From a virus (taxonomy: Duplodnaviria > Caudoviricetes), in IMG/VR virus record IMGVR_UViG_3300014827_000001, positions 1-59,958 of that record: DNA of 59,958 bases. The stretch is one strand, 5' to 3'. Both the position numbers and the translations under genes were made by a program. How positions within the stretch are numbered: position 1 is the stretch's first letter; every line of letters begins with the position of its first letter. Positions 1 to 59,958 of this stretch are shown here, one piece after another. The notes under the pieces were generated by a model. That model did no database searches. It was given only the letters and a program-made list of their open reading frames with translations, and was not told the origin of the DNA.

Positions 1-121
1 AGACCGTGCTTCGGTACAACTTCCTTGCCCGCAACACGGTAGAGGTCAAGAGGCTGGCACAGATGACCTCGGACCAAGAGCAGCTTGACCAGTCATACAA
101 CTATGACGTGGAGAGTGTGTC

Positions 122-340
122 ATGAGCTGCCCCGCCTGCCGATTCCCCGTAGCCGAGGATCAGCCACAGATGCGCGTCCACATAGGCGTCACGCAGGACG
201 CAGACGGTTACATGGTCGATCTGCTCCCCACCTTCCACCGGCCATGCGCCGCCTCTTACCTGATAGCCAAGGGCCGCGCCAAGACCGAAGCGCTCAGGGT
301 CAGTAGGCCCACGCGGTGGCTCGAAGAATTGGCTGCCTAA
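122..340 (+). CDS. Hypothetical protein with N-terminal CxxC
   Basis: ATGA overlap with helicase stop; MSCPAC start; duplicated at 59703-59921. Confidence 0.7.
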   Translation: MSCPACRFPVAEDQPQMRVHIGVTQDADGYMVDLLPTFHRPCAASYLIAKGRAKTEALRVSRPTRWLEELAA

Positions 341-346
341 AAGGTA

Positions 347-376
347 TTGACACTCGCCCACGACTGTCTGTAAGTT
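347..376 (+). promoter_or_regulatory. SigA-like promoter overlapped by 18-bp operator
   Basis: TTGACA-N18-TAAGTT; ACACTCGCCCACGACTGT at 350-367. Confidence 0.75.
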
Positions 377-425
377 TGTCCTATAGCAATCAGCTAATAA
401 ACACCCACACAAACAGGAGCACCCC

Positions 426-842
426 ATGAGCAAACTTTCCCTCCTCACCAACCCGGCCCAGCCCATATTCACCCTTCACACTGCAGAGGTCGAGCTGGAA
501 GCTCTGGCCGAGGCCGCTCTCACCGCCGACATCCGGGCCAAGGATGCAGCTGCCGAGGCCAAGTCCGCCACCGATGCCTTCCGCAAGGCTCTGGCCGAGA
601 ACAACATGCTGGACTCCGACACCAAGGCTGTGGGCATCGTCCGCACCACCATCTTCCCCACCAAGCGGTTCGATGAAACCCTCGCCCGCACCCTCATGAC
701 CAAGAAGCTCCAGAAAGAGTGCGAGAAGGTCACCCTGGACTCGGCTCTGGTCAAGGCCAAGGTCAGCCCCGAGCAGTACGAACAGTTCCAGAAGGTCTCC
801 GGCATGACCCTGAAGCTCTCCATCGACAAGGAGCAGGCGTGA
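426..842 (+). CDS. Hypothetical protein
   Basis: AGGAG RBS, 138 aa, phage-like codon bias. Confidence 0.8.
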   Translation: MSKLSLLTNPAQPIFTLHTAEVELEALAEAALTADIRAKDAAAEAKSATDAFRKALAENNMLDSDTKAVGIVRTTIFPTKRFDETLARTLMTKKLQKECEKVTLDSALVKAKVSPEQYEQFQKVSGMTLKLSIDKEQA

Positions 843-970
843 CCGAGTACGTGGTCCCACATGGGCCGGATGACCCCTGTACCTGTGAAGGCTGCTGGGC
901 TTGCAAGGGGGCCGAGGTTGGCTGCACTTGCGACATCGACTGGGACAAGCTCTACGGGCACGACCAGTAA
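839..970 (+). CDS. Small Cys-rich hypothetical protein
   Basis: GTGA overlap; 43 aa with six Cys (CTCEGCWAC...CTC). Confidence 0.6.
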   Translation: MTEYVVPHGPDDPCTCEGCWACKGAEVGCTCDIDWDKLYGHDQ

Positions 971-1036
971 AACTTTTCGGCACCGCTTGGTCATATCGTT
1001 CATTTCAACCTCACCACAGTAAACAAGGAGCACACA

Positions 1037-1402
1037 GTGAGCATCACCAAAGAATCCGCGTGGGTCATCTTCCGCGCTGACAAGCTCGGCCACGAGGAAG
1101 CCGCACCGGCAATGGACAACATGTCCGAGGACGAATGGAACTCCTACCAGTCCCACGCCGAGGGCTTCGAGATGGAGCTGGCCAAGATCGGCATCGAGGC
1201 TAACAACGAGGCAGCCGCGCTGCAAGAGGATTTCGCAGAGTATGTGGGCATCCTCCAAGCCAAGAAGCCGTACAACTGGACGGCTGAGGACTACGGCATG
1301 GCAGTAAACATCTACCATGGCTCCGAGTTCGAGACCCTGCACCTCTCGGCCATGTTCCGGGTCAACAACGCTGAACTCCTCCTGGAACTGGTGAAGCCAT
1401 GA
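1037..1402 (+). CDS. Hypothetical protein
   Basis: AAGGAG RBS, GTG start. Confidence 0.75.
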   Translation: MSITKESAWVIFRADKLGHEEAAPAMDNMSEDEWNSYQSHAEGFEMELAKIGIEANNEAAALQEDFAEYVGILQAKKPYNWTAEDYGMAVNIYHGSEFETLHLSAMFRVNNAELLLELVKP

Positions 1403-1644
1403 ACCCCAGCAACATCTTCATGCTGACCGGGTACGCCCATGCCAAGTTGGCCCCGCTCATGCAGCCACTGAATGCCGACCTCCAGCTAATCCTTGACTTT
1501 GACACTGAGTTCCCCGGTGTACAGGTCTGGGTGTTCAATAACACGCACAACCGCGCACTGGCACACAGGTCCAAGGTCACGACCGTGGAACAGCTCGATG
1601 AGCTTGTGACCGAGGTCAAGGCACTGGCGAGCGTAACGGCATGA
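1399..1644 (+). CDS. Hypothetical protein
   Basis: ATGA-coupled to both neighbours. Confidence 0.7.
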   Translation: MNPSNIFMLTGYAHAKLAPLMQPLNADLQLILDFDTEFPGVQVWVFNNTHNRALAHRSKVTTVEQLDELVTEVKALASVTA

Positions 1645-1925
1645 GTAAGTCCAAGGCGTTCCTCCAGAAGATCGCAGACGAACCACCCCCCTGCGTCCAG
1701 ATCGGTGACCCGGAACTGTTCTTCCCCAAGAGCTACGGGGATGAGCACCAGTTTCAGGTCAGGCAGGCCAAGTCAATTTGCCGCAAGTGCAAGCTGATCG
1801 CTGACTGCCTGGAGTTCGCCTTGGACACAGGGGACCAGCATGGTGTTCTCGCCGGAACCACACCCTCAGAACGGGATGTAATCCGCAGACGCCGCAACGA
1901 ACGAGAGGAGCGCCGAGCAGCATGA
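1641..1925 (+). CDS. whiB: WhiB-family Fe-S transcription factor
   Basis: C..DPELFFP..AKSICRKC....C LEFAL..HGVLAGTT..ER: four Cys plus a variant of the G(V/I)WGG turn. Confidence 0.92.
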   Translation: MSKSKAFLQKIADEPPPCVQIGDPELFFPKSYGDEHQFQVRQAKSICRKCKLIADCLEFALDTGDQHGVLAGTTPSERDVIRRRRNEREERRAA

Positions 1926-2179
1926 AATGTGGAGAGACGTTCATCGGCAGTTGGACAGGCAACACCTACACCTGCACGCAGGCAGGGCAGCACCTCTACC
2001 ACCGTGGGTATGACTCGGATGGTGACGTGATGGAGTGGCCCGACATCACAGGGTACTGCGCAAACAGCTACCCAGGGACGGCAGACATCTGCCAGCGGCC
2101 CCCGAATCACCGGGGACTCTGCCGGGTGAAGGTCCACGGCAAGCAAGTGTCATTCAAGGTGGGAGGTGCAAGGCGATGA
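1922..2179 (+). CDS. Hypothetical Cys/His-rich protein
   Basis: Coupled ORF; repeated C-x-H patterns. Confidence 0.65.
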   Translation: MKCGETFIGSWTGNTYTCTQAGQHLYHRGYDSDGDVMEWPDITGYCANSYPGTADICQRPPNHRGLCRVKVHGKQVSFKVGGARR

Positions 2180-2982
2180 CCACCACACTGGAAATCCCGT
2201 CCATGCAGCAGGTTCAGAACCTGTTCATCAAGGCCATTGCCAAGCCGTCAGACCGTGACAGGCAGGTAAAGATCGGCCCGTCGTCCGTGGGCGGGTGTAG
2301 CTACTGCCTTGGTTACGACATGGCAGCCAAGCTGTGCGACATGCCCAACAGGGAGGCCGAGAAATTCGGCTACGCGGCATGGTTGGGCACAGGGCTCCAC
2401 TACTACCTGGAGCACAATCTGGACCTCGGGGTTGAGGTCTTCCGGGAAACCAAGCTCAAAGACATCTTCGAGATTCCCGGCTATGGCTCCATCGGTGGCA
2501 GCTGTGACCTGATGGTTCCTGACTGGGGCCGGACGTTCGACTTCAAGTTCCCCGGAGCGTGGAGCTACGACAAGGTGCAGATGGCCCTAGCCAAGGCACG
2601 CATGGCCACCAAGCGTGGTGAGGAGCTGAACGCCTACCAGCACATGCCGTCCATGCAGTACCGGGTCCAGCAACAGATTTATGCACAGGGCTGGATTCAG
2701 CGGGGCTACGACATCGAGAAGTGTGTGCTGGCGTTCATGCCTCGGCACACCAACGACATCCGCGACGTGATCCTCTGGGAGGAAGACGTGAACCCGGCCC
2801 TGTTCGAGGGGGCTGTGGCCCGAGCTATCAGCATCTGGGAGTACACGGTTGCTGGCCAGCTCGATGACATCCCGAGCGAAACCTCCAACCCGGCCAAGCC
2901 TGACGAAATCACCTGTTACACCTGCGGCCCCCGTGGACCGGGCCGTGGAGATTTGACCAGCTACAACCTCGCAACCAACTAG
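2176..2982 (+). CDS. Cas4-like / PD-(D/E)XK exonuclease
   Basis: IGPSSVGGC, GTGLH, GSCDL..DFKF, QQQIYA, C-terminal CYTC; ATG 2176 after GGAGG. Confidence 0.85.
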   Translation: MTTTLEIPSMQQVQNLFIKAIAKPSDRDRQVKIGPSSVGGCSYCLGYDMAAKLCDMPNREAEKFGYAAWLGTGLHYYLEHNLDLGVEVFRETKLKDIFEIPGYGSIGGSCDLMVPDWGRTFDFKFPGAWSYDKVQMALAKARMATKRGEELNAYQHMPSMQYRVQQQIYAQGWIQRGYDIEKCVLAFMPRHTNDIRDVILWEEDVNPALFEGAVARAISIWEYTVAGQLDDIPSETSNPAKPDEITCYTCGPRGPGRGDLTSYNLATN

Positions 2983-2991
2983 GAGAACACC

Positions 2992-3174
2992 ATGACCACA
3001 CGACAGGAACTCATTCAGAAAGTCCGCGATGGCTGGCCGGAGCACGCAGCCAACACCGAGACGGACAGACGGGGCATCGTCCATGTCCCACCCGTCCGTG
3101 ACGGGGGCCTGTCTGCCCTCGTGATCGAATTCGCCGTAGACACCGTACTGGCTGAACTGGAGGCATCGAAATGA
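2992..3174 (+). CDS. Hypothetical protein
   Basis: AGGAG RBS, 60 aa. Confidence 0.65.
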   Translation: MTTRQELIQKVRDGWPEHAANTETDRRGIVHVPPVRDGGLSALVIEFAVDTVLAELEASK

Positions 3175-4007
3175 GCATCACAACAGAAGAAGACGTGGAC
3201 GCGGCTCTGGCCGCACTGGCAGCGCAGGCTGAGGCCGCTGTGGCTGCCAAGCCCAAGACCAGGGTAGCCAAGAAGCCTGCCCCCACCAAGGATCTTTTCG
3301 ACCTGTCTACCATCTGCAACATCACCAAGCCCCGTAAGGCTGACACCACCTTCAGCCTCCTGCTGGCTGGCCTGCCCAAGTCGGGCAAGACCCTGCTGGC
3401 TGGCACGGCCAACGAGGTGGAAGCACTCTCCCCGGTCCTCCTGTTGGCCCTTGAAGACGGGTCCAGTGTGCTGGCACGGGATTACCCGGACATGGACGTG
3501 ATCGAGCCAGAGAACTGGGTTCAGGCCGCTGGCATCATCGAAGCTGTGGCCGAGGGCAAGACCAAGTACCGGACCATGATCGTGGACACCCTCGGGGAAC
3601 TTCAGGAACACATGAAGGCCCACATCACAGCAGATGGCACCAAGGAAATGCGGATTCAGGACTGGGGCACCATCAAGGACAACACCATCGGCGTGGTCAA
3701 GCTGATGCACCGCTCCCCGGTCAACGCTATTTTCATCACCCACTCCGAAGAACTCCGGGATGAGAACACCGGAGCCAGCCGTATCCAGCCGTACCTGCTG
3801 GGCAAGGGCAGCCTCGGGGAAGTCCCCAAAATCGTGGACATCATCGCCTACCTCGCGGTGGCTCAGGACAAGAAGACCAAAGAGAACTTCCGCGTCCTCC
3901 AGACCGGGCAGGACGGCAAGATTCTGGCCGGGGACCGTTTCGGGACGCTGGACTTCCAGATTATCAACCCCGACATGAGGACCATCTTTGAGCAGCTTAC
4001 GGGGTAG
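3171..4007 (+). CDS. Sak4/RecA-like AAA ATPase (recombinase)
   Basis: Walker A GLPKSGKT, Walker B MIVDT, FITH; between exonuclease and SSB. Confidence 0.85.
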   Translation: MSITTEEDVDAALAALAAQAEAAVAAKPKTRVAKKPAPTKDLFDLSTICNITKPRKADTTFSLLLAGLPKSGKTLLAGTANEVEALSPVLLLALEDGSSVLARDYPDMDVIEPENWVQAAGIIEAVAEGKTKYRTMIVDTLGELQEHMKAHITADGTKEMRIQDWGTIKDNTIGVVKLMHRSPVNAIFITHSEELRDENTGASRIQPYLLGKGSLGEVPKIVDIIAYLAVAQDKKTKENFRVLQTGQDGKILAGDRFGTLDFQIINPDMRTIFEQLTG

Positions 4008-4533
4008 CCGGGGGCAGGGCATTTACGCCCTGACCATCGAGGACAAGCTGGCTAGGTACACCGTTCCGGGTGATAACGGTTGCATCGAGTGGATCGGCAC
4101 CCTAAACGCCAAAGGCTATGGAACTGCGGGGTACGAGGGTAAGAACTGGATGGCTCATCGCCTGATGTACACCCACTTCGTAGGGGAGATACCCGAAGGC
4201 ATGGTCATTGACCACCTTTGCCGGAACCACGCTTGTGTGAATATCGAACACCTGGAGGTGGTGACCAATGAGGAAAATCTTGCTCGCGGTCTACCACCTT
4301 GGGGCTCGAAGCCAGTTACTCACTGTCCGAGCGGGCACGAGTACACGGAGGAGAACTCACTCCCCAGTAAGGCAGGCAGTAAGTGGTGCCGAATCTGCAG
4401 GCAACTCCAGCACCTCGCCAGATACAAACCTAAGAAGCCGTCCACTATCGCCAAGCATGCTGCGCTCTACACGGAGTTATCCACGATGGGTGAAATTTAT
4501 GAGCAATTGACCAGTGACGCAACCGAATCGTAG
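3988..4533 (+). CDS. HNH homing endonuclease
   Basis: CIEW..GYG..AHR..DHLCRNHACVNIEHLE..N; C-terminal THCPSGH..CRIC; TTG start with GAGGA upstream. Confidence 0.88.
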   Translation: MSSLRGSRGQGIYALTIEDKLARYTVPGDNGCIEWIGTLNAKGYGTAGYEGKNWMAHRLMYTHFVGEIPEGMVIDHLCRNHACVNIEHLEVVTNEENLARGLPPWGSKPVTHCPSGHEYTEENSLPSKAGSKWCRICRQLQHLARYKPKKPSTIAKHAALYTELSTMGEIYEQLTSDATES

Positions 4534-4541
4534 TGCTAAGC

Positions 4542-4573
4542 TTTTCACTATCGCTTACTAAGTCTGTAAGTTT
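4542..4573 (+). promoter_or_regulatory. Putative promoter of SSB gene
   Basis: CTGTAAGTT at 4565-4573, same as in promoters at 368-376 and 41772-41780; AC-rich leader follows. Confidence 0.5.
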
Positions 4574-4618
4574 CTCCAACACAACACATACACACCAAAC
4601 AAGAAGGAAGTAACCACC

Positions 4619-5200
4619 ATGGCACGTCTCTCACTCAATGTGGACCAGGAAACCGTAGATTCGTCAGGACGCGAGTTCGAGCCGGTTCCGGTAGGCACCT
4701 ACACCGTCAGCATCTACGCCATCACCAACGATGAGGTGAAGAACGGGGCCAACAAGGGCAAGCTGCGCCTGAAGTTCCAGTTCCGCATCGTGGACGGCGA
4801 GGAAGCCCCCGATGGCTCCAAGCAGGGCAACCGCCGCCTGTTCGCAGACATCAACGCCTTCGAGGGCACGGACAAGAAGACCGGCAAGCCCACCCCGCCG
4901 TATGACCTGCTGGCGCTTGCCAAGGCTCTGGGCACCAGCGCTGAGGAACTGGCGGACCTCGACACGGACGACTGGCTGCAGGAGGAACTTCAGGTTGCCG
5001 TCACCCACACCATCAAGCAGGTGCAGGTCGATGGTGTGTGGGTCGATACCAAAAACCCCGTTCTCTACAAGGAAAAGGTCCGTGGCTTCCGCTCACTGGA
5101 TTCCGTGACCACCTCGGCAGCAGCCACCGCCACTGTTCTGGGCAAGGCACCGTCAGCGGCTCCCAAGGCCAAGGCAGCCGGAGCCAAGTTCAAGCTCTAG
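4619..5200 (+). CDS. Single-stranded DNA-binding protein (DUF669-like)
   Basis: FEPVPVGTY..KFQFRI..GNRRLF pattern; position after Sak4-like gene. Confidence 0.7.
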   Translation: MARLSLNVDQETVDSSGREFEPVPVGTYTVSIYAITNDEVKNGANKGKLRLKFQFRIVDGEEAPDGSKQGNRRLFADINAFEGTDKKTGKPTPPYDLLALAKALGTSAEELADLDTDDWLQEELQVAVTHTIKQVQVDGVWVDTKNPVLYKEKVRGFRSLDSVTTSAAATATVLGKAPSAAPKAKAAGAKFKL

Positions 5201-5207
5201 CAGTACA

Positions 5208-5252
5208 GCCAGCCTGTGTAGGCACACAGCCCGTTCGAGACGGGCGCTGGCA
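5208..5252 (+). ncRNA. Minimal tRNA-like element (acceptor stem, one hairpin, T arm)
   Basis: GCCAGC/GCTGGC-A; CTGTGT-AGGC-ACACAG; GCCCG-TTCGAGA-CGGGC. Confidence 0.6.
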
Positions 5253-5266
5253 CTAGTTACAAAATT

Positions 5267-5290
5267 AGCCAACGGCTCACCCCGTTGGCT
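5267..5290. other. Hairpin upstream of primase
   Basis: AGCCAACGG-CTCACC-CCGTTGGCT. Confidence 0.5.
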
Positions 5291-5339
5291 TAGCTTTCAA
5301 AGGAGCCGGGGCAATGCGTTACATCGCAGGAATCACAGC

Positions 5340-7562
5340 ATGAGCCAGCAGGAAGAGTTCACAAAGTTCCTCTGGAAAGGGCTTCAGGGCAGGGCTGTTA
5401 TCGCCCGCACAGACTCCACGGGAGCGCCGAGCATCCAGAGGTTTTTCAGCTGGCCGGAGCAGAGTGAGCAACTGCTGGCCCTCACCGCCAAGCTGACTGC
5501 AGAGGATGTCTACACCTCACCGTGCCTGTTCAAGGGCACCGCAGGAGCGCGTAAGTCTCTGGCACGGGCCATCCAGGTAGTTCACGCCGACGCGGACACC
5601 TTCAGCATTGACGATGCCCTGCTGCCGCCCTCTGCCATTGTTCAGACTTCGGACAGCAAGACCCATCTGTACTGGAAAATCACCGACTGCCACGATCCGG
5701 CCCTGATCGAACCGCTGGCTCACAGCGTCTCCAACGCACATGACAAATCTGTCACAGGACTTGACAACGGCTGGGCGGTCAACAAACTACTCCGGGTTCC
5801 AGGCACCTCCAACACCAAGTACGATGAGCCCTTCCTTGTGAGCTTCGAGGACACCGGCCACGCCTACACATTGGACGAGTTTGCAGCCGTCTACCCTCCC
5901 GTGGAGTCGCGGACCGCAGTGGCGTCTCTAAGGCAGATGGGCGCACTGCCCAGCAAGGGGGATGCACTCCGGTCCCTGAAGGCCTCCCCGCAACTAATGC
6001 AACTGCTGAACAAAACCACAACGGGCAACGTAGACCCTTCTAATGGCCGCTTCCTCCTCCAGAACGAACTGTTCAGGGCAGGAGCCACGGATGAGGCAGT
6101 CTTTGTGATCCTGTGGGACCACCCGTTCCGGTCGGACAAGAACGAGAACAACATCTGGCAGGACATCCTGCGGGCACGGTCCAAGTCCGAGCTTGGAGAC
6201 CCCGAGGAAGACCCCGGCTACGAGCCAACCGTCACCGTGGAGCCCACGGCCAAGGACAAATCCGTGGATTTCCTCACGCTGGCTGAGAAGGCCTCACTGG
6301 GCTCCACCTTCATTGACGACTACATGGCGTGGGGCATGTCCAAGACGGACGCCAGCCCCGAGTACCACGTTGCAGCAGCCTTCACGATCCTCTCCACCGT
6401 GTTCTCCGACTTCGGCCACGCGGTCCCCAAGTTTGGGCGGCTCCCGCTCAACCTCTGGTTCATGGTGCTGGGGGAGACCACCAGGAGCCGGAAGTCCACC
6501 ACCCGAGCCTTGGGCATCTCAATGATCAAGGCGCTGGCCGTGATCCCCGACGCCGATGTGGCCGGAGAGCTTGACTACAACTATGACCTCGGCTCTGACT
6601 TCACCCCCGAGGCTCTGGACAACGAGCTCCTGAAGCGGCCCAACCGGTCCTCCCTGCTGCACCGTGATGAGGCGCAGGGCTGGATTCAGGAAATGGATAA
6701 GAAAGCCTACATGGCAGGAGCCAAGGGCAAGATGACCGAACTGTACGACGGGCATGTGTCCGGCAAGCTGAGGGCCACCGGGGATAACAACCGCCGTGCC
6801 GGGGTGGATATCAGCCTGACCCTGTTCATGATGGGCATCGGCTCCCAGATGTCTGAGTACCTGACGCAGGAGGACTTCCGCTCCGGGTTCCTGACACGGT
6901 TCATCTACATCTCCGCTGAACCCCCCAGCCGCTCTGCAGCCTCTGACTGGCTGGAGCAGCAAGACCTGAATGAGGTCAAGACAGGGGACGTGGTGTTCAC
7001 CGCCATGCTCAGGAGGATCGAGACCGCGCGCGAGCACTGGGCTGGCTTCAATGCCCCCACAGCACCCACCAAGGCCGTCCCCTGTGTCCCGGAAGCATGG
7101 CTGAGGCTGAACCTGTTCATCACCCAGGTTTTGGACGCCGCAGAGGGCCACCAGCGCCACGCCATTATCGAGGCCGCGTCTGACCGGCTCTCCAAGTCCA
7201 TCCTGAAAGCCGCCACCCTGCTGGCCATGCTGGATTGCTGTGATGAGGTGCAGGTTCCCCACATGCTGGCAGCCATCAACTACGCCAGTTCATGGTTCGG
7301 CCACATGGTCACCATGGCCAACAAGATTTCCGACTCCTCATGGATGCGCAGGCAGACCCAGGTTGAGGATTTCCTGATCGAAAAGGGCGGAACGGCCAAG
7401 TGGGAAGTCGTTTACCGGCATTTCCGCTCAGACCTTCGGGCCGATGAGTTCCTGAAGATCATCCAGTCCCTGACCGAGGCCGGAATCATCCACGTATCAC
7501 TCCCGGATAAGGGTGTCCGCTGGATCACCCGCATTGACATTGATGAGGAAATTGCAGCATGA
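5340..7562 (+). CDS. DNA primase/helicase (RepB-like primase plus DUF3987-like ATPase)
   Basis: HADAD, TS..KTHLYW, LLRVPGT.NTKY; C-terminal GETTRSRKST and RDE motifs. Confidence 0.85.
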   Translation: MSQQEEFTKFLWKGLQGRAVIARTDSTGAPSIQRFFSWPEQSEQLLALTAKLTAEDVYTSPCLFKGTAGARKSLARAIQVVHADADTFSIDDALLPPSAIVQTSDSKTHLYWKITDCHDPALIEPLAHSVSNAHDKSVTGLDNGWAVNKLLRVPGTSNTKYDEPFLVSFEDTGHAYTLDEFAAVYPPVESRTAVASLRQMGALPSKGDALRSLKASPQLMQLLNKTTTGNVDPSNGRFLLQNELFRAGATDEAVFVILWDHPFRSDKNENNIWQDILRARSKSELGDPEEDPGYEPTVTVEPTAKDKSVDFLTLAEKASLGSTFIDDYMAWGMSKTDASPEYHVAAAFTILSTVFSDFGHAVPKFGRLPLNLWFMVLGETTRSRKSTTRALGISMIKALAVIPDADVAGELDYNYDLGSDFTPEALDNELLKRPNRSSLLHRDEAQGWIQEMDKKAYMAGAKGKMTELYDGHVSGKLRATGDNNRRAGVDISLTLFMMGIGSQMSEYLTQEDFRSGFLTRFIYISAEPPSRSAASDWLEQQDLNEVKTGDVVFTAMLRRIETAREHWAGFNAPTAPTKAVPCVPEAWLRLNLFITQVLDAAEGHQRHAIIEAASDRLSKSILKAATLLAMLDCCDEVQVPHMLAAINYASSWFGHMVTMANKISDSSWMRRQTQVEDFLIEKGGTAKWEVVYRHFRSDLRADEFLKIIQSLTEAGIIHVSLPDKGVRWITRIDIDEEIAA

Positions 7563-7984
7563 GCGCCCACGTAGATGACATCTTCACCGCTGACCTGACC
7601 AACGTGCAGGACACGCGCCTGAACGGCCTCATGCGGGCCAAGGAACTCTGGCAACTCTCTGTGCTGGCAGACCGCAAGCAGCGGCTCCTCATGGCACACG
7701 AACTGCATGGCTTCGGGCTGTTCTCCCTGAACCAGCTGGCCAAGATTACCCGCCTGAGTGTTCCCACCGTGGCCCGCCACATGAAAAAGAATGCGATTGG
7801 TGGGAAATTCCAGCCCGAGGTCTTGTCCTCACTCGTGTATCTTCGTAAGCTGGTCATCATAGATACACACATACCAGCCTCTTTCATACAGGGGGCGGTA
7901 GCCACCGGCACATCGGTGGGCACCATCTCCCGGCTGACCGGGGCATCTGAAACCTCCCTCTACCAAAAGACAAAGCAATTCTAG
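7559..7984 (+). CDS. Putative HTH DNA-binding protein
   Basis: SLNQLAKITRLSVPTVARH and SVGTISRLTGASETSLY HTH-like segments. Confidence 0.6.
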   Translation: MSAHVDDIFTADLTNVQDTRLNGLMRAKELWQLSVLADRKQRLLMAHELHGFGLFSLNQLAKITRLSVPTVARHMKKNAIGGKFQPEVLSSLVYLRKLVIIDTHIPASFIQGAVATGTSVGTISRLTGASETSLYQKTKQF

Positions 7985-7993
7985 GAGCAAACA

Positions 7994-8203
7994 GTGAGCG
8001 AAGTTGACGTTGTAAACCACCCTCCCCACTACACAAATCATCCCAGTGGTGTTGAGTGCCTGACCATTACCCGCCACATGGGGTTCAACCTCGGGAACGC
8101 CTTCAAGTACATCTGGCGGGCAGACCTCAAAGGCAACGCCATTGAGGACTTGGAGAAGGCCGCTTTTTACATCAACGACGAAATCATAAGGCGGAAGATG
8201 TGA
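7994..8203 (+). CDS. DUF3310-family protein (T7 gp1.7-like)
   Basis: VNHPPHY..ECL..GFNLGNAFKYIWRA..K..EDLEKA. Confidence 0.85.
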   Translation: MSEVDVVNHPPHYTNHPSGVECLTITRHMGFNLGNAFKYIWRADLKGNAIEDLEKAAFYINDEIIRRKM

Positions 8204-10350
8204 GGGTCTATTTGAGCAGCCAAGATGTCGTGACGCCCCAGTGCCTGGAAATCATGGCCAAGGTCAAAGCAGACACCATCCCCGACGTGGAGCTGGACTT
8301 TGCCCCCGTCACCGACAACCTGCCCCCCAACGCCGTGGTGTTCGCCATGGGAGCCTACAAGCGCCAAGGCACCGAGCGTGTTGTCCCGGCTCCGTCCGTG
8401 GCACAGACAGTGACCAAGGCTGACATCATCACAAGGCTGGGCACCGCGTTCCGCCTGCTGGTTGATCCTCCCGAGCTGCCTGAGTTCGAGTGGACCGTGA
8501 TTGATGACCTTTCTGACGCCATCGACTTCCTTACCTCTCTCTCGGACTACCCCAAGATCGTGGTGGACATCGAGACCTCGGGAGACATCTCGGTCGATGA
8601 GGCTGACCCCAAGCGCATCATCTCCGTCTCCATCACAGCTGGGGGCATGGTCTACGTTTTCCCCGAGGAAGTTTGCTCAAAGTGGCGTTTCTACGAGGTG
8701 TTCTGCCCGTTCATGGAACGCAACGGCATCATCGCCGTCAACGGCAAGTTCGACCTCTCCTATTACCCCGACTCCGAGGTTCGGTTCGTCAGGGACACCC
8801 AGCTGGCACACTACGCACTGTTTCCCGCCGCTGGCCAGCATGACCTGAAGAACGTCACCAAGAAATACTTCGGCTTCGAGGACTGGGATGCCCCGGCCAA
8901 GAAGTACACCGGCAAGGCCACCTACGATACCTACGAGAAGTTCGAGGATGGCAGCTGGCACGATGCCCGCTCCTACTCCGGTGGCTCGGGCTATGAGCGT
9001 ATCCCGCGCGAACTGCTCTACCGCTACAACGCCTTCGATGTCTACGCCACATGGCACTGGGATGTCCTCATGGAGGAACATCTAGCTGACGATCCCGACG
9101 CACAGCGCGTTCTGGAACTGCTCATGAAGCTCTCCAAGATGTTCATGGGCGTGGAGAAGCGTGGCATCCGGCTGGACATCCCGTACCTGGAGGAACTGTC
9201 CGGCATTCTCACGCTCGAAAAGGGTGTGGCCGAGGAACTGCTCAACGAGATTGCTGAGATGGTTATCAATCCCCGCTCACCTTTGCAGGTCAAGAAGTGG
9301 TTCACGGATCACGGGGTCCATCTCAAAGGCACGGCTGAGCAGGTGCTGGTGGACTTTGTGGAGGGTGAGGAGATGGAGACTCAGGAATCCAAGTTCGCGG
9401 AGCAGGTTCTTGTGTGCCGGGACTACACCAAGCAGCTGGGCACCTACGTGGACGGCTACCGGAATCAGGCAGATGCCAATGGTATCGTCCGTCCCGGCTA
9501 CAAGCTCACAGCGTCCACCACAGGCCGTCTGGGAGGACAGGGGGCATCCATGCTCACCCTGCCCCGCGACAAGCGGCTGAAGCGGATGGTCCTGCCTTAC
9601 CAGGACAACCACCTGATCGTGGGCGCTGACCTCTCACAGGCCGAGCTGCGCGTCATGGCGTGTGAGTCGATGGATGAGTGGCTGATCGCCGCGTTCCAGC
9701 CCGGTGCTCAGGACTTCTTTGACCTCCTGCTGACTGAGGCGTACCCGTCCGAGAACTGGTTCGATCTGCATGAACAGGTGAATGGGCACACAACAACAGA
9801 GGAGAGGACCAACTACTACAACAACAAGCGCGCGGCCATGAAGGGTGTCGTGTACGGGGTGTCCTTCGGGCGTGGAGTACCAGCCACTGCTAAGGCGCTG
9901 AAGATTCCGATCTACGAATCACAGCGATTGGTCAACGCCTTTGTCCGTCCGGGGTCCATGTTCGCCATGTGGCGTGAGGAAATCTCAGCACGGGCTGTTG
10001 ATGGGGAATCCATCGTGACCAAGTTCGGTAGGCACTTCCAGTCCGAACTTGTCACCAAGAAGAACCGGCAGACCGTCATCAACTCGGCGCTGTCTTTCAC
10101 CTCCCAGTCCACGGCCAATGACATCTGCCTGACTGCGGCCCTGGAAGTGGACGCCTGCCTCCCGGCCTACGGGGCACACCTTATGGGCACGATCCATGAC
10201 GCAATCTACGCCTCTGTCCCCAAGCAGGAGGCCGAGCTGGTTGGACCGATGATCGTCAGGGAACTGAAGCGAGCGGGGGAGGCCGTCTATGGCGACCTAG
10301 TGCCCTTTGATGCAGACTGGGGTTCAGGGGAAAATCTGGCTGCCGTCTAG
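8200..10350 (+). CDS. polA: Family A DNA polymerase with 3'-5' exonuclease
   Basis: ExoI DIET, ExoII NGKFD, ExoIII YNAFD; TGRL; motif A DLSQAELR; motif B RAAMKGVVYG; motif C IHDA. Confidence 0.95.
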   Translation: MRVYLSSQDVVTPQCLEIMAKVKADTIPDVELDFAPVTDNLPPNAVVFAMGAYKRQGTERVVPAPSVAQTVTKADIITRLGTAFRLLVDPPELPEFEWTVIDDLSDAIDFLTSLSDYPKIVVDIETSGDISVDEADPKRIISVSITAGGMVYVFPEEVCSKWRFYEVFCPFMERNGIIAVNGKFDLSYYPDSEVRFVRDTQLAHYALFPAAGQHDLKNVTKKYFGFEDWDAPAKKYTGKATYDTYEKFEDGSWHDARSYSGGSGYERIPRELLYRYNAFDVYATWHWDVLMEEHLADDPDAQRVLELLMKLSKMFMGVEKRGIRLDIPYLEELSGILTLEKGVAEELLNEIAEMVINPRSPLQVKKWFTDHGVHLKGTAEQVLVDFVEGEEMETQESKFAEQVLVCRDYTKQLGTYVDGYRNQADANGIVRPGYKLTASTTGRLGGQGASMLTLPRDKRLKRMVLPYQDNHLIVGADLSQAELRVMACESMDEWLIAAFQPGAQDFFDLLLTEAYPSENWFDLHEQVNGHTTTEERTNYYNNKRAAMKGVVYGVSFGRGVPATAKALKIPIYESQRLVNAFVRPGSMFAMWREEISARAVDGESIVTKFGRHFQSELVTKKNRQTVINSALSFTSQSTANDICLTAALEVDACLPAYGAHLMGTIHDAIYASVPKQEAELVGPMIVRELKRAGEAVYGDLVPFDADWGSGENLAAV

Positions 10351-10353
10351 CTA

Positions 10354-10383
10354 TTGACACTCACCCACGAGGGTCTTTAGAGT
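10354..10383 (+). promoter_or_regulatory. SigA-like promoter overlapped by 18-bp operator
   Basis: TTGACA-N18-TAGAGT; ACACTCACCCACGAGGGT at 10357-10374. Confidence 0.75.
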
Positions 10384-10418
10384 GGTATCCACACACAACT
10401 ACCTACAGGAGCACAGCA

Positions 10419-11087
10419 ATGAAAGATTTGAAGCTGAACACAGCCCCCGGCCCAGAACCTGAGCCTCCCAAGCCCGAGCCAGTTGTCTTCTTGGAAGAAA
10501 CCAAGTTTGATGGCGAAAACGGGAACGACTACTCAATCGCAGTCGATGAGAAGAACGGCGTAATCGTCTACTCGGAGTGCTGCGCCGATGTCATGACCCC
10601 CGAGACCGCCGCTCCACTGGCGAGGACTCAAATGAGAGTCCTCGCGATTGACCCTGGTTTGAAGTCGGGAGTGTGCCTGTTCGACGGTGACGCAGAGGTC
10701 ATCAGGGTCTCCCTGATCATCCCGAACGGCTTGAAGGGCTTACAGGATTTCTGGGAGGCTCACGTTCGGTATCTGGACTACGACGTGCTGGTTGTCGAGT
10801 CCTTCGAGTTGGAGGAAGGCTCCCATGGCATCGACTACGAGAGCCCACTGGCCATCATCCACTGGTTAGAGTCACTGAACATCCGCATCGTCTGGCAGCG
10901 CAGGATGCAGCGGGGCAAGGACAAGCTGCTCACCGATGCAGTCCTGAAACGTGCTGGGCTGTATCCACCACGGGGTCAGGTCAAGGAAAAGCACCAGATT
11001 GAAGCTCTGAGACATGCCTTAAGTTTCCTGGTGCGGCAGAGGCACCTACCCACAATTTCACTCCTGCATCCGAAAGAGGAACCATGA
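10419..11087 (+). CDS. RuvC-like Holliday junction resolvase with 71-aa N-terminal extension (internal start at 10632)
   Basis: MRVLAIDPG..LVVESF..H..EALRH; RBS-like sequence before both 10419 and 10632. Confidence 0.75.
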   Translation: MKDLKLNTAPGPEPEPPKPEPVVFLEETKFDGENGNDYSIAVDEKNGVIVYSECCADVMTPETAAPLARTQMRVLAIDPGLKSGVCLFDGDAEVIRVSLIIPNGLKGLQDFWEAHVRYLDYDVLVVESFELEEGSHGIDYESPLAIIHWLESLNIRIVWQRRMQRGKDKLLTDAVLKRAGLYPPRGQVKEKHQIEALRHALSFLVRQRHLPTISLLHPKEEP

Positions 11088-11308
11088 GCCGCTACACAAC
11101 CGCCGACTTCCCCGGAGCTTTCCGGCTGGTCATCACACGCACGATGGCTGGTGAGGCTTACACCCGGTACCACGGCCCCTACCAGACCATCGGAGCGGCC
11201 AAGGGTCAGCTGACTAAGGAACTCGAAATGCATTTTTACGAGCACTACGAGACCAAGACTGGCTACATCGAGCGAACAACCGGAGATTGGGAGAAAGTAG
11301 AATCATGA
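11084..11308 (+). CDS. Hypothetical protein
   Basis: Coupled ORF; GPY.T.GAAKGQ motif. Confidence 0.7.
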   Translation: MSRYTTADFPGAFRLVITRTMAGEAYTRYHGPYQTIGAAKGQLTKELEMHFYEHYETKTGYIERTTGDWEKVES

Positions 11309-11520
11309 GAAAGCGCGTTGAAATCGGCTACCTGTGTCGGCATGGGCACTTCCAGTTCAAGGATGACCCTGATGGGGACTCCTGCCAGACCAAGATCATC
11401 GGCAAGGTGTACGTCAAGCCCATTCGAGGTTTGTATCCTGGTCAGTTTATCGAGGCCGTGACAGACGCTCTGGCCAACTTGAACCACCAGATCGCAGTGT
11501 GGAGGAGAGAAGACGGATGA
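11305..11520 (+). CDS. Hypothetical protein
   Basis: ATGA coupling. Confidence 0.6.
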   Translation: MRKRVEIGYLCRHGHFQFKDDPDGDSCQTKIIGKVYVKPIRGLYPGQFIEAVTDALANLNHQIAVWRREDG

Positions 11521-11717
11521 GTGAGCAACCCAAGACCCAGTTAGTCCAGTTCTACACACAGAATGGCGTCCCCTACGTCACCGCCCAGCTGACCGAGGAG
11601 CAGATGAAAGGGCTCAAACGCAACTTCATCGAGGACTACTCCATCGGCACCGAGCGGATTGTTTGGCAGCCCGGTCAGGGGTTTGTCATCGAAGACCACC
11701 CGGAGGAGTCAGAATGA
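11517..11717 (+). CDS. Hypothetical protein
   Basis: ATGA coupling. Confidence 0.6.
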   Translation: MSEQPKTQLVQFYTQNGVPYVTAQLTEEQMKGLKRNFIEDYSIGTERIVWQPGQGFVIEDHPEESE

Positions 11718-12064
11718 CCATCACAGAGTTCCTTGAAGCCCGCATAGCCGAGGATGAGACTGAGGCGAACGTGATGCTTGGGTCGTACGCCCGTGGCGGT
11801 GAGGTTTCAAAGCGCCGATGGATTCGAATGCTGGCTGAGTGCGAGGCCAAGCGGGGGATCATCGAGCGGGCCATTGAGATTCACGACATGGTTGAAGGCG
11901 AATGGGGCGGCGGCCATGAGGTGTCCAAGGAGGGCTGGCAGGACGACAACCCCGGAACAGACGTTGTGCGCGTCATGGCCGCTGTCTACAAGGATCACCC
12001 GGACTACCAGCAGGAATGGGCACTGCAGCCCCCGGAGCGTGATACGCTCAGCGAGCAATCCTGA
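11714..12064 (+). CDS. DUF6221-like hypothetical protein
   Basis: FLEARIAEDE..LAECEAKR..AVYKDHPDY..EW; GGAGG RBS. Confidence 0.7.
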   Translation: MTITEFLEARIAEDETEANVMLGSYARGGEVSKRRWIRMLAECEAKRGIIERAIEIHDMVEGEWGGGHEVSKEGWQDDNPGTDVVRVMAAVYKDHPDYQQEWALQPPERDTLSEQS

Positions 12065-12089
12065 CAGAAAAGCAGGGTGTATCTAACGG

Positions 12090-12123
12090 AAAAGGCAGCC
12101 CTTCCTGAGTGGGGCTGCCTTTT
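12090..12123. terminator. Bidirectional intrinsic terminator between converging arms
   Basis: AAAAGGCAGCCC-loop-GGGCTGCCTTTT. Confidence 0.85.
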
Positions 12124-12136
12124 CTTATGCCCGGAT

Positions 12137-13336
12137 TTAGTCGCCGAGAACCATTCCGTCAATAATGGCCCGTCCGTTGCGGATTCGGTAGACCGCTGGC
12201 CACGATTCAATGGCGTTGTAATAGGCGAGGCCGAACCCCTGCTGCCAGTTCTCTACGATCTTGGCCGCTGTACCGTCAGCGCCGATTGCGCCGTTCACAG
12301 AGGGGACAGCGCCGTCTACGCGGCACAGACAGCCGGGGTTGGCACTGTAGGACTCAATGGCATCCCCACGGGGTCCGATGACGCTGTGGTAGGTAATCTC
12401 GGTGCGGTGCGTGTGCCCAGCCCATGTGTTCAGGTGAGGGACTTGGTGGACGTACTGTGCTGTCGTAGAGCCCTTGCTGTTGGCCTTGGTGCCGTGGATG
12501 TTCCTGGTAGTGTCGTTGTCCCAGTCGGTGGCAGCTGGGTAGGCGTCCACGTACTGGATGTTCAGTTCATCGAGCCGGAGCAAATACGGCAGGGACATGA
12601 CAGGCCACGAGTCAGGCATGTCCGCCCGCTTCAGCCCGAAAGCCGCCAGTGCGTTGGCCTCGATGAAGTTCTGCATCCGTTTGTCGTGGTTGCCCTCGAT
12701 GACGATCATCTCAGCACCTGTGCACACAGCCCGGAGCGTGGCGAGGAACTTGTAGCCCGTGTCAATCGCTGGCTGGGTGGTCTGGGCAAAGGAAGCTTCC
12801 TGAGCGAACCGGCCCTGCGAGGCGAGGTCAAGGAAGTCTCCTAGGATTTGAATCTTGTCCGGCTGGAACCGGGTGGCGGCTTCGATGAAGACGTTCATGG
12901 CAGCTGCGTCGTGGAACGGATCAAGTGTCCCATCAGCGAGACGCCGGTAGCCGATCTGGGTGTCTGCGCCTTTGAGCGCGAGCTTCATGTTGCGGACGGG
13001 CTTGGCTGGTCTGGACTTGATGGTGACCTTGACCGGAGCCGCCTGCTGGATGACAGGCCATGCCGGGTATTCAGATTTTCCATCGGAACCAGCAATAGGC
13101 CGTACGTTGTTTAGCTTATTCCAGAAGCCGCCAGTTGGGTTCGAGGTCCAGCCCCAGGTAAAGGTGACCTCATCGGGGTTCTGGCCTGTGGCGGAGATGA
13201 ACGCGCGGTAGTCCTCGTAGCCCCACGCCTCCTTGCTGAACCGGACGTAGTTCGATGTCCCGTCAGCATCATGCGTCTCGGACTCACCTGTACCACTGGC
13301 CTTGTTGACTGCGGCCAGTGCATCTGCCAGACCCAC
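12137..13336 (-). CDS. Calcineurin-like metallophosphoesterase
   Basis: ADTQ, LGDFLD, GNHD, IHG, GHTH motifs. Confidence 0.85.
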   Translation of the reverse strand: MGLADALAAVNKASGTGESETHDADGTSNYVRFSKEAWGYEDYRAFISATGQNPDEVTFTWGWTSNPTGGFWNKLNNVRPIAGSDGKSEYPAWPVIQQAAPVKVTIKSRPAKPVRNMKLALKGADTQIGYRRLADGTLDPFHDAAAMNVFIEAATRFQPDKIQILGDFLDLASQGRFAQEASFAQTTQPAIDTGYKFLATLRAVCTGAEMIVIEGNHDKRMQNFIEANALAAFGLKRADMPDSWPVMSLPYLLRLDELNIQYVDAYPAATDWDNDTTRNIHGTKANSKGSTTAQYVHQVPHLNTWAGHTHRTEITYHSVIGPRGDAIESYSANPGCLCRVDGAVPSVNGAIGADGTAAKIVENWQQGFGLAYYNAIESWPAVYRIRNGRAIIDGMVLGD

Positions 13337-13579
13337 TTAGTTGCCTAGCAGTTCAGTCGAATTACGCCTGCGCCACTCACCAACGGAGTGGTCGGTCACC
13401 ACCGCGTGCCCGTATTCCTTGCGGAGAGCCTTGGTCAGCATGAAGGGCCTGATGTCACCATTGCGGAGGGCTGAGTTCAGCGTTGCTAGGTCTTCGCCTT
13501 CCAACGTGTCCAGCAGGAGGTCAACACGGTTCTTGCTGACGGGGGCGGTAACTGCGTCCAGTGAATCTTTCAGTGACAT
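13337..13579 (-). CDS. Hypothetical protein
   Basis: AGGAG RBS; abuts phosphoesterase start. Confidence 0.7.
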   Translation of the reverse strand: MSLKDSLDAVTAPVSKNRVDLLLDTLEGEDLATLNSALRNGDIRPFMLTKALRKEYGHAVVTDHSVGEWRRRNSTELLGN

Positions 13580-13597
13580 GATTTGCTCCTGAGACGG

Positions 13598-13634
13598 GAA
13601 TGGGCTACAGAGTCTTTATCTCTGTAGCCCATTC
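13598..13634. repeat. Perfect 15-bp inverted repeat overlapping a -10 box
   Basis: GAATGGGCTACAGAG-N7-CTCTGTAGCCCATTC; minus-strand TAGAAT at 13631-13636. Confidence 0.7.
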
Positions 13635-13649
13635 TACCAAAATACTAAT

Positions 13650-13856
13650 TTACACAGTGGGGGTTGCCTCATGCTTGCCGGGAGCCGCGTCAGGAGTGAT
13701 GTTGGAAACGGCCAGCCCGGTGCTGAGAAGGGCTGCTGCACAGTTGACCCAGAGCCCAGCCGTGGTGTTGTTCACCAGTCCGTAGGCCACAGCCAGGGGC
13801 TGGACGGTGAGCAGAATCGAGTAAATCCAGGTGCGGGTTTTCGCTGAGAGGTTCAT
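13650..13856 (-). CDS. Holin
   Basis: 68 aa, two hydrophobic segments, directly after endolysin. Confidence 0.8.
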   Translation of the reverse strand: MNLSAKTRTWIYSILLTVQPLAVAYGLVNNTTAGLWVNCAAALLSTGLAVSNITPDAAPGKHEATPTV

Positions 13857-13863
13857 GATTCTC

Positions 13864-14817
13864 CTAGAGGTTGATCTGCTGGCCGGGGTAGATCAGGTCA
13901 GCGTTGATGCCGGGGTTGCGGTCAAGGATGTACTGCAGTGGCACACCGTACTGCTCAGCAATGCCGCCCAGAGTGTCACCCGGATCGACGGTGCAGTACG
14001 GGGGCAGTCCCGAGGGTGCCGGTGCGGCAACAGGAGCCTGCGGGAGGTCCAGCAGCATACCGGGGAAAATCTTGTCCGGCTCGGTGATCCCGTTGATGGC
14101 AATGAGAGCCCCAAGGTCAACTCCGAACTGGACTGCAATGCCTGAGAGGGTGTCGCCCGGATCGACACGGCACTGGCCGGGACCGGGGATGATGTCAAGG
14201 TAGGAGCCTGACTGGGCAACTACGGGAGCAGACTGAACCACAACCGGGGCAAGCACAGCACCGTGGGAGCCGGTGATGTCCGGCATGGGGCCGGGATCGG
14301 TATGGGTGTTGTCCGGGACGTTGCAGTGGCCGTAGTGTCCGCCGTTGGCGTTCCAGACATCCACGTTCCGGGAGTTGCCCTGCCACTGTGGGGAGCCGAG
14401 CGGCCAAGTGCGGGGGATGCCGTTGCTGTCCATCCATCCCAGAATGGTGTCCAGACCGATGAGCGGGGTATCAGCAACGGTGGGGTAACGCTTGCCATCC
14501 ACGACGCAGTTTGGGGAGAAGAACACTTCCACCTGAATGTTGGCAGCGCCGTCCTCGTTCCATGCCACGAGAGCACGGGCGGACTGGCTGGCCGGGTAAT
14601 ACTGTTCGATGTGGCCGGTGAAGGGGTTCCACATGATCGTGGGGCAGTAGCCAACTTTCTTCAGGTAGCCGGAGACGGCGTTGAAGTCGGGCTGTGTGCC
14701 ATCAGGCTTCAGTGCGTCCCATGTGATGTGCCAGACAGCGCGGGCGGGTAGGGAGGCGTTGAGGCTGCCCCCACCGGGCTGCGGAGACTGGACGGCTCCG
14801 GGGCAATAATCAGTCAT
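13864..14817 (-). CDS. Endolysin: amidase plus two LysM domains
   Basis: WHIT..GH..VPDNTHTDPG zinc-amidase motifs; two V.PGDTL..IA LysM repeats. Confidence 0.9.
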   Translation of the reverse strand: MTDYCPGAVQSPQPGGGSLNASLPARAVWHITWDALKPDGTQPDFNAVSGYLKKVGYCPTIMWNPFTGHIEQYYPASQSARALVAWNEDGAANIQVEVFFSPNCVVDGKRYPTVADTPLIGLDTILGWMDSNGIPRTWPLGSPQWQGNSRNVDVWNANGGHYGHCNVPDNTHTDPGPMPDITGSHGAVLAPVVVQSAPVVAQSGSYLDIIPGPGQCRVDPGDTLSGIAVQFGVDLGALIAINGITEPDKIFPGMLLDLPQAPVAAPAPSGLPPYCTVDPGDTLGGIAEQYGVPLQYILDRNPGINADLIYPGQQINL

Positions 14818-15242
14818 GCTTGTTCTCCTTGGGTTGAGGTTCCGGTGTTGACGGTGACAGTGGTCTGAGCGGAGGAGGGAACCGGGCAGGCTTCAAGGTG
14901 TGCCTTCAGGCGGGCCTCGGTGCGGTTCACAGCGTCTGCCATCGAGGAGCCCGAGTTGGGGTGCATCTCGTGGTCCAGCTTGTCGATGATGGAGCCGTAC
15001 TTTTCCATCCAGGTATCGGTCTTGACCCCGGAGGCGTCGATGTCCTGAAGCCGCTTCATGACTCCGGGCCGTCCTGTGACGCCTTGACGGTCAGGCTCGC
15101 CGTTCCAGTCTTCGAGGAAGTGGTTGAGCCCTTTTGTCGGGGGCTTCAGGAATTTCCAAGCAACACCCGCGCCAATAACGATCAGGACGTTCAATCCCAG
15201 CCAAGGATTGATGGCAATGAGTTCACTGAGCCACTGGGGCAT
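14814..15242 (-). CDS. Membrane protein of the lysis cassette
   Basis: N-terminal TM segment; PNSGSS..DAV motif. Confidence 0.7.
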   Translation of the reverse strand: MPQWLSELIAINPWLGLNVLIVIGAGVAWKFLKPPTKGLNHFLEDWNGEPDRQGVTGRPGVMKRLQDIDASGVKTDTWMEKYGSIIDKLDHEMHPNSGSSMADAVNRTEARLKAHLEACPVPSSAQTTVTVNTGTSTQGEQA

Positions 15243-15328
15243 TTACATCCCCGCCATTCGGTAATTCATTATGTCTCCCTGTAGAAAAGGTGTATCTAAA
15301 CACCAATTCTACAGGGGTACACGCCTGC

Positions 15329-15949
15329 CTAAATTGCTACAGGAGTAATGAGGACAATGGACAAAGATTGCAGTGCCGTATTGCTTGCTGTCCTTGCGCC
15401 AATTGTCGGGTCAGGGGTGCCTGCTGGGCCGGATGAGTACCAGTTGACGCTGAGGGTGTCCCCAGCTGCGCAGAGGACCACGCCACTGGCCTGAGAGGTC
15501 TGCCATTGGAGGGGGCCAACCGCGACTTCACAGCCGTTCAGTTCAGTGCCGTTGTGTATGAGTTGAATGGCGATGGATCGGTCCACGTTCTCAGGGGCAC
15601 TGTCCGTGGCCGTGCTGCCATAGGGGGCGAGCGCGGCAGAGGCCGTTATCAGGTACATGCCCGGAATAGTAATGGGGACGACACCGCCTGCGATGGTCAG
15701 ACCCTGGATGAAGTTGGAGGTTCCGTCACCGAGAATTGCGTAGGGGGCAATGACCCCGGTGCTGTATTTCACCCGCGTCCCGCTGGCGATGCTGGCCTTC
15801 AGACCAATGGCCTGTTCCTGAGCCGTGACCCGTGCCCCGATGCCGTTCTCGATGGACGCGGCCATTGCTGCTGACCACACCTCGGAATCGAGGTTGTCCC
15901 CCTCATCCGGGGTCCAGATTGCTGCCCCGCCAGTTGTTACATTTCCCAT
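15329..15949 (-). CDS. Minor tail protein (C1q/TNF-like C-terminus)
   Basis: PGMYLITAS..L.AGDTL beta pattern; end of tail module. Confidence 0.65.
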   Translation of the reverse strand: MGNVTTGGAAIWTPDEGDNLDSEVWSAAMAASIENGIGARVTAQEQAIGLKASIASGTRVKYSTGVIAPYAILGDGTSNFIQGLTIAGGVVPITIPGMYLITASAALAPYGSTATDSAPENVDRSIAIQLIHNGTELNGCEVAVGPLQWQTSQASGVVLCAAGDTLSVNWYSSGPAGTPDPTIGARTASNTALQSLSIVLITPVAI

Positions 15950-15958
15950 GATGCCTTT

Positions 15959-17206
15959 CTAAGCCGTAACGGTAACTGTGTTGATGTATGCAGCCAGACT
16001 GGTGGTGCCAAGCGCCTGGATATAGGTGGAGCCGAGGGGCGTTGCAGGGTCAATTGGCATCGTGGTGTCGAACGCGCCTGAGCCGTCTGCGGTGACGGTA
16101 GCGGTGTTGGAGTGGCCGTCCGAAAGCGTCACCGACTCACCAGTATTGAATCCCTCGCCTATGACTTGGATCGCCACACCACGCGGGAAGGTAGCCGGTG
16201 CCTTGATACGGCTCTTTTGCAAGGCTGTGGACGTGGAGTTGCTGGCAGGCCCATCCCACGAATAGGCGTAATGCAGGCCTGTCGGAGTCGAACCGTTGAA
16301 GTTGAAGCCGTCCGGCGCACTGGCTGCCCCTGCATACAGTTCGTCTATGTTCACCACAGACCCAGCGCTGGTCACATCGCTGAGTTCGATGAGCATGCTG
16401 ACGGCCACCAACGGGGAGCCGTCAGTGCTGCTGGTCATCCCAGGTGACCCGGAAGCGTACATCTGCTGCCAGACCCCTGCTGCTGCGGTGACCGACCCGC
16501 TGCTATATCCGACCCTCTGCCCACCCTGGTAGGCGAAGATCAGATACATAGTGCAAAGCTGGGCGGAAGCGCGGCCTTGTATCCATGCGGAAATGTGGTT
16601 CGTGGTGAGGGGCAGGCCATCATAAGAAGCAGTTGCTGCTTGCTGCGGAAAAGTACCACTGGTATTCATATAGCTGATTGCCATGCCGGTGGCACCGCTT
16701 TGGGCCGTTGCGGTCAGAGCAAATGCGCAAGACGTGTTGGTATTGGTCTGTGGTGAGGTGGCCCAGCCTGTTGTGCTTGCCGCCAGCCCCGGATCAAGGA
16801 ACAGGTTCGAGTAACTGGCCTGTGTCCCCCAGAGGTCAGCCAGAGTGAAAACTGGCGGGACGTAGTAGGAGGCGGGATCGCCTGCCGGGAAGGTCTTGGG
16901 CAGCATCACGCTGTTATGGGCGCGGGCAGTCCACACACCGCGCTTGCCATCAAAGGTCAGCAGATCGCCGTCCTGAGCGTCCCGGATGTCAAGGTCTTTC
17001 AGAGACGGCAGCTTCAGCATCACGGGGTTGGCAATGCTGGGCGTGTTGCCCGTGTTCAGGCCGCGCGCAGGATTGGAGTAATCCAGCCCGAAGTCGTTGA
17101 CCATCCTGCGGACAATGGCTTCCAGTTCCTGTATGCGCTGGCGGTCAGTGTTGACCTCTCCGGCCCACTTCTGGGAGCCTCCCGGCAAATCCTTGTGTGT
17201 GCTCAC
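15959..17206 (-). CDS. Minor tail protein
   Basis: GTG 17206 overlaps the upstream stop; beta-rich, carbohydrate-binding-like segment. Confidence 0.75.
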   Translation of the reverse strand: MSTHKDLPGGSQKWAGEVNTDRQRIQELEAIVRRMVNDFGLDYSNPARGLNTGNTPSIANPVMLKLPSLKDLDIRDAQDGDLLTFDGKRGVWTARAHNSVMLPKTFPAGDPASYYVPPVFTLADLWGTQASYSNLFLDPGLAASTTGWATSPQTNTNTSCAFALTATAQSGATGMAISYMNTSGTFPQQAATASYDGLPLTTNHISAWIQGRASAQLCTMYLIFAYQGGQRVGYSSGSVTAAAGVWQQMYASGSPGMTSSTDGSPLVAVSMLIELSDVTSAGSVVNIDELYAGAASAPDGFNFNGSTPTGLHYAYSWDGPASNSTSTALQKSRIKAPATFPRGVAIQVIGEGFNTGESVTLSDGHSNTATVTADGSGAFDTTMPIDPATPLGSTYIQALGTTSLAAYINTVTVTA

Positions 17207-20200
17207 TGCTCGCCCCTTAGTGGTGAGATGTTGAACTGCTTGATGGTGCGTCCTGCGTGTCGCGCCTTTTCGTCCGCGAGGGTTGCCCCTGCAGGGTAGG
17301 ACGCCACGTAGTCCGCCACGGTGGTGTGCGGGACAGCGTTGCCCGAGACCTTGTTGTGGGTCTGGGAGGCGTCCTTGATCCTGTAGACCCGCTTGCCGTC
17401 CGTGAACCGTGTCCCCGAGGGGAACTGGCCGAACCGTGAGGGCGTGTAGAAGTCGTTGGGAATCTCGAACTGGGCATCTGCCACCGAGGCGCTGTACTGG
17501 ACCGCCATGGCAGCTGCAACGTCGTAGGTCTCCTGAACACCGGCAATGAAGGGGGACTCGAAGACGTGGTCGAATCCTTCCTTGGCGTCCTTGGCTCCCG
17601 TGCCGACATGGACTTCCTTGGGGTCGTTCAGGATGCCCGAGCCGCACACGTACAGTGCCGGACGGTCAGCCGCGCCCTCGGAAATCCGGTACGGTGCCCG
17701 CACGCTGTCAATGGTTGGCGCAGTGATCTTGACGTCAATCTCGCCCTCTTTGTCGGTGAGGGAGACCTCGATCTTGCCTCCGTTGTCGATCCACCACTGC
17801 GGGGCGATGATGTACCCATCAGCCCCGGTCACCACGTACTGACCAGCACCAGCCTTGTAGGGGAACGGCTCGATGCCTGGAACGGGGGCAGGGTTGTTCA
17901 CGGACAGGATGGAGTGCTTGGTCTGGACCGTGAACTCCTGCACCTCGCGGGGGTTCACCTGATACACACTGTCCGCACGCCAGAGCACGGCGTCGTCGGT
18001 ACTTACCGCCTTGGACTGCTTGTTGACCACGGCCACCTGCTTGTACTTGTCCCGGCGTTCGGAGTCGCGGCTGAGCTTGGCAAAGTTGCCAGTCGGAGCG
18101 GACAGGGCCGTGACGCGGGGAGCAAGCTTCAGCTGGGAGTTTAGGAGCGATATGTCCTGCCGGGTGATCGCGCAGTATTCGTTCAGCATGGCCCAGACGT
18201 TGGCTGTGAAGCCTGAGACAAAGCCGAACACCTTGGTCGTGGGGGAGAACACCTTCTGGGTGGCGGGCAGGTCCATCGGGTGACCTGCGTTGACGCTCAG
18301 GTAGGTGCCCCAGCGGAGCATTTCGCTCCCTGAGCCCCCCGCAGAGACGTGGGTGACACTGGTGAGGTAGGCCACTGCCGGGAGCGCGTAGGAGGCAACC
18401 GTGGCTGCGGAGGCGTAGCTCAGTGTGCCGGTCCCTGCAAGGTCATCGGTGTGGACGGTCAGCTTGCCCACCACAGCCGTGGAGGACACCCGCTCGATGG
18501 AGAAGGACACCCGGTATTCAGCGTTGGCAGCCACCGTCGTGGAGGCTATCGGCACACCACCCAGACTCGCGGTGATCACTCCCGCTGACGTAGCCGAAAT
18601 CGTGAGGACCGTGGGAACCTTCTTGGAGTCGATCAGGTTCCAGTTGACCGTGGCCGTCCGGCCCGTACCCCGCACGCCGAGACCAATGGAGGCCACCAGC
18701 TTGCGGTTCTTGGGGACACTGACCGGGACGGACACAGCGGCGGGCAGTTTGGCATCGTGCAGGGCCGTGGTTCCGGTGACGGCGGTGCCCATGCTGCGGA
18801 CTGAGCGGTTATTTAGCACAACCGTGCCAGTGGTTCCGCCTACCAGCGTCTCGTAGAACCTAGCGGTTGTATCGAAACCGTAGGAGTCTGTGTGACCGAA
18901 GCCCGAGGCGTAGGCAACAGCGTCACCGGGAACCTTGTCGTAGAACAGTCCGCACTGCTGGGTCCAGTAATCAATCGCGCGTGCGGCTGTCCAGGTGGAG
19001 GCTGTCGCGTCGATGAACGGGAACAGGTGCCGGTCAACGTTCAGCAGCGTCAGGGCCGTGTCCTGCGAGATGGCGGCAACGTCCGAGCCCTCGGGCAGGG
19101 ACAGCCGGACAACCTCACCCTCATAGGTGCCCACAGTGCCATGGGTGAGCACGTTGGTTTCGCCCAGCACAAACTCAGGGTTCTGGCCCTTGATGTACCC
19201 CGCCGAGACGGACGGCGCAGCACCGGAACCCTCAGCTGCGTTCAGCGGTACGGCTGATGTGCTCACGTTGAAGGACACCAGCTTGCCCAGCGGCGCGGTT
19301 CCCAGTTCGGCAGGCGGGGCCGCGTAGCCCAGCTCGGAGTACAGGACACCTTCCCCGCCAAGGTAGGAGGTGAAGTGCGGGTGGTAGGCAAGGGTGGAGA
19401 AGAGCCAGCCCTGTCCATAGCTCTTTGAGCGGATCGTGATAGCCAGATGCGATGTGAGCGTGCCTGACCCGGACAGGGCCGAGTAAATGCCGAGCACGGA
19501 CGTGAGAGCGCCCGAGGATGACAGCCCGGAGGTAATGCGGTGCAGGTTGGCCGTCAAGGTGCCTGAACTTGAAAAACTAGAGTTTATTCGGTGGACAAGC
19601 GAGGTGAGCGTGCCGGAGCCCGAAAGGTTGGAGCTGATGTTCCGCTGCAGTGCCGATGTGAGCGTGCCGGAACCGCTGAGCGTACCGGCAATGGGGGAGC
19701 GGGTTTCGGTGGAAGTGGAGGCGTCCGCCGTACCTGTCCAAGCGTAGGTGAACCCGCTCTGGACCTTGGCACCGTCGAAGTAGGCTCCGAGGGAGGCGGA
19801 TTCTTCCGCGAGGATGGCATCCCAGTAGACATCTCCGCCTCCACTGGAAGCACCGTTGTAGAGACGGAAGAATATTTGACTGGTGTTCGCAGGGACTGTG
19901 AAAGTGGCGGAGAGGCGGTAGGTGCCAGCTGCGTTGGGGGCCTGATTAGTCGGAAACTCGGTGTAGACGTTGCTGGTGTCCATATGGAACACCACGAGTT
20001 TCAGTGCACGTGCGTGCAAAGTGGTTGTCAGAGGTGCCGTGAGTGTGACGTAGCCCGAAACAGTGTAGGTGTGCCCACTGGTCAGGCCGGGGTAGAGGTT
20101 TGTGCCGCCATCTTCGGTGGAGGCAAAGCTGTCATTGCTGGCACCACTGGCCGTGATCTGGAGGCTTTTGGCTCCAGCAATGACGCCTGTTGTGGTGGAC

Positions 20201-20280
20201 GTTCCCTGAGAAACATTCAAGCCTCCGGGGAGAGTTGCCTCCAGCGAGGGAGTCTTGAAGAGGTTAGTGCGCACTGCCAC
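17203..20280 (-). CDS. Large minor tail protein
   Basis: 1025 aa; N-terminal CBM-like domain (YFDG..W.GTA..STS) and SGSGTLT repeats. Confidence 0.85.
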   Translation of the reverse strand: MAVRTNLFKTPSLEATLPGGLNVSQGTSTTTGVIAGAKSLQITASGASNDSFASTEDGGTNLYPGLTSGHTYTVSGYVTLTAPLTTTLHARALKLVVFHMDTSNVYTEFPTNQAPNAAGTYRLSATFTVPANTSQIFFRLYNGASSGGGDVYWDAILAEESASLGAYFDGAKVQSGFTYAWTGTADASTSTETRSPIAGTLSGSGTLTSALQRNISSNLSGSGTLTSLVHRINSSFSSSGTLTANLHRITSGLSSSGALTSVLGIYSALSGSGTLTSHLAITIRSKSYGQGWLFSTLAYHPHFTSYLGGEGVLYSELGYAAPPAELGTAPLGKLVSFNVSTSAVPLNAAEGSGAAPSVSAGYIKGQNPEFVLGETNVLTHGTVGTYEGEVVRLSLPEGSDVAAISQDTALTLLNVDRHLFPFIDATASTWTAARAIDYWTQQCGLFYDKVPGDAVAYASGFGHTDSYGFDTTARFYETLVGGTTGTVVLNNRSVRSMGTAVTGTTALHDAKLPAAVSVPVSVPKNRKLVASIGLGVRGTGRTATVNWNLIDSKKVPTVLTISATSAGVITASLGGVPIASTTVAANAEYRVSFSIERVSSTAVVGKLTVHTDDLAGTGTLSYASAATVASYALPAVAYLTSVTHVSAGGSGSEMLRWGTYLSVNAGHPMDLPATQKVFSPTTKVFGFVSGFTANVWAMLNEYCAITRQDISLLNSQLKLAPRVTALSAPTGNFAKLSRDSERRDKYKQVAVVNKQSKAVSTDDAVLWRADSVYQVNPREVQEFTVQTKHSILSVNNPAPVPGIEPFPYKAGAGQYVVTGADGYIIAPQWWIDNGGKIEVSLTDKEGEIDVKITAPTIDSVRAPYRISEGAADRPALYVCGSGILNDPKEVHVGTGAKDAKEGFDHVFESPFIAGVQETYDVAAAMAVQYSASVADAQFEIPNDFYTPSRFGQFPSGTRFTDGKRVYRIKDASQTHNKVSGNAVPHTTVADYVASYPAGATLADEKARHAGRTIKQFNISPLRGEQ

Positions 20281-20350
20281 CGGAGTTGCCTTCCTTGAAT
20301 ATGACTGTGACGGGGCATGATTACCCCGCCACGACTAGCTCAGGAAGGGC

Positions 20351-21034
20351 TTAGGACTGAGAAAATGTGAACGTGACCGTGACGGTATCCTGCGTGGCAA
20401 AGGTCACCGAAGCCACGGTGTTGCCGTCACCATAGATACCATTCGTGGCAGCTGAGAATACCCCTGTACCCACGACGGTGCAGGCAGGAACATCGAACGT
20501 GGCTGAAGCGGTGATGACACCGTTGGACGGAGCAGCCCAAGTCAGCGCCTTGCGAGCGTAAGCGGGAGAGCCGCCAGTGACTTCGGTACCCTGTGCGTTG
20601 GAACCACCGGAAGTGTTGGATGCTGGCATTGTTGCTGCCGTACCCGCTGCCCCGGTATCGGTGTACGTCAAGGTTGATCCGGACGTGATTGTGGCCACGA
20701 GTACGTTCTCAGCACCTACCGCTGTGCCACGGTAAAGCTTGTAGCCTTGAGCGCCGCCGATAAGGGACCAGTTGATGATCTGTGTCCCGTTCACAGCAAT
20801 GGCAGCGGACACTTCATTGGAACCAAGCGTCTCACCCTGAGCGTTGGTGGCCGTCGCTTTCCAGTAGTAGGTGGCAGCTGCAAAAGTACCGCCCGTTGTG
20901 GCCGTCGTCCCAAGGGTGATTGTAGGTGCCACCAAGGCAGTTCCCGGAGCAGTGGTGAACAGAGCACCGTAGAGGTTGTCCGCTGCGTACTTACTCGCCA
21001 GGGAGTTCTTCTCGGCGGTGGTCTGAATAGCCAT
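20351..21034 (-). CDS. Minor tail protein with inserted FN3-like domain
   Basis: ALFT..PGT[insert]EVTGGSPAYARK..W..ATFDVP. Confidence 0.8.
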   Translation of the reverse strand: MAIQTTAEKNSLASKYAADNLYGALFTTAPGTALVAPTITLGTTATTGGTFAAATYYWKATATNAQGETLGSNEVSAAIAVNGTQIINWSLIGGAQGYKLYRGTAVGAENVLVATITSGSTLTYTDTGAAGTAATMPASNTSGGSNAQGTEVTGGSPAYARKALTWAAPSNGVITASATFDVPACTVVGTGVFSAATNGIYGDGNTVASVTFATQDTVTVTFTFSQS

Positions 21035-21050
21035 TTATTTTCTCCTGAAC

Positions 21051-21878
21051 TTATTCAACCTCTACGAGGTCAATGGATAGCCCAATTCTATCAAACCTCT
21101 TTGTTACGATACTTCCGCCTAGAACACTAGTAAATGACACGGCCCCAACACCCAGACCCGGCTTGCGGATATTCTCGCCGGACACAGTGGACAAATTGAT
21201 ATGGTCCAAAGTAAGGGTGGAATTTGCAGGAACATTCAGCTGCAATTTGATTGCGGAATAGGTGTTGGCAATTCCGTCAGCGGCGGAAATGATTGTCATC
21301 TCAGCTGGGGCGCTTCCGGGGGTATAAGACACAGGGGTAGTCCACACACCTGTGGCAGCAGTCAGCAGGGATACGGTCACGGCCCCTGTTCCCGTAGCTG
21401 TGCCCCAGAGGTGGAGGTAGGCAGGCTGGCCGGGAACCGTCGCCACGATCTGGGAGATGCCAGCAGCCGGGAACTGGGTAATGTTCGTAAACGTGACCAC
21501 TAACCCCGCTAATGCTCCTGATCCTGCGCTTACAGTAGGCGAGCACCACGAGCCAGCCACGTAGGCCAGCATGTAGGAGGACGCCCAGCGGGTAGGCAGG
21601 AGGTTGCCAGCAGTGTAGTTGAAGTCGTTCAGGTAGTATGGCCCCTTGCCATAGACACCGTTGTAGATGTCCACAAGGTTCTGCAGATCGGCGGTGCCAC
21701 CCTTGTACTGGAGCTTGTAGTTCCTGAACGGTGTGGGGGCGTTGTAGACGTGACGGCCACCGGAGAGCAGAGTGGTGGTTTCCGCGTCCCTGCCGGTGTC
21801 CCACGCCATGTCCGCTTCCGGGTACGGGATCGGCAGCATCTTTCCGATAGGGCCAAAAAGCATGGTCTTGACGGTCAT
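21051..21878 (-). CDS. Minor tail (distal tail-like) protein
   Basis: Immediately downstream of tape measure. Confidence 0.75.
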   Translation of the reverse strand: MTVKTMLFGPIGKMLPIPYPEADMAWDTGRDAETTTLLSGGRHVYNAPTPFRNYKLQYKGGTADLQNLVDIYNGVYGKGPYYLNDFNYTAGNLLPTRWASSYMLAYVAGSWCSPTVSAGSGALAGLVVTFTNITQFPAAGISQIVATVPGQPAYLHLWGTATGTGAVTVSLLTAATGVWTTPVSYTPGSAPAEMTIISAADGIANTYSAIKLQLNVPANSTLTLDHINLSTVSGENIRKPGLGVGAVSFTSVLGGSIVTKRFDRIGLSIDLVEVE

Positions 21879-24800
21879 GAGCGGTGTCCTTCAGCAGCAA
21901 GTTGCCGGTTTCCGGCATTGGCGGATTCTGCAATGGTGCGGTTCTCGGTGAACAGCTTGATGTCCTGCCGCATCTCGGCCATGGCCGCGAGGGTGGCAGC
22001 ACCGAGTTCCACCACAGCCTGAGAGGCTGAGCCGCCTCCACTGCGGGCACCACTGACTGAGCCACCCATGTTGAACTTGGGCAGGCTCATGGTCCGCACG
22101 GCTTCCATGAAGTCCGGGCCGTAGTAGTCCACGGCTTCCTGCGGCTGGATGAACTCGCGCGAGCGGATTTTGATGAGCCCCTTGCCATCCACCTGAGCCA
22201 TCATATTGTCAGCGCGGGGGTTCGAGGGAGCTGTGCCGGGAACCATGCCGCCACTGGCAAAGCCACGCACCATGCCACCCGTGTACATGCCGCCCGGAGG
22301 GGGCGCGAACGTGCCGGGGCGGAAAGCTGTCATCGACGGGTCATCGGGGGAGCCACCACCGGCAATCTGCGTCTTGATGCTGCGCAACTGGGTTTCGAGG
22401 TACGCCGTGTTCAGCGATACCGGAATGACCGCACCCTTCTTAGCCTCATCAATAGCCGAGTTGAGGGCATTGAAGGCGTCTTGGGCAGCCGTGGTGTCCG
22501 CTGTGACCGTCGTGGGAACAACCTGTGGCACCTTGTCAATGACACCGATGTAGCGTTCGAGCGAGCCCTGCAGGTTGCCCACGGCGGCGACGTTGAACCC
22601 GATCTGGCCAACATCCTTCTGGTACTGGCCGGTCAGGTTTTTGGTGTAGGCGCGGACCTCATCGGTGCTGTGGCCGAGCGTGGCGTAGGCGGCAACCATG
22701 TCGATCATCTTGGTTTCCAGCCCGCGCAAAGCAGCACGGTTGGCAATGGCCGCGTCGGAGTAGCCGGTCAGTGCGCCGATGCCGTCCTGAATGGTCTGGG
22801 CTTCCTTGGAGGAGGCGTTGATTTCCTTCTGCTTGGCGGCAGCGTTGTCCAGCGCGGTCTGAGCCTGGTTCCCGTAGTCAGCAGCTCGGGCACCCTCGCC
22901 GTACTTCAGCGAGATACCCTGCTCGATCTTGGCCTTGTTGGCGGTGATGAGTTCCTTGTCGCGCTCATCGTTCAGCTGCTTGATCTTGGTCCGCAGGTCA
23001 TCCACCTGCTTGATTTCATCCTCACGCTTCTTGGTGATCGCGTTCAAGGCAGAGTGGTACTCATCGGTGGCCGTGGTCAGCGCGTACTGCTGGTTGTAGG
23101 CGGACATGAGGGCGGTCTTGAGCCGGTTGCCGTAGTCAGTAGCAGCCTGAACGGCTTCGGAGATGCCGCTGGCGAAATCCTTGGCCGCTTCCTTAGCGGC
23201 AGTGCCAACACCCTTGGTTTTCGATGCAGCTAAGGCCGCTGCGTCCTGAATCTTTTTGAGTCCAGCGGAAATGTTGTCAAGAGGGGTGCTGTCGCTGGCT
23301 GCTGCCACTGCCGCCTGAACCGGGGCAACAGCTGTTGGGACACTGGCTCTGGGACCGCTGGGGAGTAGTGGGGCAGTTGTTCCCACAACACCCTTGAACA
23401 TGGGCCGGATGTACTTGGCCAGCGTAGGAGCGCTGGATGCCACCTGATTGAATGCGGCCTGTGTGCTGGCCAGTACCGAGGCTGCGTAGGCTTGGAAGTT
23501 CCGCACGTTGGTTACGGCAGCATCCGTGTTGGCGTTCACCGGGGCCACGTAGGTGTGGTCCTCGATGGACTTCAGCAGCGACTTGATCTGGTCAGCCTTT
23601 TCCGAGGCAGGGTTGGTCAGCGCATCAATGACCACCATCTGGGACTCGCCAGTGATCTTGGACAGGTCCGTGACCAGCTGGTTGATCCCCTGCTCTGCGT
23701 GTGCCTGATCCATGCCGACAGTCAGTTCGGTCTTCAGGTTGCCGAATGTTGCCTGCACCTGTGCAGCGGTCTGGGTTGCAGCAGCCTGAACCTGAGCCGG
23801 GTTCGTCGTGACCGGCACACTGACCGGCTTGCTGCCCATGGCAGATGCGTAGAGCTCCTTGGCCTGATTCACGGAGGCGTCAATGGCTGCGGTGTTGGCC
23901 CCGAACTTGGTCCGCAGATCAGACATCAGCTTGTCTGAGAAATCGGCGTAGCCCTGAGCAGCCTGCTGGGCCGTCATCTGCTGAGAATCAAAGAGCTGCT
24001 TGTACTTGTCCCGAGCCTTGGCCAGCGTGTCTTCGACGTTGGCAATGTTGGTGCGGCCAGCATCATTGTTGACGTTGAAGGATTTGGACGCGCCAAGGCC
24101 CTCACCGATCTTGACCAGCGCGCCCTGCAAGGCGCTCTCGGCGTTGATGGTGCCGAACGCCTCATCGTTCAGGTCTTTGAGAGCCTTGGTCATTTTCTGA
24201 AGTGAGGTGGCATCCTCCTCTGCCGGAGTCTTTATTTCCCCGAGGGCAGCGCCAGCTTTGGGGGCTGCGGCGTCCACTGCCTTCAGTCCCTTGGCAGCTT
24301 CGACGTTGCTCTGGGCATACTCCTTGACGACGTTATTCAGGAACTGGAGGTCGGCCGACTTCTTACCGGGGATCGGGTTGGAGATGGCGTCATTGAGGTC
24401 TTTGAACCCATTGCCCTTGGCTACCGTATCCATCTCGGCCTTAAAGGCTTTCATGCCCTCCTCGCCCTTGGAGATGGAGCCAACCACCTTGTCAAAGGCC
24501 ACCCCGGCACGGGCAGCAATCTGAGTGACGGTCTTATCTATATCGGAGAATCCCAGTGCGCCATCAAAAGCTGTGACCTTGCGGCTGTTCAGTTGTTCAG
24601 CTACGGCGCGTGTTCCGGTGTCCGCGCCCTGCTGCATGGCCGTGGCGATGGCCTTACCAGCGGCTTCAGCTTCGACACTGGCGTTCATGAAGTGGCCGAT
24701 CAGAAGGGCCAAGGCTCCCACTGCGATGCCGATGGGACCGCCTGCCATGCCAACCAGTGCTGAGCCGAAGCCCCGGATACCACTGGTGGTCCGTGCGTTG

Positions 24801-26680
24801 GTTGCCTCCAGGTTGTTTGATACTGTGGCCGTGGCCGCAAGCCGCTCGGAGGTAGTGGTGGTGGCAATCATCAGGGCGCGGGCAGCGCCCACCTGAGCCA
24901 GAAGCGCTTTGGACTGGGCATCGGTGGCACCCTTGGCCAGCAGCATGGTCTGAGCCAGTGTCTTCACGGTGCTGCCAAGTGACAGCCCCCCAGCCATGCC
25001 TCGGGAGGCAGCCTGCTGGAAGCCGATCAGGCCAGCCATCACAAAAGCCTGTGCGGCCTTGAAGCCAAGGAACAGGGCTGTGACGACGGAGATGCCCATG
25101 AGCATGTTGATGATCAGGCCGACAGCTGGAGCCTTCTTGACCAAGTTATCCAGCCAGATGGCCACGTTCTTCAGCGTGTCCACAAAGACGGAGACTACCT
25201 GCAAGCCGGGGCCACTGGTGGCGATGGTGTCCGCGAAGTTTTTCCAGGAGTTGGCCATTTCGGTGAGCTTGGCCGAGACGGTCTCGAAGGTCACCTTGGA
25301 CATGGTGGAGAGCGCGGTGCCGTCCGTGAAGCCCTTGTTGGCGGCATCCATCGAGAGCTGCAGCGTGTCGTAGCCGACAGCCAACTTGGTCAGGGCGGAT
25401 ACGTCGCGGGAGGCGATGATCCCCAGCTTGTCGAACGTGGTGGTCAGCTCACCGTTTTTCAGCTGGGCACCGTTCAGCCCCTTGATGAGGTTGGTGAAGA
25501 ACGTGGAGGAGTCGGTTTGCCAGAGCTTGGTGGCGGCATCTCCGGTGATCCCCATGAGCTTGCCGAACTCGACCATTTTGGGGGAGCCCTCAGCTGTGTC
25601 CCGGTTCAGCTGCCCGAACACGCGGGTCAGTGTGCCACGCGCCAGTTCAGGCTGGACACGCACTGAGGCGAGGGCTGCAGCGAGCCCTGTGACGTTGGAG
25701 GCAGACATCCCGGCAGCAGCACCCAGCGGGCCGATCTGGGAGAGCATGGAGGAGATTTCCGGGTCAGTGGCCACGGTCTTGGCACCAACGTAGGCAATGG
25801 AGGAACCCAGCCGCTCGAAGAAATCCGGGTACTTCTGAACGTCGGCGGTGAAGGAGGACTCCATGCGGCCAAAGAGGGTGGCCCCGGTGTCAGCGGAGAT
25901 ACCCGTGACAGCCACGAACTTGGCCGTGGTTTCGGTGAAGGTAACCAGCTGGTCGTTGGCCACGCCCATCTGGGAACCGAGCTGCGCAATGCGCGAGATT
26001 TCATCAAAGCCGATGGGGATGTCAGTGGCGAGGGACTTCAGGCCCTCTTTGAGAGTCTTCAGCCCGGTCTGGTCCAGCCCATCGGTCACACGCTGAACCT
26101 GGGCGAAGTCCTTCTGGTACGAGGCAGCCACAGCGGCAGTAGCCGCAGGGATCGCCATGAGCCCCGCTGCCAGCACACCGTAGGTGGCTCCCACGTCGTA
26201 CATGAGGTAGCGGGAGTTGGAGAGGGAGTCATGCATGGCCAGCTGGGACTGCGTGACCTTCTCAGTGGACGCCGCAATCTTGTTATTGTCGGCAACACGC
26301 TTCTGCGAGACTGAGAAGCCACGTTCGGCAGCGAGGTTTGCGCCCTCGATGGCCTTGGTGGCCTGAGCTTCCTGATTGGCCTTACGGGCGAGGGTTTCCC
26401 CCACCTTGGCATCGGCCACGTTGCGGATACCGGCTGCGCGTGCTGCGGCAATATCGGCCTGAGCGGTTTCCTTGGTGGCGGCAGCGGCTGCACGCTGGGC
26501 GGCTACAAGGGCAGTGAATTGCATGGCAATTTCTTTGATGCTGCCATTACTGGCTTTGATAATTGCGTCAAGGCCAACCAGAGCCGTGCCAGTATCTTTT
26601 ACTTCCTTGCGGAGGCCAACAAGTGCCGCCGACGCTTCCGCTGTCGAAATGTCAACTTTGGCGTCAAATGCACCGGCCAC
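21875..26680 (-). CDS. Tape measure protein
   Basis: 1601 aa, Ala-rich helical; follows tail chaperones. Confidence 0.95.
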   Translation of the reverse strand: MAGAFDAKVDISTAEASAALVGLRKEVKDTGTALVGLDAIIKASNGSIKEIAMQFTALVAAQRAAAAATKETAQADIAAARAAGIRNVADAKVGETLARKANQEAQATKAIEGANLAAERGFSVSQKRVADNNKIAASTEKVTQSQLAMHDSLSNSRYLMYDVGATYGVLAAGLMAIPAATAAVAASYQKDFAQVQRVTDGLDQTGLKTLKEGLKSLATDIPIGFDEISRIAQLGSQMGVANDQLVTFTETTAKFVAVTGISADTGATLFGRMESSFTADVQKYPDFFERLGSSIAYVGAKTVATDPEISSMLSQIGPLGAAAGMSASNVTGLAAALASVRVQPELARGTLTRVFGQLNRDTAEGSPKMVEFGKLMGITGDAATKLWQTDSSTFFTNLIKGLNGAQLKNGELTTTFDKLGIIASRDVSALTKLAVGYDTLQLSMDAANKGFTDGTALSTMSKVTFETVSAKLTEMANSWKNFADTIATSGPGLQVVSVFVDTLKNVAIWLDNLVKKAPAVGLIINMLMGISVVTALFLGFKAAQAFVMAGLIGFQQAASRGMAGGLSLGSTVKTLAQTMLLAKGATDAQSKALLAQVGAARALMIATTTTSERLAATATVSNNLEATNARTTSGIRGFGSALVGMAGGPIGIAVGALALLIGHFMNASVEAEAAGKAIATAMQQGADTGTRAVAEQLNSRKVTAFDGALGFSDIDKTVTQIAARAGVAFDKVVGSISKGEEGMKAFKAEMDTVAKGNGFKDLNDAISNPIPGKKSADLQFLNNVVKEYAQSNVEAAKGLKAVDAAAPKAGAALGEIKTPAEEDATSLQKMTKALKDLNDEAFGTINAESALQGALVKIGEGLGASKSFNVNNDAGRTNIANVEDTLAKARDKYKQLFDSQQMTAQQAAQGYADFSDKLMSDLRTKFGANTAAIDASVNQAKELYASAMGSKPVSVPVTTNPAQVQAAATQTAAQVQATFGNLKTELTVGMDQAHAEQGINQLVTDLSKITGESQMVVIDALTNPASEKADQIKSLLKSIEDHTYVAPVNANTDAAVTNVRNFQAYAASVLASTQAAFNQVASSAPTLAKYIRPMFKGVVGTTAPLLPSGPRASVPTAVAPVQAAVAAASDSTPLDNISAGLKKIQDAAALAASKTKGVGTAAKEAAKDFASGISEAVQAATDYGNRLKTALMSAYNQQYALTTATDEYHSALNAITKKREDEIKQVDDLRTKIKQLNDERDKELITANKAKIEQGISLKYGEGARAADYGNQAQTALDNAAAKQKEINASSKEAQTIQDGIGALTGYSDAAIANRAALRGLETKMIDMVAAYATLGHSTDEVRAYTKNLTGQYQKDVGQIGFNVAAVGNLQGSLERYIGVIDKVPQVVPTTVTADTTAAQDAFNALNSAIDEAKKGAVIPVSLNTAYLETQLRSIKTQIAGGGSPDDPSMTAFRPGTFAPPPGGMYTGGMVRGFASGGMVPGTAPSNPRADNMMAQVDGKGLIKIRSREFIQPQEAVDYYGPDFMEAVRTMSLPKFNMGGSVSGARSGGGSASQAVVELGAATLAAMAEMRQDIKLFTENRTIAESANAGNRQLAAEGHRS

Positions 26681-26712
26681 AATTCACCACCAATTCCCTA
26701 GAGTCTGACCCC

Positions 26713-26799
26713 ATTCTATCAGTCGGTATTTCTCGGGAAACAAATACAGACCTATACACTAATGTTCCTTTGAGGGAACCATTGCGTATAGGTCTGTAT
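26713..26799 (-). promoter_or_regulatory. Late-promoter-like site with GTATTT-N10-AAATAC and 14-bp inverted repeat
   Basis: TGATAGAAT -10; ATACAGACCTATAC (26744-26757) and GTATAGGTCTGTAT (26786-26799). Confidence 0.6.
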
Positions 26800-26804
26800 C
26801 GGTA

Positions 26805-27257
26805 TTACTGGTTCTGACTGGCCTTGCGTTTCAATTCCAACTCGTGCTCCCGCTGGTGTTCTTTGGCCGCTCTCTCGTAGTAAGCCCCTCGGGACGGCAA
26901 CTCATCGAACCCGTCCTCGGGAACCGCGTAGACCACCTGTGAGACACCGGGCTTCTTGTCCTGGTCCTTGGTCTGAGACTCTTTGTGTTCACAGGCGTAG
27001 CAGGTGATGTCTTTGAGCTTGAACCCCACCGAGCTGTCCGTGGAGAATGCGTACCAGATCGGCACACCACAGGCGGGGCATTTCTCCTCCAGCAGTGTTG
27101 CCACGGCGTGGGCGAAGTTGTAGTCAGCAGGGTGGTGCTTGTGGGGATTGTCGGCCCCCCGCACAATCGCCGTGGGGGACCAGCCCCACTCCTTGGCTGT
27201 CAGAACCATCGAGACATACTGACGGTTCTGGGGCCAAGTCAGGGCTTCGGTAAAAAA
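26805..27257 (-). CDS. Tail assembly chaperone, -1 frameshift extension (gpT-like)
   Basis: The -1 frame is open from the slippery site through FTEALTWPQNRQYVSMVLT. Confidence 0.8.
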   Translation of the reverse strand, partial: FFTEALTWPQNRQYVSMVLTAKEWGWSPTAIVRGADNPHKHHPADYNFAHAVATLLEEKCPACGVPIWYAFSTDSSVGFKLKDITCYACEHKESQTKDQDKKPGVSQVVYAVPEDGFDELPSRGAYYERAAKEHQREHELELKRKASQNQ

Positions 27258-28000
27258 TCAACGTCCTGCTCAACCGCAATCTGGAAGAGGCGCTGGGCGA
27301 AGGTCAGGTTCACCACAAGGTCTTTGATCTTGTCGAACTCGGCCTCCAGGTACGTGTTGTTGATGACCGCAACATCCTCGGCCTTCCACACTCCGGTGTC
27401 CTCTGCCCCGTCGTGCTTGCGGACAACCTTGACAATGGCTGAGGCCACCATGTCGTTGTTGATCGACTCGTTGCGGGCCAGGTTCCGCTCATAGGTGGCA
27501 AGGTCATAATCCTCCTCGCCCTCCTCGGTCTGGGGGAAGTTCTTGCGGGCCGGGGGCTTGATCGCCTTTTTCCACTTGGCATCAATGAGCCGCCACTGGG
27601 CCGGAGCCAGCCCACGGACGTGGAAGGTCTTGACCGATTTCTGGAGTTCCCCCAGCAGCTCGACCACCTTGGCTTCGAGCACCTTGGCCGCAGCATCTGC
27701 CGCCTCGTAGCCGGGAGCCTCGGAGCCATCGCCTGCGTAGGGCTCATACTCCAACGTTCTGATGGAAGCCTCAACCTGCTGGCCCTTGATGAAAGCGTTC
27801 CTGATGTTCTCAGCCACGAACCGTGCCTTGGCCGCGTCGTTGGCGGCGAGGTTCACCTTGTGCCCGGTCAGGGCATCGGAGAACACGTCAACGCTGTCCT
27901 CGGGGTACGTGGCATCTGTGACAGCCGCGCGAGCGTCGAAGGTGGCTGGGGCTTTCAGTTCCTCGGCAATTGCTTCTGCCGGGTCAATAACAGTGTCCAT
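27239..28000 (-). CDS. Tail assembly chaperone (gpG-like)
   Basis: Upstream of TMP; ends GAT TTT TTA CCG AAG CCC TGA. Confidence 0.85.
   Translation of the reverse strand: MDTVIDPAEAIAEELKAPATFDARAAVTDATYPEDSVDVFSDALTGHKVNLAANDAAKARFVAENIRNAFIKGQQVEASIRTLEYEPYAGDGSEAPGYEAADAAAKVLEAKVVELLGELQKSVKTFHVRGLAPAQWRLIDAKWKKAIKPPARKNFPQTEEGEEDYDLATYERNLARNESINNDMVASAIVKVVRKHDGAEDTGVWKAEDVAVINNTYLEAEFDKIKDLVVNLTFAQRLFQIAVEQDVDFLPKP
27251..27257 (-). other. Programmed -1 frameshift slippery heptamer T TTT TTA
   Basis: X XXY YYZ pattern joining the two chaperone frames. Confidence 0.85.
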
Positions 28001-28009
28001 GAATGGCTC

Positions 28010-28258
28010 CTAGAGTCCGTGGGTTTCGGGGGCTGAGATGAGGGGGACAGTGACTAGCTTGGTAGCGGGTTCGTCGTCAAGGATGATCTTGTGGCCATCC
28101 TCATCAATGCCAAACTCGATCACCGTGAGCAGGCCAGCGTCGATTGCCACTGTCTGGTGATACAGGAGGCGGGCGGGATTGAGTCCATTGGCCCTGAGCC
28201 AGTTCAGCAAGGGTGGGTGTTTTATCGGGTAGGCGTCCAGCTTGATGCGGCGGCTCAT
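28010..28258 (-). CDS. Hypothetical protein
   Basis: Coupled to upstream ORF. Confidence 0.65.
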   Translation of the reverse strand: MSRRIKLDAYPIKHPPLLNWLRANGLNPARLLYHQTVAIDAGLLTVIEFGIDEDGHKIILDDEPATKLVTVPLISAPETHGL

Positions 28259-28443
28259 TGGGTTTCCCCCAGCTTATTGACGTGGACACGGGCGCGGCAG
28301 GCGCGGATACGTGCCTTGACGTTCTTGATGGCCCAACCCCAGCCCCCCTTGACTTCATCCCAGTTCCGCCCCAGATCAAAGAAGACCCAGAGGCCGAGCA
28401 GGTTCAGCAGGATGTCGAAGAGTTTGTCCCAATAGTCATTCAT
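28255..28443 (-). CDS. Small putative membrane protein
   Basis: AGGAG RBS; hydrophobic N-terminus, basic C-terminus. Confidence 0.6.
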   Translation of the reverse strand: MNDYWDKLFDILLNLLGLWVFFDLGRNWDEVKGGWGWAIKNVKARIRACRARVHVNKLGETQ

Positions 28444-28461
28444 GTTTTGCTCCTAATAAGT

Positions 28462-28498
28462 ATGGCCCTGTATCTGGGTAGATACAGGGCCAAGCTTA
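28462..28498 (-). promoter_or_regulatory. -10 box followed by 13-bp hairpin
   Basis: TGATAAGCT then TGGCCCTGTATCT-N4-AGATACAGGGCCA. Confidence 0.55.
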
Positions 28499-28517
28499 TC
28501 AAACTACCTAGTAAGCA

Positions 28518-29363
28518 CTAAGCTACACAAACCACGTTCGGATACGCCTCGCCCTGCGGCAGGAAGCCAACCTCCACGAGAATCGGAGCCCCAGCAGCGG
28601 ATTCCACCGTCATCGGGTAGTCGTTCTTGAACCGGAGGGTGGATACCTTGTCGCCAGCGGCGACAGCCACGGATGCCTTCTTGCCGTAGCGGGTGACGAT
28701 CCAGCCCTCAACGTAGGGAACCAGGAACAGGTTCACTGCCGTGGTGAAGATCGTGGTAAGGCTGCCCGTGGTGTTGGTTGCCGGAACAGTTGAAGCCGTA
28801 CCCGCTGCACCGGTATCGGTGTACGAAGTGACGATGCCCAGAGTGGCGATAACCACGTTCTCAACGCCAGCAGCCGTGCCACGGTAAATCTTCGTGCCCG
28901 TAGCACCCGCAGGAGCCGCGCCGATGGTGAAGGAAACCGTGGAAGTCGTACCCGTAGTGATCTGCGAGATTTCATTGGAACCGACCGTCTCACCATTGGC
29001 GTTGGTGTACGTCGCCTTGTAGTAGTACGTGGCAGCTGCCAACGTACCGCCAGTGGTGGCGGTGGTCGGAGCTGACAGCACCGGAGCAGCCAGAGACGGC
29101 ACCGAGATGTCGTCCTTGAAGAGGCTGATCTTGCCCTCGTAGTTCTTCAGGGTGGGGGTGTCAACGTTGCCCTCATCCTCGACGGTCTTGGACTTGTCCA
29201 CGTCCGAGTCCTTGAAGCCGAGCGAGTAGCCCGTGGTCACAGCACCGGAGATGCGTGTGCCCGCAGTGATCTGGGCCGCGCTCGGTGAGGAGCCGGAAGT
29301 CAGACCTGCCAGTGGAATCCACCAGATGCCCGTGTTGGGGTTCACCATTTTGTGAGAAGTCAT
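28518..29363 (-). CDS. Major tail protein paralogue 2 with inserted FN3-like domain
   Basis: Aligns by eye with 29376-29870 (KM..PNT.I.W, IS.A..TGY.L, NYEG, G..V.R.G, F..DYP, F.PQG). Confidence 0.85.
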   Translation of the reverse strand: MTSHKMVNPNTGIWWIPLAGLTSGSSPSAAQITAGTRISGAVTTGYSLGFKDSDVDKSKTVEDEGNVDTPTLKNYEGKISLFKDDISVPSLAAPVLSAPTTATTGGTLAAATYYYKATYTNANGETVGSNEISQITTGTTSTVSFTIGAAPAGATGTKIYRGTAAGVENVVIATLGIVTSYTDTGAAGTASTVPATNTTGSLTTIFTTAVNLFLVPYVEGWIVTRYGKKASVAVAAGDKVSTLRFKNDYPMTVESAAGAPILVEVGFLPQGEAYPNVVCVA

Positions 29364-29375
29364 GTCAGGGGCTCC

Positions 29376-29870
29376 TTACGCCACTACGGTCTGGTTGAGG
29401 GCCATGAGTCCCTGGGGGTGGAATTTAGTGTTGAACTCGATCAGGTCGTTGTCAATGACATCCTTGGGGTAGTCAGAGATGAACTTGAAGCTGTCCACTT
29501 TCTGAGCAACAGCGACAACCGCGCTGTTGCTCAGGCCCGTGCGGCGGACAAGGTAGCCGGTCTTGCGGACGGTTCCGAAGAACGCAAACGCAATGGAGAA
29601 CGGGGAAGTCGTGTCGGCCAGATCGCCTTCACGGAAGAACGTCAGGTCACCCTCGTAGTTGTAGCGCACGGGGTTTTCGACGTTGGCATCTTCGCAGATG
29701 GACTTCTTGTTGTTCGTGTCCGACTTGGTGGGGTTCAGCTTGTAGCCGGTCTCGATGGCACACGAGATGTTCGTGGCAGCAGAGAACAGTGCCGCCGAGG
29801 GGTTCAGGGGGTCATAAGTCGTTGCCTCGATCCAGTCAATGCGCGTGTTGGGGGACATCATTTTGCCCAT
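29376..29870 (-). CDS. Major tail protein paralogue 1
   Basis: Position after tail terminator; actinophage tail-tube pattern. Confidence 0.85.
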   Translation of the reverse strand: MGKMMSPNTRIDWIEATTYDPLNPSAALFSAATNISCAIETGYKLNPTKSDTNNKKSICEDANVENPVRYNYEGDLTFFREGDLADTTSPFSIAFAFFGTVRKTGYLVRRTGLSNSAVVAVAQKVDSFKFISDYPKDVIDNDLIEFNTKFHPQGLMALNQTVVA

Positions 29871-30133
29871 TAGTTGCCGCCTTCCGTTGCGGGAGCTTCT
29901 GCTGCCTGATCTTCAGTCAGCGGTTCGTCAAGCTGAATTTCATCAGCCTTGTGTTTTGGTGCTCGGGTCAGGTGCTCCCCAAACAATTTGCGTTCTTTGC
30001 CCCGCTGGCGCTCGGTAATCTCAGCGTCATTGAGTTCCCTGAAGTCGGGGAAAGCAGTCAGGTAACTGCGCGGAATAGTCTGCACGAGTTTCGTCACCTC
30101 ATGCACCGCTGTGACCATTTCACTTTCAGACAT
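29870..30133 (-). CDS. Hypothetical protein
   Basis: Coupled to major tail start. Confidence 0.65.
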   Translation of the reverse strand: MSESEMVTAVHEVTKLVQTIPRSYLTAFPDFRELNDAEITERQRGKERKLFGEHLTRAPKHKADEIQLDEPLTEDQAAEAPATEGGN

Positions 30134-30176
30134 GCATAACTCCAATCCTTTATTCCAATTGTACCGGAATGAGGTA

Positions 30177-30605
30177 TTAGGGGTTTATCAGGAATTTATA
30201 GGACTGGACCGCTGAGAAGCGCGTCGGTTGACCCATCGAGGAAATCTGGCCAACGCCTGCGAAAAAGGCTGGACGTATCTCGCCGGAGCCTGCCGGGACA
30301 AATCCGATGAGCTTTAGCCAGCCCAAGGAATGGACCTGCCGTGCGGCATTATCGTCCCCGGCAATTCCGTGTGTGGAAAACATCTGGAGGAAAGAATCAT
30401 CTGCTGCCCCGGTAATTCCATTGACCTTGGGTGACGGATCAACCAGCCCCGTGAAATTCACCACAAGGTGTGGCTTGACCTTGCCAGTGGAGGTCAGCGG
30501 GATCGAGGTGCCATCAGGGACGTTGCCCTCGAAGATCAGGATGTTGGGGATGGTTTTGAGCAGGGAAATGATTTCTTCCTGCGTGGGGAACGGGTTGACG
30601 GTCAT
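30177..30605 (-). CDS. Tail terminator
   Basis: Synteny; IFEG.VP..P..VV pattern. Confidence 0.65.
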   Translation of the reverse strand: MTVNPFPTQEEIISLLKTIPNILIFEGNVPDGTSIPLTSTGKVKPHLVVNFTGLVDPSPKVNGITGAADDSFLQMFSTHGIAGDDNAARQVHSLGWLKLIGFVPAGSGEIRPAFFAGVGQISSMGQPTRFSAVQSYKFLINP

Positions 30606-31012
30606 ACGGTCTTGAACCCCCATCGGGTCAGTGTTTTGAGCATTTCGACCTGTCCGGCCATGAGGGCATTCATCGGGGTGACGGTCTTACCATTCACGTC
30701 ACCGCCGTACTCCTGAATCAGGAAGTAGAACTCCTGATCCTTCAGCCAGCCAACACGGATGGAGATGGTGTTGCCGTGGCGGTCCACGGTAGAGTCCACG
30801 CTTTGGGTCATGTGAAAGGTCCAGTTACGGTTGTCCTTGCCCGGAGACAGCGAGGACTCAGTGGTAGCGATGATGTGTTTGACCATCTCCGCCCCGGCAA
30901 TGCCCGCTTCCAGGGCCGCTTCCTGAGCGTCGGTCTTGACATTCTTCTCGGCCTGTACCAGTTGGGCGAACAGGCCATCGGTGATGTTCTTGTAGCCGGT
31001 CAGGCCAGCCAT
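30602..31012 (-). CDS. Neck / tail-completion protein (HK97 gp10-like)
   Basis: Synteny; T..M..S, Y..IQEYG. Confidence 0.65.
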   Translation of the reverse strand: MAGLTGYKNITDGLFAQLVQAEKNVKTDAQEAALEAGIAGAEMVKHIIATTESSLSPGKDNRNWTFHMTQSVDSTVDRHGNTISIRVGWLKDQEFYFLIQEYGGDVNGKTVTPMNALMAGQVEMLKTLTRWGFKTV

Positions 31013-31473
31013 CAGGAGCCACCCTGCTTGTCGTCGTAGTCCGCGTGCAGGGTGTAGGCCCAGTCCTGTGTCGCGCCGAACCAGCCACGGACAAAGACCT
31101 TCTCGCCTTCCATCATGGGCATTTCGGCACAGACCAGAATGGTCACCATGTCGTTGGACTGCCAGCGCAGGTTTACGGGGGCCGGGACAGCCTCATTCAG
31201 GGCAGCACTGGTGGGGATCAGCAGCTGGGTCACCTGATTGTCCGTGTAGTCCGCGACGAAAGCAGTACGGCGTGGGCGGGCAATACGGTCAATGTTGGCC
31301 CGCCCAAGGTACAGCAGCTCTGTGACCTCGCCGTCGTAAAGGCCCGTTGCGGGGTTCCAGGTGCCCGCTGTGAGCTCCCGCGTGATCTGCACCCTCCCGG
31401 TCATGCTGGCGTTGATTCTAACGGCTTGGTGAGCCGCCCAGCCGCTCGGGAAGGTTGAGGTTCTTAGAACCAC
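31012..31473 (-). CDS. Head-to-tail stopper
   Basis: Synteny; WNPATG..LY.GRA. Confidence 0.65.
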   Translation of the reverse strand: MVLRTSTFPSGWAAHQAVRINASMTGRVQITRELTAGTWNPATGLYDGEVTELLYLGRANIDRIARPRRTAFVADYTDNQVTQLLIPTSAALNEAVPAPVNLRWQSNDMVTILVCAEMPMMEGEKVFVRGWFGATQDWAYTLHADYDDKQGGS

Positions 31474-31919
31474 GGCACACCACCGGCAGGTCCGCCAGCG
31501 TTGATGTACTGGAAGTAATCGAAGGGGCTGATCGGGTCATCGAAGTTGACGATGGAGACTTGGAGACCGGCAGTTGCGTCGGCTTCCTCGCGGTCCAATT
31601 TGCCCTGTGCCCGGAAGTCAGCGGCCTGCAAGCGCAGGGCGTTGGTCACGGCAGGTCCATCGGTCTGCAGATTCTCTTTACGGATTTTCCCATCCACTAG
31701 TGATGCGTTAGTGGCAAAGGCCATCAAAGCGTCAGCGGCAGCCAATTTCAAGTAGCCGCCATTCATGGCGATAAAGCCACCAATGAAATCATCGGAAAAG
31801 TAATACTCTGCGGGAGCTGTGAGGTCCATTGGATCAGTGCGGAGCTGGGTGTCGGAAATGAGCAATCTGAGCTGCCCAACCGGACTGGTTGCATCAAGCG
31901 GAAACAGGTCAGTAGTCAT
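31464..31919 (-). CDS. Head-to-tail adaptor
   Basis: VGQLRLLISD..FSD..I..AAADAL..A. Confidence 0.75.
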   Translation of the reverse strand: MTTDLFPLDATSPVGQLRLLISDTQLRTDPMDLTAPAEYYFSDDFIGGFIAMNGGYLKLAAADALMAFATNASLVDGKIRKENLQTDGPAVTNALRLQAADFRAQGKLDREEADATAGLQVSIVNFDDPISPFDYFQYINAGGPAGGVPWF

Positions 31920-31961
31920 AATAACCATTCTACCGTTTATCCGGCTAAGGCTATTTGACAC

Positions 31962-32040
31962 AAAACGGCCCCGGTCGAATAGGGGAGCAACCTAAACGCC
32001 GGGACCGTTCCTAGCCAACCACCAGGAGGAGTAGTACCAC
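31962..32040 (-). ncRNA. Candidate small RNA with anti-Shine-Dalgarno-like motifs
   Basis: -10 TATCCT at 32047-32052; CTCCTCCT and GCTCCCC; closing stem AACGGTCCCGG/CCGGGGCCGTT-TT. Confidence 0.4.
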
Positions 32041-32097
32041 AAAACAAGGATACCGCATTTTGAATTTTGCTATTTCAGTTAGGGAACTTAACCGGTC

Positions 32098-32220
32098 TTA
32101 TTGGCCCCTGGGCGCGCCTTCGATCTGCGCCTTCAGTGCGGCGTTCTCCTGCAACAGCTGGGCATTCTGAGCGGTGAGTGTGGAGATGAGCGCGAGGATA
32201 GCGGCGGGGTCTACGTTCAT
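32098..32220 (-). CDS. Small coiled-coil protein (40 aa)
   Basis: MNVDPAAILALISTLTAQNAQLLQENAALKAQIEGAPRGQ; ATGA overlap. Confidence 0.6.
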   Translation of the reverse strand: MNVDPAAILALISTLTAQNAQLLQENAALKAQIEGAPRGQ

Positions 32221-33353
32221 GCTGTGATTCCAATCCCTGTGAGCGCTACGCGAATTGCGTCTACGGCGGTTTTCATGGCCTGCGCTTCTGCCTGTACATA
32301 GGTGGCTGAGGGCGCGGTGGGGGATGCAATCGCTGCGGCGCGGGTGACCGGCGCCGCACCGTAGAAGCCGATAGCGTTGGTGTTCTTCAACTCGATCAGC
32401 GTGGTCATGGTTTCGGAGCCGATAGCCGCGGCGTTGCCCTGCTGGAACTTGAAAGAGTTCGACGCTGACGCGATTGCGTTAGGGAACCACAGGCCCGGCG
32501 TGCCCGAGTACACGTAATGCGCTTCCTGCGTCCCACCCGAGACGACACTCGCCCTGATCTTGGAAGGGTTGGTGTTGCCGGATTGGAGGACAAATGAGCC
32601 GTCCACGGCATCGATGTAGCCGTTGAGGTTGTCCGCCGCAACATAGCTGGCCGTGCCGTCAACCCCGCCAAACGTGATTGCCGTCCCGGCGAGGGTTGCA
32701 GCTACTTGGAAGGTGTTGGCGGTCGGTGTCACAACATAGTAGGTGGTTCCGTTGGCGATCCCCGTCGTCCCGGTGATCGCGGAGAAGGTGAGCCTCTGAC
32801 CCGCCGTGAGGCCGTGCGCGGTGACGTTGACCGTTGATCCCACAACAGTCAACGTGGCGGCCACCGATGGTCCCGCGAGGCCCCACTCGAAGAGTGCCCC
32901 GGACCCGCCGTAGTCGGCGCGGAGCGATACGAGTACACCGCCGTTCTGGGAGCCCTTCCGGAGTTCCATGACCTTTGCGCCTGAGAATGTGGAGCCGAGT
33001 ATACCGATGGAATCCGAGCCTGAAGTGGTTTCAAGATTCATGCCGATACCGATGCCAGCGTTGGCTTTCACGCTGAACGTGAAACCCTGGGAGCCGTCAT
33101 GATCTACACCGATCCCTGCGACTTCCGAGGTGGACCCGATACCGGAAAGCAGGTGGAATACACGGCCGCTCCCGGCGCTGGTGGCTAGTTCGATCATCGG
33201 GTTGGTGGCGGTCAGGTAATCCGTGTGGCCGAGCTTCAGATAAGTGGCATTAAGTGACGCTGCCTGCGCGGTAACAGGCAACTGGGCGTCCGTGATAGCC
33301 CCCGTGCTGGGAGGGCTCAGGGTGGAGCCTGATTGAAGGACTGAGCGGCTCAT
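32217..33353 (-). CDS. Putative head fibre / decoration protein
   Basis: 378 aa, Gly/Ser/Thr-rich; HGL..G..TYYV module; IGFYGAAPV C-terminus. Confidence 0.65.
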   Translation of the reverse strand: MSRSVLQSGSTLSPPSTGAITDAQLPVTAQAASLNATYLKLGHTDYLTATNPMIELATSAGSGRVFHLLSGIGSTSEVAGIGVDHDGSQGFTFSVKANAGIGIGMNLETTSGSDSIGILGSTFSGAKVMELRKGSQNGGVLVSLRADYGGSGALFEWGLAGPSVAATLTVVGSTVNVTAHGLTAGQRLTFSAITGTTGIANGTTYYVVTPTANTFQVAATLAGTAITFGGVDGTASYVAADNLNGYIDAVDGSFVLQSGNTNPSKIRASVVSGGTQEAHYVYSGTPGLWFPNAIASASNSFKFQQGNAAAIGSETMTTLIELKNTNAIGFYGAAPVTRAAAIASPTAPSATYVQAEAQAMKTAVDAIRVALTGIGITA

Positions 33354-33691
33354 GCGAACACCGAACCTGTCACCACAAGATCAACGGCTGCTGCGGTTGC
33401 TGCGAAGGCGGCAATCATGTCACCGGGGCCGAACTCGGCTCCCTTGAACATTGTCAGTTCAAAGGTGTCGTTGGCGGCGAGCGGGTACACGTTCAGCACA
33501 CGGTGGGTAGTGTCGCCAACCGTTCCGCCCTTTGGTACGAGGGACACTGAGACGTTGACCGTTGAAGCGGTCACGTTGCAGATGGAGGCGGTTGCAACGG
33601 TGGCTGAGGTGGCGGCAGGAACGGTGTAAACAGCAGCGTCAACGGTGCCGAGCTGTTGGGAAACAAGAATCTGTGGAGTCTGGCCGGACAT
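33350..33691 (-). CDS. Putative virion accessory protein
   Basis: YTVPA..ICN..L..GD beta-sandwich pattern; AAGGA RBS. Confidence 0.65.
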   Translation of the reverse strand: MSGQTPQILVSQQLGTVDAAVYTVPAATSATVATASICNVTASTVNVSVSLVPKGGTVGDTTHRVLNVYPLAANDTFELTMFKGAEFGPGDMIAAFAATAAAVDLVVTGSVFA

Positions 33692-33726
33692 GGGCTGGTC
33701 CTTTCAAAGAATGGGTGGATATATGG

Positions 33727-33766
33727 GGAAAGCCCCAGCGAGATACGCTCATCGCTGGGGCTTTCC
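33727..33766 (-). terminator. Hairpin/terminator after major capsid gene
   Basis: GGAAAGCCCCAGCGA / TCGCTGGGGCTTTCC. Confidence 0.65.
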
Positions 33767-33781
33767 ATGGGGCCTAAGCTA

Positions 33782-34954
33782 TTAGGCGAACGTGGACCAA
33801 GGCTCGGTGTAAGCAGTGGTACCGGTAGAGGCGTAGCTGTTCGATGCGAACCAGAAGCCGCCTCGCACTACGTGACGCACACGGTACTCCGCGTCATCGT
33901 TGCGGAGCGAGCCAGCCAGCGTCGGGACAGCCCCGCCGCCGAGGAACAGGCCACCAGCGTTGGACTGGCGGAACTCTGGTGCCTCGTGGTTGCGGAGGAA
34001 GTTCACCACAACACAGTCGCGGATACCATCGGAACCCTGGTAGGGAACCAAGTACCAGCTGGTGGCTGCGGTGGCCGACTTGTCGATCTGGGTCAGCCAG
34101 TCGTTGACAACCAGCACAACATCGGAGTTGGAGACCTGCGACTTGAACCGCTGCTGGCCCTTGCCTGCAACAGCCGGGTCACCGGAGACCGACTCAATCT
34201 CGGTGATCCTCAGGATGCGCTCGGCCCAGTCACGCATGGCGGACGGGACAACGAGTGCGAACTTGGGAACCGTGATGAAGTTGTTGTTCCACTTGCGCTG
34301 ACGCACCGTGCGCTTGGCGTAAGCCAGCGAGTCGATGGAGAGCTGCTTGTTGTCAACGACGTTCAGGTTCGTCGCGTTGAACGTGTCCGGGTTGGCACCG
34401 GTAGCGGTCACAAGAACCTTGACAGCTTCGGTTTCCTCGGTGTTCTTGGCGTACTGGGCCATACGTCCGGGCAGCTGGGCAATGAAGTTCCAGTTGTCGT
34501 TGATGACATCTTCCCAAGAGAAGCCGATGCGAGCACCGGACTTGTAGATGGAAAGCGCCTTGGCGGACGTGGTGAAGCTGAACGCGGGGTACTCGGTCAG
34601 TTCAGGAACAACCGGGAGGGAGCCCGGAGCCGTGACGTGGCCACCGTTGTCAGCAAGGTCCTGGTCGTAGTCGAAGACCAGTTCCTTCTGGAACTTGGGC
34701 TTGAAGTCCTCGAAGATGTCCCGCTTGGCGAACTCGGTCCACGTAGTGGGGAGTGTCGCGTACTGAGCCTGGAGAGCAGCGGCGTTCACAAAAGCGAACG
34801 TCTGCGCCAAGTCAGAGCTGGAAATTGCTTCAGACAGCTGGCCGTCAACGACGGACTTGATGATGCCGCGTGCGCGAAAGTCACCGTGGAGAGCGTCACC
34901 GAAAATCTTGGCGGTCTCCTCGATGTGCTTGGGGAGTACAAGTTCCATAGTCAT
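33782..34954 (-). CDS. Major capsid protein (HK97 fold)
   Basis: 390 aa; V.E..EY, SWE.VIND, LVVP, YRVRH; strong codon bias; synteny. Confidence 0.9.
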   Translation of the reverse strand: MTMELVLPKHIEETAKIFGDALHGDFRARGIIKSVVDGQLSEAISSSDLAQTFAFVNAAALQAQYATLPTTWTEFAKRDIFEDFKPKFQKELVFDYDQDLADNGGHVTAPGSLPVVPELTEYPAFSFTTSAKALSIYKSGARIGFSWEDVINDNWNFIAQLPGRMAQYAKNTEETEAVKVLVTATGANPDTFNATNLNVVDNKQLSIDSLAYAKRTVRQRKWNNNFITVPKFALVVPSAMRDWAERILRITEIESVSGDPAVAGKGQQRFKSQVSNSDVVLVVNDWLTQIDKSATAATSWYLVPYQGSDGIRDCVVVNFLRNHEAPEFRQSNAGGLFLGGGAVPTLAGSLRNDDAEYRVRHVVRGGFWFASNSYASTGTTAYTEPWSTFA

Positions 34955-34959
34955 TTTCC

Positions 34960-35367
34960 TTACGCGCTAGCGACGGTCTGGCCGGGGTTGAGAATGCGGA
35001 CGATGACAGGGGTTGCCGGAGCGGTGCTGGCCCGGAGAGCCACACCCCAGAGGAAGTTGCCAGTGGAGGCCGTGGTCAGTGTGCCATCGGCCTTGATGTA
35101 GACAGCCGAGCCGACAGTCGTTGAACCTGTGACGGTGACAATCCACGCACCCGTGGTCTTGACGGTCGCATAGCCAGCCTCGTTACCGATACCGCCAGTG
35201 GGCTGTGCAATTCCGGCAAAGACGTAATCCGGGTTGGTTACCGAACCTTCATCAGTCTGGGCAACAGCATTCAGGATGCCAATTCGGAGGGCAGTGCCCG
35301 ACTTTACGCCGGTTGCGACGGGGAGGGAAAGCCCTTCCGCGTCTTTGAAAACTTCATTCTTTGCCAT
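34960..35367 (-). CDS. Capsid decoration protein (DUF2190-like)
   Basis: SG....G....VA..D, G..VY, G.AL; directly before MCP. Confidence 0.7.
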   Translation of the reverse strand: MAKNEVFKDAEGLSLPVATGVKSGTALRIGILNAVAQTDEGSVTNPDYVFAGIAQPTGGIGNEAGYATVKTTGAWIVTVTGSTTVGSAVYIKADGTLTTASTGNFLWGVALRASTAPATPVIVRILNPGQTVASA

Positions 35368-35434
35368 TATTGGCACCTTTCATCGCTAATACAAGAATAC
35401 CGCATTGGCAATTCAGGAGAATTGCCGCGAAAAA

Positions 35435-36466
35435 CTACTTGCCGTTTACTGCCTTGATTCCATAAAGGTTGTCAATAATCCCGGCAGTGGCTTCTTCCAG
35501 GCTCTTTGCGCTCTTTTCATCGTGGGCATAACCCTTGAAGGAATGGTCGGCTTCTTCGAGAATGGATTTCACCTTGGCGGCTTCGGCGTCAACGGTTTCC
35601 TTCAGGTCAGCGCCAGCCTCAACCAGAGCGAAAACCGAGGTGCGGGAAGCGGAGGGCAGCTTGGCCTCGGTCAGTGCCTTGTCGATCTCGGCAAAGGAAG
35701 CGGATTCCTTGACAACGGGCTTCTTTTTCTTGATCGGGTTACCAAAGCCGTCTTCACCCTCGGCCTTGTCCTCAGCGTCCGGCTTGCCATCCTCGGGGCC
35801 TTCGGCGTCGTCCTCCTTCTTGGAGTCCTTGACAGCAGGCTTTTTGGCCTCTGCCAGTGCAGCCGTGAGGGCTTCCAACATCTCAGTTTTGAGAGTCGCC
35901 AGAGCCTCAACAATTTCTTTCTCCATGAGAGATTCCTTTTCTTTTTGGGACTCTGCACCACTCTCGGGCGCAGAAACTTTTTCGGATTCGAGCAATTTCA
36001 CAAAACCGCCACCGGCACCGGCCTCGGTCACCACATCAATGGAGTGGACCTTGGTGAATCGGGTGAGTGTTTTGGTGCCGGATGCCTCGGAAACTTCCCC
36101 CTCGGCGCGGATCGACATTCCGATCAATCCGCGCTCTGCGAGTTCCTTGACCATTTCCTGGTACTGGGGGAGGAAGGTGGCATTTGCATAAAGGTCTTTG
36201 CCGTCATACGTGGCACCCTCGGTCAAATACCCGGCAATATCCTGCACCCGGCGTTCCGGCTGGTTAAATTTGTCATCCTGCGTGGGGTGGTTCAGGAAAA
36301 TCTTGGTGTTTTCCTTGAACAGCGGAGCACCTTCTTGCAGGGCTTCTTTGGGGTAATAGGCTGAGGAGCCTTTGCGGTCACCCTCAATTACCTTGATCTT
36401 CCATGTTTTGCCCGTCAGTTGAGCCGGTGCAAGCGCGCCCGCCTCAGTGATTTGCGTAATGGTCAC
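35435..36466 (-). CDS. Capsid maturation protease / scaffold fusion
   Basis: YY.KEAL..FLNHP, IGMSI, SIDVV..AGAGG; charged helical C-terminal half. Confidence 0.85.
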   Translation of the reverse strand: MTITQITEAGALAPAQLTGKTWKIKVIEGDRKGSSAYYPKEALQEGAPLFKENTKIFLNHPTQDDKFNQPERRVQDIAGYLTEGATYDGKDLYANATFLPQYQEMVKELAERGLIGMSIRAEGEVSEASGTKTLTRFTKVHSIDVVTEAGAGGGFVKLLESEKVSAPESGAESQKEKESLMEKEIVEALATLKTEMLEALTAALAEAKKPAVKDSKKEDDAEGPEDGKPDAEDKAEGEDGFGNPIKKKKPVVKESASFAEIDKALTEAKLPSASRTSVFALVEAGADLKETVDAEAAKVKSILEEADHSFKGYAHDEKSAKSLEEATAGIIDNLYGIKAVNGK

Positions 36467-36492
36467 AGGGAAACTCCAATCGTCTAAACCCA

Positions 36493-36535
36493 ATCTTATC
36501 ATTTAGGTATTTAGACGCTCAGAAATACAGACCTA
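36493..36535 (-). promoter_or_regulatory. Late-promoter-like site with GTATTT-N10-AAATAC
   Basis: TAGGTCTGTATTT-N10-AAATACC..TGATAAGAT; same layout as 26713-26754. Confidence 0.6.
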
Positions 36536-37039
36536 CTAAACAGGGTTTACAACCTGCTGCTCACTCAGCCAGCCCTGCGCGCGGTAATAAGCCTCGAAAT
36601 GGCCGGGGACCACCAGCACGGAATCGTGGCCGAATAATGTCTGTCCACCGGCCTCCAAGGCAATGTCCGTGAGCTGGGAGCAATCCAGTCCGGGGTTACG
36701 CTCCAGCCACTTCACAACGAACCGGGGGATCGGCACACTGAACACCTTGGACGCGAGGAGGCAGATGATCGCGGGGACGTTGTACGGCCTGTCAACCATG
36801 GACCGGGCCTTCATCACGATGGCGTGTGCCTGATCGTCCGTCAGATCAAACCGAGAGACCTCCAGCGAGTGGAAGGTCTTGGGGTCGCGGAGTCGGACCA
36901 GCATCGGCTCAGCAGACACGCACTCGGTCTCGGAGACAAAGACCACGACGTGGCAAGCTGTGGAGTCGGTGGCCCACTCCACAGTCTTGCCCACCCAGTG
37001 TTCGGAGTGGCGAACCAGCCCGATCTGACCGGCCAGCAT
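36536..37039 (-). CDS. Permuted papain-like NlpC/P60 amidase (YaeF/YiiX-like)
   Basis: His (CHVVV) precedes Cys (DCSQL); PYN motif. Confidence 0.7.
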   Translation of the reverse strand: MLAGQIGLVRHSEHWVGKTVEWATDSTACHVVVFVSETECVSAEPMLVRLRDPKTFHSLEVSRFDLTDDQAHAIVMKARSMVDRPYNVPAIICLLASKVFSVPIPRFVVKWLERNPGLDCSQLTDIALEAGGQTLFGHDSVLVVPGHFEAYYRAQGWLSEQQVVNPV

Positions 37040-37042
37040 GGC

Positions 37043-38611
37043 CTAGCCCTTAGCCCCGGAGCGCGCGGCGTCTGTGGCGTCCTTGCGGTGCTGGTTGTCA
37101 CCGTAGGACTTCATGCTGCTGTCTGGCTTCTTGGCCCCGCCCAAGGCCGTCTGGTCAGCTGTCTTCTGGGCTGCTGCCTTCTGCTCAGCAGCCTGCTCAC
37201 CCGCGAGCGTGATGGACAGCAGCAGGTTCTTCATCTGGTCCTCAGTGGGCATCCCGTCATCGGTGTCGATGTCGAACGCCTTCAGGAGCAGTTCACGGAT
37301 TTCCTTATCCGACATGACGTTCAGACCTGCAGCCTGCTGAATGGACTGAATCTGGCGGTAGACGGCTTCCATGGCAATCGGCGGGAAGATCACGTCGATG
37401 TCCGGGTAGCCGAGGTATTCCAGGACACCGGAGAGGAACCTCTTATGCTCATCCTGCCGCGCTTTCATGACCTTCTCGTTGGAGTCCGAAAGGGTCTCAG
37501 CCGAGGAGCGGTTGGCGTCCCCGGCATCAGCGGTCAGTTCGTTCAGGGGCACGTTCAGGCCAGCTGCGACGTAGCCAGCCAGCGGGAGCCCAGCCTTGAA
37601 GTCCACGGAGCCGCCCGTGCGGCCCACCGAGGACAGCGTGGCACCACCAGCGCCGACAAAGGTGCTTCCCACGCCGTTGGACTCGCCCGTGAACGGGTCT
37701 CGGGAGGGCTGTGCGGCCACCTTGGTGGCGACGGCTCCTGCACCCGTGCGGGTGGGGAGTGTGGCCTTGAAAGCGAACTGGGAGTACGCCTTGACCAGCG
37801 TGGCCTGATTCTCCAGGAACTCCTTGTGTGCCTTGGCCCAGAACATGACGGGCATGATGTCAGGCACGCCCCACTTCCAGCCGGTCTGCTTGTTGACCGC
37901 GTGGTGGGCGATGACGGAGTTGTAGTTCACCGGGTAGCCCCGGATCATGCGCGGGCGTCCGCTGGCCTGCATGTCGTAGTCGATGGCCGGGACGTACTCG
38001 ATCACCATGGCGGAGGTCTCAGCCTCGGTGTCGGCACTGTTGACCACCCGGAGCCATTCACGACGGTAGAAGAAGATTTCCTCGTGGTTGTCCGGGTTCG
38101 AGACCGTGCCGGTGATCTGGATCAGGGGGAGCCGCATGAGCCCGCGCTTGGAATAGAACTTGTCCTTGGTGGCCAGCAGGAAGTAGTTGCCGTCCGTGCC
38201 AAGGCAGTCCTCCATCTCGGCGCACGCCTTGGGGGAGATGAGGTACTTCTGGGCATTGGGGGACTTGATGAACTTGTCTTTGAGGTCCAAGCCCTTGAAA
38301 TCGACGCCGCTGCCCCAGATGTACGCCTTGCGGACGGACATGCCACGCTTGACCAGGGGGTTGATGACCAGCAGCGCACGGGTAGTGCGCGCGGTCTTCT
38401 TGATCGTGTACAGGGGAACCTCGGTCATGTCGAGGTCTTCACCCATCGGGTTCCAGCCCTGGTTGTCCAGAGCCAGCACCACGTCGGCCATGTTCTCCTG
38501 AAGGATTTCCATGCCGTTCACGAGAGCGGTGTTTTCCACCTTCAGCTCTTCGAGTTGCGCAGCTGTCTTTGCGTCCAACTCGGCTGAATTGCCGAATCCC
38601 CACTTAGCCAT
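37043..38611 (-). CDS. Portal protein
   Basis: 522 aa directly after terminase; DGNYF, GVPD, D..NRSSAETL. Confidence 0.85.
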   Translation of the reverse strand: MAKWGFGNSAELDAKTAAQLEELKVENTALVNGMEILQENMADVVLALDNQGWNPMGEDLDMTEVPLYTIKKTARTTRALLVINPLVKRGMSVRKAYIWGSGVDFKGLDLKDKFIKSPNAQKYLISPKACAEMEDCLGTDGNYFLLATKDKFYSKRGLMRLPLIQITGTVSNPDNHEEIFFYRREWLRVVNSADTEAETSAMVIEYVPAIDYDMQASGRPRMIRGYPVNYNSVIAHHAVNKQTGWKWGVPDIMPVMFWAKAHKEFLENQATLVKAYSQFAFKATLPTRTGAGAVATKVAAQPSRDPFTGESNGVGSTFVGAGGATLSSVGRTGGSVDFKAGLPLAGYVAAGLNVPLNELTADAGDANRSSAETLSDSNEKVMKARQDEHKRFLSGVLEYLGYPDIDVIFPPIAMEAVYRQIQSIQQAAGLNVMSDKEIRELLLKAFDIDTDDGMPTEDQMKNLLLSITLAGEQAAEQKAAAQKTADQTALGGAKKPDSSMKSYGDNQHRKDATDAARSGAKG

Positions 38612-38673
38612 GAGTCTCCCTTGGTGAATTGATTACTACACAGTCTACCAAGAGTATGAAACTAGTAAGCAGG

Positions 38674-40182
38674 TCACATCGGGCTGATGATTGATTCCAT
38701 TTCGCTGAACATTTCTGCCAGAGATATTTCGTATTCGTCGCCGGGGCGGAGCTTGCTCACCGGGTCCGTGGGGTCGATGGACAAATCCATTGCCGCGTAG
38801 GCTGCGGCGTCGGCAAAGTCAGGGGATTTTCCGGTTTTAGCCCGTATTTCCTCTTTGGACGCCACCTGCAAAACACTGCGGGAGTTCTTGAAGTGATATT
38901 CCAAATCCCCGAGTTCGTCAATCATGTCCCGGTCATCTTCATCAATATCAATTCCACCATTGAGCATTCTTTCCCGAATGGTGTCATACATTTCGGCGCG
39001 GGTATTCAGCCATTTGTCGGGATCGGAGGCATGGGCGTTGCCGATAATACCAATTGTCTCGAAACGGTTCTCGGATTTGTTGGCCACCATTTCATAAACA
39101 CCGGCACCAATTCCCACGCCGTCAATGCGGACCTCATCAACACCTAATTCAAAGGCAATTTGCACAATTCGGGCCGCAGTTTCGGTCAAGGTGGTTTTAT
39201 TCCACTTGTCCACAAACCTCAGGACACCATCCCGATAAACATAAACCACCGAATAGTCGCCACCCATGCGGGCAACGTCCACGCCAAGGCGCGGTTTGGA
39301 CTCCTGCTTGATGGCCAGCTCGGTAACTCGGCCCATCGTCAGTGTGCCCTCGGGGAACAGCGCGTTGGTGCCGTCCATGGAGAACTCGCCCAGCACCTTT
39401 GAGCGGAAGCGTGGGGAATCCTCGCCCCATTTCTTCTTATGCAGCTCGATCCAGTCAAGGGTCACCAAACCACCTGAATGCTCCTCGGGGAAGTCCTCTC
39501 CCGTGATGTTGGGGGAGTCATAAGAGTTGATGGTGATCTTGTGCCATGACGGGTCATTAGTCTTCCAGATTTCCCCGAACGGAGTGTTCACGTCATCTGG
39601 ATTCCCCACTACCAGCGCTGCATCGTACTTACCCGTCGTAATGGCCGCTACAGCGGTAAAGATTGTCTCTGGGATGCCACACCCTTCATCAAGGACGGCG
39701 AGGACGCCTTGGCGTCGATGTTGACCCTGGAATGCATGTTGGTTTGTGTTACTTGGCTTACGGCCCTTGGCGCGTTCGGAGTCATCATCCCCGCGCCAGT
39801 CGTGCTCCAGAGTGATGCGTCCCGGCAGGGGGGTCTTCCGCTGCTTCGCCTTGATGTGGTGATCGCGGAGGTAGCCCCAGATGATATCGAGCTGATCCTG
39901 CACTGGTGCAGATGAGACAGCAAGGGAGTCTACGTTCTTCCGTGTATCAACCCACCAAGCGATAATGACCGACGCGGTAAAAGATTTTCCTACGCCGTGC
40001 CCGGACTTTACAGCGACTCGCCTATATTTGAGCAATGCCTCGGCAATTTCTGCCTGTTTTGCCCAGAGATGATACCCAAGCTTGTCTTTAGCCCACAATT
40101 TGATATCCGTTTTATACCGCTCATTCAGCTCAGCCTGTTCCAATTCCTTGGATGCTTGCCGCATGGCATCGAGAATACTCAT
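38674..40182 (-). CDS. terL: Terminase large subunit
   Basis: Walker A SGHGVGKS, VLDE, GNP, LGVDVAR.G.D, KSPD.ADA. Confidence 0.95.
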   Translation of the reverse strand: MSILDAMRQASKELEQAELNERYKTDIKLWAKDKLGYHLWAKQAEIAEALLKYRRVAVKSGHGVGKSFTASVIIAWWVDTRKNVDSLAVSSAPVQDQLDIIWGYLRDHHIKAKQRKTPLPGRITLEHDWRGDDDSERAKGRKPSNTNQHAFQGQHRRQGVLAVLDEGCGIPETIFTAVAAITTGKYDAALVVGNPDDVNTPFGEIWKTNDPSWHKITINSYDSPNITGEDFPEEHSGGLVTLDWIELHKKKWGEDSPRFRSKVLGEFSMDGTNALFPEGTLTMGRVTELAIKQESKPRLGVDVARMGGDYSVVYVYRDGVLRFVDKWNKTTLTETAARIVQIAFELGVDEVRIDGVGIGAGVYEMVANKSENRFETIGIIGNAHASDPDKWLNTRAEMYDTIRERMLNGGIDIDEDDRDMIDELGDLEYHFKNSRSVLQVASKEEIRAKTGKSPDFADAAAYAAMDLSIDPTDPVSKLRPGDEYEISLAEMFSEMESIISPM

Positions 40183-40409
40183 TAGGCGGGCAAATCCTGC
40201 TTCAGGCGGTAAAGAATTGTGTCAAATGCGGCTTGGTCTTCGTAAATTGCGTAGAATGCGCGCAAAAGGCCAATTACCACCGAATAGTGGGAATCCGTCA
40301 TTGAATACAGCCGGGTCCGAATTGCGGCCCAATCGGGCTCATGGCCGTCATTCTCATAAAAGAGGTCAAGAATTTCAATTACATCCGGGGTATAAAGTGC
40401 TTCGCTCAT
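40182..40409 (-). CDS. Hypothetical protein
   Basis: Coupled on both sides. Confidence 0.65.
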   Translation of the reverse strand: MSEALYTPDVIEILDLFYENDGHEPDWAAIRTRLYSMTDSHYSVVIGLLRAFYAIYEDQAAFDTILYRLKQDLPA

Positions 40410-40951
40410 GATTCTTGAACTTCCTGTGTCAGGACGCGCTGCGCCTCGGCGGTGAACAGTGTGGTCAGAACGCTGGGAGCCAGTTCGCCTTTGATGGCCT
40501 TGATGGTCTTGTGCTTCTCAAAGGCTGCTTCGATGTGCGTGCTCATGGCCGTGGCGAGGGCAAACACGGCTTGAAGAATCAGCTGGGTCTGGGCATTGGT
40601 GATCTGCACCAGCTTGTCCTGAGCGTCCCGCTTCATGTCCTTGTTGATGCCTTGGAGGGCTGCGAGTTCCTTCAACAGCTTGACCACAATCTCGTAGTCC
40701 TCGGCCCTGTCGGCGTATTTCAGTCGGTCATTGACCTTGGTGAGCAGGTTTTCGAGCCGGAGTTCCTGTAGAACGGCCATTTCCTCGGGGGACATAATTG
40801 TCCGGGAGTCTATGAACTCTTTCCAGGTGATGATGACCTGCTCGGGAATCACCCCTAGTTTGACCGATATTTCCTCGAACGTGAATCCTTTGACGCGCAA
40901 GGGGACAATCTGCGCCGTCAGGGCGTCCATTGTATTCGGGGAATCTTCCAT
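40406..40951 (-). CDS. Putative terminase small subunit (HTH)
   Basis: LRVKGFTFEEISVKLG HTH; upstream of terL; apparently leaderless after TAAACT. Confidence 0.65.
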   Translation of the reverse strand: MEDSPNTMDALTAQIVPLRVKGFTFEEISVKLGVIPEQVIITWKEFIDSRTIMSPEEMAVLQELRLENLLTKVNDRLKYADRAEDYEIVVKLLKELAALQGINKDMKRDAQDKLVQITNAQTQLILQAVFALATAMSTHIEAAFEKHKTIKAIKGELAPSVLTTLFTAEAQRVLTQEVQES

Positions 40952-40986
40952 GTCTGTAGTTTAGTACAGAGGCAATTCTGCATAGT

Positions 40987-41027
40987 AAAGCAAAGACCCC
41001 CAAGCGGCGGAAGTCGCTTGGGGGTCT
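40987..41027 (-). terminator. Intrinsic terminator closing the tRNA-like cluster
   Basis: AGACCCCCAAGCG-loop-CGCTTGGGGGTCT-TTGCTTT. Confidence 0.8.
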
Positions 41028-41093
41028 CGCTGAGGTTATCGCCCTCCGGCAAGAGCCATCGATCCAGTCAAGCTGGAGCCTATGCTGCTCTTG

Positions 41094-41157
41094 TGGGGTG
41101 CTGGGACTCGAACCCAGCGAGCTCCTGCCCGGTTATCACACCGTATTCGCTCACCCC
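41094..41157 (-). ncRNA. tRNA-like RNA 1 (reduced, no canonical D or anticodon arm)
   Basis: GGGGTG/CACCCC-A acceptor; CTGGG-TTCGAGT-CCCAG T arm; 64 nt. Confidence 0.6.
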
Positions 41158-41245
41158 TTGGCCCCTGCGTCCGGCCTATACGTTTACCGGCATTAGGTTC
41201 TTCGGGGCTTTTCCCTGAGTTCCTACTTATCGGTCACTCAGGTAG

Positions 41246-41364
41246 TGAAGCCAGCAGGATTCGAACCTGCGAGTTTCCTAACGCTTACACCAAGTCACAT
41301 AGAGGGATATCGCCCTCAGTCCCTGCGCGGTCGTTAGGTGCGTGATGCCCCTCGCCTCAGCTTC
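41246..41364 (-). ncRNA. tRNA-like RNA 2 with ~48-nt insertion in place of anticodon loop
   Basis: GAAGCTG/TGGCTTC-A; CCTAACG/CGTTAGG; GCAGG-TTCGAAT-CCTGC. Confidence 0.65.
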
Positions 41365-41458
41365 TACTATTCAGTTGTATGACCGCTAACGCCTGTTCCC
41401 CTCGGGGGTCGATTGCGCGGTCATCCTCAGATCGAACGTCTGAGAATCCTTTACTACG

Positions 41459-41593
41459 TCGGCTTGCAGGATTTGAACCTGTATCTCTCCCCCGCTGGGA
41501 AGTGTTCTGAACCCGTCCAGCAATTCTCAGACCAGTCCCCGTGCACGGGCGTCCTTTGATATGTAAGGCTACTCCAGATTGAACTATCAGCCG
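41459..41593 (-). ncRNA. tRNA-like RNA 3 with ~60-nt structured D-loop insertion
   Basis: CGGCT/AGCCG-A; TA-GTTC..GAAC D stem; CTTCC/GGGAG; CAGG-TTCAAAT-CCTG. Confidence 0.6.
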
Positions 41594-41613
41594 TTGTTGA
41601 TTGTTTGTTGAAA

Positions 41614-41733
41614 CTAAGCCGCTACTGATTCCTCGGTTGTTTCCGTGGAGAGCCAGTAGTTGGCCCAGATGGTGGCCGCCGCCTGGATGGCATCTGCTCG
41701 GGTTGAAAAGTACTCTCCCTTGTCTCGCCTCAC
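41614..41733 (-). CDS. 39-aa protein divergent from integrase
   Basis: AAGGAG RBS, GTG start; MRRDKGEYFSTRADAIQAAATIWANYWLSTETTEESVAA. Confidence 0.6.
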   Translation of the reverse strand: MRRDKGEYFSTRADAIQAAATIWANYWLSTETTEESVAA

Positions 41734-41771
41734 TGTGTGCTCTCCTTGTATGTGTTTGTTGGTATGAGAAG

Positions 41772-41801
41772 AACTTACAGCACAGATATACAGGGGGTCA
41801 A
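41772..41801 (-). promoter_or_regulatory. SigA-like promoter for small ORF and tRNA-like cluster
   Basis: TTGACC-N18-TAAGTT. Confidence 0.7.
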
Positions 41802-41833
41802 GGGGCTATTGACTACGGATTTAGAATTGGCCC

Positions 41834-43237
41834 ATGAGCAAGCCCAGAGCAGTCGCGTATGTCAGAGTCTCAAAAGAGCGGGACGGGGGCGTGTCCCCGG
41901 AAATCCAGCTGGACTCCATACAGGCACACTGCAAGCGTCTCGGCTACGACATCGTGGAGACACTGGAAGACCTTGACCTCTCGGGCCGGTTCTGGAAGCG
42001 CCGTCAAGTCGAGCAGGCCATTGCCATGATCGAAAACAAGCAGGCCGATGTGCTGGTGGTCTGGAAGATTTCACGGGTGAGTCGCAACCGGATGGACTGG
42101 GCGATTGCCGTTGACCGGGTGGAGAGCATTGGGGGTCGTCTGGAGTCGGCAACGGAGCCGATGGACACCACCACAAGCTCAGGCCGGTTCGCGCGCGGGA
42201 TGCTGGCAGAGCTGGCCGTCTTTGAGTCGGAGCGGATCGGGGACACCTGGAAAGAAACCCACGCGCGCAGGATTCGGAACGGCCTGCCCCACAACGCGCC
42301 CAAACACTTCGGGTACACCTACACCAAGGAGGCCGGATATGCCCCTGACGCGCACGAGGGGGCTGTTCTGCGGCAGTTGTACGTCCGCTACGTCCAAGGG
42401 TCAAGCATGAACGAATTAGGCGCTTACGCGGCCTCTGAGGGCTTCGAGCCGGAGACCGGCTGGCGCAAGGGCACCATCAGGAGATTCTTGGATAAGGGCT
42501 TCGGAGCTGGCTACCTCTGGGTCAAGGGCGAACTCATCCGTGGGGCACACGAAGCAGTGGTCTCCGAGGCCGAATGGATGGCCTACCGGGTCCGCCGTGA
42601 GGAGCGCGGGAGCCGTCCACGGGCCGAGAACTCCCCCTATGCCTACTCCGGTCTCCTGAAATGCCACTGCGGGGGAGTCATGGGAGGCGGGAACAGCAGG
42701 CGCGGGGACAAAATCTACAAGCGGTACGTGTGCCTGCTGGCCGATCAGAAGGGTACACACCCCTACAACACCATCTCGGAGCCGTACGTGGAGGCAGCAG
42801 TGCTCGCGTGGCTGGAATCGGTGGCTGCTGATCTGGACGCAGCTGCATCGACGGTCAAGGCTGAGCCGGTAAGTGTCAACATCCGGGCCAAGTCCTTACA
42901 GATCAAGGCCGATCTGGTCAAGACCAACAACCGGCTGGACGCTCTGACGATCAAGAACCTTGACGGCGAGGTCTCCAATGAGGTCTACACCCGGCTCAAA
43001 GCCAAACTGGAGGCTGACAAGGCCGCTCTGGAGTCCCGGCAGCGACTTGTGGAGGTCAACGCCACGGTTCGGCCCCAGGTGATCGTTCCGGCCCTTTTGG
43101 CAGGCTGGGCGGACGCCCCGGCCCGTGTGAAGCGCGAAACCCTGCGTGCTCTGGGCGTTTCCATCCACCTGAGTGACTGGGAAAACGGCGTAAAGACGGG
43201 GAAACGGACCATTACGGTGCTCGATCCTTGGGTGTAG
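41834..43237 (+). CDS. int: Large serine integrase
   Basis: YVRVS catalytic Ser, SRVSRN, recombinase domain, zinc ribbon (LLKCHCG..YVC), coiled coil. Confidence 0.95.
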   Translation: MSKPRAVAYVRVSKERDGGVSPEIQLDSIQAHCKRLGYDIVETLEDLDLSGRFWKRRQVEQAIAMIENKQADVLVVWKISRVSRNRMDWAIAVDRVESIGGRLESATEPMDTTTSSGRFARGMLAELAVFESERIGDTWKETHARRIRNGLPHNAPKHFGYTYTKEAGYAPDAHEGAVLRQLYVRYVQGSSMNELGAYAASEGFEPETGWRKGTIRRFLDKGFGAGYLWVKGELIRGAHEAVVSEAEWMAYRVRREERGSRPRAENSPYAYSGLLKCHCGGVMGGGNSRRGDKIYKRYVCLLADQKGTHPYNTISEPYVEAAVLAWLESVAADLDAAASTVKAEPVSVNIRAKSLQIKADLVKTNNRLDALTIKNLDGEVSNEVYTRLKAKLEADKAALESRQRLVEVNATVRPQVIVPALLAGWADAPARVKRETLRALGVSIHLSDWENGVKTGKRTITVLDPWV

Positions 43238-43283
43238 TCAGTTAGGGCGCTCTCACGTCCGTTGCTGCTCCCTAACTCACTAC
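43234..43283. other. Candidate attP
   Basis: 50-bp imperfect inverted repeat GTAGTCAGTTAGGG..CCCTAACTCACTAC at the int 3' end. Confidence 0.65.
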
Positions 43284-43369
43284 GGTTTTATAACACTCTA
43301 TAACGCCGTATAACAGATTTTTTATACCGAAATCTAGGGGATTCTAGCGTTTTCCTAGACTTTTTGGGC

Positions 43370-43419
43370 AAAAGAAAACCCCCGCTAGTAGCGCTCCTTG
43401 ACGGGCTTTCTAACGGGGG
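43370..43419 (-). terminator. Terminator-like hairpin A
   Basis: CCCCCG stem followed by TTTTCTTTT on minus strand. Confidence 0.6.
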
Positions 43420-43493
43420 CATTCTCACCTTGCACGGTTGCTCAAGGACTGGCCAGAACTTGAGCTACCTCAACCTACCACGTACTTCACGGC

Positions 43494-43529
43494 AAAAGAA
43501 AGCCCCCTGTTAGCGCAGGGGGCTTTCTC
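43494..43529 (-). terminator. Terminator-like hairpin B
   Basis: AGAAAGCCCCCTG/CAGGGGGCTTTCT plus U tract. Confidence 0.75.
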
Positions 43530-43576
43530 TGGGGGTAGTGCGTTCCTTTTTCGCCGGAATGCTCCGAGTCTATCTC

Positions 43577-43623
43577 AAAAGAAAACCAGCCCCTTACTCG
43601 TGCGGTGAGTAGAGGGGGCTGGT
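43577..43623 (-). terminator. Terminator-like hairpin C
   Basis: ACCAGCCCC/GGGGCTGGT plus TTTCTTTT. Confidence 0.7.
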
Positions 43624-43662
43624 GTATGTCAAAAGTATACCATTATCGGTATGATTTTGACA

Positions 43663-44004
43663 CTATTCGGCTTCCAGGTAGTGCTCTGGCATCCGGGAGA
43701 GGTAGATTCCGCTGTGTTTTCGGAGGAAATCGCGGGTGAAGTGGTCCGGGAGGACCAGATACTCACGTTGGGTGAACTCAGGGACAATCATGATGGTTCC
43801 ACACTCGCCCAGCGTCATCCGATGCCATGCTGTGCTGGCTCTGACCCGCTCGCTGAGGGCAAAAGTCAGCTCTTCTGCGTACCAGAGCCGTTCACCACGC
43901 CTCGAATAGCGTGGTTTGAGGTCCGTGCGGTGGCCGGTGGCATCTCGTGGATGTCCACCGGCATCAACCAGCACCGGACTATGGCCCTTCTTAAGCCGCT
44001 TCAT
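43663..44004 (-). CDS. Hypothetical protein
   Basis: 113 aa; TAAAAT box 6 nt upstream suggests leaderless start. Confidence 0.55.
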   Translation of the reverse strand: MKRLKKGHSPVLVDAGGHPRDATGHRTDLKPRYSRRGERLWYAEELTFALSERVRASTAWHRMTLGECGTIMIVPEFTQREYLVLPDHFTRDFLRKHSGIYLSRMPEHYLEAE

Positions 44005-44158
44005 GCTCCAATTTTACCGGGATTTCGGCCTCAATAACAGCTTTTAGAGCCTCATTATCGAGGTCTTCCAGGTCTTTTATGGTGAGCGCTTTGTGGATTG
44101 GCACCCGTTTCAGGGCTTCAAGGAACTGCAGCTGGTTGATGGTCAGCGTAAATTCCAT
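43991..44158 (-). CDS. Hypothetical protein (55 aa)
   Basis: MEFTLTINQLQFLEAL...KLEHEAA; fills gap; GGAGG upstream. Confidence 0.5.
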   Translation of the reverse strand: MEFTLTINQLQFLEALKRVPIHKALTIKDLEDLDNEALKAVIEAEIPVKLEHEAA

Positions 44159-44376
44159 GGCAAATCCTCCCTGAGTGTGCCAGCATCGATTTTCCAGAGC
44201 AATTCCCAGCCCTTGGTGTCAATCCATCGGTAGGCCATGCAGGGCACGTCCAGCTCATTGGACTGGAGCCGGAACAGGACAGCCTTTTTGGCATCCCCGA
44301 GGGTCAGGTGTGGCTTATTCTTGGGATTCCTGCCCGGAATGATCGTCATGTACGGGGCATCCGTGGGGGCGCTCAT
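44143..44376 (-). CDS. Hypothetical protein
   Basis: ATGA-coupled. Confidence 0.65.
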   Translation of the reverse strand: MSAPTDAPYMTIIPGRNPKNKPHLTLGDAKKAVLFRLQSNELDVPCMAYRWIDTKGWELLWKIDAGTLREDLPWNLR

Positions 44377-44621
44377 GCTACTACCTCGATCAACTCTGCC
44401 GTGATGGCATGTTCAATCACCGTGGCCTGATGGGTTCGGAACTTATTCTGATTGGACTGCTTATTACTGTCGGCGGACTCCCAACCACAAATGCAGGCCA
44501 CCTTTACATCGTCCTTGGTGAAGATCGGACGTGGATGCTTGCCCAACTGCTTCTTGATGAGGGCACGCATGGTAAAGTCAGGCTTCTGACCATCAGGCGC
44601 GTGCCAGCTTGATGTGCTCAT
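44373..44621 (-). CDS. Hypothetical protein (CxCG..H motif)
   Basis: ATGA-coupled; CICGW..HQA. Confidence 0.65.
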   Translation of the reverse strand: MSTSSWHAPDGQKPDFTMRALIKKQLGKHPRPIFTKDDVKVACICGWESADSNKQSNQNKFRTHQATVIEHAITAELIEVVA

Positions 44622-44872
44622 GCGGACACCAGCATCCTGAGAGATGCGTCAAGTTCAGCCTTTTCGCCTGCCCGGATGGTGGTAATGACATCGCCTCGGA
44701 AGGTCAGCACCCAATACTTATCGTGCTCCAGTGTTATTTCCACGCCATCTGCGAGATACGCAGTCCCATCTGGGAACACCCAGAGCCCCGTGTGGCCCAT
44801 TTCATCAATCATGAGGCACCGGGTTCCGTCAGGCACTGACTTGGAGCGGTCTCGTGGGTCTACGTTCTTCAT
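44618..44872 (-). CDS. Hypothetical protein
   Basis: ATGA-coupled. Confidence 0.65.
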   Translation of the reverse strand: MKNVDPRDRSKSVPDGTRCLMIDEMGHTGLWVFPDGTAYLADGVEITLEHDKYWVLTFRGDVITTIRAGEKAELDASLRMLVSA

Positions 44873-45324
44873 GCTGAGACCTTGGCTTTCGTGTGCTTGG
44901 AGTGGAGCGGCCTTTCATTGCCGTACCAGAGGACCGGGTGCTCCAGCTGGATGTACTTGGGGAGGTACGGGCGGGCCAGTTCCTTGGCGATGGTGACGTG
45001 GGGGTTGAAGCCGAACGTGGAGGGGCTGGTGATCCCGTACATTTCCAGTTCCCGCTCGATCCACTCCTGCTCAACGCGCAGGACATCGGATTCAAGGGTC
45101 AGGACCGGGGTTCTGCCCTCCTTGCCGAACAGTGCGGTGCCGGTGACCCTGCAGGCCCCAGGATCAAGCCCTTCCCACCTCAGCACCTCCTCGATGTCCT
45201 TCCGGTTGAACATCGTGGTGTCCGTGTTGCCGAGGAACAGGGCCGTGGCGTGCAGCTCGGGATCGGTACTTCCGAGGAACCATGCTGGCCAGACGATGGC
45301 GATTCCTGTGCTGTTGCCGCCCAT
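44869..45324 (-). CDS. 2H phosphoesterase (2'-5' RNA ligase / Acb1-like)
   Basis: Two HxT motifs: ELHATALF and FNPHVTIA. Confidence 0.8.
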   Translation of the reverse strand: MGGNSTGIAIVWPAWFLGSTDPELHATALFLGNTDTTMFNRKDIEEVLRWEGLDPGACRVTGTALFGKEGRTPVLTLESDVLRVEQEWIERELEMYGITSPSTFGFNPHVTIAKELARPYLPKYIQLEHPVLWYGNERPLHSKHTKAKVSA

Positions 45325-45515
45325 CACATGACCTTCCATTGGCGGGAAACAACAAGTGCGTCTTCTCCCCGGAGGAGCCAAAGTCTGCGGTCCTGCTCGG
45401 CCTGTGCGAGGGTGTTGCGACTGGCGTTCCCATAGGAATCCACACGATCTGGGATTCCCCCTTTGAGCGTTGGCCGGAGCACTGCAAACTCCTCGGGTCC
45501 GTGTAGGTCGCTCAT
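45324..45515 (-). CDS. Hypothetical protein
   Basis: Coupled ORF. Confidence 0.6.
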   Translation of the reverse strand: MSDLHGPEEFAVLRPTLKGGIPDRVDSYGNASRNTLAQAEQDRRLWLLRGEDALVVSRQWKVM

Positions 45516-45808
45516 TCTGTTCCTGCCTGAGCCTTGACGGCTGCCAGCAGGGCGGGCCGCTCATCGAGGGTGTTGTGCGTCTCGGGGGTGAAGTGCCCGT
45601 TCCGCTCGTGCTCGGTGAAGTGATGGGCGCACCAGAGGAGTTGGAGGGTCGAGTACAGGGACTCGGTGCGAACGTAGGCTGCTGACCCGCACTGGTCACA
45701 GCGGTCTGAGTGGCTCAGCCCACGGACTGGCTGGACCGGGGGAGTCCACACGGGTACGAGTGGCTTATTCATGGCCTTGGCGTGGGCCTCTGCTGCTGGG
45801 GTGCTCAT
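45512..45808 (-). CDS. Zn-finger-like hypothetical protein
   Basis: DRCDQCG.AAYV..L.WCAHH. Confidence 0.7.
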   Translation of the reverse strand: MSTPAAEAHAKAMNKPLVPVWTPPVQPVRGLSHSDRCDQCGSAAYVRTESLYSTLQLLWCAHHFTEHERNGHFTPETHNTLDERPALLAAVKAQAGTE

Positions 45809-46038
45809 GCTGTGACCTCTTTCAGTTCGTTGACTTGGGCGTTGGACTCGGACAGGATCAGGGTGTCCTGCTGGTCATCAGCCCGCACCCGCCAGAAGTT
45901 GACGTGGCCGTGGGTGAAGGTGATGAAGTGGGCTTCGACGGTGACAGCGGCCCCACCCCAGCGGTTGTAGGTGTAGGTGCGCAGCGGCTTGGAACCGACT
46001 GGAACCTCGGGCTCGTTTTCCTTGCCAAAGAAGGTCAT
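45805..46038 (-). CDS. Hypothetical protein
   Basis: Coupled ORF. Confidence 0.65.
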   Translation of the reverse strand: MTFFGKENEPEVPVGSKPLRTYTYNRWGGAAVTVEAHFITFTHGHVNFWRVRADDQQDTLILSESNAQVNELKEVTA

Positions 46039-46241
46039 GAATCTCTCCCGAAAATCGTTGCGTCCAGTTCCTGTGCCTGATGCCAGATCAAGCCTTGGTA
46101 TCCGGGCGGGCGGGTGACTCCCGGAGTTTCGTTGCCGGTCCAGTACCCACAGCGGCAGGTGGTGCCCGAGGCTACCTGCATTCCGGTTGTCATCTGGTGT
46201 GACCTCAGCACCTCAGCCATCGTCTGCACTAGGTTGCTCAT
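46035..46241 (-). CDS. Hypothetical protein (CxCG..H motif)
   Basis: Coupled; CRCGY..HQA, resembles 44373-44621. Confidence 0.65.
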   Translation of the reverse strand: MSNLVQTMAEVLRSHQMTTGMQVASGTTCRCGYWTGNETPGVTRPPGYQGLIWHQAQELDATIFGRDS

Positions 46242-47023
46242 GCTGCCTCCATTTCGTTGTAGATGTCGGTGCAGCAGTCACACATGGCGGCTGTGGAACT
46301 GCAAGCGCGGGTGTCATGCTGGCTGCTGCAGCCGGGGCACATTTCGCTGAAGTACACGACTTCCTTGGAGAAGCCGAGCGATGTCTTGAACTCCCCAAGG
46401 TTTCGGAAGGGGAGCCAGTCGGCCCCGGCTCCCTCGCACACCATGACTTGTCCTTGCCTCTCCAGTGACCAGGTAGCGAGTGCCCCAAAATCTGAGAAGG
46501 TGTGCCGGTAGTAGCGGCCCTTGTCTACATACGGCGGGTCAATGTGCCATGTGGCCTCAATGTCGGGAGCGTCTGAGTAGGAGCCCTCTGTCATGGTCCA
46601 GCCCCTGATGCCATCAAGCTGGGAGGCGATACGCTCCTTGGCGCGGGGTGACCAGTTCAGTTGTGCCTTGTCCGTGCGTGCGGAGTAGGCCGTCCGTGAT
46701 TTCTTGGGTGTGGCGCTACCCCGGTTGAGCCAGAAGCCCATGAGCCACTTGGCCTCCTCGGGGATGTCGTAGTTGTCCACTGAATCCCCCACTTCGGGCA
46801 TATCCGGCAGGCCCAAGATTTCCTCGGGAGTGGTGGCGATGAGGTACTTCCAGAGCCCCGCGATGATGGGGTCTTTGTCGAACAAGCGTGCCGTCTTGAC
46901 GCCGTAGAAGGTGGAGTACCCTGCCCCGCCCGCAAACGGCTCGATCACGGTCCCATAGGTTGGTGCGGGGTAGTTGCGCGATATGTTCCACTTTGAGCCA
47001 TAGAACGGGAAAAATGGCCTCAT
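46238..47023 (-). CDS. DNA adenine methyltransferase (Dam/D12-like)
   Basis: FPFYGSK, EPFAGG (motif I), DPPY (motif IV). Confidence 0.85.
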   Translation of the reverse strand: MRPFFPFYGSKWNISRNYPAPTYGTVIEPFAGGAGYSTFYGVKTARLFDKDPIIAGLWKYLIATTPEEILGLPDMPEVGDSVDNYDIPEEAKWLMGFWLNRGSATPKKSRTAYSARTDKAQLNWSPRAKERIASQLDGIRGWTMTEGSYSDAPDIEATWHIDPPYVDKGRYYRHTFSDFGALATWSLERQGQVMVCEGAGADWLPFRNLGEFKTSLGFSKEVVYFSEMCPGCSSQHDTRACSSTAAMCDCCTDIYNEMEAA

Positions 47024-47535
47024 GCTGCTACCAGCTCTCTATTCGACACACCGACAGGGGTGCTCTCGTGGGTGGCTGCCTTCCGGGCTGCCGGGATGTC
47101 GTTTAGAGCCCACATGTTGTACCCGGTCCAGAAGTCGATGACCTTGCCATGGGAGGTGATGACTACGATGGGGTAATCAACGGGCTCTGATTCCTTTGAG
47201 GTAATCAGGGCCTTGGCGTAGTCGAACGCGCGGCGGTCACTGGTGGCCGTGTAGTTGAAGTACGGGATGTGCAGGGCATCCAGGGTGGCCATCGTGGGGC
47301 ATTCCTTGGCCTGCTTGGGGTAGTGCAGGGAGACCTCGTAGGCGGGATCAATGGGCAGAAAGCCCCCGTGACCCAGCTGGCGGGGGAGTGGCTGGTAGCG
47401 GTTCACCAGCAGACAGTCAGAGCACTCAGCGAACTCTCGCCGTCCGCTCATCTGAATACCACACCGGGTGCAGTCCTTGAACTCAGGCTCGGCATCGTCC
47501 CAGATACGGGCCAGAGTCAGGTTCCCGATCTTCAC
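47020..47535 (-). CDS. Zn-ribbon plus degenerate NrdH/glutaredoxin-like protein
   Basis: CTRC..CSDC; PIVVI..WTGY; redox CxxC incomplete. Confidence 0.55.
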   Translation of the reverse strand: MKIGNLTLARIWDDAEPEFKDCTRCGIQMSGRREFAECSDCLLVNRYQPLPRQLGHGGFLPIDPAYEVSLHYPKQAKECPTMATLDALHIPYFNYTATSDRRAFDYAKALITSKESEPVDYPIVVITSHGKVIDFWTGYNMWALNDIPAARKAATHESTPVGVSNRELVAA

Positions 47536-47903
47536 GCGCCCACCACCTTGGCGAGCTTCCACGGGTGGGCTGCAACTTCCGAGGCCTTGAAGAACCTGCC
47601 CGTTCCGAGAGATACCCACCAGCCATCTGCCCGGAGAGCCAGAGTATCCTGAGTGCCCTCAATGATCCGGGCGAAAACCAAGCTCCCTGCCTCGGTGGGC
47701 AGCTTGGGCTTGGGGCGGTCGATCAGATACATGCACTGGTCGCGGCCCGTGACAGTCACCAGTTGACCCCCTGTCGTGCGCCAGTCGCCGTGCCTGAATG
47801 TGTGCACTGTGGCCGTCCGGGTCAGCTGCAGGTCGTCATACTCCCATTCAACACGGATGGTGTCTCCGGCTTGGATGTCTGTGAGTTTGATGGGGTCGCT
47901 CAT
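47532..47903 (-). CDS. Hypothetical protein
   Basis: AGGAG RBS; coupled. Confidence 0.7.
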   Translation of the reverse strand: MSDPIKLTDIQAGDTIRVEWEYDDLQLTRTATVHTFRHGDWRTTGGQLVTVTGRDQCMYLIDRPKPKLPTEAGSLVFARIIEGTQDTLALRADGWWVSLGTGRFFKASEVAAHPWKLAKVVGA

Positions 47904-48058
47904 GGGGTTGCTCCTATGTCTGTGGATTGTGGGTGGCCGATGCGGGTCAGGGATTCAGCCAAGGTCTCGGAGGTCTCGTTGGGGAAGACGGTGCTTGCCA
48001 GGAAGATATCAGGGTCCGACTCGGCCAGCACGGCGTCGAACGTGGGGGTGAGGCTCAT
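47900..48058 (-). CDS. Hypothetical protein (52 aa)
   Basis: ATGA overlaps on both sides. Confidence 0.55.
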   Translation of the reverse strand: MSLTPTFDAVLAESDPDIFLASTVFPNETSETLAESLTRIGHPQSTDIGATP

Positions 48059-48225
48059 TTGCCGATCCGTCCCGTCGCTTCAAAGTGCCTGCGGAGGTCG
48101 TAGTCCCAAGGGCTGCCGAAGCCGCAGGCGCAGATGCAGGCACCAGCGGGAAAGGCCATGGCGGCGATGTAGTGGCGCTTCGGCTTGGGGGCGAACAGCC
48201 TGCGCAGGAGTGCGAAGTAGCTCAC
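48055..48225 (-). CDS. Hypothetical protein (56 aa)
   Basis: GTGA/ATGA overlaps; CICACG. Confidence 0.55.
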   Translation of the reverse strand: MSYFALLRRLFAPKPKRHYIAAMAFPAGACICACGFGSPWDYDLRRHFEATGRIGK

Positions 48226-48422
48226 TTGGCTGCCTCCGCAATCAGGGCGATGATCTTGGTGGCGTCGGCCTTGAAGAAGATGACCTCTGCGTCAATACCT
48301 TGGACTTGCAGAGTCAGAATGTCGTCATCGCCATACAGGCCATTGATGACCTCGTAGGTGTCGCCCTGTGAGTCGGTGAAGCTGTTGATCGGGCCGAGGG
48401 CTGCTTCCAGTTTGTTGCTCAC
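48222..48422 (-). CDS. Hypothetical protein
   Basis: GTG start with GGGAG RBS. Confidence 0.65.
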   Translation of the reverse strand: MSNKLEAALGPINSFTDSQGDTYEVINGLYGDDDILTLQVQGIDAEVIFFKADATKIIALIAEAAK

Positions 48423-48829
48423 TTGGTGCTCCCCTCGAACAGGAACTTCTCGTGGAGTCCCAAGGTGGAACTCCACGAGAACGGGCTCGGGGGTGCTTCC
48501 CTCCGGGGGATACTGGACCATGCCAGTGCCGCGTCCAGAGCCACCTTGCGGTAGGCGAGGGTGGTGGGGCAATCCGGGGCGGTGGTGGGGTCTGACTGGT
48601 CACGGGGGTCTGACTGGTCACAGGCGTCCTCATCAAGCTCTGGCGCGCCCTCGTAGTAGCCGGTGCCAGCGGCCTGCCGGATGATCTTCACGATCTTCTC
48701 GGCGTCCGCAGCCCAGAAGCGTAGCCTTACATGCTCGCCCTCCGGCTCCCGTGTCAGTTCGAGCACGTCGTCGTAGAGGGTGGCGCTATAGAGTTCATCG
48801 GACCTGTCCTGGAATGTGTACTTGCTCAT
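48419..48829 (-). CDS. Hypothetical protein
   Basis: AAGGAG RBS; internal DQSD repeat. Confidence 0.7.
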   Translation of the reverse strand: MSKYTFQDRSDELYSATLYDDVLELTREPEGEHVRLRFWAADAEKIVKIIRQAAGTGYYEGAPELDEDACDQSDPRDQSDPTTAPDCPTTLAYRKVALDAALAWSSIPRREAPPSPFSWSSTLGLHEKFLFEGSTK

Positions 48830-49039
48830 GCTCTGCTCCTTGGTAGGTGTGTATGCCTGTATGTACAGCCTACCTCAATACCAAGTTACAAGGTAGGGGT
48901 TAGCGCAACTGTTTCCGGGCAGCGCAAAGCCCTGCGGCCATCGGCACACAGGGGTGATTGCTTCGGAGTGGAGTGTTAGGACGCAGAAAGGCCCCTCGGC
49001 AGCGGCACCGTTCCATTCACGGTACTTGCGAGGGGCCTT

Positions 49040-49066
49040 CAGGTCGAACAGGTCGAACAGGTCAAA
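49040..49066. repeat. 9-bp tandem repeat x3
   Basis: CAGGTCGAA CAGGTCGAA CAGGTCAAA. Confidence 0.7.
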
Positions 49067-49095
49067 GAGTATGCGTGGCGACTGCTGATACCAGT

Positions 49096-49383
49096 CTACA
49101 CGCGGGGAGGCCAACTCCACTGGCGGTCGCCGTCTCCCTCGGAGACCGAGGTGGCCCAGTAGGTGTCCGGCCCATCGAGGAAAACCTGTAGCTGTACCGA
49201 TGTGGGCCAAGTGCGCACCACGATGGCGGGGTACTGCTCGCCTATGCCTGGAACGTTGCCGGGGATGTTGTTCTGCTGGCGGCGGGAGATGATGGCTCGC
49301 CGGTCCCCCTCAGCAATCCTGTAGAGCACGATGCGCCCAATGGTGGCGGTCTGCGCCTCTGTGATGCGTGCGGTCTGACTCAT
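49096..49383 (-). CDS. Hypothetical protein
   Basis: TIGRIV.Y..PAIVVR..LQVFLDG..W.WP; AAGGAG RBS. Confidence 0.75.
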   Translation of the reverse strand: MSQTARITEAQTATIGRIVLYRIAEGDRRAIISRRQQNNIPGNVPGIGEQYPAIVVRTWPTSVQLQVFLDGPDTYWATSVSEGDGDRQWSWPPRV

Positions 49384-49399
49384 GGGAACTCCTTGGTAG

Positions 49400-50230
49400 G
49401 TATGTGGATACGCCCAGCCTAATACACATCGACAGAGGTGGGAAGGCCACTACGGGAAAATGTGAGTGCTGCTTTTTGGGAATCGGCTAAACCACACTAA
49501 AGTTCCCAAACTGATTCGGCCACTGCCGAAAAACCTCACCGCATCGGAGTATTTGCCAAGAGCGTGGCATAGCGCCTCCGCCGTCTCCTGTGAAAGTGAT
49601 TTGGTCCGGCCCTGGAATCAGACTGAAGTCACAAAGTCAAGACTCAATCCCTTGCATATCCATGCGTCCACCCACATGGAATTACATAGTCCTATGGATG
49701 CATATGCATGAACATACGACACGCCGGAGCTACCACGCACTCGGGCGTGTCGCTGAATGTAATACGTACGGCATGGGGAGACTTGTTTCAAAACACCCTG
49801 GTTTCACAACTCACTATCTCTTTTTTGAGAGGAATTATGGAGTGACTTGAAATGCACCTGTCAACGAGTGTTTTTATATATATATTTTAGAGAATGACTG
49901 TCGTAAACGGCCCTTATAGTTACGTATCTCCGCCGTTCGTACATATAACCCCTAGCAACACGCCCGACTACGTGGCAAGGCCATATGATGCCCTGTAGTG
50001 CCCTGTATCGCTACCCTTCAGCCTGCCTGTAGGCCTGTCTCAGCACCTCCACATAGACCCATGGCAGGCAGGCCAGACAGTGCTATCCATGCCGTGCAAT
50101 GGCCTATGGTGCTGCCTGCCTGTAGTGACCTCCAGTGTGGCGCTGTACGCTCTCCCATGCCGTGGCCTGCCTGTCATGCCCTGCCATGCTGGCAAGCGCT
50201 CACAGTGGCAGGCAGGGCACTGCCAGGGGA
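49400..50230. other. Long non-coding region (AT-rich core, short repeats)
   Basis: No credible ORF; TTTTTATATATATATTTT at ~49871; ACACGCC(C/G)GA x3; TGCC/CTGT-rich tract. Confidence 0.6.
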
Positions 50231-50270
50231 CACAAAAGCACCGGCCCACTATGGGACCGGTGCTATGTGG
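50231..50270 (-). terminator. Intrinsic terminator
   Basis: AGCACCGG..CCGGTGCT-TTT on minus strand. Confidence 0.7.
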
Positions 50271-50287
50271 TGCTGTATGTAGTTAGG

Positions 50288-50515
50288 CTATCCGTTGACC
50301 TCCTCTTGCATGAACTTGGCAACACGTCGCCGCCGCGTGCTTGGGGCACACTCCAGGTTGAATTGAGAGGTGCCCTTGATCTGCCTACCGTGCTGCCATA
50401 AGCCATGGCCACGCTCATTAGTCCAGTAGTGCGTAGTCTCCGGCCCGTCAGGACCGTCAACAGTTTCGGACCATTGCCAGCCGCCGCCCACGCGTGTCTG
50501 AATCTTGCTAATCAT
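50288..50515 (-). CDS. Hypothetical protein
   Basis: GGAGG RBS; coupled. Confidence 0.65.
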   Translation of the reverse strand: MISKIQTRVGGGWQWSETVDGPDGPETTHYWTNERGHGLWQHGRQIKGTSQFNLECAPSTRRRRVAKFMQEEVNG

Positions 50516-50718
50516 GAGTTGACCTCCTTACCGTCAAGCGTGGCGTCAAGGGTGAGTAGAAACGGCCCGTTATAGCCGTCGCTACGGCCTGTAGGGGATG
50601 CCTCATATGCGTCGATAGCTTCAGACATGAGGAGGGTAACTAGGTCCGGCAAAACAGACGGGCCGTCCGCGTTAGTTTCGTCAAAATCAACTGTCAGTGT
50701 GATTACGTGCTTACTCAT
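50512..50718 (-). CDS. Hypothetical protein
   Basis: Coupled. Confidence 0.6.
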   Translation of the reverse strand: MSKHVITLTVDFDETNADGPSVLPDLVTLLMSEAIDAYEASPTGRSDGYNGPFLLTLDATLDGKEVNS

Positions 50719-50891
50719 GATTCCTCATCTTCCACGATGAAACGGAGTATGCCTAGCATGTCGCTAACTGCCCAATCGGCCGTAACCCTGGGATCATTGG
50801 CATGAATCTCCCAATAGCTAAGCAAGCGCTCCGCTTCCTCTTTGAGCGTGACTACTGAAGCTAGGGTGTCCTGAGTCGTGCGAGTGTTCAT
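50715..50891 (-). CDS. Hypothetical protein (58 aa)
   Basis: GGAGG RBS; ATGA overlaps on both sides. Confidence 0.55.
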   Translation of the reverse strand: MNTRTTQDTLASVVTLKEEAERLLSYWEIHANDPRVTADWAVSDMLGILRFIVEDEES

Positions 50892-51277
50892 GATTCCTCC
50901 AGTGTTTTACGCGCGTCAACTGCCTGTAGAGCTGCCAGCGCTGCAGCGGCCTCATTACGGTCCCTAGCGTCGATATCGGCATCTATGCGACTGCCGAACT
51001 CTGACACTGTGCCGTCTCCCCTAGCGGCGTGGTGAGCATTCAGAGCGTCACTGATGGCTTGGTCTACAGCCATCCAATTGGCATCATTGCGCGGCGTGGG
51101 GCAGCTTACCCGCACTTTGTCGCCGTTGTAAGTGGTGAGCATGTAGCCATCACCTTTGGGGAGCGTGTAGCCGTCCGCTTCAAAAACTGAGAAAAATGGG
51201 GGAGACCATACCCGTATAAATTCCCGCTTGTGGGTAACTGTGTAATCGTAATCAACTGTGATGCCGTAGACAGTCAT
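50888..51277 (-). CDS. Hypothetical protein
   Basis: 129 aa; AGGA RBS. Confidence 0.65.
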   Translation of the reverse strand: MTVYGITVDYDYTVTHKREFIRVWSPPFFSVFEADGYTLPKGDGYMLTTYNGDKVRVSCPTPRNDANWMAVDQAISDALNAHHAARGDGTVSEFGSRIDADIDARDRNEAAAALAALQAVDARKTLEES

Positions 51278-51279
51278 GA

Positions 51280-51393
51280 CTACTTCCTATCGTTGTTTGT
51301 GTGCCGACGTTTCAGCGATGCAATGAGGTTTGGAATTGCCACGCCTAGCACGATGAGGGCAATGGCCAGGATGTAGAACTGTGGAGGGTACAT
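51280..51393 (-). CDS. Small membrane peptide (37 aa)
   Basis: MYPPQFYILAIALIVLGVAIPNLIASLKRRH.. Confidence 0.5.
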   Translation of the reverse strand: MYPPQFYILAIALIVLGVAIPNLIASLKRRHTNNDRK

Positions 51394-51396
51394 GGC

Positions 51397-51597
51397 CTAT
51401 GCCTGCCCTTCATGGGCGCGCGTGTCTCCCCAACGGTCCACTTGCTTAGTGATGTAGGCCAGTGCTTCATCCTGCCCTTGAAAGCGCATCCAGCCGCCAT
51501 GCTGCTGTACCGCGTAGTACCGGCCATCGTCGCGGCGTTCAACATGCCAGATGTATTGCTCGCGCGGTGGTGCTGAGTCGAGGTCATCTTCAGTCAT
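51397..51597 (-). CDS. Hypothetical protein
   Basis: AGGA RBS. Confidence 0.6.
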   Translation of the reverse strand: MTEDDLDSAPPREQYIWHVERRDDGRYYAVQQHGGWMRFQGQDEALAYITKQVDRWGDTRAHEGQA

Positions 51598-51601
51598 GGT
51601 C

Positions 51602-51841
51602 CTAGCCCTTCAGTTCCCACGACACTACGCGGCCCGCTGGCGTGATGGTGAGCGTTGCTGGCACGTCTAGAGTGGCATTTACAGCAAAGTCATTTTCAAG
51701 GGCATACGCGGCCCCTGAGTTCGTTACCGTCTTGTAGGGTCCGTGGTCCGTGTTGAAAACGTAGGAAGGGTTACCTACGTTGCTTACGGGGCCGCGCTTG
51801 ACGATGTAGACGATTACTGAAATCTCGTTGGTAGGTTTCAC
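51602..51841 (-). CDS. Hypothetical protein
   Basis: AAGGA RBS; S..GNP.Y motif. Confidence 0.65.
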   Translation of the reverse strand: MKPTNEISVIVYIVKRGPVSNVGNPSYVFNTDHGPYKTVTNSGAAYALENDFAVNATLDVPATLTITPAGRVVSWELKG

Positions 51842-51934
51842 GGTGTGCCAGTCCTTAGTGTTTGTGATGGTTGCTATGTGTCTAGGGTTCCATACCGGCC
51901 CACCGCGTGTCAGGCAATGAGCCGGTAAAGCTAT

Positions 51935-52093
51935 CTAGGCTGGCTGTACTAGCAGTTCGGCGGGGTCAATGTCAGGGTAGCGCTTACGTGCCTCTTTCCA
52001 GGCACTAGCTGCATCGTCATGAAACCCTACCCACCCGATCATTACGCGCCCGCCGAACTTGTTGTACTGGTTCATGTAGCGTGCTACCCACAT
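51935..52093 (-). CDS. Hypothetical protein (52 aa)
   Basis: AAGGGAG RBS; directly downstream of promoter. Confidence 0.55.
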   Translation of the reverse strand: MWVARYMNQYNKFGGRVMIGWVGFHDDAASAWKEARKRYPDIDPAELLVQPA

Positions 52094-52124
52094 TTTGAGC
52101 TCCCTTGCTAGTTGTTATGGGTAC

Positions 52125-52152
52125 AGTCTACACACTCGTGCACGAGTGTCTA
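52125..52152 (-). promoter_or_regulatory. Promoter containing perfect 18-bp palindrome
   Basis: TAGACA-N16-TAGACT; ACACTCGTGCACGAGTGT at 52132-52149. Confidence 0.7.
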
Positions 52153-52266
52153 CCCCGTAGGCAGAACTAGTTTGCCAGGTTGGCAGCTAGGCCATGAACG
52201 GGATACAAAACATGACCAGAGCGAACGTGACTATGGCGATATGGCGGAAGTTAGGCAGCATAGCGT

Positions 52267-52539
52267 CTAGACCCACCTAACGCGCTTGACGATATGAACG
52301 AAATAGTATCGGGTACGCAACTCAGCTAACAATGGCGCGTACTCTGTCCAAGTTGCGGGGCGCGTGTATTGGCTGTAATAGCCGCGCGTAACATGGGAGT
52401 GTTGCCCTTTGTGGGCATAGGCGAGTAGTTCGCCGGTTGCACCGTCAATATCTCCACTGAAGACGGCTACTATTTCCCCGTCCCGCTTATCAGCGCGGAA
52501 TGCCACGCTGATAACGTGTGAGCTTGGATATTCTGCCAT
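52267..52539 (-). CDS. Hypothetical protein
   Basis: AAGGGGA RBS; YAH.GQH..RPA..EYAPL..EL. Confidence 0.7.
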   Translation of the reverse strand: MAEYPSSHVISVAFRADKRDGEIVAVFSGDIDGATGELLAYAHKGQHSHVTRGYYSQYTRPATWTEYAPLLAELRTRYYFVHIVKRVRWV

Positions 52540-52543
52540 TGTT

Positions 52544-52939
52544 CTATTCCCCTTCAGTTTCAAGCGGCTTATAGGCAATTGCCCACCCTGCAGGCTCGCA
52601 TTCGCAACCGGAGTCTTCAGTGCAATCAGTCGTGCCGTCATAATCGCATGACGCATATACTACTAGCGACACGTAGTAACCGGGAGTTCCCCTAATGTGA
52701 CGTTCAAGGCCGCCGCCGATAAACTCGCTAGGATGCATCACCGGCCCGTTATAGCTGTATTGGCCGGTGAATCCCTTCAGCAATTCCCAGCCGGTAGGAA
52801 GGTAAAAGTCATCTTCCCCATTAGTCATGACGTTCAATTCCGCATCACAGTAGATATCGAGCCTGTCTGTTATGGTGCCATCTTCAGCAACCATAACAAC
52901 ATGATCAAATTGCATGATGTCATTCAAGTCTTTTGCCAT
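52544..52939 (-). CDS. Hypothetical protein
   Basis: AAAGGGA RBS; GFTGQY.YNGP.MHPSE.IGG. Confidence 0.7.
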   Translation of the reverse strand: MAKDLNDIMQFDHVVMVAEDGTITDRLDIYCDAELNVMTNGEDDFYLPTGWELLKGFTGQYSYNGPVMHPSEFIGGGLERHIRGTPGYYVSLVVYASCDYDGTTDCTEDSGCECEPAGWAIAYKPLETEGE

Positions 52940-52955
52940 TGCTCTATTCCCTTTC

Positions 52956-53249
52956 CTAAAAGTTTTCCGTGCGGACGCCGCCACGCGGGCCGAAAAATAC
53001 GCGGGTCCCGTATTCTGGGAATTCCGTGCCGTCGCCATGACTCCACACGAGAAATTCAGAGTCACGTTGTACTGAGGGCGTCTTGGTTGTTTCCGTGGCT
53101 CCGTCAAGGTGGGTAATGTCTGCCCAGCCGTTATAGCGTGACTGTAGTTCATCCTTTACAGCCTGGAGGGATGAAAACAACTCAGTGTGCTCCGGAGCGC
53201 TTGACTGTGAATAGCTGCCGTATCCGCCATTCCATAATGCAAAATACAT
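52956..53249 (-). CDS. Hypothetical protein
   Basis: AAGGGA RBS; C-terminal GPRGGVR. Confidence 0.7.
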   Translation of the reverse strand: MYFALWNGGYGSYSQSSAPEHTELFSSLQAVKDELQSRYNGWADITHLDGATETTKTPSVQRDSEFLVWSHGDGTEFPEYGTRVFFGPRGGVRTENF

Positions 53250-53392
53250 TAGTTTCCCTTCAGAAATTCAGTGAACCGGCAACAAATATTGCCAGGGTAA
53301 TTCCAATTGCATAAACCCAATCAACAATGTTTGAGAGTTTGGCAGCTTTAGGGGAATTCCAGTAATCGCGCTTAGCTGCCCTGGATTGTGCA

Positions 53393-53554
53393 CTAGTGCC
53401 AGCGGCCATGGGAGTCCCCCACATATTCCCGCGTTACCAATTCCAGGGGAGTCGCCGCGCTGTATTCCGTTATCCACTTGGTAATTGTGTCCAAGGAATA
53501 GCTTTTTATGTAGATCACTCCACACCGTGGGAGACGTGCACCATATTCAATCAT
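53393..53554 (-). CDS. Hypothetical protein (53 aa)
   Basis: GGGGAG RBS. Confidence 0.5.
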   Translation of the reverse strand: MIEYGARLPRCGVIYIKSYSLDTITKWITEYSAATPLELVTREYVGDSHGRWH

Positions 53555-53559
53555 GGCGG

Positions 53560-53751
53560 TTACTCCCCTTCAGCGTTGAAAAACGGTGCAAACACTATGC
53601 GGTCACGCCGGTCACGACGTTCGGAGTCTGTCAGCATGCCGAACCACAGTTCGGGGCTGTATCCCCATGCAGCGGCGATAGCTGCATCTTGGACCGTGAT
53701 GATTGCCACGGGTGCCGGTGCGCCGTGCTTAACCAGCGTGTGATTCATCAT
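53560..53751 (-). CDS. Hypothetical protein
   Basis: D..IA..WGY....W..L...ER...R. Confidence 0.55.
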   Translation of the reverse strand: MMNHTLVKHGAPAPVAIITVQDAAIAAAWGYSPELWFGMLTDSERRDRRDRIVFAPFFNAEGE

Positions 53752-54177
53752 TTTGAGTGCCTGCCTTAGTGGAGTAGTGGGAATACGTTGCCCTAAATCT
53801 GTCCTATGTAGCTCGGTACTGTCAAGCACTAATTTTATAGCTGTACAGGGCAACGGCCCTTTGTTTGCATACATATACACGCGCGCGTCCAGGGAGGACG
53901 CAGATCATTTTTTGGTTGAGCCTTCAATAGTCGGATGTCCGAGCATCCCCGGTTTTGATTGAACCTTCAAGTGGCCGGCCTCCAGGAGAAAATCCGCGCC
54001 GCGACAACGATCCGGGGAGGGGTAAAGAAACCCCTCGCGCAAAAAGCTGGGAAAATCTGGAGGGGAAAAATAAATCCATCGAATTGAATTACATGAATGT
54101 CGTTTGAGGGCTTGTAACTCTGTAATCGGCCATGCGAGACTACAGGCATAACGAACACACCTACTGGGGAGCAGGAC

Positions 54178-54567
54178 ATGACCAGCAACGTCGTCAGCAT
54201 CAGCACGGGCCGTACCCGACGCACGGCCACCCGCAACATCAAAGACGTACAGACCGAGGTACAGCAGGCGATTTTGGGGCAGAGCAGCCTCTCAGACACC
54301 AATGTGGCTGAACATTCAGTCATCCTGAACGACCTGGACGCCCTCGCGGACGACATGCTCATCCGCAAACTGGCCCTGATTCACCGCCAGGAGGCCGACA
54401 GGCGCTCCTGGACCCTCGAAGAGGAGACCATGGCCGCTGAGATGGAATCCGCCGTGTATCTGGCCTTCCGTGCCGGTGTGCCGGAGGAAGCCATCTACGA
54501 TCTGGACCACACACCCCTGTCAGATGCCCTCAACCGGGCCATTGCGAAAGTAGCAGCCACAGCATGA
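54178..54567 (+). CDS. Hypothetical protein
   Basis: GGGGAG RBS; first gene of plus arm. Confidence 0.7.
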   Translation: MTSNVVSISTGRTRRTATRNIKDVQTEVQQAILGQSSLSDTNVAEHSVILNDLDALADDMLIRKLALIHRQEADRRSWTLEEETMAAEMESAVYLAFRAGVPEEAIYDLDHTPLSDALNRAIAKVAATA

Positions 54568-54818
54568 GTGAAGTAGCCGATTTCAAGACCCACTCCAACG
54601 ACGCCCTGCTCAACGTTGACATGGCACACAAGGCCGTGGAGAAGATCAACGCCGAGATAGCTGAGGCTGTGGACGCTGCGACGGCCAAGATCAATGCCGA
54701 GTACACGCCTCTGGTGTTTGAGTCACAGAGTGTCCTGTACGAGGCCATGGCCAAGGCTGCGGCTGCAGGGTTCACCTACAGGCAGCTGAACGATGTCATG
54801 GACTGCGACGGCCACTAG
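54564..54818 (+). CDS. Hypothetical protein
   Basis: ATGA coupling. Confidence 0.65.
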   Translation: MSEVADFKTHSNDALLNVDMAHKAVEKINAEIAEAVDAATAKINAEYTPLVFESQSVLYEAMAKAAAAGFTYRQLNDVMDCDGH

Positions 54819-54999
54819 GGGTACACCACCCTCGGTAAATCGCACGCAACCATGAAAAAGTCATTACTTACCTGCGAAACTCATCTAAATTGGCTCAAGA
54901 TCAGCTAAAGTCGTTGCTTAGTTCCGGGCGCTGTGCAAATATGTAACTACAGACGCACCACACAAGGAGTACCCACACCACACGAGGAGCAGACTCAAG

Positions 55000-55659
55000 A
55001 TGGCTAATTTTGTAGAGTTACACAACCAGTGGAGGGGGTTCGCTGCTGACAGGGCAAACGCACGAAAACAGATTGATGATGAACTGGCCGAGAACAACGC
55101 CAGGATCGAGGAGCTACGTCTCCGCAACGTGGAAATCAACACCACCATAGCCTCCGAGTTCACGGCTGAATGGAAACGCAAAAAGCTCGAACTACAGGAA
55201 GCTCGGGACCGAGCCGTGATGGAGGAGATGGCCAAGGGCAGATCAGCCCAAGCCATCCTCAGAGAACTCGGCTCACAGAACACCGTCTGGATTTACAAAC
55301 TCCGGGCGAAACTCGTGGCCGAGGGCAGATTGCCCGAGACCCAGAATGAGAACTCGGCCCCCGTATCCAAGGCGAGGCTGAATGCCAAGCAGCAGCTCGA
55401 TGACCAGATGGATGCCTCAGAGTACGAACACATCCAGTGGTTCGCTGGCACCGGCCCCGATCTGACCGGCTGGTACATCTCCGAGGATGAGCAGTTCGTC
55501 AAGCACCAGCGCCGAGGTGGCCGCTGGTTCATCGCAGGACCGCAGAACGAGTTCCTGAAGGGCGACAAGGGCTTCTATGACCTCATGGGCGAGGACGCCC
55601 TTGCCGATCACGTAGACAAGCTCCTGGACCTCATGGACAACAGTAAAAAGACCGCCTGA
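55000..55659 (+). CDS. Coiled-coil / HTH-like protein
   Basis: GAGGAG RBS; GRSAQAILRELG. Confidence 0.7.
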   Translation: MANFVELHNQWRGFAADRANARKQIDDELAENNARIEELRLRNVEINTTIASEFTAEWKRKKLELQEARDRAVMEEMAKGRSAQAILRELGSQNTVWIYKLRAKLVAEGRLPETQNENSAPVSKARLNAKQQLDDQMDASEYEHIQWFAGTGPDLTGWYISEDEQFVKHQRRGGRWFIAGPQNEFLKGDKGFYDLMGEDALADHVDKLLDLMDNSKKTA

Positions 55660-55674
55660 CCCACCCCATAAACC

Positions 55675-55718
55675 GAGAAGCCCACCCGCATCCCCCATTG
55701 CGAGGTGGGTTTCTCTTT
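55675..55718 (+). terminator. Intrinsic terminator
   Basis: GAGAAGCCCACC..GGTGGGTTTCTC-TTT. Confidence 0.65.
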
Positions 55719-55758
55719 GCCCTTTTGCACCCTGTACACCGCCTTTGGGAAATAGTGC

Positions 55759-55788
55759 TTTACATACCCTCGTGGACGGGTGTACTGT
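55759..55788 (+). promoter_or_regulatory. Promoter overlapped by 18-bp operator
   Basis: TTTACA-N18-TACTGT; ACCCTCGTGGACGGGTGT at 55766-55783. Confidence 0.65.
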
Positions 55789-55827
55789 CAGAACATAAGC
55801 ACTCAACCACACAACAAGGAGCACATC

Positions 55828-56091
55828 ATGAGCAGCGCACCAGCCATCACCATCACCAATGAGTTCGTCATCGACCACGCATCCCTCGGCTACGACGCCT
55901 ACCACGACTGGGACTCCGAACAGCAGGCCGCATTCCTCGCCGCATTCGCCACCGAACTCCGCAACGCCATGCGCTTCGACGGCATCATGCAGGTCCACTA
56001 CATCAACGAGGCACTCCGCAAAGACCACCGCGACCTCGCCGCCGTCCGCTGGCTCAACGACCAGCTCACCGACTACCTGCAGGAAGGCTAA
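55828..56091 (+). CDS. Hypothetical protein
   Basis: AAGGAG RBS. Confidence 0.7.
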   Translation: MSSAPAITITNEFVIDHASLGYDAYHDWDSEQQAAFLAAFATELRNAMRFDGIMQVHYINEALRKDHRDLAAVRWLNDQLTDYLQEG

Positions 56092-56095
56092 GGCC

Positions 56096-56323
56096 ATGAG
56101 CAAACAACTGACCACCTGGGCCGGAGACCACCCCGAGGAAGCAGAAGCCCAGCTGGCCAAGGCACACATCGAAATCGCCCCACTCCTCCGCTGCATCAAC
56201 GAGGACATCCACGAGTTCGAGAGTGGTGTGTGCCTGATCTGCGAGGCCGAGGATGAGGACTACGAGCCCACCGATGCACAGATTCCAGGCACTTACGAAA
56301 TCGGGAAGGCAGTAGCAGCATGA
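56096..56323 (+). CDS. Hypothetical protein
   Basis: C..H..CLIC pattern; coupled. Confidence 0.6.
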   Translation: MSKQLTTWAGDHPEEAEAQLAKAHIEIAPLLRCINEDIHEFESGVCLICEAEDEDYEPTDAQIPGTYEIGKAVAA

Positions 56324-56673
56324 GCGCTTGCCAGAACTGTGGACACCCCGCGTCCCATCACGAAGAGGCCGCGTGCTGGACCAAAGGCGACGGCAAGGAA
56401 TGCGCCGACTGGGCGGACATGGCGTGCTTTTGCCCCGAATACATGCTGAGCAAGACCATGGCCGAAGTGATACGCGAGGAACTGCGCAAGGGTAGCTACC
56501 AGATGCCCGGCGACACGCTCCCGTACGAGACGCAGGCCAACGCGATTGCTGCCCACCTCACGGCTGCGGGGTTTGGGTTGGTGGCCGACGCGTTCGAGGA
56601 GGGCGTATTTGCCTGCGTCACTGCCGTTGCTACCGACGTAGCGCCCATCAACCCCTACCGTGCCACTGGGTAA
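56320..56673 (+). CDS. Hypothetical Cys-rich protein
   Basis: CQNCGH...H..C..C.C. Confidence 0.6.
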   Translation: MSACQNCGHPASHHEEAACWTKGDGKECADWADMACFCPEYMLSKTMAEVIREELRKGSYQMPGDTLPYETQANAIAAHLTAAGFGLVADAFEEGVFACVTAVATDVAPINPYRATG

Positions 56674-56776
56674 ATCCTGCGCAAAACCTGCGCTACTAAC
56701 CGGTAGGCACAGGATTACCGTCACATGTCCATATATCTCACAGTTCATCTATCTATTTGAAGAAAGGTCTCATACG

Positions 56777-56983
56777 ATGCTCACACAGCAGTTGGTTGAA
56801 GCTCTTACAACAGAGCGAAAACGACAGGGTCTCACCCAGAAACAGGTTGCTGAGCGGATGGGAGCACACCCCCATTTCGTGCAAATCTTTGAATATCAGA
56901 AACGGGAGCCAAAGTTAACAACAATCGAGCGTTATGCCAAGGCGCTTGGGGTAATTTTGGAGTTCTCCTTCAGCAATCAGTAG
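56777..56983 (+). CDS. XRE-family HTH protein
   Basis: RKRQGLTQKQVAERMG..E..REPKLTTIERYAKALG; AAAGG RBS. Confidence 0.85.
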   Translation: MLTQQLVEALTTERKRQGLTQKQVAERMGAHPHFVQIFEYQKREPKLTTIERYAKALGVILEFSFSNQ

Positions 56984-56998
56984 TGGGGACATACATAA

Positions 56999-57187
56999 AT
57001 GGGCCGTTTCAGCGTAGGTCAGTCAGTCTGGATTTCACCGGGTCTCAGCGGTGAATATGTCATCGAGGATGAGGCAATCATCGTGGATGACCTGGAGGAT
57101 GGCTACATTGTCCTTCAGGAATCGGAGCTGATGCCATCTCATGGCATGGGGCATTTCGTACAGGACAGAGAAGTCTTGACGTGGTGA
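56999..57187 (+). CDS. Hypothetical protein
   Basis: 62 aa, FSVGQ.V start. Confidence 0.55.
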   Translation: MGRFSVGQSVWISPGLSGEYVIEDEAIIVDDLEDGYIVLQESELMPSHGMGHFVQDREVLTW

Positions 57188-57204
57188 CCTGACAGCCTGC
57201 GGAG

Positions 57205-57237
57205 AGGGGCCGGGTGCTTAGGCATTCGGCCCTTTTT
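57205..57237 (+). terminator. Intrinsic terminator
   Basis: GGGCCGGGTGC-TTAG-GCATTCGGCCC-TTTTT. Confidence 0.8.
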
Positions 57238-57248
57238 CATGCCCAAAA

Positions 57249-57281
57249 GCCCTTGTCCAAGAGTGTGTATAGCTGTAGTCT
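57249..57281 (+). promoter_or_regulatory. Promoter with degenerate operator
   Basis: TTGTCC-N17-TAGTCT; GCCCTTGTCCAAGAGTGT. Confidence 0.55.
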
Positions 57282-57321
57282 GTTGGTTACAGATACAGCC
57301 ATACAGACCCGAGGGGGAGCA

Positions 57322-57621
57322 ATGAGTGTTGATCTAGAAGTTGGGCTCGATTGGGAGCTGCTGACCAGTGAAATGGAAGCGCCACACTGCGAGTCACCGC
57401 ACCATGTACGATTCCAAGGCGACTCCCACGATGATGGCCCCGCCACCCACTACATGCTGATCGGCCATGGCTGTTATGGCCCTGTCGGGCAGGTGATCCC
57501 AGTCTGTGTCTCCTACGTCGCCCACTGGACCAGAGACCAAAGGATAGTTTTCTGCTCTCACTGTGGCCTCATTCTAGGCAAAGAGGAATTGAACAAAGTC
57601 CTCGGCCCCATCAACGCATAA
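57322..57621 (+). CDS. Hypothetical Cys/His-rich protein
   Basis: GGGGAG RBS; CSHC. Confidence 0.65.
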   Translation: MSVDLEVGLDWELLTSEMEAPHCESPHHVRFQGDSHDDGPATHYMLIGHGCYGPVGQVIPVCVSYVAHWTRDQRIVFCSHCGLILGKEELNKVLGPINA

Positions 57622-57645
57622 CCACCACACACTAAGGAGCACACA

Positions 57646-57876
57646 ATGAGCGCAACCAAGAAACGTGATCGTGTTATCGGACGCCTTTACTGGGACCCCA
57701 CACACCCGTCCCCATGGATGACTTTCGCCCACAAGACGGACTACCAGAAGTGGGCCACCGCAGTCCGTAAGGCCCGTCCCGGCACCAAGACGGAGTGGGA
57801 CTACATCGACCTCTGCTGGACTGCGGACGCCATGCTCAAGAGCATCCAGTGGGATGCAAAGGAGGGACAGTCATGA
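57646..57876 (+). CDS. Hypothetical protein
   Basis: AAGGAG RBS. Confidence 0.7.
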   Translation: MSATKKRDRVIGRLYWDPTHPSPWMTFAHKTDYQKWATAVRKARPGTKTEWDYIDLCWTADAMLKSIQWDAKEGQS

Positions 57877-58019
57877 GCAACCACAACCCCATCGAAATCA
57901 CCGGGAACATCATCGTCCACCACCCCAGCAAGAAGCAGGCCGAGGTCATCATCATCATCTTCGTGCCCTCCAAGGACTTTGGCAGTTCTTGGAGCACCGA
58001 GCTGCCCATAGCGGCATGA
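57873..58019 (+). CDS. Hypothetical protein (48 aa)
   Basis: ATGA overlaps on both sides. Confidence 0.5.
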   Translation: MSNHNPIEITGNIIVHHPSKKQAEVIIIIFVPSKDFGSSWSTELPIAA

Positions 58020-58309
58020 GCGCCATCTTCGATCTGGCCAGCAGGCAGTGGGCCGACATGCGCTCCGAGTACGAACGGTACGTGGAGGCTGCCTACAACA
58101 AGGCTCTGGAAGCCACAGGGGGAGTGCTGGTCAACGCCGAGGGCAGGGCCAAGCACATTGACGGCTATGACCTGTTCAGTGGCCCTGCTATCCGCGCGTA
58201 CCGCTACGCCAGTGAGGAACTGACCGACTACTGGGGACACAATCCGAGGATGACCATGCTCTACTTTGAGCAGCAATGGGTGGACGGCCACCTGGAGGTG
58301 GCAGCGTAA
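58016..58309 (+). CDS. Hypothetical protein
   Basis: A..AT.G.LVN..G..LFSGP..YASEEL..W...PR.T pattern. Confidence 0.75.
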   Translation: MSAIFDLASRQWADMRSEYERYVEAAYNKALEATGGVLVNAEGRAKHIDGYDLFSGPAIRAYRYASEELTDYWGHNPRMTMLYFEQQWVDGHLEVAA

Positions 58310-59706
58310 TGCTGGATAAGTGGATTCCGCGCCCGGATCAAGCTGCTGCCATCGCAGATGTCTTGGAAGACAAGCGTCACCTCTGCCGAGCGGAACGCGG
58401 TGCGGGCAAGACCTTGATCGGTGTTGAAGCCGTCCTCCAGAGCGGTGCAGCAGTGGCCCTGATTGTAGGGCCTCTCAACACCCGATCAGGCTGGGAGACT
58501 ACCTTCGAGCGGCAGTCAGGTGGTACCACACGATTCCGGGTCATCGACAGCACCAAGGACGGCAAGATCGCGTTTCAGGAGCTGGCCGAGGGTGCCAAAG
58601 GCGTCTACTTCATGGGCTGGACACGGTTCCGTATGTACGGCTGGAAGCCTATGCCCATCGACTTCATCATCTACGATGAGGTCCACGCGGGCCAGAACCG
58701 CAAGACAGGCACACACACCGCCATGAAGTCCGCGCTCCACATCCCGTACCACCTTGGCCTGTCCGCCACGCTCTCCGGCAACAAGGTGGAGGGTCAGTGG
58801 GCCATTCAGCACTGCTTCTGGTCGGATAAGGAAATCACCCCCGCGTACTGGCCGTGGGTTAGCAAGTTCCTGAACACCACACTTGATCCCTACCAAGGCA
58901 AGAAGATCAATGGGGAACGTGTGCCGGGAACTGTCTGGGCCGTGCTGCCCTCCAAGTCTGCCTTTGCCAGCCCGTTCCAAGCAGAGCCGATCATCTACAA
59001 CATTGAGGTTGATCTGCTTCCGGCCCAGCGCAAGGTCTATGACCGCTTCGAGAAGGAGGCTGTTGCCTGGCTCGGGGAGCGCCCGCTGGTGGCTGATCTT
59101 CCCGCCGTTCACCTGCTGAGGCTCAGGCAGATTTGCCTCGCTGTCCCGTCCATCAGGGACGTGTGGAAGACCATTGACGGCGAGGAGGTGCTGGTTGAGG
59201 AGGTCTACTTCGAGGACGATGCCAAGTCCACCAAGGCCGATGCCGTCATTGAAGTTCTCTCAGACATCTATGTGGTCAAGCCTGAGCCGGTCCTGATCTT
59301 CACCCACAGCCGCAAGTACGCCACGATGCTGACCAAACGCCTGCAGGCCAAGGGCTACAACGCACGCCAGTTCATCGGGGGCATGTCCCGTGAGGAGCGC
59401 GACTGGAAGCTGGAAGCGTTCGGCACCGAGTACGACATTCTGGTGGCCACTGTTGCCTCCATCGGGACTGGAACGGATGGGTTACAGGATGTGTGCAACA
59501 TCGAGTTCTGGGTCTCCCTTGACGATAACCGTCTGGTCAATAAGCAGGCTCTGGGCAGGCTCTCCCGCCCCGGCCAGAAGAAGACCGTGCTTCGGTACAA
59601 CTTCCTTGCCCGCAACACGGTAGAGGTCAAGAGGCTGGCACAGATGACCTCGGACCAAGAGCAGCTTGACCAGTCATACCACTATGACGTGGAGAGTGTG
59701 TCATGA
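58309..59706 (+). CDS. SF2 (SNF2-like) DNA helicase
   Basis: GAGKT, DEVH, SAT, TG.DGLQ, QALGRL.RPGQ. Confidence 0.92.
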   Translation: MLDKWIPRPDQAAAIADVLEDKRHLCRAERGAGKTLIGVEAVLQSGAAVALIVGPLNTRSGWETTFERQSGGTTRFRVIDSTKDGKIAFQELAEGAKGVYFMGWTRFRMYGWKPMPIDFIIYDEVHAGQNRKTGTHTAMKSALHIPYHLGLSATLSGNKVEGQWAIQHCFWSDKEITPAYWPWVSKFLNTTLDPYQGKKINGERVPGTVWAVLPSKSAFASPFQAEPIIYNIEVDLLPAQRKVYDRFEKEAVAWLGERPLVADLPAVHLLRLRQICLAVPSIRDVWKTIDGEEVLVEEVYFEDDAKSTKADAVIEVLSDIYVVKPEPVLIFTHSRKYATMLTKRLQAKGYNARQFIGGMSREERDWKLEAFGTEYDILVATVASIGTGTDGLQDVCNIEFWVSLDDNRLVNKQALGRLSRPGQKKTVLRYNFLARNTVEVKRLAQMTSDQEQLDQSYHYDVESVS

Positions 59707-59957
59707 GCTGCCCCGCCTGCCGATTCCCCGTAGCCGAGGATCAGCCACAGATGCGCGTCCACATAGGCGTCACGCAGGACGCAGACGGTTACATGGTCGA
59801 TCTGCTCCCCACCTTCCACCGGCCATGCGCCGCCTCTTACCTGATAGCCAAGGGCCGCGCCAAGACCGAAGCGCTCAGGGTCAGTAGGCCCACGCGGTGG
59901 CTCGAAGAATTGGCTGCCTAAAAGGTATTGACACTCGCCCACGACTGTCTGTAAGTT
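59582..59957. repeat. Terminal direct repeat / circular assembly overlap, copy 2
   Basis: Matches 1-376 with one mismatch. Confidence 0.95.
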
Positions 59958-59958
59958 C

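What the first reader, a model, noticed from the sequence alone, without database searches (positions are those of the whole stretch)
5208..5255. 45-nt minimal tRNA mimic between the SSB and primase genes
Seen: 7 nt after the SSB stop, a three-way junction with a 6-bp acceptor, one short hairpin and a canonical T arm (GCCCG-TTCGAGA-CGGGC), ending A-CTA. The acceptor plus T stack totals 11 bp, as in RNA 1 at 41094-41157. Inference: an RNase P/Z mRNA-processing signal that uncouples high SSB output from primase expression, or a fourth member of the tRNA-mimic family.
Basis: partly seen in the sequence, partly recalled or inferred. Interest (0 to 1): 0.7.

Follow-up and report, generated by a model that had tools for sequence, protein, structure and literature searches.

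The report
Mini tRNA-like RNA after phage SSB
A 45-base RNA shaped like the top half of a tRNA sits just after a phage's single-strand-binding-protein gene and keeps its shape in every relative found, in a slot where sister phages carry real tRNA genes, so it is probably a cut-here or end-protection signal borrowed from tRNA processing.

Summary
At 5208-5252 (+) there is a three-way junction: a 6-bp acceptor-like stem, a 4-5-bp stub hairpin, a 5-bp T-arm-like hairpin with loop TTCGAGA, then A-C.

- **Position.** It starts 7 nt after the stop of a DUF669-type SSB gene and ends about 16 nt before a terminator-like hairpin.
- **Conservation.** All 30 contigs of the clade that include the SSB 3' end carry it (primase 57-99% identical). 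One copy is split by an HNH gene. In the 22-sequence model alignment, 96.7% of cells pair and 12 of 16 pairs show compensatory changes, against 0 of 500 shuffles.
- **Not a tRNA.** ARAGORN and the Rfam tRNA model do not match it, and there is no anticodon loop.
- **tRNA-like ends.** Most relatives have 7 + 5 stacked pairs. A73-C74 is near-invariant, and 18 of 30 tRNA genes in an Arthrobacter MAG likewise encode C74 without C75.
- **Synteny.** Sister lineages hold tRNA genes or larger tRNA-like units in the same slot.

My best reading (about 0.45) is a miniaturised tRNA-derived processing and 3'-end module, like plant-mitochondrial t-elements or secG-leuU. The cleavage itself is untested. The terminator, not the element, is the simpler cause of SSB/primase uncoupling.

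The parts
4619..5200 (+). SSB-type gene (193 aa, DUF669 / phrog_378 'single strand DNA binding protein'); stop TAG at 5198-5200
5201..5207 (+). 7-nt spacer CAGTACA between the stop codon and the element. It is 7-9 nt in the relatives read, and (T)AC at -3/-2 is conserved.
5208..5213 (+). Acceptor-like stem, 5' strand GCCAGC (7 nt, GCCCAGC or GCCCGTG or GCCTGTG, in most relatives)
5215..5226 (+). Stub hairpin TGTG-TAGG-CACA, standing in place of the D and anticodon arms. All 4 pairs show compensatory changes in relatives.
5229..5245 (+). T-arm-like hairpin GCCCG-TTCGAGA-CGGGC (5 bp, 7-nt loop)
5246..5251 (+). Acceptor-like stem, 3' strand GCTGGC, contiguous with the T stem as in tRNA
5252..5253 (+). 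A73-C74-like unpaired nucleotides. In the 22 aligned relatives A is present in 21 and C in 22; the next base is T in 21 of 22. No CCA is encoded.
5254..5266 (+). A-rich single-stranded spacer between the element and the terminator hairpin
5267..5298 (+). Terminator-like hairpin AGCCAACGG/CCGTTGGCT with a weak T-rich tail. In relatives it is replaced by unrelated GC hairpins with clear T runs at the same distance.
5300..5343 (+). RBS AAGGAG and a 9-codon leader ORF (5314-5343, MRYIAGITA) whose TGA overlaps the primase ATG
5340..7562 (+). DNA primase gene (740 aa; phrog_10514, DUF3987)

Best explanation
The element is a miniaturised, tRNA-derived RNA module in the 3' UTR of the SSB mRNA. It keeps the part of a tRNA that the end-processing enzymes read: a 6-7-bp acceptor stem stacked on a 5-bp T arm, with G1-C72, A73 and C74. 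A 4-bp stub replaces the D and anticodon arms.

**Proposed mechanism**
1. Transcripts from the SSB gene stop at, or read through, the terminator about 16 nt downstream.
2. The host's 3'-end tRNA maturation activities remove the trailer at A5252/C5253.
3. RNase P cuts 5' of G5208.

This would set the 3' end, and so the lifetime, of the SSB message. It would cut read-through SSB-primase transcripts in two and release a roughly 45-nt tRNA-like RNA.

**Shown:** the structure, its conservation, its fixed place after SSB and before a terminator, its tRNA-gene-like ends, and tRNA genes in the same slot of sister phages.

**Inferred:** both cleavages and their effect on expression.
For: **Structure and conservation**
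- The three-way junction is the minimum-energy fold, z = -3.34.
- In 13 relatives, 95% of cells pair and 11 of 16 pairs show compensatory change. No shuffle of 500 reaches this, and slid controls pair 25-57%.
- In 22 model-aligned relatives, 96.7% pair and 12 of 16 pairs are compensatory.

**Distribution**
- The model R1 finds exactly one copy in each of the 30 contigs of the clade that include the SSB 3' end (primase 57-99% identical). 29 copies are intact and 1 is split by an HNH gene.
- Where methylase or HNH genes have been inserted, they lie between the terminator and the primase, so the element stays with SSB.

**tRNA-gene-like ends**
- The acceptor has 7 bp in most relatives, giving 7 + 5 = 12 stacked pairs with no nucleotide between the T stem and the acceptor 3' strand.
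- A73 is present in 21 of 22, C74 in 22 of 22, and no CCA is encoded.
- In an Arthrobacter MAG that carries a relative of this phage, 30 of 30 tRNA genes examined (of 39 tRNA matches in that MAG) encode C74 but only 9 encode CCA. 18 stop at C74, as the element does. That MAG has a type-A RNase P RNA.
- Bacterial RNase P pairs its L15 GGU with R73-C74-C75 and tolerates extensive truncation of tRNA (PMC4919922, passages).

**Synteny**
- The SSB-primase slot holds 2 tRNA genes in Arthrobacter phages Molivia and Amigo.
- It holds tRNA-Thr plus tRNA-Asn after a tRNA-like unit in L057 and L058, and other three-way junctions ending in A-C in L047, L048, L064, L066 and L088.
- The trailer of Molivia tRNA 1 (A-CTTAG) is the same as the element's in several relatives.

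**Known analogues**
- t-elements direct RNase P/Z cuts at mRNA ends (PMC1920247, passages).
- In secG-leuU, an mRNA-tRNA-terminator transcript is cut by RNase P after the terminator is removed, and this governs secG mRNA decay (PMC2241853, abstract and sections 14-15).
Against: - No transcript ends are known.
- The canonical T loop is kept in only 15 of 22 (TTCGA). L009, L016 and L014 have unrelated loops, and L038-L040 and L021 have altered ones.
- The loop-closing T-stem pair is a conserved C.A in 7 of 21 distinct sequences. This is atypical for tRNA (G53-C61) and would be a G.U on the opposite strand.
- Position -1 is C or A rather than the U that RNase P prefers.
- The window's own stack is 11 bp, not 12.
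- RNase P cleavage would leave the SSB mRNA with an unprotected 7-nt tail, which is an odd design for a gene expected to be highly expressed.
- One relative (L004) carries the element split by an HNH gene, so it may be dispensable.
- The RNase Z match in the MAG is below the family cut-off.
Confidence: 0.45

Rival explanations
1. It is a cis-acting 3'-UTR structure that is not cleaved. It would act as a compact exonuclease barrier or folding unit that stabilises the SSB mRNA 3' end, or work together with (in some lineages, as) the intrinsic terminator.
For: - A terminator-like hairpin follows within 8-24 nt in 24 of 25 relatives.
- In L047, L048, L064 and L066 the analogous three-way junction is followed directly by A-C and a T run, with no separate hairpin.
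- An uncleaved tRNA at the 3' end made secG-leuU RNA very stable (half-life 17 min in rnpA49; PMC2241853 section 14).
- The T-loop sequence is dispensable in 7 of 22.
Against: - A plain hairpin would serve as a barrier. This reading does not explain the conserved three-way geometry, the 12-bp stack, the invariant A73-C74, or tRNA genes in the same slot of sister phages.
- In the window clade a separate terminator already supplies a 3' hairpin.
Confidence: 0.2
2. The product, not the cut, is what matters. A small CCA-tailed acceptor/T-arm mimic is released from an abundant transcript and acts in trans, for example as a decoy or competitor for host enzymes or defence toxins that act on tRNA acceptor ends, or as a substrate for an aminoacyl-tRNA synthetase.
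For: - The top of the acceptor (G1-C72, C2-G71, C3-G70) plus A73-C74 is conserved even between clades whose inner parts differ completely.
- The window holds a second RNA of the same architecture at 41094-41157 (-).
- In L057 and L058 the tRNA-like unit coexists with canonical tRNAs, so it is not merely a decayed tRNA.
Against: - No target is known.
- The phage has no CCA-adding enzyme match of its own.
- The strict linkage to the SSB 3' end points to a cis role.
- L004 lacks an intact copy.
Confidence: 0.15
3. It is a binding site for a phage or host protein on the SSB-primase mRNA, for example for translational autoregulation of SSB or control of the leader ORF and primase. The tRNA likeness would be incidental.
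For: - Unpaired nucleotides flanking the helices are conserved: (T)ACC on the 5' side and A-C-T on the 3' side.
- The element starts 7-9 nt after the stop codon in the relatives read. In L007 it starts 7 nt after the stop of an extra mini-ORF.
Against: - No candidate protein was identified.
- The loops, the usual protein contacts, vary freely.
- This reading does not explain tRNA genes in the same slot elsewhere.
Confidence: 0.08
4. It is a DNA-level signal. A single-stranded DNA fold, possibly on the minus strand, would act as a primase or replisome loading site or as a recombination hot spot in the replication module.
For: - It lies between the SSB and primase genes.
- The conserved C.A at the T-stem closing pair would be a G.T on the minus strand (7 of 21 distinct sequences).
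- Compensatory changes cannot distinguish DNA from RNA.
- The region is a hot spot for inserted HNH and methylase genes.
Against: - Plus-strand wobbles also occur: G.U cells in L009 and L016, and a G1.U72 read by eye in L015 and L072.
- There are no iterons or direct repeats, and cumulative GC skew has no extremum at 5.2 kb.
- The TTCGA loop, the A-C tail and the plus-strand terminator all read sensibly only as plus-strand RNA.
- No tyrosine integrase was found, and the serine recombinase is 36 kb away.
Confidence: 0.07
5. It is a decaying tRNA pseudogene with no present function.
For: Sister phages have tRNA genes, some with abnormal anticodon loops, at the same place.
Against: 12 of 16 pairs are kept through compensatory changes over 57-99% primase identity, and the element is present in all 30 contigs. 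That is purifying selection on the structure.
Confidence: 0.03

Closest known systems
t-elements of plant mitochondria (tRNA-like structures at mRNA ends; PMC1920247, passages read)
   Same: Both are non-decoding tRNA-like folds with an acceptor stem and a T arm, embedded in mRNA precursors next to coding regions. In t-elements the ends coincide with mRNA termini, and RNase P and RNase Z are the proposed or shown cutters.
   Different: t-elements belong to organelles, not a phage, and keep a non-canonical cloverleaf of about 70 nt. This element has only one 4-bp stub and about 45 nt. Its cleavage is untested, and its T-loop motif is kept in only 15 of 22 relatives.
E. coli secG-leuU transcript (mRNA - tRNA - Rho-independent terminator; PMC2241853, abstract and sections 14-15)
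   Same: The order of parts is the same: coding region, then a tRNA-shaped unit, then a short A-rich spacer, then an intrinsic terminator. In that system RNase P cleavage follows terminator removal and determines decay of the upstream mRNA.
   Different: leuU is a full decoding tRNA with encoded CCA. Here the unit cannot decode and encodes only A73-C74.
mascRNA / menRNA (MALAT1 and MEN-beta 3'-end tRNA-like RNAs; Rfam RF01684; PMC4919922 passages)
   Same: A small tRNA-like RNA at the 3' end of a long transcript, released by RNase P and RNase Z. The cut makes the 3' end of the upstream RNA.
   Different: mascRNA is eukaryotic and nuclear, about 60 nt, with a cloverleaf. RF01684 does not match this element; it gives only a weak 16.6-bit match to the other RNA at 41094-41158.
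tRNA genes in the SSB-primase slot of Amigovirus (Arthrobacter phages Molivia and Amigo)
   Same: They occupy the same intergenic slot after a homologous SSB gene and before a homologous primase (48-49% identity). They have A73-C74 and no encoded CCA, and the trailer of Molivia tRNA 1 is A-CTTAG.
   Different: They are 73-83 nt with D and anticodon arms and pass the Rfam tRNA threshold at 37-42 bits. No sequence similarity to the element is recognisable beyond the ends.

Membership tests
tRNA (Rfam RF00005 / ARAGORN) | Cloverleaf with D arm and an anticodon arm carrying a 7-nt loop; passes the tRNA covariance model | tested here: not met
   ARAGORN finds 0 genes in the window. RF00005 has no match at the element even at E <= 10. 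The only inner hairpin has a 4-nt loop.
tRNA (Rfam RF00005 / ARAGORN) | 7-bp acceptor stacked on a 5-bp T stem with a TPsiC-type loop, followed by a discriminator | tested here: inconclusive
   The window has 6 + 5 bp and most relatives 7 + 5. The TTCGA loop is present in 15 of 22. A73 is present in 21 of 22 and C74 in 22 of 22.
t-element-like tRNA-processing signal | tRNA-like fold with acceptor and T arm inside an mRNA precursor | tested here: met
   The three-way junction is supported by covariation. It lies 7 nt after the SSB stop on the coding strand.
t-element-like tRNA-processing signal | Conserved GGTTCRANYCC motif of the T arm (used to find t-elements; PMC1920247) | tested here: not met
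   The window reads CCGTTCGAGACGG, so only the GTTCGA core matches. 7 of 22 relatives lack even TTCGA.
t-element-like tRNA-processing signal | Transcript ends coincide with the ends of the element; cleavage by RNase P and RNase Z | not testable with these tools
   No RNA run was listed. This needs end mapping or an in vitro assay.
Intrinsic (Rho-independent) terminator | GC-rich stem directly followed by a T run | tested here: not met
   In the window the acceptor stem is followed by ACTAGTTACAAAA. The scan flags no plus-strand terminator at the element. A separate hairpin plus T-rich tail lies 8-24 nt downstream in 24 of 25 relatives. Analogous junctions in L047, L048, L064 and L066 are followed directly by a T run.
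Phage attP carrying a tRNA 3' fragment | Adjacent integrase; identity to the 3' part of a host tRNA gene | tested here: not met
   No tyrosine integrase was found, and the serine recombinase is at 41834-43237. By my reading, none of the 30 tRNA genes of the Arthrobacter MAG shares more with the element than the acceptor top GCCC...GGGC-A-C.
mascRNA-menRNA (RF01684) | Match to the family covariance model | tested here: not met
   No match at 5150-5350 at E <= 10.

The most novel reading that the evidence does not exclude
Phages with this replication module carry, at the end of their SSB message, a dedicated class of minimal tRNA-end mimics. These have a conserved G1-C72/C2-G71/C3-G70 acceptor top and A73-C74, and anything from a 4-bp stub to a long anti-SD-like arm inside. 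They would be released by RNase P/Z, CCA-tailed, and act in trans on enzymes or defence toxins that read tRNA acceptor ends. The 45-nt form here would be about as small as a natural tRNA-shaped RNA gets, and a phage counterpart of mascRNA.
Probability: 0.15. Interest if true: 0.85.

Novelty: new variant of a known kind. Interest (0 to 1): 0.6.

Why it matters
- **If the cuts occur.** This would be a phage example of 'tRNA punctuation' by a non-decoding mini-tRNA. It would show that RNase P/Z signals can be reduced to about 45 nt in nature and that phages use them to set the output of a replication gene.
- **Evolutionary series.** One genomic slot shows canonical tRNAs, tRNAs with odd anticodon loops, larger tRNA-like units and a minimal three-way junction. 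This makes the question of what tRNA genes in phage genomes are for, beyond decoding, directly testable.
- **Practical use.** Annotators miss these elements because ARAGORN and Rfam are both blind to them. The covariance model built here finds them cleanly.

Tried and rejected
- **Close DNA relatives.** Megablast of 4000-8000 against phage records found no match.
- **Known RNA families.** Rfam found nothing at gathering thresholds. At E <= 10 the hits were unrelated weak ones (ssNA-helicase 18.5 bits on the minus strand over the terminator hairpin; a trypanosome snoRNA at 16.8 bits) and no tRNA or mascRNA hit.
- **ARAGORN in mitochondrial mode.** It made 12 calls elsewhere in the window, none at the element or at 41094, and I did not use them.
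- **Extra outer helix.** I looked for pairing between the stop-codon region (CTAG/CTAAG) and the 3' tail (CTAG/CTTAG). It fits some relatives but not L039, L044, L010 or L038, so I dropped it.
- **Stop-codon read-through or frameshift driven by the structure.** I rejected this. The distance from the stop to the primase ATG is 139 nt in the window and 138 nt in L001, stops are both TAG and TAA, and an in-frame TAG follows after 6 codons in the window.
- **Antiterminator pairing between the acceptor 3' strand and the terminator.** It is possible only in the window, and the terminator stems differ in relatives.
- **Transcript evidence.** No RNA holder was listed.
- **Origin or iteron reading.** I found no repeats and no skew extremum.
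- **Phage CCA-adding enzyme.** No PF01743 match.
- **Earlier findings of this scan.** Three look-ups returned nothing.
- **Genus-wide pattern search.** It was answered with a parameter error. I then searched the one MAG through its handle.
- **Literature.** Six full-text searches listed no paper describing a tRNA-like element downstream of phage SSB genes. Supplements are closed and were not seen.

Full report
**Setting.** The window is a complete 59,958-bp virus record from IMG/VR. Positions 1-11 kb carry a plus-strand replication module:
- a Sak4-like annealing protein;
- an HNH endonuclease;
- a 193-aa DUF669/phrog_378 'SSB' (4619-5200);
- a 740-aa primase (5340-7562);
- a family-A DNA polymerase.

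The nearest named phages are Arthrobacter phages of the genus Amigovirus, with about 48-49% primase identity. There is no close DNA match in the phage collection.

**The observation.** TAG at 5198-5200 is followed by 7 nt. Then come GCCAGC (5208-5213), a short hairpin, GCCCG-TTCGAGA-CGGGC (5229-5245), GCTGGC (5246-5251) and A-C-T-A.
- RNAfold returns the three-way junction as both minimum-energy and centroid structure: -25.7 kcal/mol, z = -3.34, with 1 of 200 shuffles as good.
- My scan for 5-bp stems closing a TTCRANN loop found 3 in the window, against 0.88 +/- 0.96 in 100 simulated sequences. Two of them have an adjoining acceptor closure, against 0.09 +/- 0.29. They are this element and 41094-41157 on the minus strand.
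- One correction: G5229 belongs to the T stem. The short hairpin supported by relatives is TGTG/CACA with loop TAGG. RNAfold's 5-bp register in the window is an alternative allowed by the CA repeat.

**Conservation.** Protein-guided searches with the primase fetched relatives from IMG/VR, JGI metagenomes and one Arthrobacter MAG.
- A 13-sequence MAFFT alignment scored against my structure gave 95% of cells paired and 11 of 16 pairs with changes on both sides. No shuffle of 500 reached this, and slid controls paired 25-57%. RNAalifold found the same three helices independently.
- A covariance model (R1) then found exactly one copy in every contig of the clade that includes the SSB 3' end. These are the window and 17 contigs, 5, 6 and 1. 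That makes 30 contigs, with primase identity from 57% to 99%.
- Contigs with no R1 hit in this clade begin inside or at the very start of the primase gene and so lack the region.
- On the 22-sequence model alignment, 96.7% of cells pair and 12 of 16 pairs are compensatory. That alignment is fitted to the structure, so the count leans towards it.

The variants are concrete:

| Part | Variants seen |
|---|---|
| Acceptor | GCCCAGC/GCTGGGC, GCCCGTG/CACGGGC, GCCTGTG/CACAGGC, and the window's GCCAGC/GCTGGC (one pair deleted on both sides) |
| Stub hairpin | TGTG/CACA, TGCG/CGCA, TGTAG/CTACA, CAA/TTG (L018; its fourth cell, G.A, is unpaired) |
| T-stem second pair | C-G, U-A, A-U, U.G |

**What travels with what.** In L005, L014, L017, L039, L040 and L103, extra genes lie between the element-plus-terminator and the primase:
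- three different DNA methylase families (PF00145, PF01555, PF02086);
- a weak HNH_3 match in L014;
- unidentified ORFs in L039 and L040.

In L004 an HNH_3 gene sits inside the T arm of the element itself. So the element belongs to the SSB 3' end, not to the primase 5' end. One lineage survives with it broken.

Downstream, 24 of 25 relatives scanned have a hairpin with a T-rich tail starting 8-24 nt after A73, usually 16-18 nt. The stem sequences are unrelated between lineages. In the window this hairpin (5267-5290) has a weak tail, and the tool flags it only on the minus strand.

After the terminator come an RBS and a 9-10-codon leader ORF whose stop overlaps the primase ATG.

**How tRNA-like is it?** It is not a tRNA. 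ARAGORN and the Rfam tRNA model find nothing, even at E <= 10 on a 200-nt or whole-genome search. The only inner loop has 4 nt.

It does keep the features of the acceptor/T-arm half:
- 7 + 5 stacked pairs in most relatives (6 + 5 in the window);
- no nucleotide between the T stem and the acceptor 3' strand;
- G1-C72;
- A73 in 21 of 22, C74 in 22 of 22, then T in 21 of 22.

The last point matches the likely host. The one genome-collection hit is a contig binned in an uncultured Arthrobacter MAG. This is binning evidence only, though it agrees with the hosts of the nearest named phages. Of that MAG's 39 tRNA matches, 30 were fetched and examined. All 30 encode C74, only 9 encode CCA, and 18 stop matching CCA after C74, exactly as the element does.

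The MAG has a type-A RNase P RNA at 297 bits. Its RNase Z-like ORF scores below the equivalog cut-off. Bacterial RNase P pairs L15 GGU with R73, C74 and C75, prefers U at -1, and tolerates extensive truncation of tRNA (PMC4919922, passages).

Points against strict mimicry:
- TTCGA is kept in only 15 of 22;
- the loop-closing pair is C.A in 7 of 21 distinct sequences;
- position -1 is C or A.

**Synteny with real tRNAs.**
- In Molivia and Amigo the SSB-primase spacer holds two tRNA genes. GenBank annotates them as Gly and 'undetermined', or Gly and Val. ARAGORN reads three of the four with abnormal anticodon loops. All pass Rfam at 37-42 bits. All four have A73-C74 without CCA, and Molivia tRNA 1 is followed by CTTAG, the element's own trailer.
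- L050 and L056 are alike.
- At 49-50% primase identity, L047, L048, L064 and L066 have three-way junctions of different sequence right after the SSB stop. L047 still begins CAGTACC-AGCCAG. These are followed directly by A-C and a T run.
- At 35-38% identity, L057-L065 and L089-L092 have a tRNA-like unit of about 75 nt. It has the form GCCC(C/T)...T arm...GGGGC-A-C, with the A-C followed by C-A in L065. Its middle loop contains CUCCUUU. In L057 and L058, canonical tRNA-Thr and tRNA-Asn follow it. L088 has another small form.
- Nonagon and L094 have only a long hairpin.

So the slot after SSB has held tRNA-shaped RNAs across the whole span of this primase family, and the window clade has the smallest version.

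**Mechanism.** The order of parts is coding region, tRNA-shaped unit, A-rich spacer, terminator. This is the order in E. coli secG-leuU. There RNase P separates mRNA from tRNA after the terminator is removed. The freed secG mRNA decays within 30 s, and the uncut RNA is very stable (PMC2241853, abstract and sections 14-15). Plant-mitochondrial t-elements show that non-decoding tRNA-like folds can do the same job (PMC1920247, passages).

I therefore favour a processing and 3'-end module read by the host tRNA-end machinery, at about 0.45. What is shown is the structure, the selection on it, its position, its tRNA-gene-like ends and the synteny. The cuts and their consequences are inferred.

The element may add control of SSB mRNA lifetime, or yield a small RNA.

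**Rivals.**
- An uncleaved stabiliser or terminator partner: 0.2.
- A trans-acting acceptor-end mimic: 0.15.
- A protein-binding site: 0.08.
- A DNA-level fold: 0.07.
- A dead pseudogene: 0.03.

Wobble pairs do not settle the strand. On the plus strand there are G.U cells in L009 and L016, plus a G1.U72 that I read by eye in L015 and L072, where the model misaligns it. On the other side is the conserved C.A, which would be G.U on the minus strand. Gene orientation, the plus-strand terminators and the loop and tail sequences favour plus-strand RNA.

There are no iterons, no skew extremum and no nearby integrase.

**Novelty.** No Rfam family matches. Six full-text searches listed nothing on tRNA-like elements downstream of phage SSB genes; supplements could not be seen. 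I rate it a new variant of a known kind, namely tRNA-like processing elements. It is notable for its size, its phage setting and the evolutionary series around it.

Noticed in passing
window 41094-41157 (-) and 41254-41270 (-); ORF 41834-43237 (+): A second three-way junction has a 6-bp acceptor, one long arm, T arm CTGGG-TTCGAGT-CCCAG and A-C. A further T-arm hairpin (GCAGG-TTCGAAT-CCTGC) lies nearby. Both lie about 0.6 kb upstream of a 467-aa serine recombinase gene. ARAGORN and the Rfam tRNA model do not call them (best 14.5 bits). They could be attP-linked tRNA fragments or true tRNA-like genes.
   Followed up: partly
window 5300-5343: RBS AAGGAG and a 9-codon leader ORF (MRYIAGITA) whose TGA overlaps the primase ATG (ATGA). 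Relatives keep a 9-10-codon ORF starting MRY, MCN or MYN, which suggests translational coupling of the primase to a leader peptide.
   Followed up: partly
L004 2372-2915: A 148-aa HNH_3 endonuclease gene is inserted inside the T arm of the element. The 5' half lies at 2372-2404 and the 3' remnant (GCGCTGAGGCACTTA) just before the terminator. The insert starts with its own TTCGAGT-loop hairpin.
   Followed up: partly
L005, L014, L017, L039, L040, L103 (between terminator and primase): Three different DNA methylase families (PF00145, PF01555, PF02086), a weak HNH_3 match (L014) and an unidentified ORF fused in frame to the leader-ORF start (L039, L040) have been inserted at the same point. It is a hot spot for accessory genes.
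   Followed up: partly
L057-L065, L089-L092 (upstream of primase): The distant clade has a tRNA-like unit of about 75 nt after SSB. Its middle loop carries CUCCUUU, which is complementary to the AAGGAGG ribosome-binding site of the primase. An upstream conserved AATGGGCAA could compete for the acceptor 5' strand GCCCC. No Rfam family matches.
   Followed up: no
L047, L048, L064, L066 (after SSB stop): Three-way junctions are followed directly by A-C and a T run with no separate hairpin. They may be branched intrinsic terminators, or tRNA-like units with tRNA-gene-style T-run trailers. A host tRNA-Lys gene has the trailer ACTCTTTT.
   Followed up: partly
G001 (Arthrobacter MAG), loci L104-L133: All 30 tRNA genes examined encode C74, although only 9 encode full CCA (18 have C only, 3 have CC). 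This suggests a requirement for C74 at the precursor stage.
   Followed up: partly
L007 2790-2864: An extra 8-codon ORF with a strong RBS (MWRWIISH) lies between SSB and the element. Its TAG is again exactly 7 nt before the element.
   Followed up: no
L028 2615-2768, L030 2090-2251: ARAGORN reads three of the four Amigovirus tRNAs in the SSB-primase slot with abnormal anticodon loops (4-base 'ccaa', 2-base 'ga' and 'ca'), although GenBank names them Gly or 'undetermined'. They may be non-decoding as well.
   Followed up: no

Follow-up and report, generated by a model that had tools for sequence, protein, structure and literature searches.

Phage tRNA genes are usually viewed as decoders, with a role in codon supply or in rescue after attack by anticodon nucleases. 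These nucleases are the best-known tRNA-targeting defences; other toxins act on the tRNA 3′ end, by modification or extension. In the tRNA cluster of phage T4 the stable species 1 and 2 RNAs are co-transcribed, and transcripts of this region yield non-tRNA or tRNA-like stable RNAs that are matured by tRNA-processing enzymes. T4, however, is a lytic phage of another host and its tRNAs decode, whereas the three elements described here, from a window of 59,958 nt (the whole stretch of DNA that was analysed), cannot decode, and the motifs flanking them form conserved families.

By its proposed mechanism, the closest system to ours is that of the TMERs of the herpesvirus MHV68, in which tRNA-like elements are followed by small-RNA hairpins released by tRNase Z, as presented in the available part of PMC4838037. 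The likeness lies in a viral array of non-aminoacylated tRNA-like elements that abut structured RNAs. The TMERs are elements of a eukaryotic virus, each transcribed by Pol III as a unit of its own, and carry a pre-miRNA cargo processed by Dicer; the window array, in contrast, has one bacterial promoter, modules on both sides of its tRNA-like elements, a predicted processing, and no sequence relation to the TMERs.

The GOLLD and ROOL RNAs are structured non-coding RNAs of phages and prophages which lie beside tRNA islands; according to the accessible portion of the preprint, tRNAs are sometimes placed inside the GOLLD linker, and GOLLD is also found in Mycobacterium tRNA arrays (bioRxiv 10.1101/2024.12.08.627333). 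They have a single conserved fold, whereas the window array is modular and mosaic, and the Rfam models of GOLLD and ROOL gave no match, either in the window or among the related loci that were scanned. Finally, actinophages carry tRNA genes, some of them beside an integrase gene (PMC10865867; PMC10264068, both in their available parts). Such canonical phage tRNAs, among them nuclease-evading ones with altered anticodon loops and ones required for lysogeny, decode, and the relatives of our array do carry ordinary tRNAs in the same slots; the window elements differ in having no 7-nt anticodon loop and in failing both tRNA finders. Moreover, the integrase of the window is a serine recombinase, whereas that of the lysogeny study is of the tyrosine type, as far as its available text goes (PMC10865867). 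A tRNA-dependent lysogeny was considered and set aside, as the window has no decoding tRNA.

The window comes from a temperate soil phage. On its minus strand, at 40987-41801, a promoter is followed by a 39-aa ORF, by three tRNA-derived elements (135, 119 and 64 nt) and by a strong terminator (Table 1); the order of the array is RNA3, module E, RNA2, motif A, RNA1, module F and terminator, with a gap of 0-3 nt between each module and the tRNA-like end that it faces. A first-pass annotation had located these features, and our reading of the sequence found all of them where it had placed them, on the minus strand; its proposal of a dedicated transcription unit also stands, promoter, small ORF, RNA array and terminator being all kept in relatives. 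These relatives were fetched with the TerS-like protein as query, and 22 distinct arrays were compared, the window and 21 related phage arrays. Every one of them sits between a divergent serine integrase gene and a TerS-like gene and, as far as the contigs reach, shows the same succession of integrase, promoter, ORF of 28-45 aa, RNA array, terminator and TerS-like gene. Judged from this comparison of sequences, the unit is a putative conserved non-coding RNA operon in a family of temperate Arthrobacter-type phages. The integrase as single-protein query yielded already-known loci only, and a pattern scan with the B2 interior (see below) already-known arrays only.

Table 1. Positions of the RNA unit's features and of the neighbouring genes in the window.
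Feature	Position	Strand	Description
Promoter	41772-41801	-	-35 TTGACC (41801-41796), 18-nt spacer, -10-like TAAGTT (41777-41772); read by eye
Small ORF	41614-41733	-	39 aa, GTG start, upstream SD-like AAGGAGA, ends Ala-Ala-stop
RNA3	41459-41593	-	135 nt; 5-bp acceptor, GGTTCAA-type T loop, discriminator A
Module E	41365-41455	-	Conserved hairpin, variable long hairpin, conserved 3′ tail
RNA2	41246-41364	-	119 nt; 75-nt tRNA-like cloverleaf broken by 45-nt insert
RNA2 anticodon-loop insert	41288-41332	-	45 nt
Motif A	41158-41245	-	~87 nt; P1 hairpin with conserved 16-18-nt loop; P2 encloses P3 hairpin
RNA1	41094-41157	-	64 nt; 6-bp acceptor, one interior hairpin, canonical 5-bp T arm, discriminator A
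Module F	41029-41092	-	Closing stem AAGAGC/GCUCUU, variable inner hairpin, conserved 3′ hairpin
Intrinsic terminator	40987-41026	-	Hairpin 41026-40995, T-rich tail to 40987; found by terminator scan
Large serine integrase, divergently transcribed	41834-43237	+	Pfam Resolvase 1.4e-28, Recombinase, Zn_ribbon_recom
TerS-like DNA-binding protein	40406-40951	-	PHROGs
Large terminase	38674-40182		After TerS-like gene; PHROGs
Portal	37043-38611		After TerS-like gene; PHROGs

The promoter-finding program made no call on the TTGACC/TAAGTT pair, because TAAGTT shares just 3/6 positions with TATAAT. By eye, TTGnCn and TAnnnT separated by 17-18 nt are found at the equivalent site in the 12 related arrays that were read for this pattern. 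The homologues of the small ORF end in Ala-Ala in 21/21 arrays (20 by script, L287 by eye); in its correct frame the ORF belongs to no Pfam family, and its sole PHROG match, at E 0.22, was taken as none. At the other end of the unit, the terminators of the relatives have a variable upper stem, and most of them share the loop ACUUCC(A/G)C (read by eye).

None of the three elements can decode. ARAGORN found 0 tRNAs in the whole window, in agreement with the first-pass annotation, which had expected a pseudogene or no call, and a 7-nt anticodon loop on a 5-bp stem is absent from RNA1, RNA2 and RNA3 alike. Rfam at gathering scores gave no match in the window, and the tRNA model RF00005 (threshold 29 bits) is not one of the six matches that Rfam lists up to E 10. 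These weak matches (Plastid-ycf2, rnk leader, mascRNA, snoRNAs and permuted tmRNA) all lie far below threshold and were rejected, the permuted tmRNA model reaching 14.8 bits against a threshold of 47; ARAGORN -m finds no tmRNA in the 22 arrays either. On RNA1 the mascRNA model (RF01684) gave 16.6 bits, E 3.6, against a threshold of 42.5 bits. mascRNA, from the 3′ end of MALAT1, is like our elements a non-decoding mimic made of acceptor and T arm, and there an RNase P cut defines the end of the neighbouring RNA, but it is a eukaryotic nuclear RNA and RNA1 resembles it by shape only. The bacterial Y RNA YrlA had no Rfam match, and nothing Ro-like was found among the 20 of ~100 window ORFs that were searched in Pfam; the topology of YrlA presumably differs from that of the window elements, in which the acceptor stem contains the ends.

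Canonical tRNAs (Trp, Asn, Gln, His) occupy the equivalent slots in some relatives, the slot of RNA1 just after motif A being one of them. Since tRNAs that pass the tRNA model are present in these slots in 8/18 arrays scanned, the elements derive from tRNA genes, and the earlier statement that all three are tRNA-derived and unable to decode is borne out. RNA2 keeps a 7-bp acceptor that includes 2 G.U pairs, a 3-bp D stem, a 5-bp T stem and discriminator A; when introns are allowed, ARAGORN reads it as tRNA-Leu(aag) with the insert between positions 32 and 33, which is a non-canonical position. In RNA3 a ~50-nt insertion expands the D region, and the T stem has one A.C mismatch. RNA3 aligns to a 72-nt tRNA-like element of L157 with a score of 66.5 (shuffles 30 ± 4.3, 0/300), and the stretch aligned to the L157 anticodon arm has a loop of ~12 nt. 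RNA1 has neither a D arm nor an anticodon arm. The enlarged D arm of RNA3, the enlarged anticodon arm of RNA2 and the loss of both in RNA1 had thus been read correctly; the shell of discriminator A, acceptor and T arm that had been ascribed to each element is clear in RNA1 and RNA2 and weaker in RNA3. RNA1 folds more stably than its shuffles (z = -2.92), and no excess stability is seen for RNA2 (z = -0.76) or RNA3 (z = +0.17). Neither the three elements nor the inserts of RNA2 and RNA3 have a blastn match in any fetched related locus. The word GGTTCRA occurs 22 times in the window, and three of these occurrences fall within 365 nt on one strand. A loose scan for a T arm plus acceptor picked out 10 sites in the window, where random sequence yields 9.5, and is therefore no evidence by itself.

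The sequences between the elements had been described as spacers that also fold. All four of the helices proposed in them are present, three of them within modules conserved in relatives; what had passed for spacers are, by blastn and covariation, conserved and covarying RNAs of the array. Model R1 scores the window copy of motif A at 98 bits and finds 21 matches, 20 of them distinct. In their alignment 93.3% of the cells are paired and 8/19 pairs show a compensatory change; the covariation score (0.357) was reached by 0/500 shuffles and slid controls stayed at or below 0.089. Motif A is also more stable than its shuffles (z = -2.91), and Rfam searches up to E 10 gave nothing for it. A tRNA or tRNA-like element comes after motif A in 18/20 distinct copies (worked out by hand from the coordinates), at a gap of at most 3 nt in 11 of the 18 and beyond a short extension hairpin in the other 7. 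Module F has 17 blastn locus matches and 10 distinct copies; it begins one base past the discriminator of a tRNA or tRNA-like element in 10/10 of them, and its closing pair alternates between A-U and U-A (4 vs 6). In module E, the variable long hairpin is the ATGACCGC/GCGGTCAT helix of the first-pass annotation and the conserved 3′ tail ACUGAAUAG ends 2 nt before RNA2. Its blastn search gave 6 locus matches, including L283 at 96% over 81 nt, and among its 5 distinct copies 5/16 predicted pairs have a compensatory change. From their near-exact abutment to tRNA ends, A is a predicted tRNA 5′-leader motif and F a predicted tRNA 3′-trailer motif. As A, E and F have neither an Rfam family (release 15) nor a description in the literature searched, supplementary motif lists aside, we put them forward as three new candidate RNA families.

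How could such an array work? With tentative preference, and at somewhat less than an even chance, we see it as a tRNA-punctuated operon of small RNAs, with RNase P and RNase Z cutting its transcript. Transcription would start at a sigma-70-type promoter that points away from the integrase gene, and would run through the small protein gene into the ~620-nt array, where tRNA-derived elements alternate with the non-tRNA modules E, A and F up to the terminator that closes the unit. The tRNA-derived elements have retained just an acceptor stacked on a canonical T arm plus the discriminator, the features needed by RNase P, RNase Z and the CCA-adding enzyme. Host RNase P would then cleave the 5′ end of each element, RNase Z or an equivalent enzyme would cleave past each discriminator, and discrete stable RNAs would result: E, A, F with the terminator, and the tRNA-like pieces. 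We infer the transcription, the cleavages and the role of the released RNAs from this layout. Indeed, tRNA-like elements directly abut conserved structured RNAs, as expected of a punctuated array (A in 18/20 copies, F in 10/10), and the release of neighbouring small RNAs by the TMERs is a precedent. The processing part of the scaffold-for-cargo idea of the first-pass annotation fits this layout; its other part, the inserts as cargo, is not supported. The arrays of L152, L159 and L160 weigh against a punctuated operon, as they contain no tRNA-like element and have a different structured module instead. Also counted against it were the weak 5-bp acceptor and mismatched T stem of RNA3, and the lack of orthologues of RNA2 and RNA3. 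If it is true, the array would be the counterpart in a bacterial virus of the herpesvirus TMER strategy, within the literature searched, and a natural version of the tRNA-spaced guide-RNA arrays, which exist as engineered constructs.

The modules are gained and lost like cassettes among relatives. In the DNA contigs of four runs from which the co-occurring variants were read, some soil contigs of the same samples are devoid of RNA3, and in others RNA2, motif A and RNA1 are replaced by other sequence; the breakpoints coincide with the module borders. A look-up of runs recorded as RNA returned none that contains this region. RNA3 and the RNA2-A-RNA1 block are dispensable, to judge from their absence in these contigs.

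Pure punctuation predicts interiors that vary freely, and this is not what is seen in every tRNA-like piece. In the B2 mini tRNA-like element the interior is ~90% identical (by eye) in 4 of the 5 copies with the same acceptor as B2, and the interior hairpin has 2 compensatory changes in L183 and L169; at least some tRNA-like pieces therefore seem to have a function of their own as RNAs. Beside the ordinary tRNAs, the slots of other relatives hold tRNA bodies with covariation in the acceptor, D and T arms and a scrambled anticodon arm. In the tRNA-X family of these bodies the stems are 99% paired, with 5/16 pairs compensatory, and the identity drops from 86.8% in the D arm to 32.1% in the anticodon region. 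Three lineages combine a constant shell with a highly variable anticodon-arm region: tRNA-X, the long L269/L272 type, and the pair formed by RNA1 and its L153 counterpart. In the last pair the shell is identical and the alignable flanks are conserved, whereas the 34-nt interior is unalignable; the TerS-like proteins of the window and L153 are just 80% identical. These comparisons indicate that selection in the relatives is on the tRNA body and not on the anticodon arm, and the weight that had been given to the acceptor and T-arm shell was well placed, both by the RNA1-L153 pair and by the tRNA-X covariation.

Such a selection would also be expected if the elements were tRNA mimics acting as decoys or sponges, with CCA-tailed bodies titrating host factors that recognise the acceptor end or elbow, whatever the anticodon; in a variant, the mimics would sequester tRNA-handling enzymes, and A and F would then serve only mimic biogenesis. 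We consider decoys unlikely, even though acceptor, D and T arms are kept by selection and the decoding loop is not, the anticodon loops of the non-decoding bodies have abnormal sizes (3, 4, 5, 6 or 9 nt, by eye), the B2 interior is conserved, and the tRNA-like part is replaced quickly among closely related phages, much as in an arms race. That phage tRNAs counter defences directed at tRNA has already been proposed (PMC10264068). However, elements without an anticodon loop cannot bait anticodon nucleases, and no defence or toxin partner was identified. Decoys also leave unexplained why A and F should be better conserved than the presumed effectors, and sit badly with the dispensability of RNA3 and of the RNA2-A-RNA1 block in co-occurring variants. 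Should the elements be mimics after all, they would represent a new class of RNA-level counter-defence.

The same parts could be read differently, motif A as leader, a swappable tRNA body with a deliberately non-decoding, hypervariable anticodon arm and module F as trailer forming a cassette that would make host-manipulating tRNA mimics. The mimics would target host factors that read the acceptor end or the elbow, for instance to neutralise abortive-infection toxins that modify the acceptor end. To this cassette we assign a small chance; within it, motif A may dock in cis on the tRNA elbow. Motif A may bear some resemblance to self-cleaving ribozymes, to put-like antiterminators or to T-box-like RNAs that bind the elbow.

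Rather improbable too is a decaying tRNA cluster, in which the elements would be functionless pseudogenes and only the small protein and the conserved leader, regulatory and terminator modules would matter. It would account for the lack of blastn homologues of RNA1-3, for the insertions of RNA2 and RNA3, which fold no better than shuffles, for the imperfect acceptor and T stems of RNA3, for the canonical Trp, Asn and Gln tRNAs in the arrays of relatives and for the variants that miss RNA3 or the RNA2 block. But decay should damage acceptor and T stems as much as the anticodon arm, and the tRNA-X stems are paired and compensatory; RNA1 and L153 have an identical acceptor and T arm around interiors diverged past alignment; and a closed-loop anticodon arm is conserved between L155 and L269, with one compensatory change (by eye). 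The first-pass annotation had taken ordinary tRNAs in relatives, together with unconserved inserts, as the sign of simple decay. The ordinary tRNAs are indeed there; the non-decoding forms, however, are conserved with covariation, and simple decay is therefore not the account.

It is very improbable that the ~620-nt array stays unprocessed as one large composite RNA that includes tRNA-like domains, a model put forward for GOLLD. The array is phage-borne, contains such domains and is rich in conserved helices, and phages also carry GOLLD and ROOL in the vicinity of tRNA islands (bioRxiv 10.1101/2024.12.08.627333, accessible portion); but no GOLLD or ROOL match was found in Rfam, motif A stands alone in unrelated phage contexts, and the independent shuffling, loss and replacement of the modules are hard to square with a single global fold. 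That the inserts of RNA2 and RNA3, like the RNA1 interior, are functional aptamers, guides or regulators carried in a tRNA shell, the cargo proposed at first, is hardly probable at all: the conserved shell with a hypervariable anticodon-arm region does recur in three lineages and the 45-50-nt inserts persist undeleted, but these inserts have 0 blastn matches, no excess folding stability, and are missing from co-occurring contigs.

Whether tRNA-punctuated operon or mimics, this phage family keeps selected tRNA bodies minus the anticodon loop, wrapped in leader and trailer RNAs that are absent from RNA family libraries, and offers the candidate families A, E and F and a conserved Ala-Ala-ended micro-protein, testable in culturable Arthrobacter phages. 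Motif A extends beyond these arrays. In Nandita it lies directly 3′ of a tRNA-Ser, and in Cole it has no neighbouring tRNA and stands in front of a protein gene, and is therefore not dependent on tRNA processing; the adjoining proteins in both belong to no Pfam family. An exact 14-mer scan of genome contigs returned 120 loci, all of which were chance by model search except L043. A metagenome pattern scan returned 79 loci, and when R1 was run on 83 loci (the metagenome set and new viral pattern matches), 8 matched, on 6 contigs. In 151 genomes of the family of the Pseudarthrobacter genome, R1 was positive once, in the centre genome itself, and was not found in the other searched genomes of that set.

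Two attachment-site ideas were considered. RNA1 and RNA2 are not copied from the 3′ half of a host tRNA in the manner of an attP, since blastn against the Pseudarthrobacter genome gave T-arm-sized matches of 14-21 nt only. As for an attP inside the array, the short sequence that separates the integrase start from the array promoter resembles, by eye, the integrase's own promoter.

The conserved parts of the array lie between and around its three tRNA-derived elements (RNA3, RNA2 and RNA1 in order of transcription). Related loci (L numbers) were fetched via the TerS-like DNA-binding protein encoded downstream and via DNA patterns, giving 22 distinct arrays including that of the window. As far as the contigs reach, these share a frame of integrase, promoter, ORF of 28-45 aa, RNA array, terminator and TerS-like gene, within which the array content is a mosaic. 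When each window segment was compared by blastn with all fetched loci (E <= 1e-3, five near-identical window copies excluded), RNA1, RNA2 and RNA3 each matched no locus, and every other segment found matches (see table).

Features of the array, its surroundings and related elements. Positions are in the window unless a locus is named; matches are blastn counts of loci, many of which are repeat fetches of one contig.
Feature	Position	Strand	Description	Matching loci
Promoter	-35 TTGACC 41801-41796; TAAGTT 41777-41772	minus	18-nt spacing; read from sequence
39-aa ORF	41733-41614	minus	GTG start; SD-like AAGGAGA before it
Promoter + ORF				32
RNA3	41593-41459	minus	135 nt; T arm, acceptor-like stem, discriminator A	0
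Module E			between RNA3 and RNA2	6
RNA2	41364-41246	minus	119 nt; T arm, acceptor-like stem, discriminator A	0
Motif A	41245-41158	minus	spacer RNA2-RNA1	37
RNA1	41157-41094	minus	64 nt; T arm, acceptor-like stem, discriminator A	0
Module F			after RNA1	17
Terminator	hairpin 41026-40995	minus	GC-rich hairpin, T-rich tail; also found by terminator scan	20 (region)
TerS-like protein, large terminase, portal	downstream of array	minus, as array
Large serine integrase	upstream	divergent from array	Pfam Resolvase, Recombinase, Zn ribbon
Module D	L152 2620-2740; L159 2200-2320; L160 1040-1160		different conserved structured RNA
Non-decoding elements	L156, L172		75 nt; 5-nt loop
Non-decoding elements	L274, L282		72 nt; 4-nt loop
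D-armless elements	L183 1737-1795; L169 1220-1278	minus	59 nt; 7-bp hairpin, 7-nt loop
Mini element B2	L003, L155, L157, L281		61-62 nt; conserved interior; T-stem changes on both strands
Long elements	L269, L272		~113-120 nt; shell conserved, centre variable

The anatomy that the first-pass annotation had proposed for the three elements, all of which have a T loop of the GGTTCRA type, was borne out. As it had anticipated, ARAGORN called no tRNA or tmRNA across the whole window; Rfam returned nothing at gathering scores, and its E-value mode gave no more than noise below threshold. With introns allowed, ARAGORN resolved RNA2 as a 75-nt cloverleaf whose anticodon arm is enlarged by 45 nt inserted between positions 32 and 33. 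RNA3 aligns over its full length to a 72-nt tRNA-like element of L157 (score 66.5, versus 30 +/- 4.3 in shuffles; 0/300), relative to which an extra block of ~50 nt enlarges its D arm. RNA1 lacks both canonical arms and has a single hairpin between its acceptor and T arm. It folds better than its shuffles (z = -2.92); RNA2 (-0.76) and RNA3 (+0.17) fold no better. In the L153 counterpart of RNA1 the acceptor is identical, the T arm nearly so, and the interior unalignable. The TerS-like proteins of these two phages are 80% identical, and we take this distance to be enough for unconstrained sites to have changed.

For motif A, a model built from five copies identified 21 copies, 20 of them distinct, with 93.3% of cells paired and compensatory change at 8/19 pairs; its covariation score of 0.357 was reached by 0/500 shuffles, and slid controls gave <=0.089. 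Searched alone against Rfam it found no match, and A, E and F are all absent from release 15. A tRNA or tRNA-like element comes after 18/20 distinct copies (determined by hand from coordinates), at a gap of <=3 nt in 11 of the 18 and beyond a short extension hairpin in the other 7. The motif can be tested at the bench in the cultured Arthrobacter phages Cole and Nandita, where it is found close to the left end of the genome, shortly before an HTH gene and the genes for terminase. Nandita (L002 837-924) has it immediately 3' of tRNA-Ser(gct); in Cole (L001 472-558) it precedes the HTH gene without any tRNA, and overlaps the end of an annotated nucleotidyl transferase gene, gene 1. Outside this phage family it is found beside tRNA-His within a replication module (L005) and beside tRNA-Asn in a Pseudarthrobacter prophage (L043).

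Module F has 10 distinct copies, a covarying closing pair and, in 10/10, a start one base past the discriminator of a tRNA or tRNA-like element. Module E has 5 distinct copies, with compensatory change at 5/16 predicted pairs. Its window copy (41365-41450) is 96% identical over 81 nt to that of L283 (968-1048), despite only 61% identity between the TerS-like proteins, which points to recent horizontal exchange of this single RNA module. In the window the array runs RNA3, E, RNA2, A, RNA1, F, terminator, so that each conserved module has a tRNA-like end or the terminator as its neighbour on either side. Three arrays (L152, L159 and L160) are devoid of tRNA-like elements; they carry module D, in which L152 and L159 differ by apparent compensatory changes and for which the only Rfam hit is ctRNA_p42d (26.6 bits, E 0.15).

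What occupies the tRNA slots of the relatives? Ten elements in 8/18 arrays pass the Rfam tRNA model in E-value mode, and ARAGORN finds ordinary anticodon loops in 4/10 of them (Trp in L272, Asn and Gln in L283, Asn in L287). The remainder form one lineage, tRNA-X (L155, L269/L270, L284, L281 and L171). Pairing reaches 99% across its acceptor, D and T stems, with compensatory change at 5/16 pairs. Pairwise identities of 82.7% (acceptor), 86.8% (D arm) and 85.7% (variable loop) contrast with 32.1% in the anticodon-arm region, whose length varies from 16 to 27 nt and whose loops, by reading of the sequences, have 3, 6 or 9 nt, not 7. Further non-decoding forms were identified by reading related arrays (see table). 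The single hairpin of the D-armless elements of L183 and L169 shows two compensatory changes, and its loop is centred on GUA in one case and on CUA (amber-reading) in the second, but decoding is doubtful because both lack U33. What recurs across these forms is selection that maintains the tRNA body, with none for decoding.

Acceptor/T-arm minihelices are recognised by RNase P, RNase Z and the CCA-adding enzyme. The simplest model fitting the layout is a tRNA-punctuated operon of small RNAs: the minihelices would be retained because these enzymes read them, and RNase P and RNase Z cuts would release E, A, F with the terminator, and the tRNA-like pieces. We favour this model tentatively, because some tRNA-like interiors are conserved, tRNA-like units are missing from three arrays, motif A is able to stand without a tRNA, and both transcription and cleavage are predictions. 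The pieces with conserved interiors, for that reason, probably act as RNAs themselves. That the elements are tRNA mimics titrating host factors that read the acceptor or elbow is unlikely. Decaying tRNA genes behind conserved regulatory RNAs seem a little less likely again, as a body kept while decoding is lost is unlike the outcome of plain decay. A single composite, ornate RNA is improbable, and marginally more so is the earlier proposal that the inserts are the cargo. Selection on the tRNA body is no evidence that the inserts of RNA2 and RNA3 matter.

The punctuation model has its closest working precedent in murine gammaherpesvirus 68, whose TMER array consists of tRNA-like elements followed by pre-miRNA hairpins freed by tRNase Z (PMC4838037); in our array, cleavage is predicted. 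Phage GOLLD and ROOL RNAs adjoin tRNA islands, and the GOLLD linker sometimes contains tRNAs (bioRxiv 10.1101/2024.12.08.627333), but their models do not match this array. Literature searches covering papers without their supplements turned up neither tRNA-like arrays nor the A, E or F motifs in actinophages. We rate the kind, viral arrays of tRNA-linked non-coding RNAs, as already known; new here are three candidate RNA families (A, E and F), along with a conserved lineage of phage tRNAs that do not decode.

The modules also vary within populations. DNA contigs of four soil runs, three of them possibly the window's own source, were mapped on the region. One contig joins 41093 to 41367, with 166 other bases in place of RNA1, A and RNA2 (273 nt). 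In a second, 41451 is joined to 41648; RNA3 is absent there, and in its stead stands the ORF end of L153 and L183. Modules therefore come, go and replace one another as cassettes, the breakpoints falling at their borders; RNA3 and the RNA2 block are accessory.

The ends of the unit are conserved as well. The window promoter (41801-41772) was not called by the promoter tool; a TTGnCn / 17-18 nt / TAnnnT arrangement occurs at the equivalent position in 12/12 arrays examined for it. The small ORFs compared (window 41614-41733, minus strand, and homologues in L003, L152-L160, L169-L172, L183 and L269-L287) share a motif of the type EQAIQ...W/Y..YWLS, and the array-opening ORF ends in Ala-Ala-stop in 21/21 arrays (20 by script, L287 by eye). 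This C-terminus resembles the end of tmRNA degradation tags. In many relatives the final codons overlap a conserved RNA hairpin. Among the terminators compared (window 40995-41026, minus strand; L155, L156, L169, L171, L172, L217, L269, L272, L274 and L282), reading of the sequences shows the loop ACUUCC(A/G)C kept while the upper stem covaries, which is uncommon in ordinary terminators and hints at a role in binding or as a seed.

The record looks complete at 59,958 bp. From the integrase, the portal protein, whose nearest named relatives are Arthrobacter-infecting phages (44-48% identity), and the sole bacterial genome found with a piece of the array, a Pseudarthrobacter, we conclude that the phage is temperate and infects a host of Micrococcaceae type. 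A -10-like TAAACT, kept in relatives, ends 6 nt before the TerS-like start codon (40951-40975, minus strand), as does TAGAAT before that of the integrase (41805-41836, plus strand), and neither gene has an SD, which suggests leaderless mRNAs. Finally, a 276-aa protein encoded 3 kb upstream (44869-45699, minus strand) matches the 2'-5' RNA ligase / 2H phosphoesterase superfamily below threshold (20.6 bits, cut-off 27) and could bear on RNA end chemistry or cyclic-nucleotide defence.
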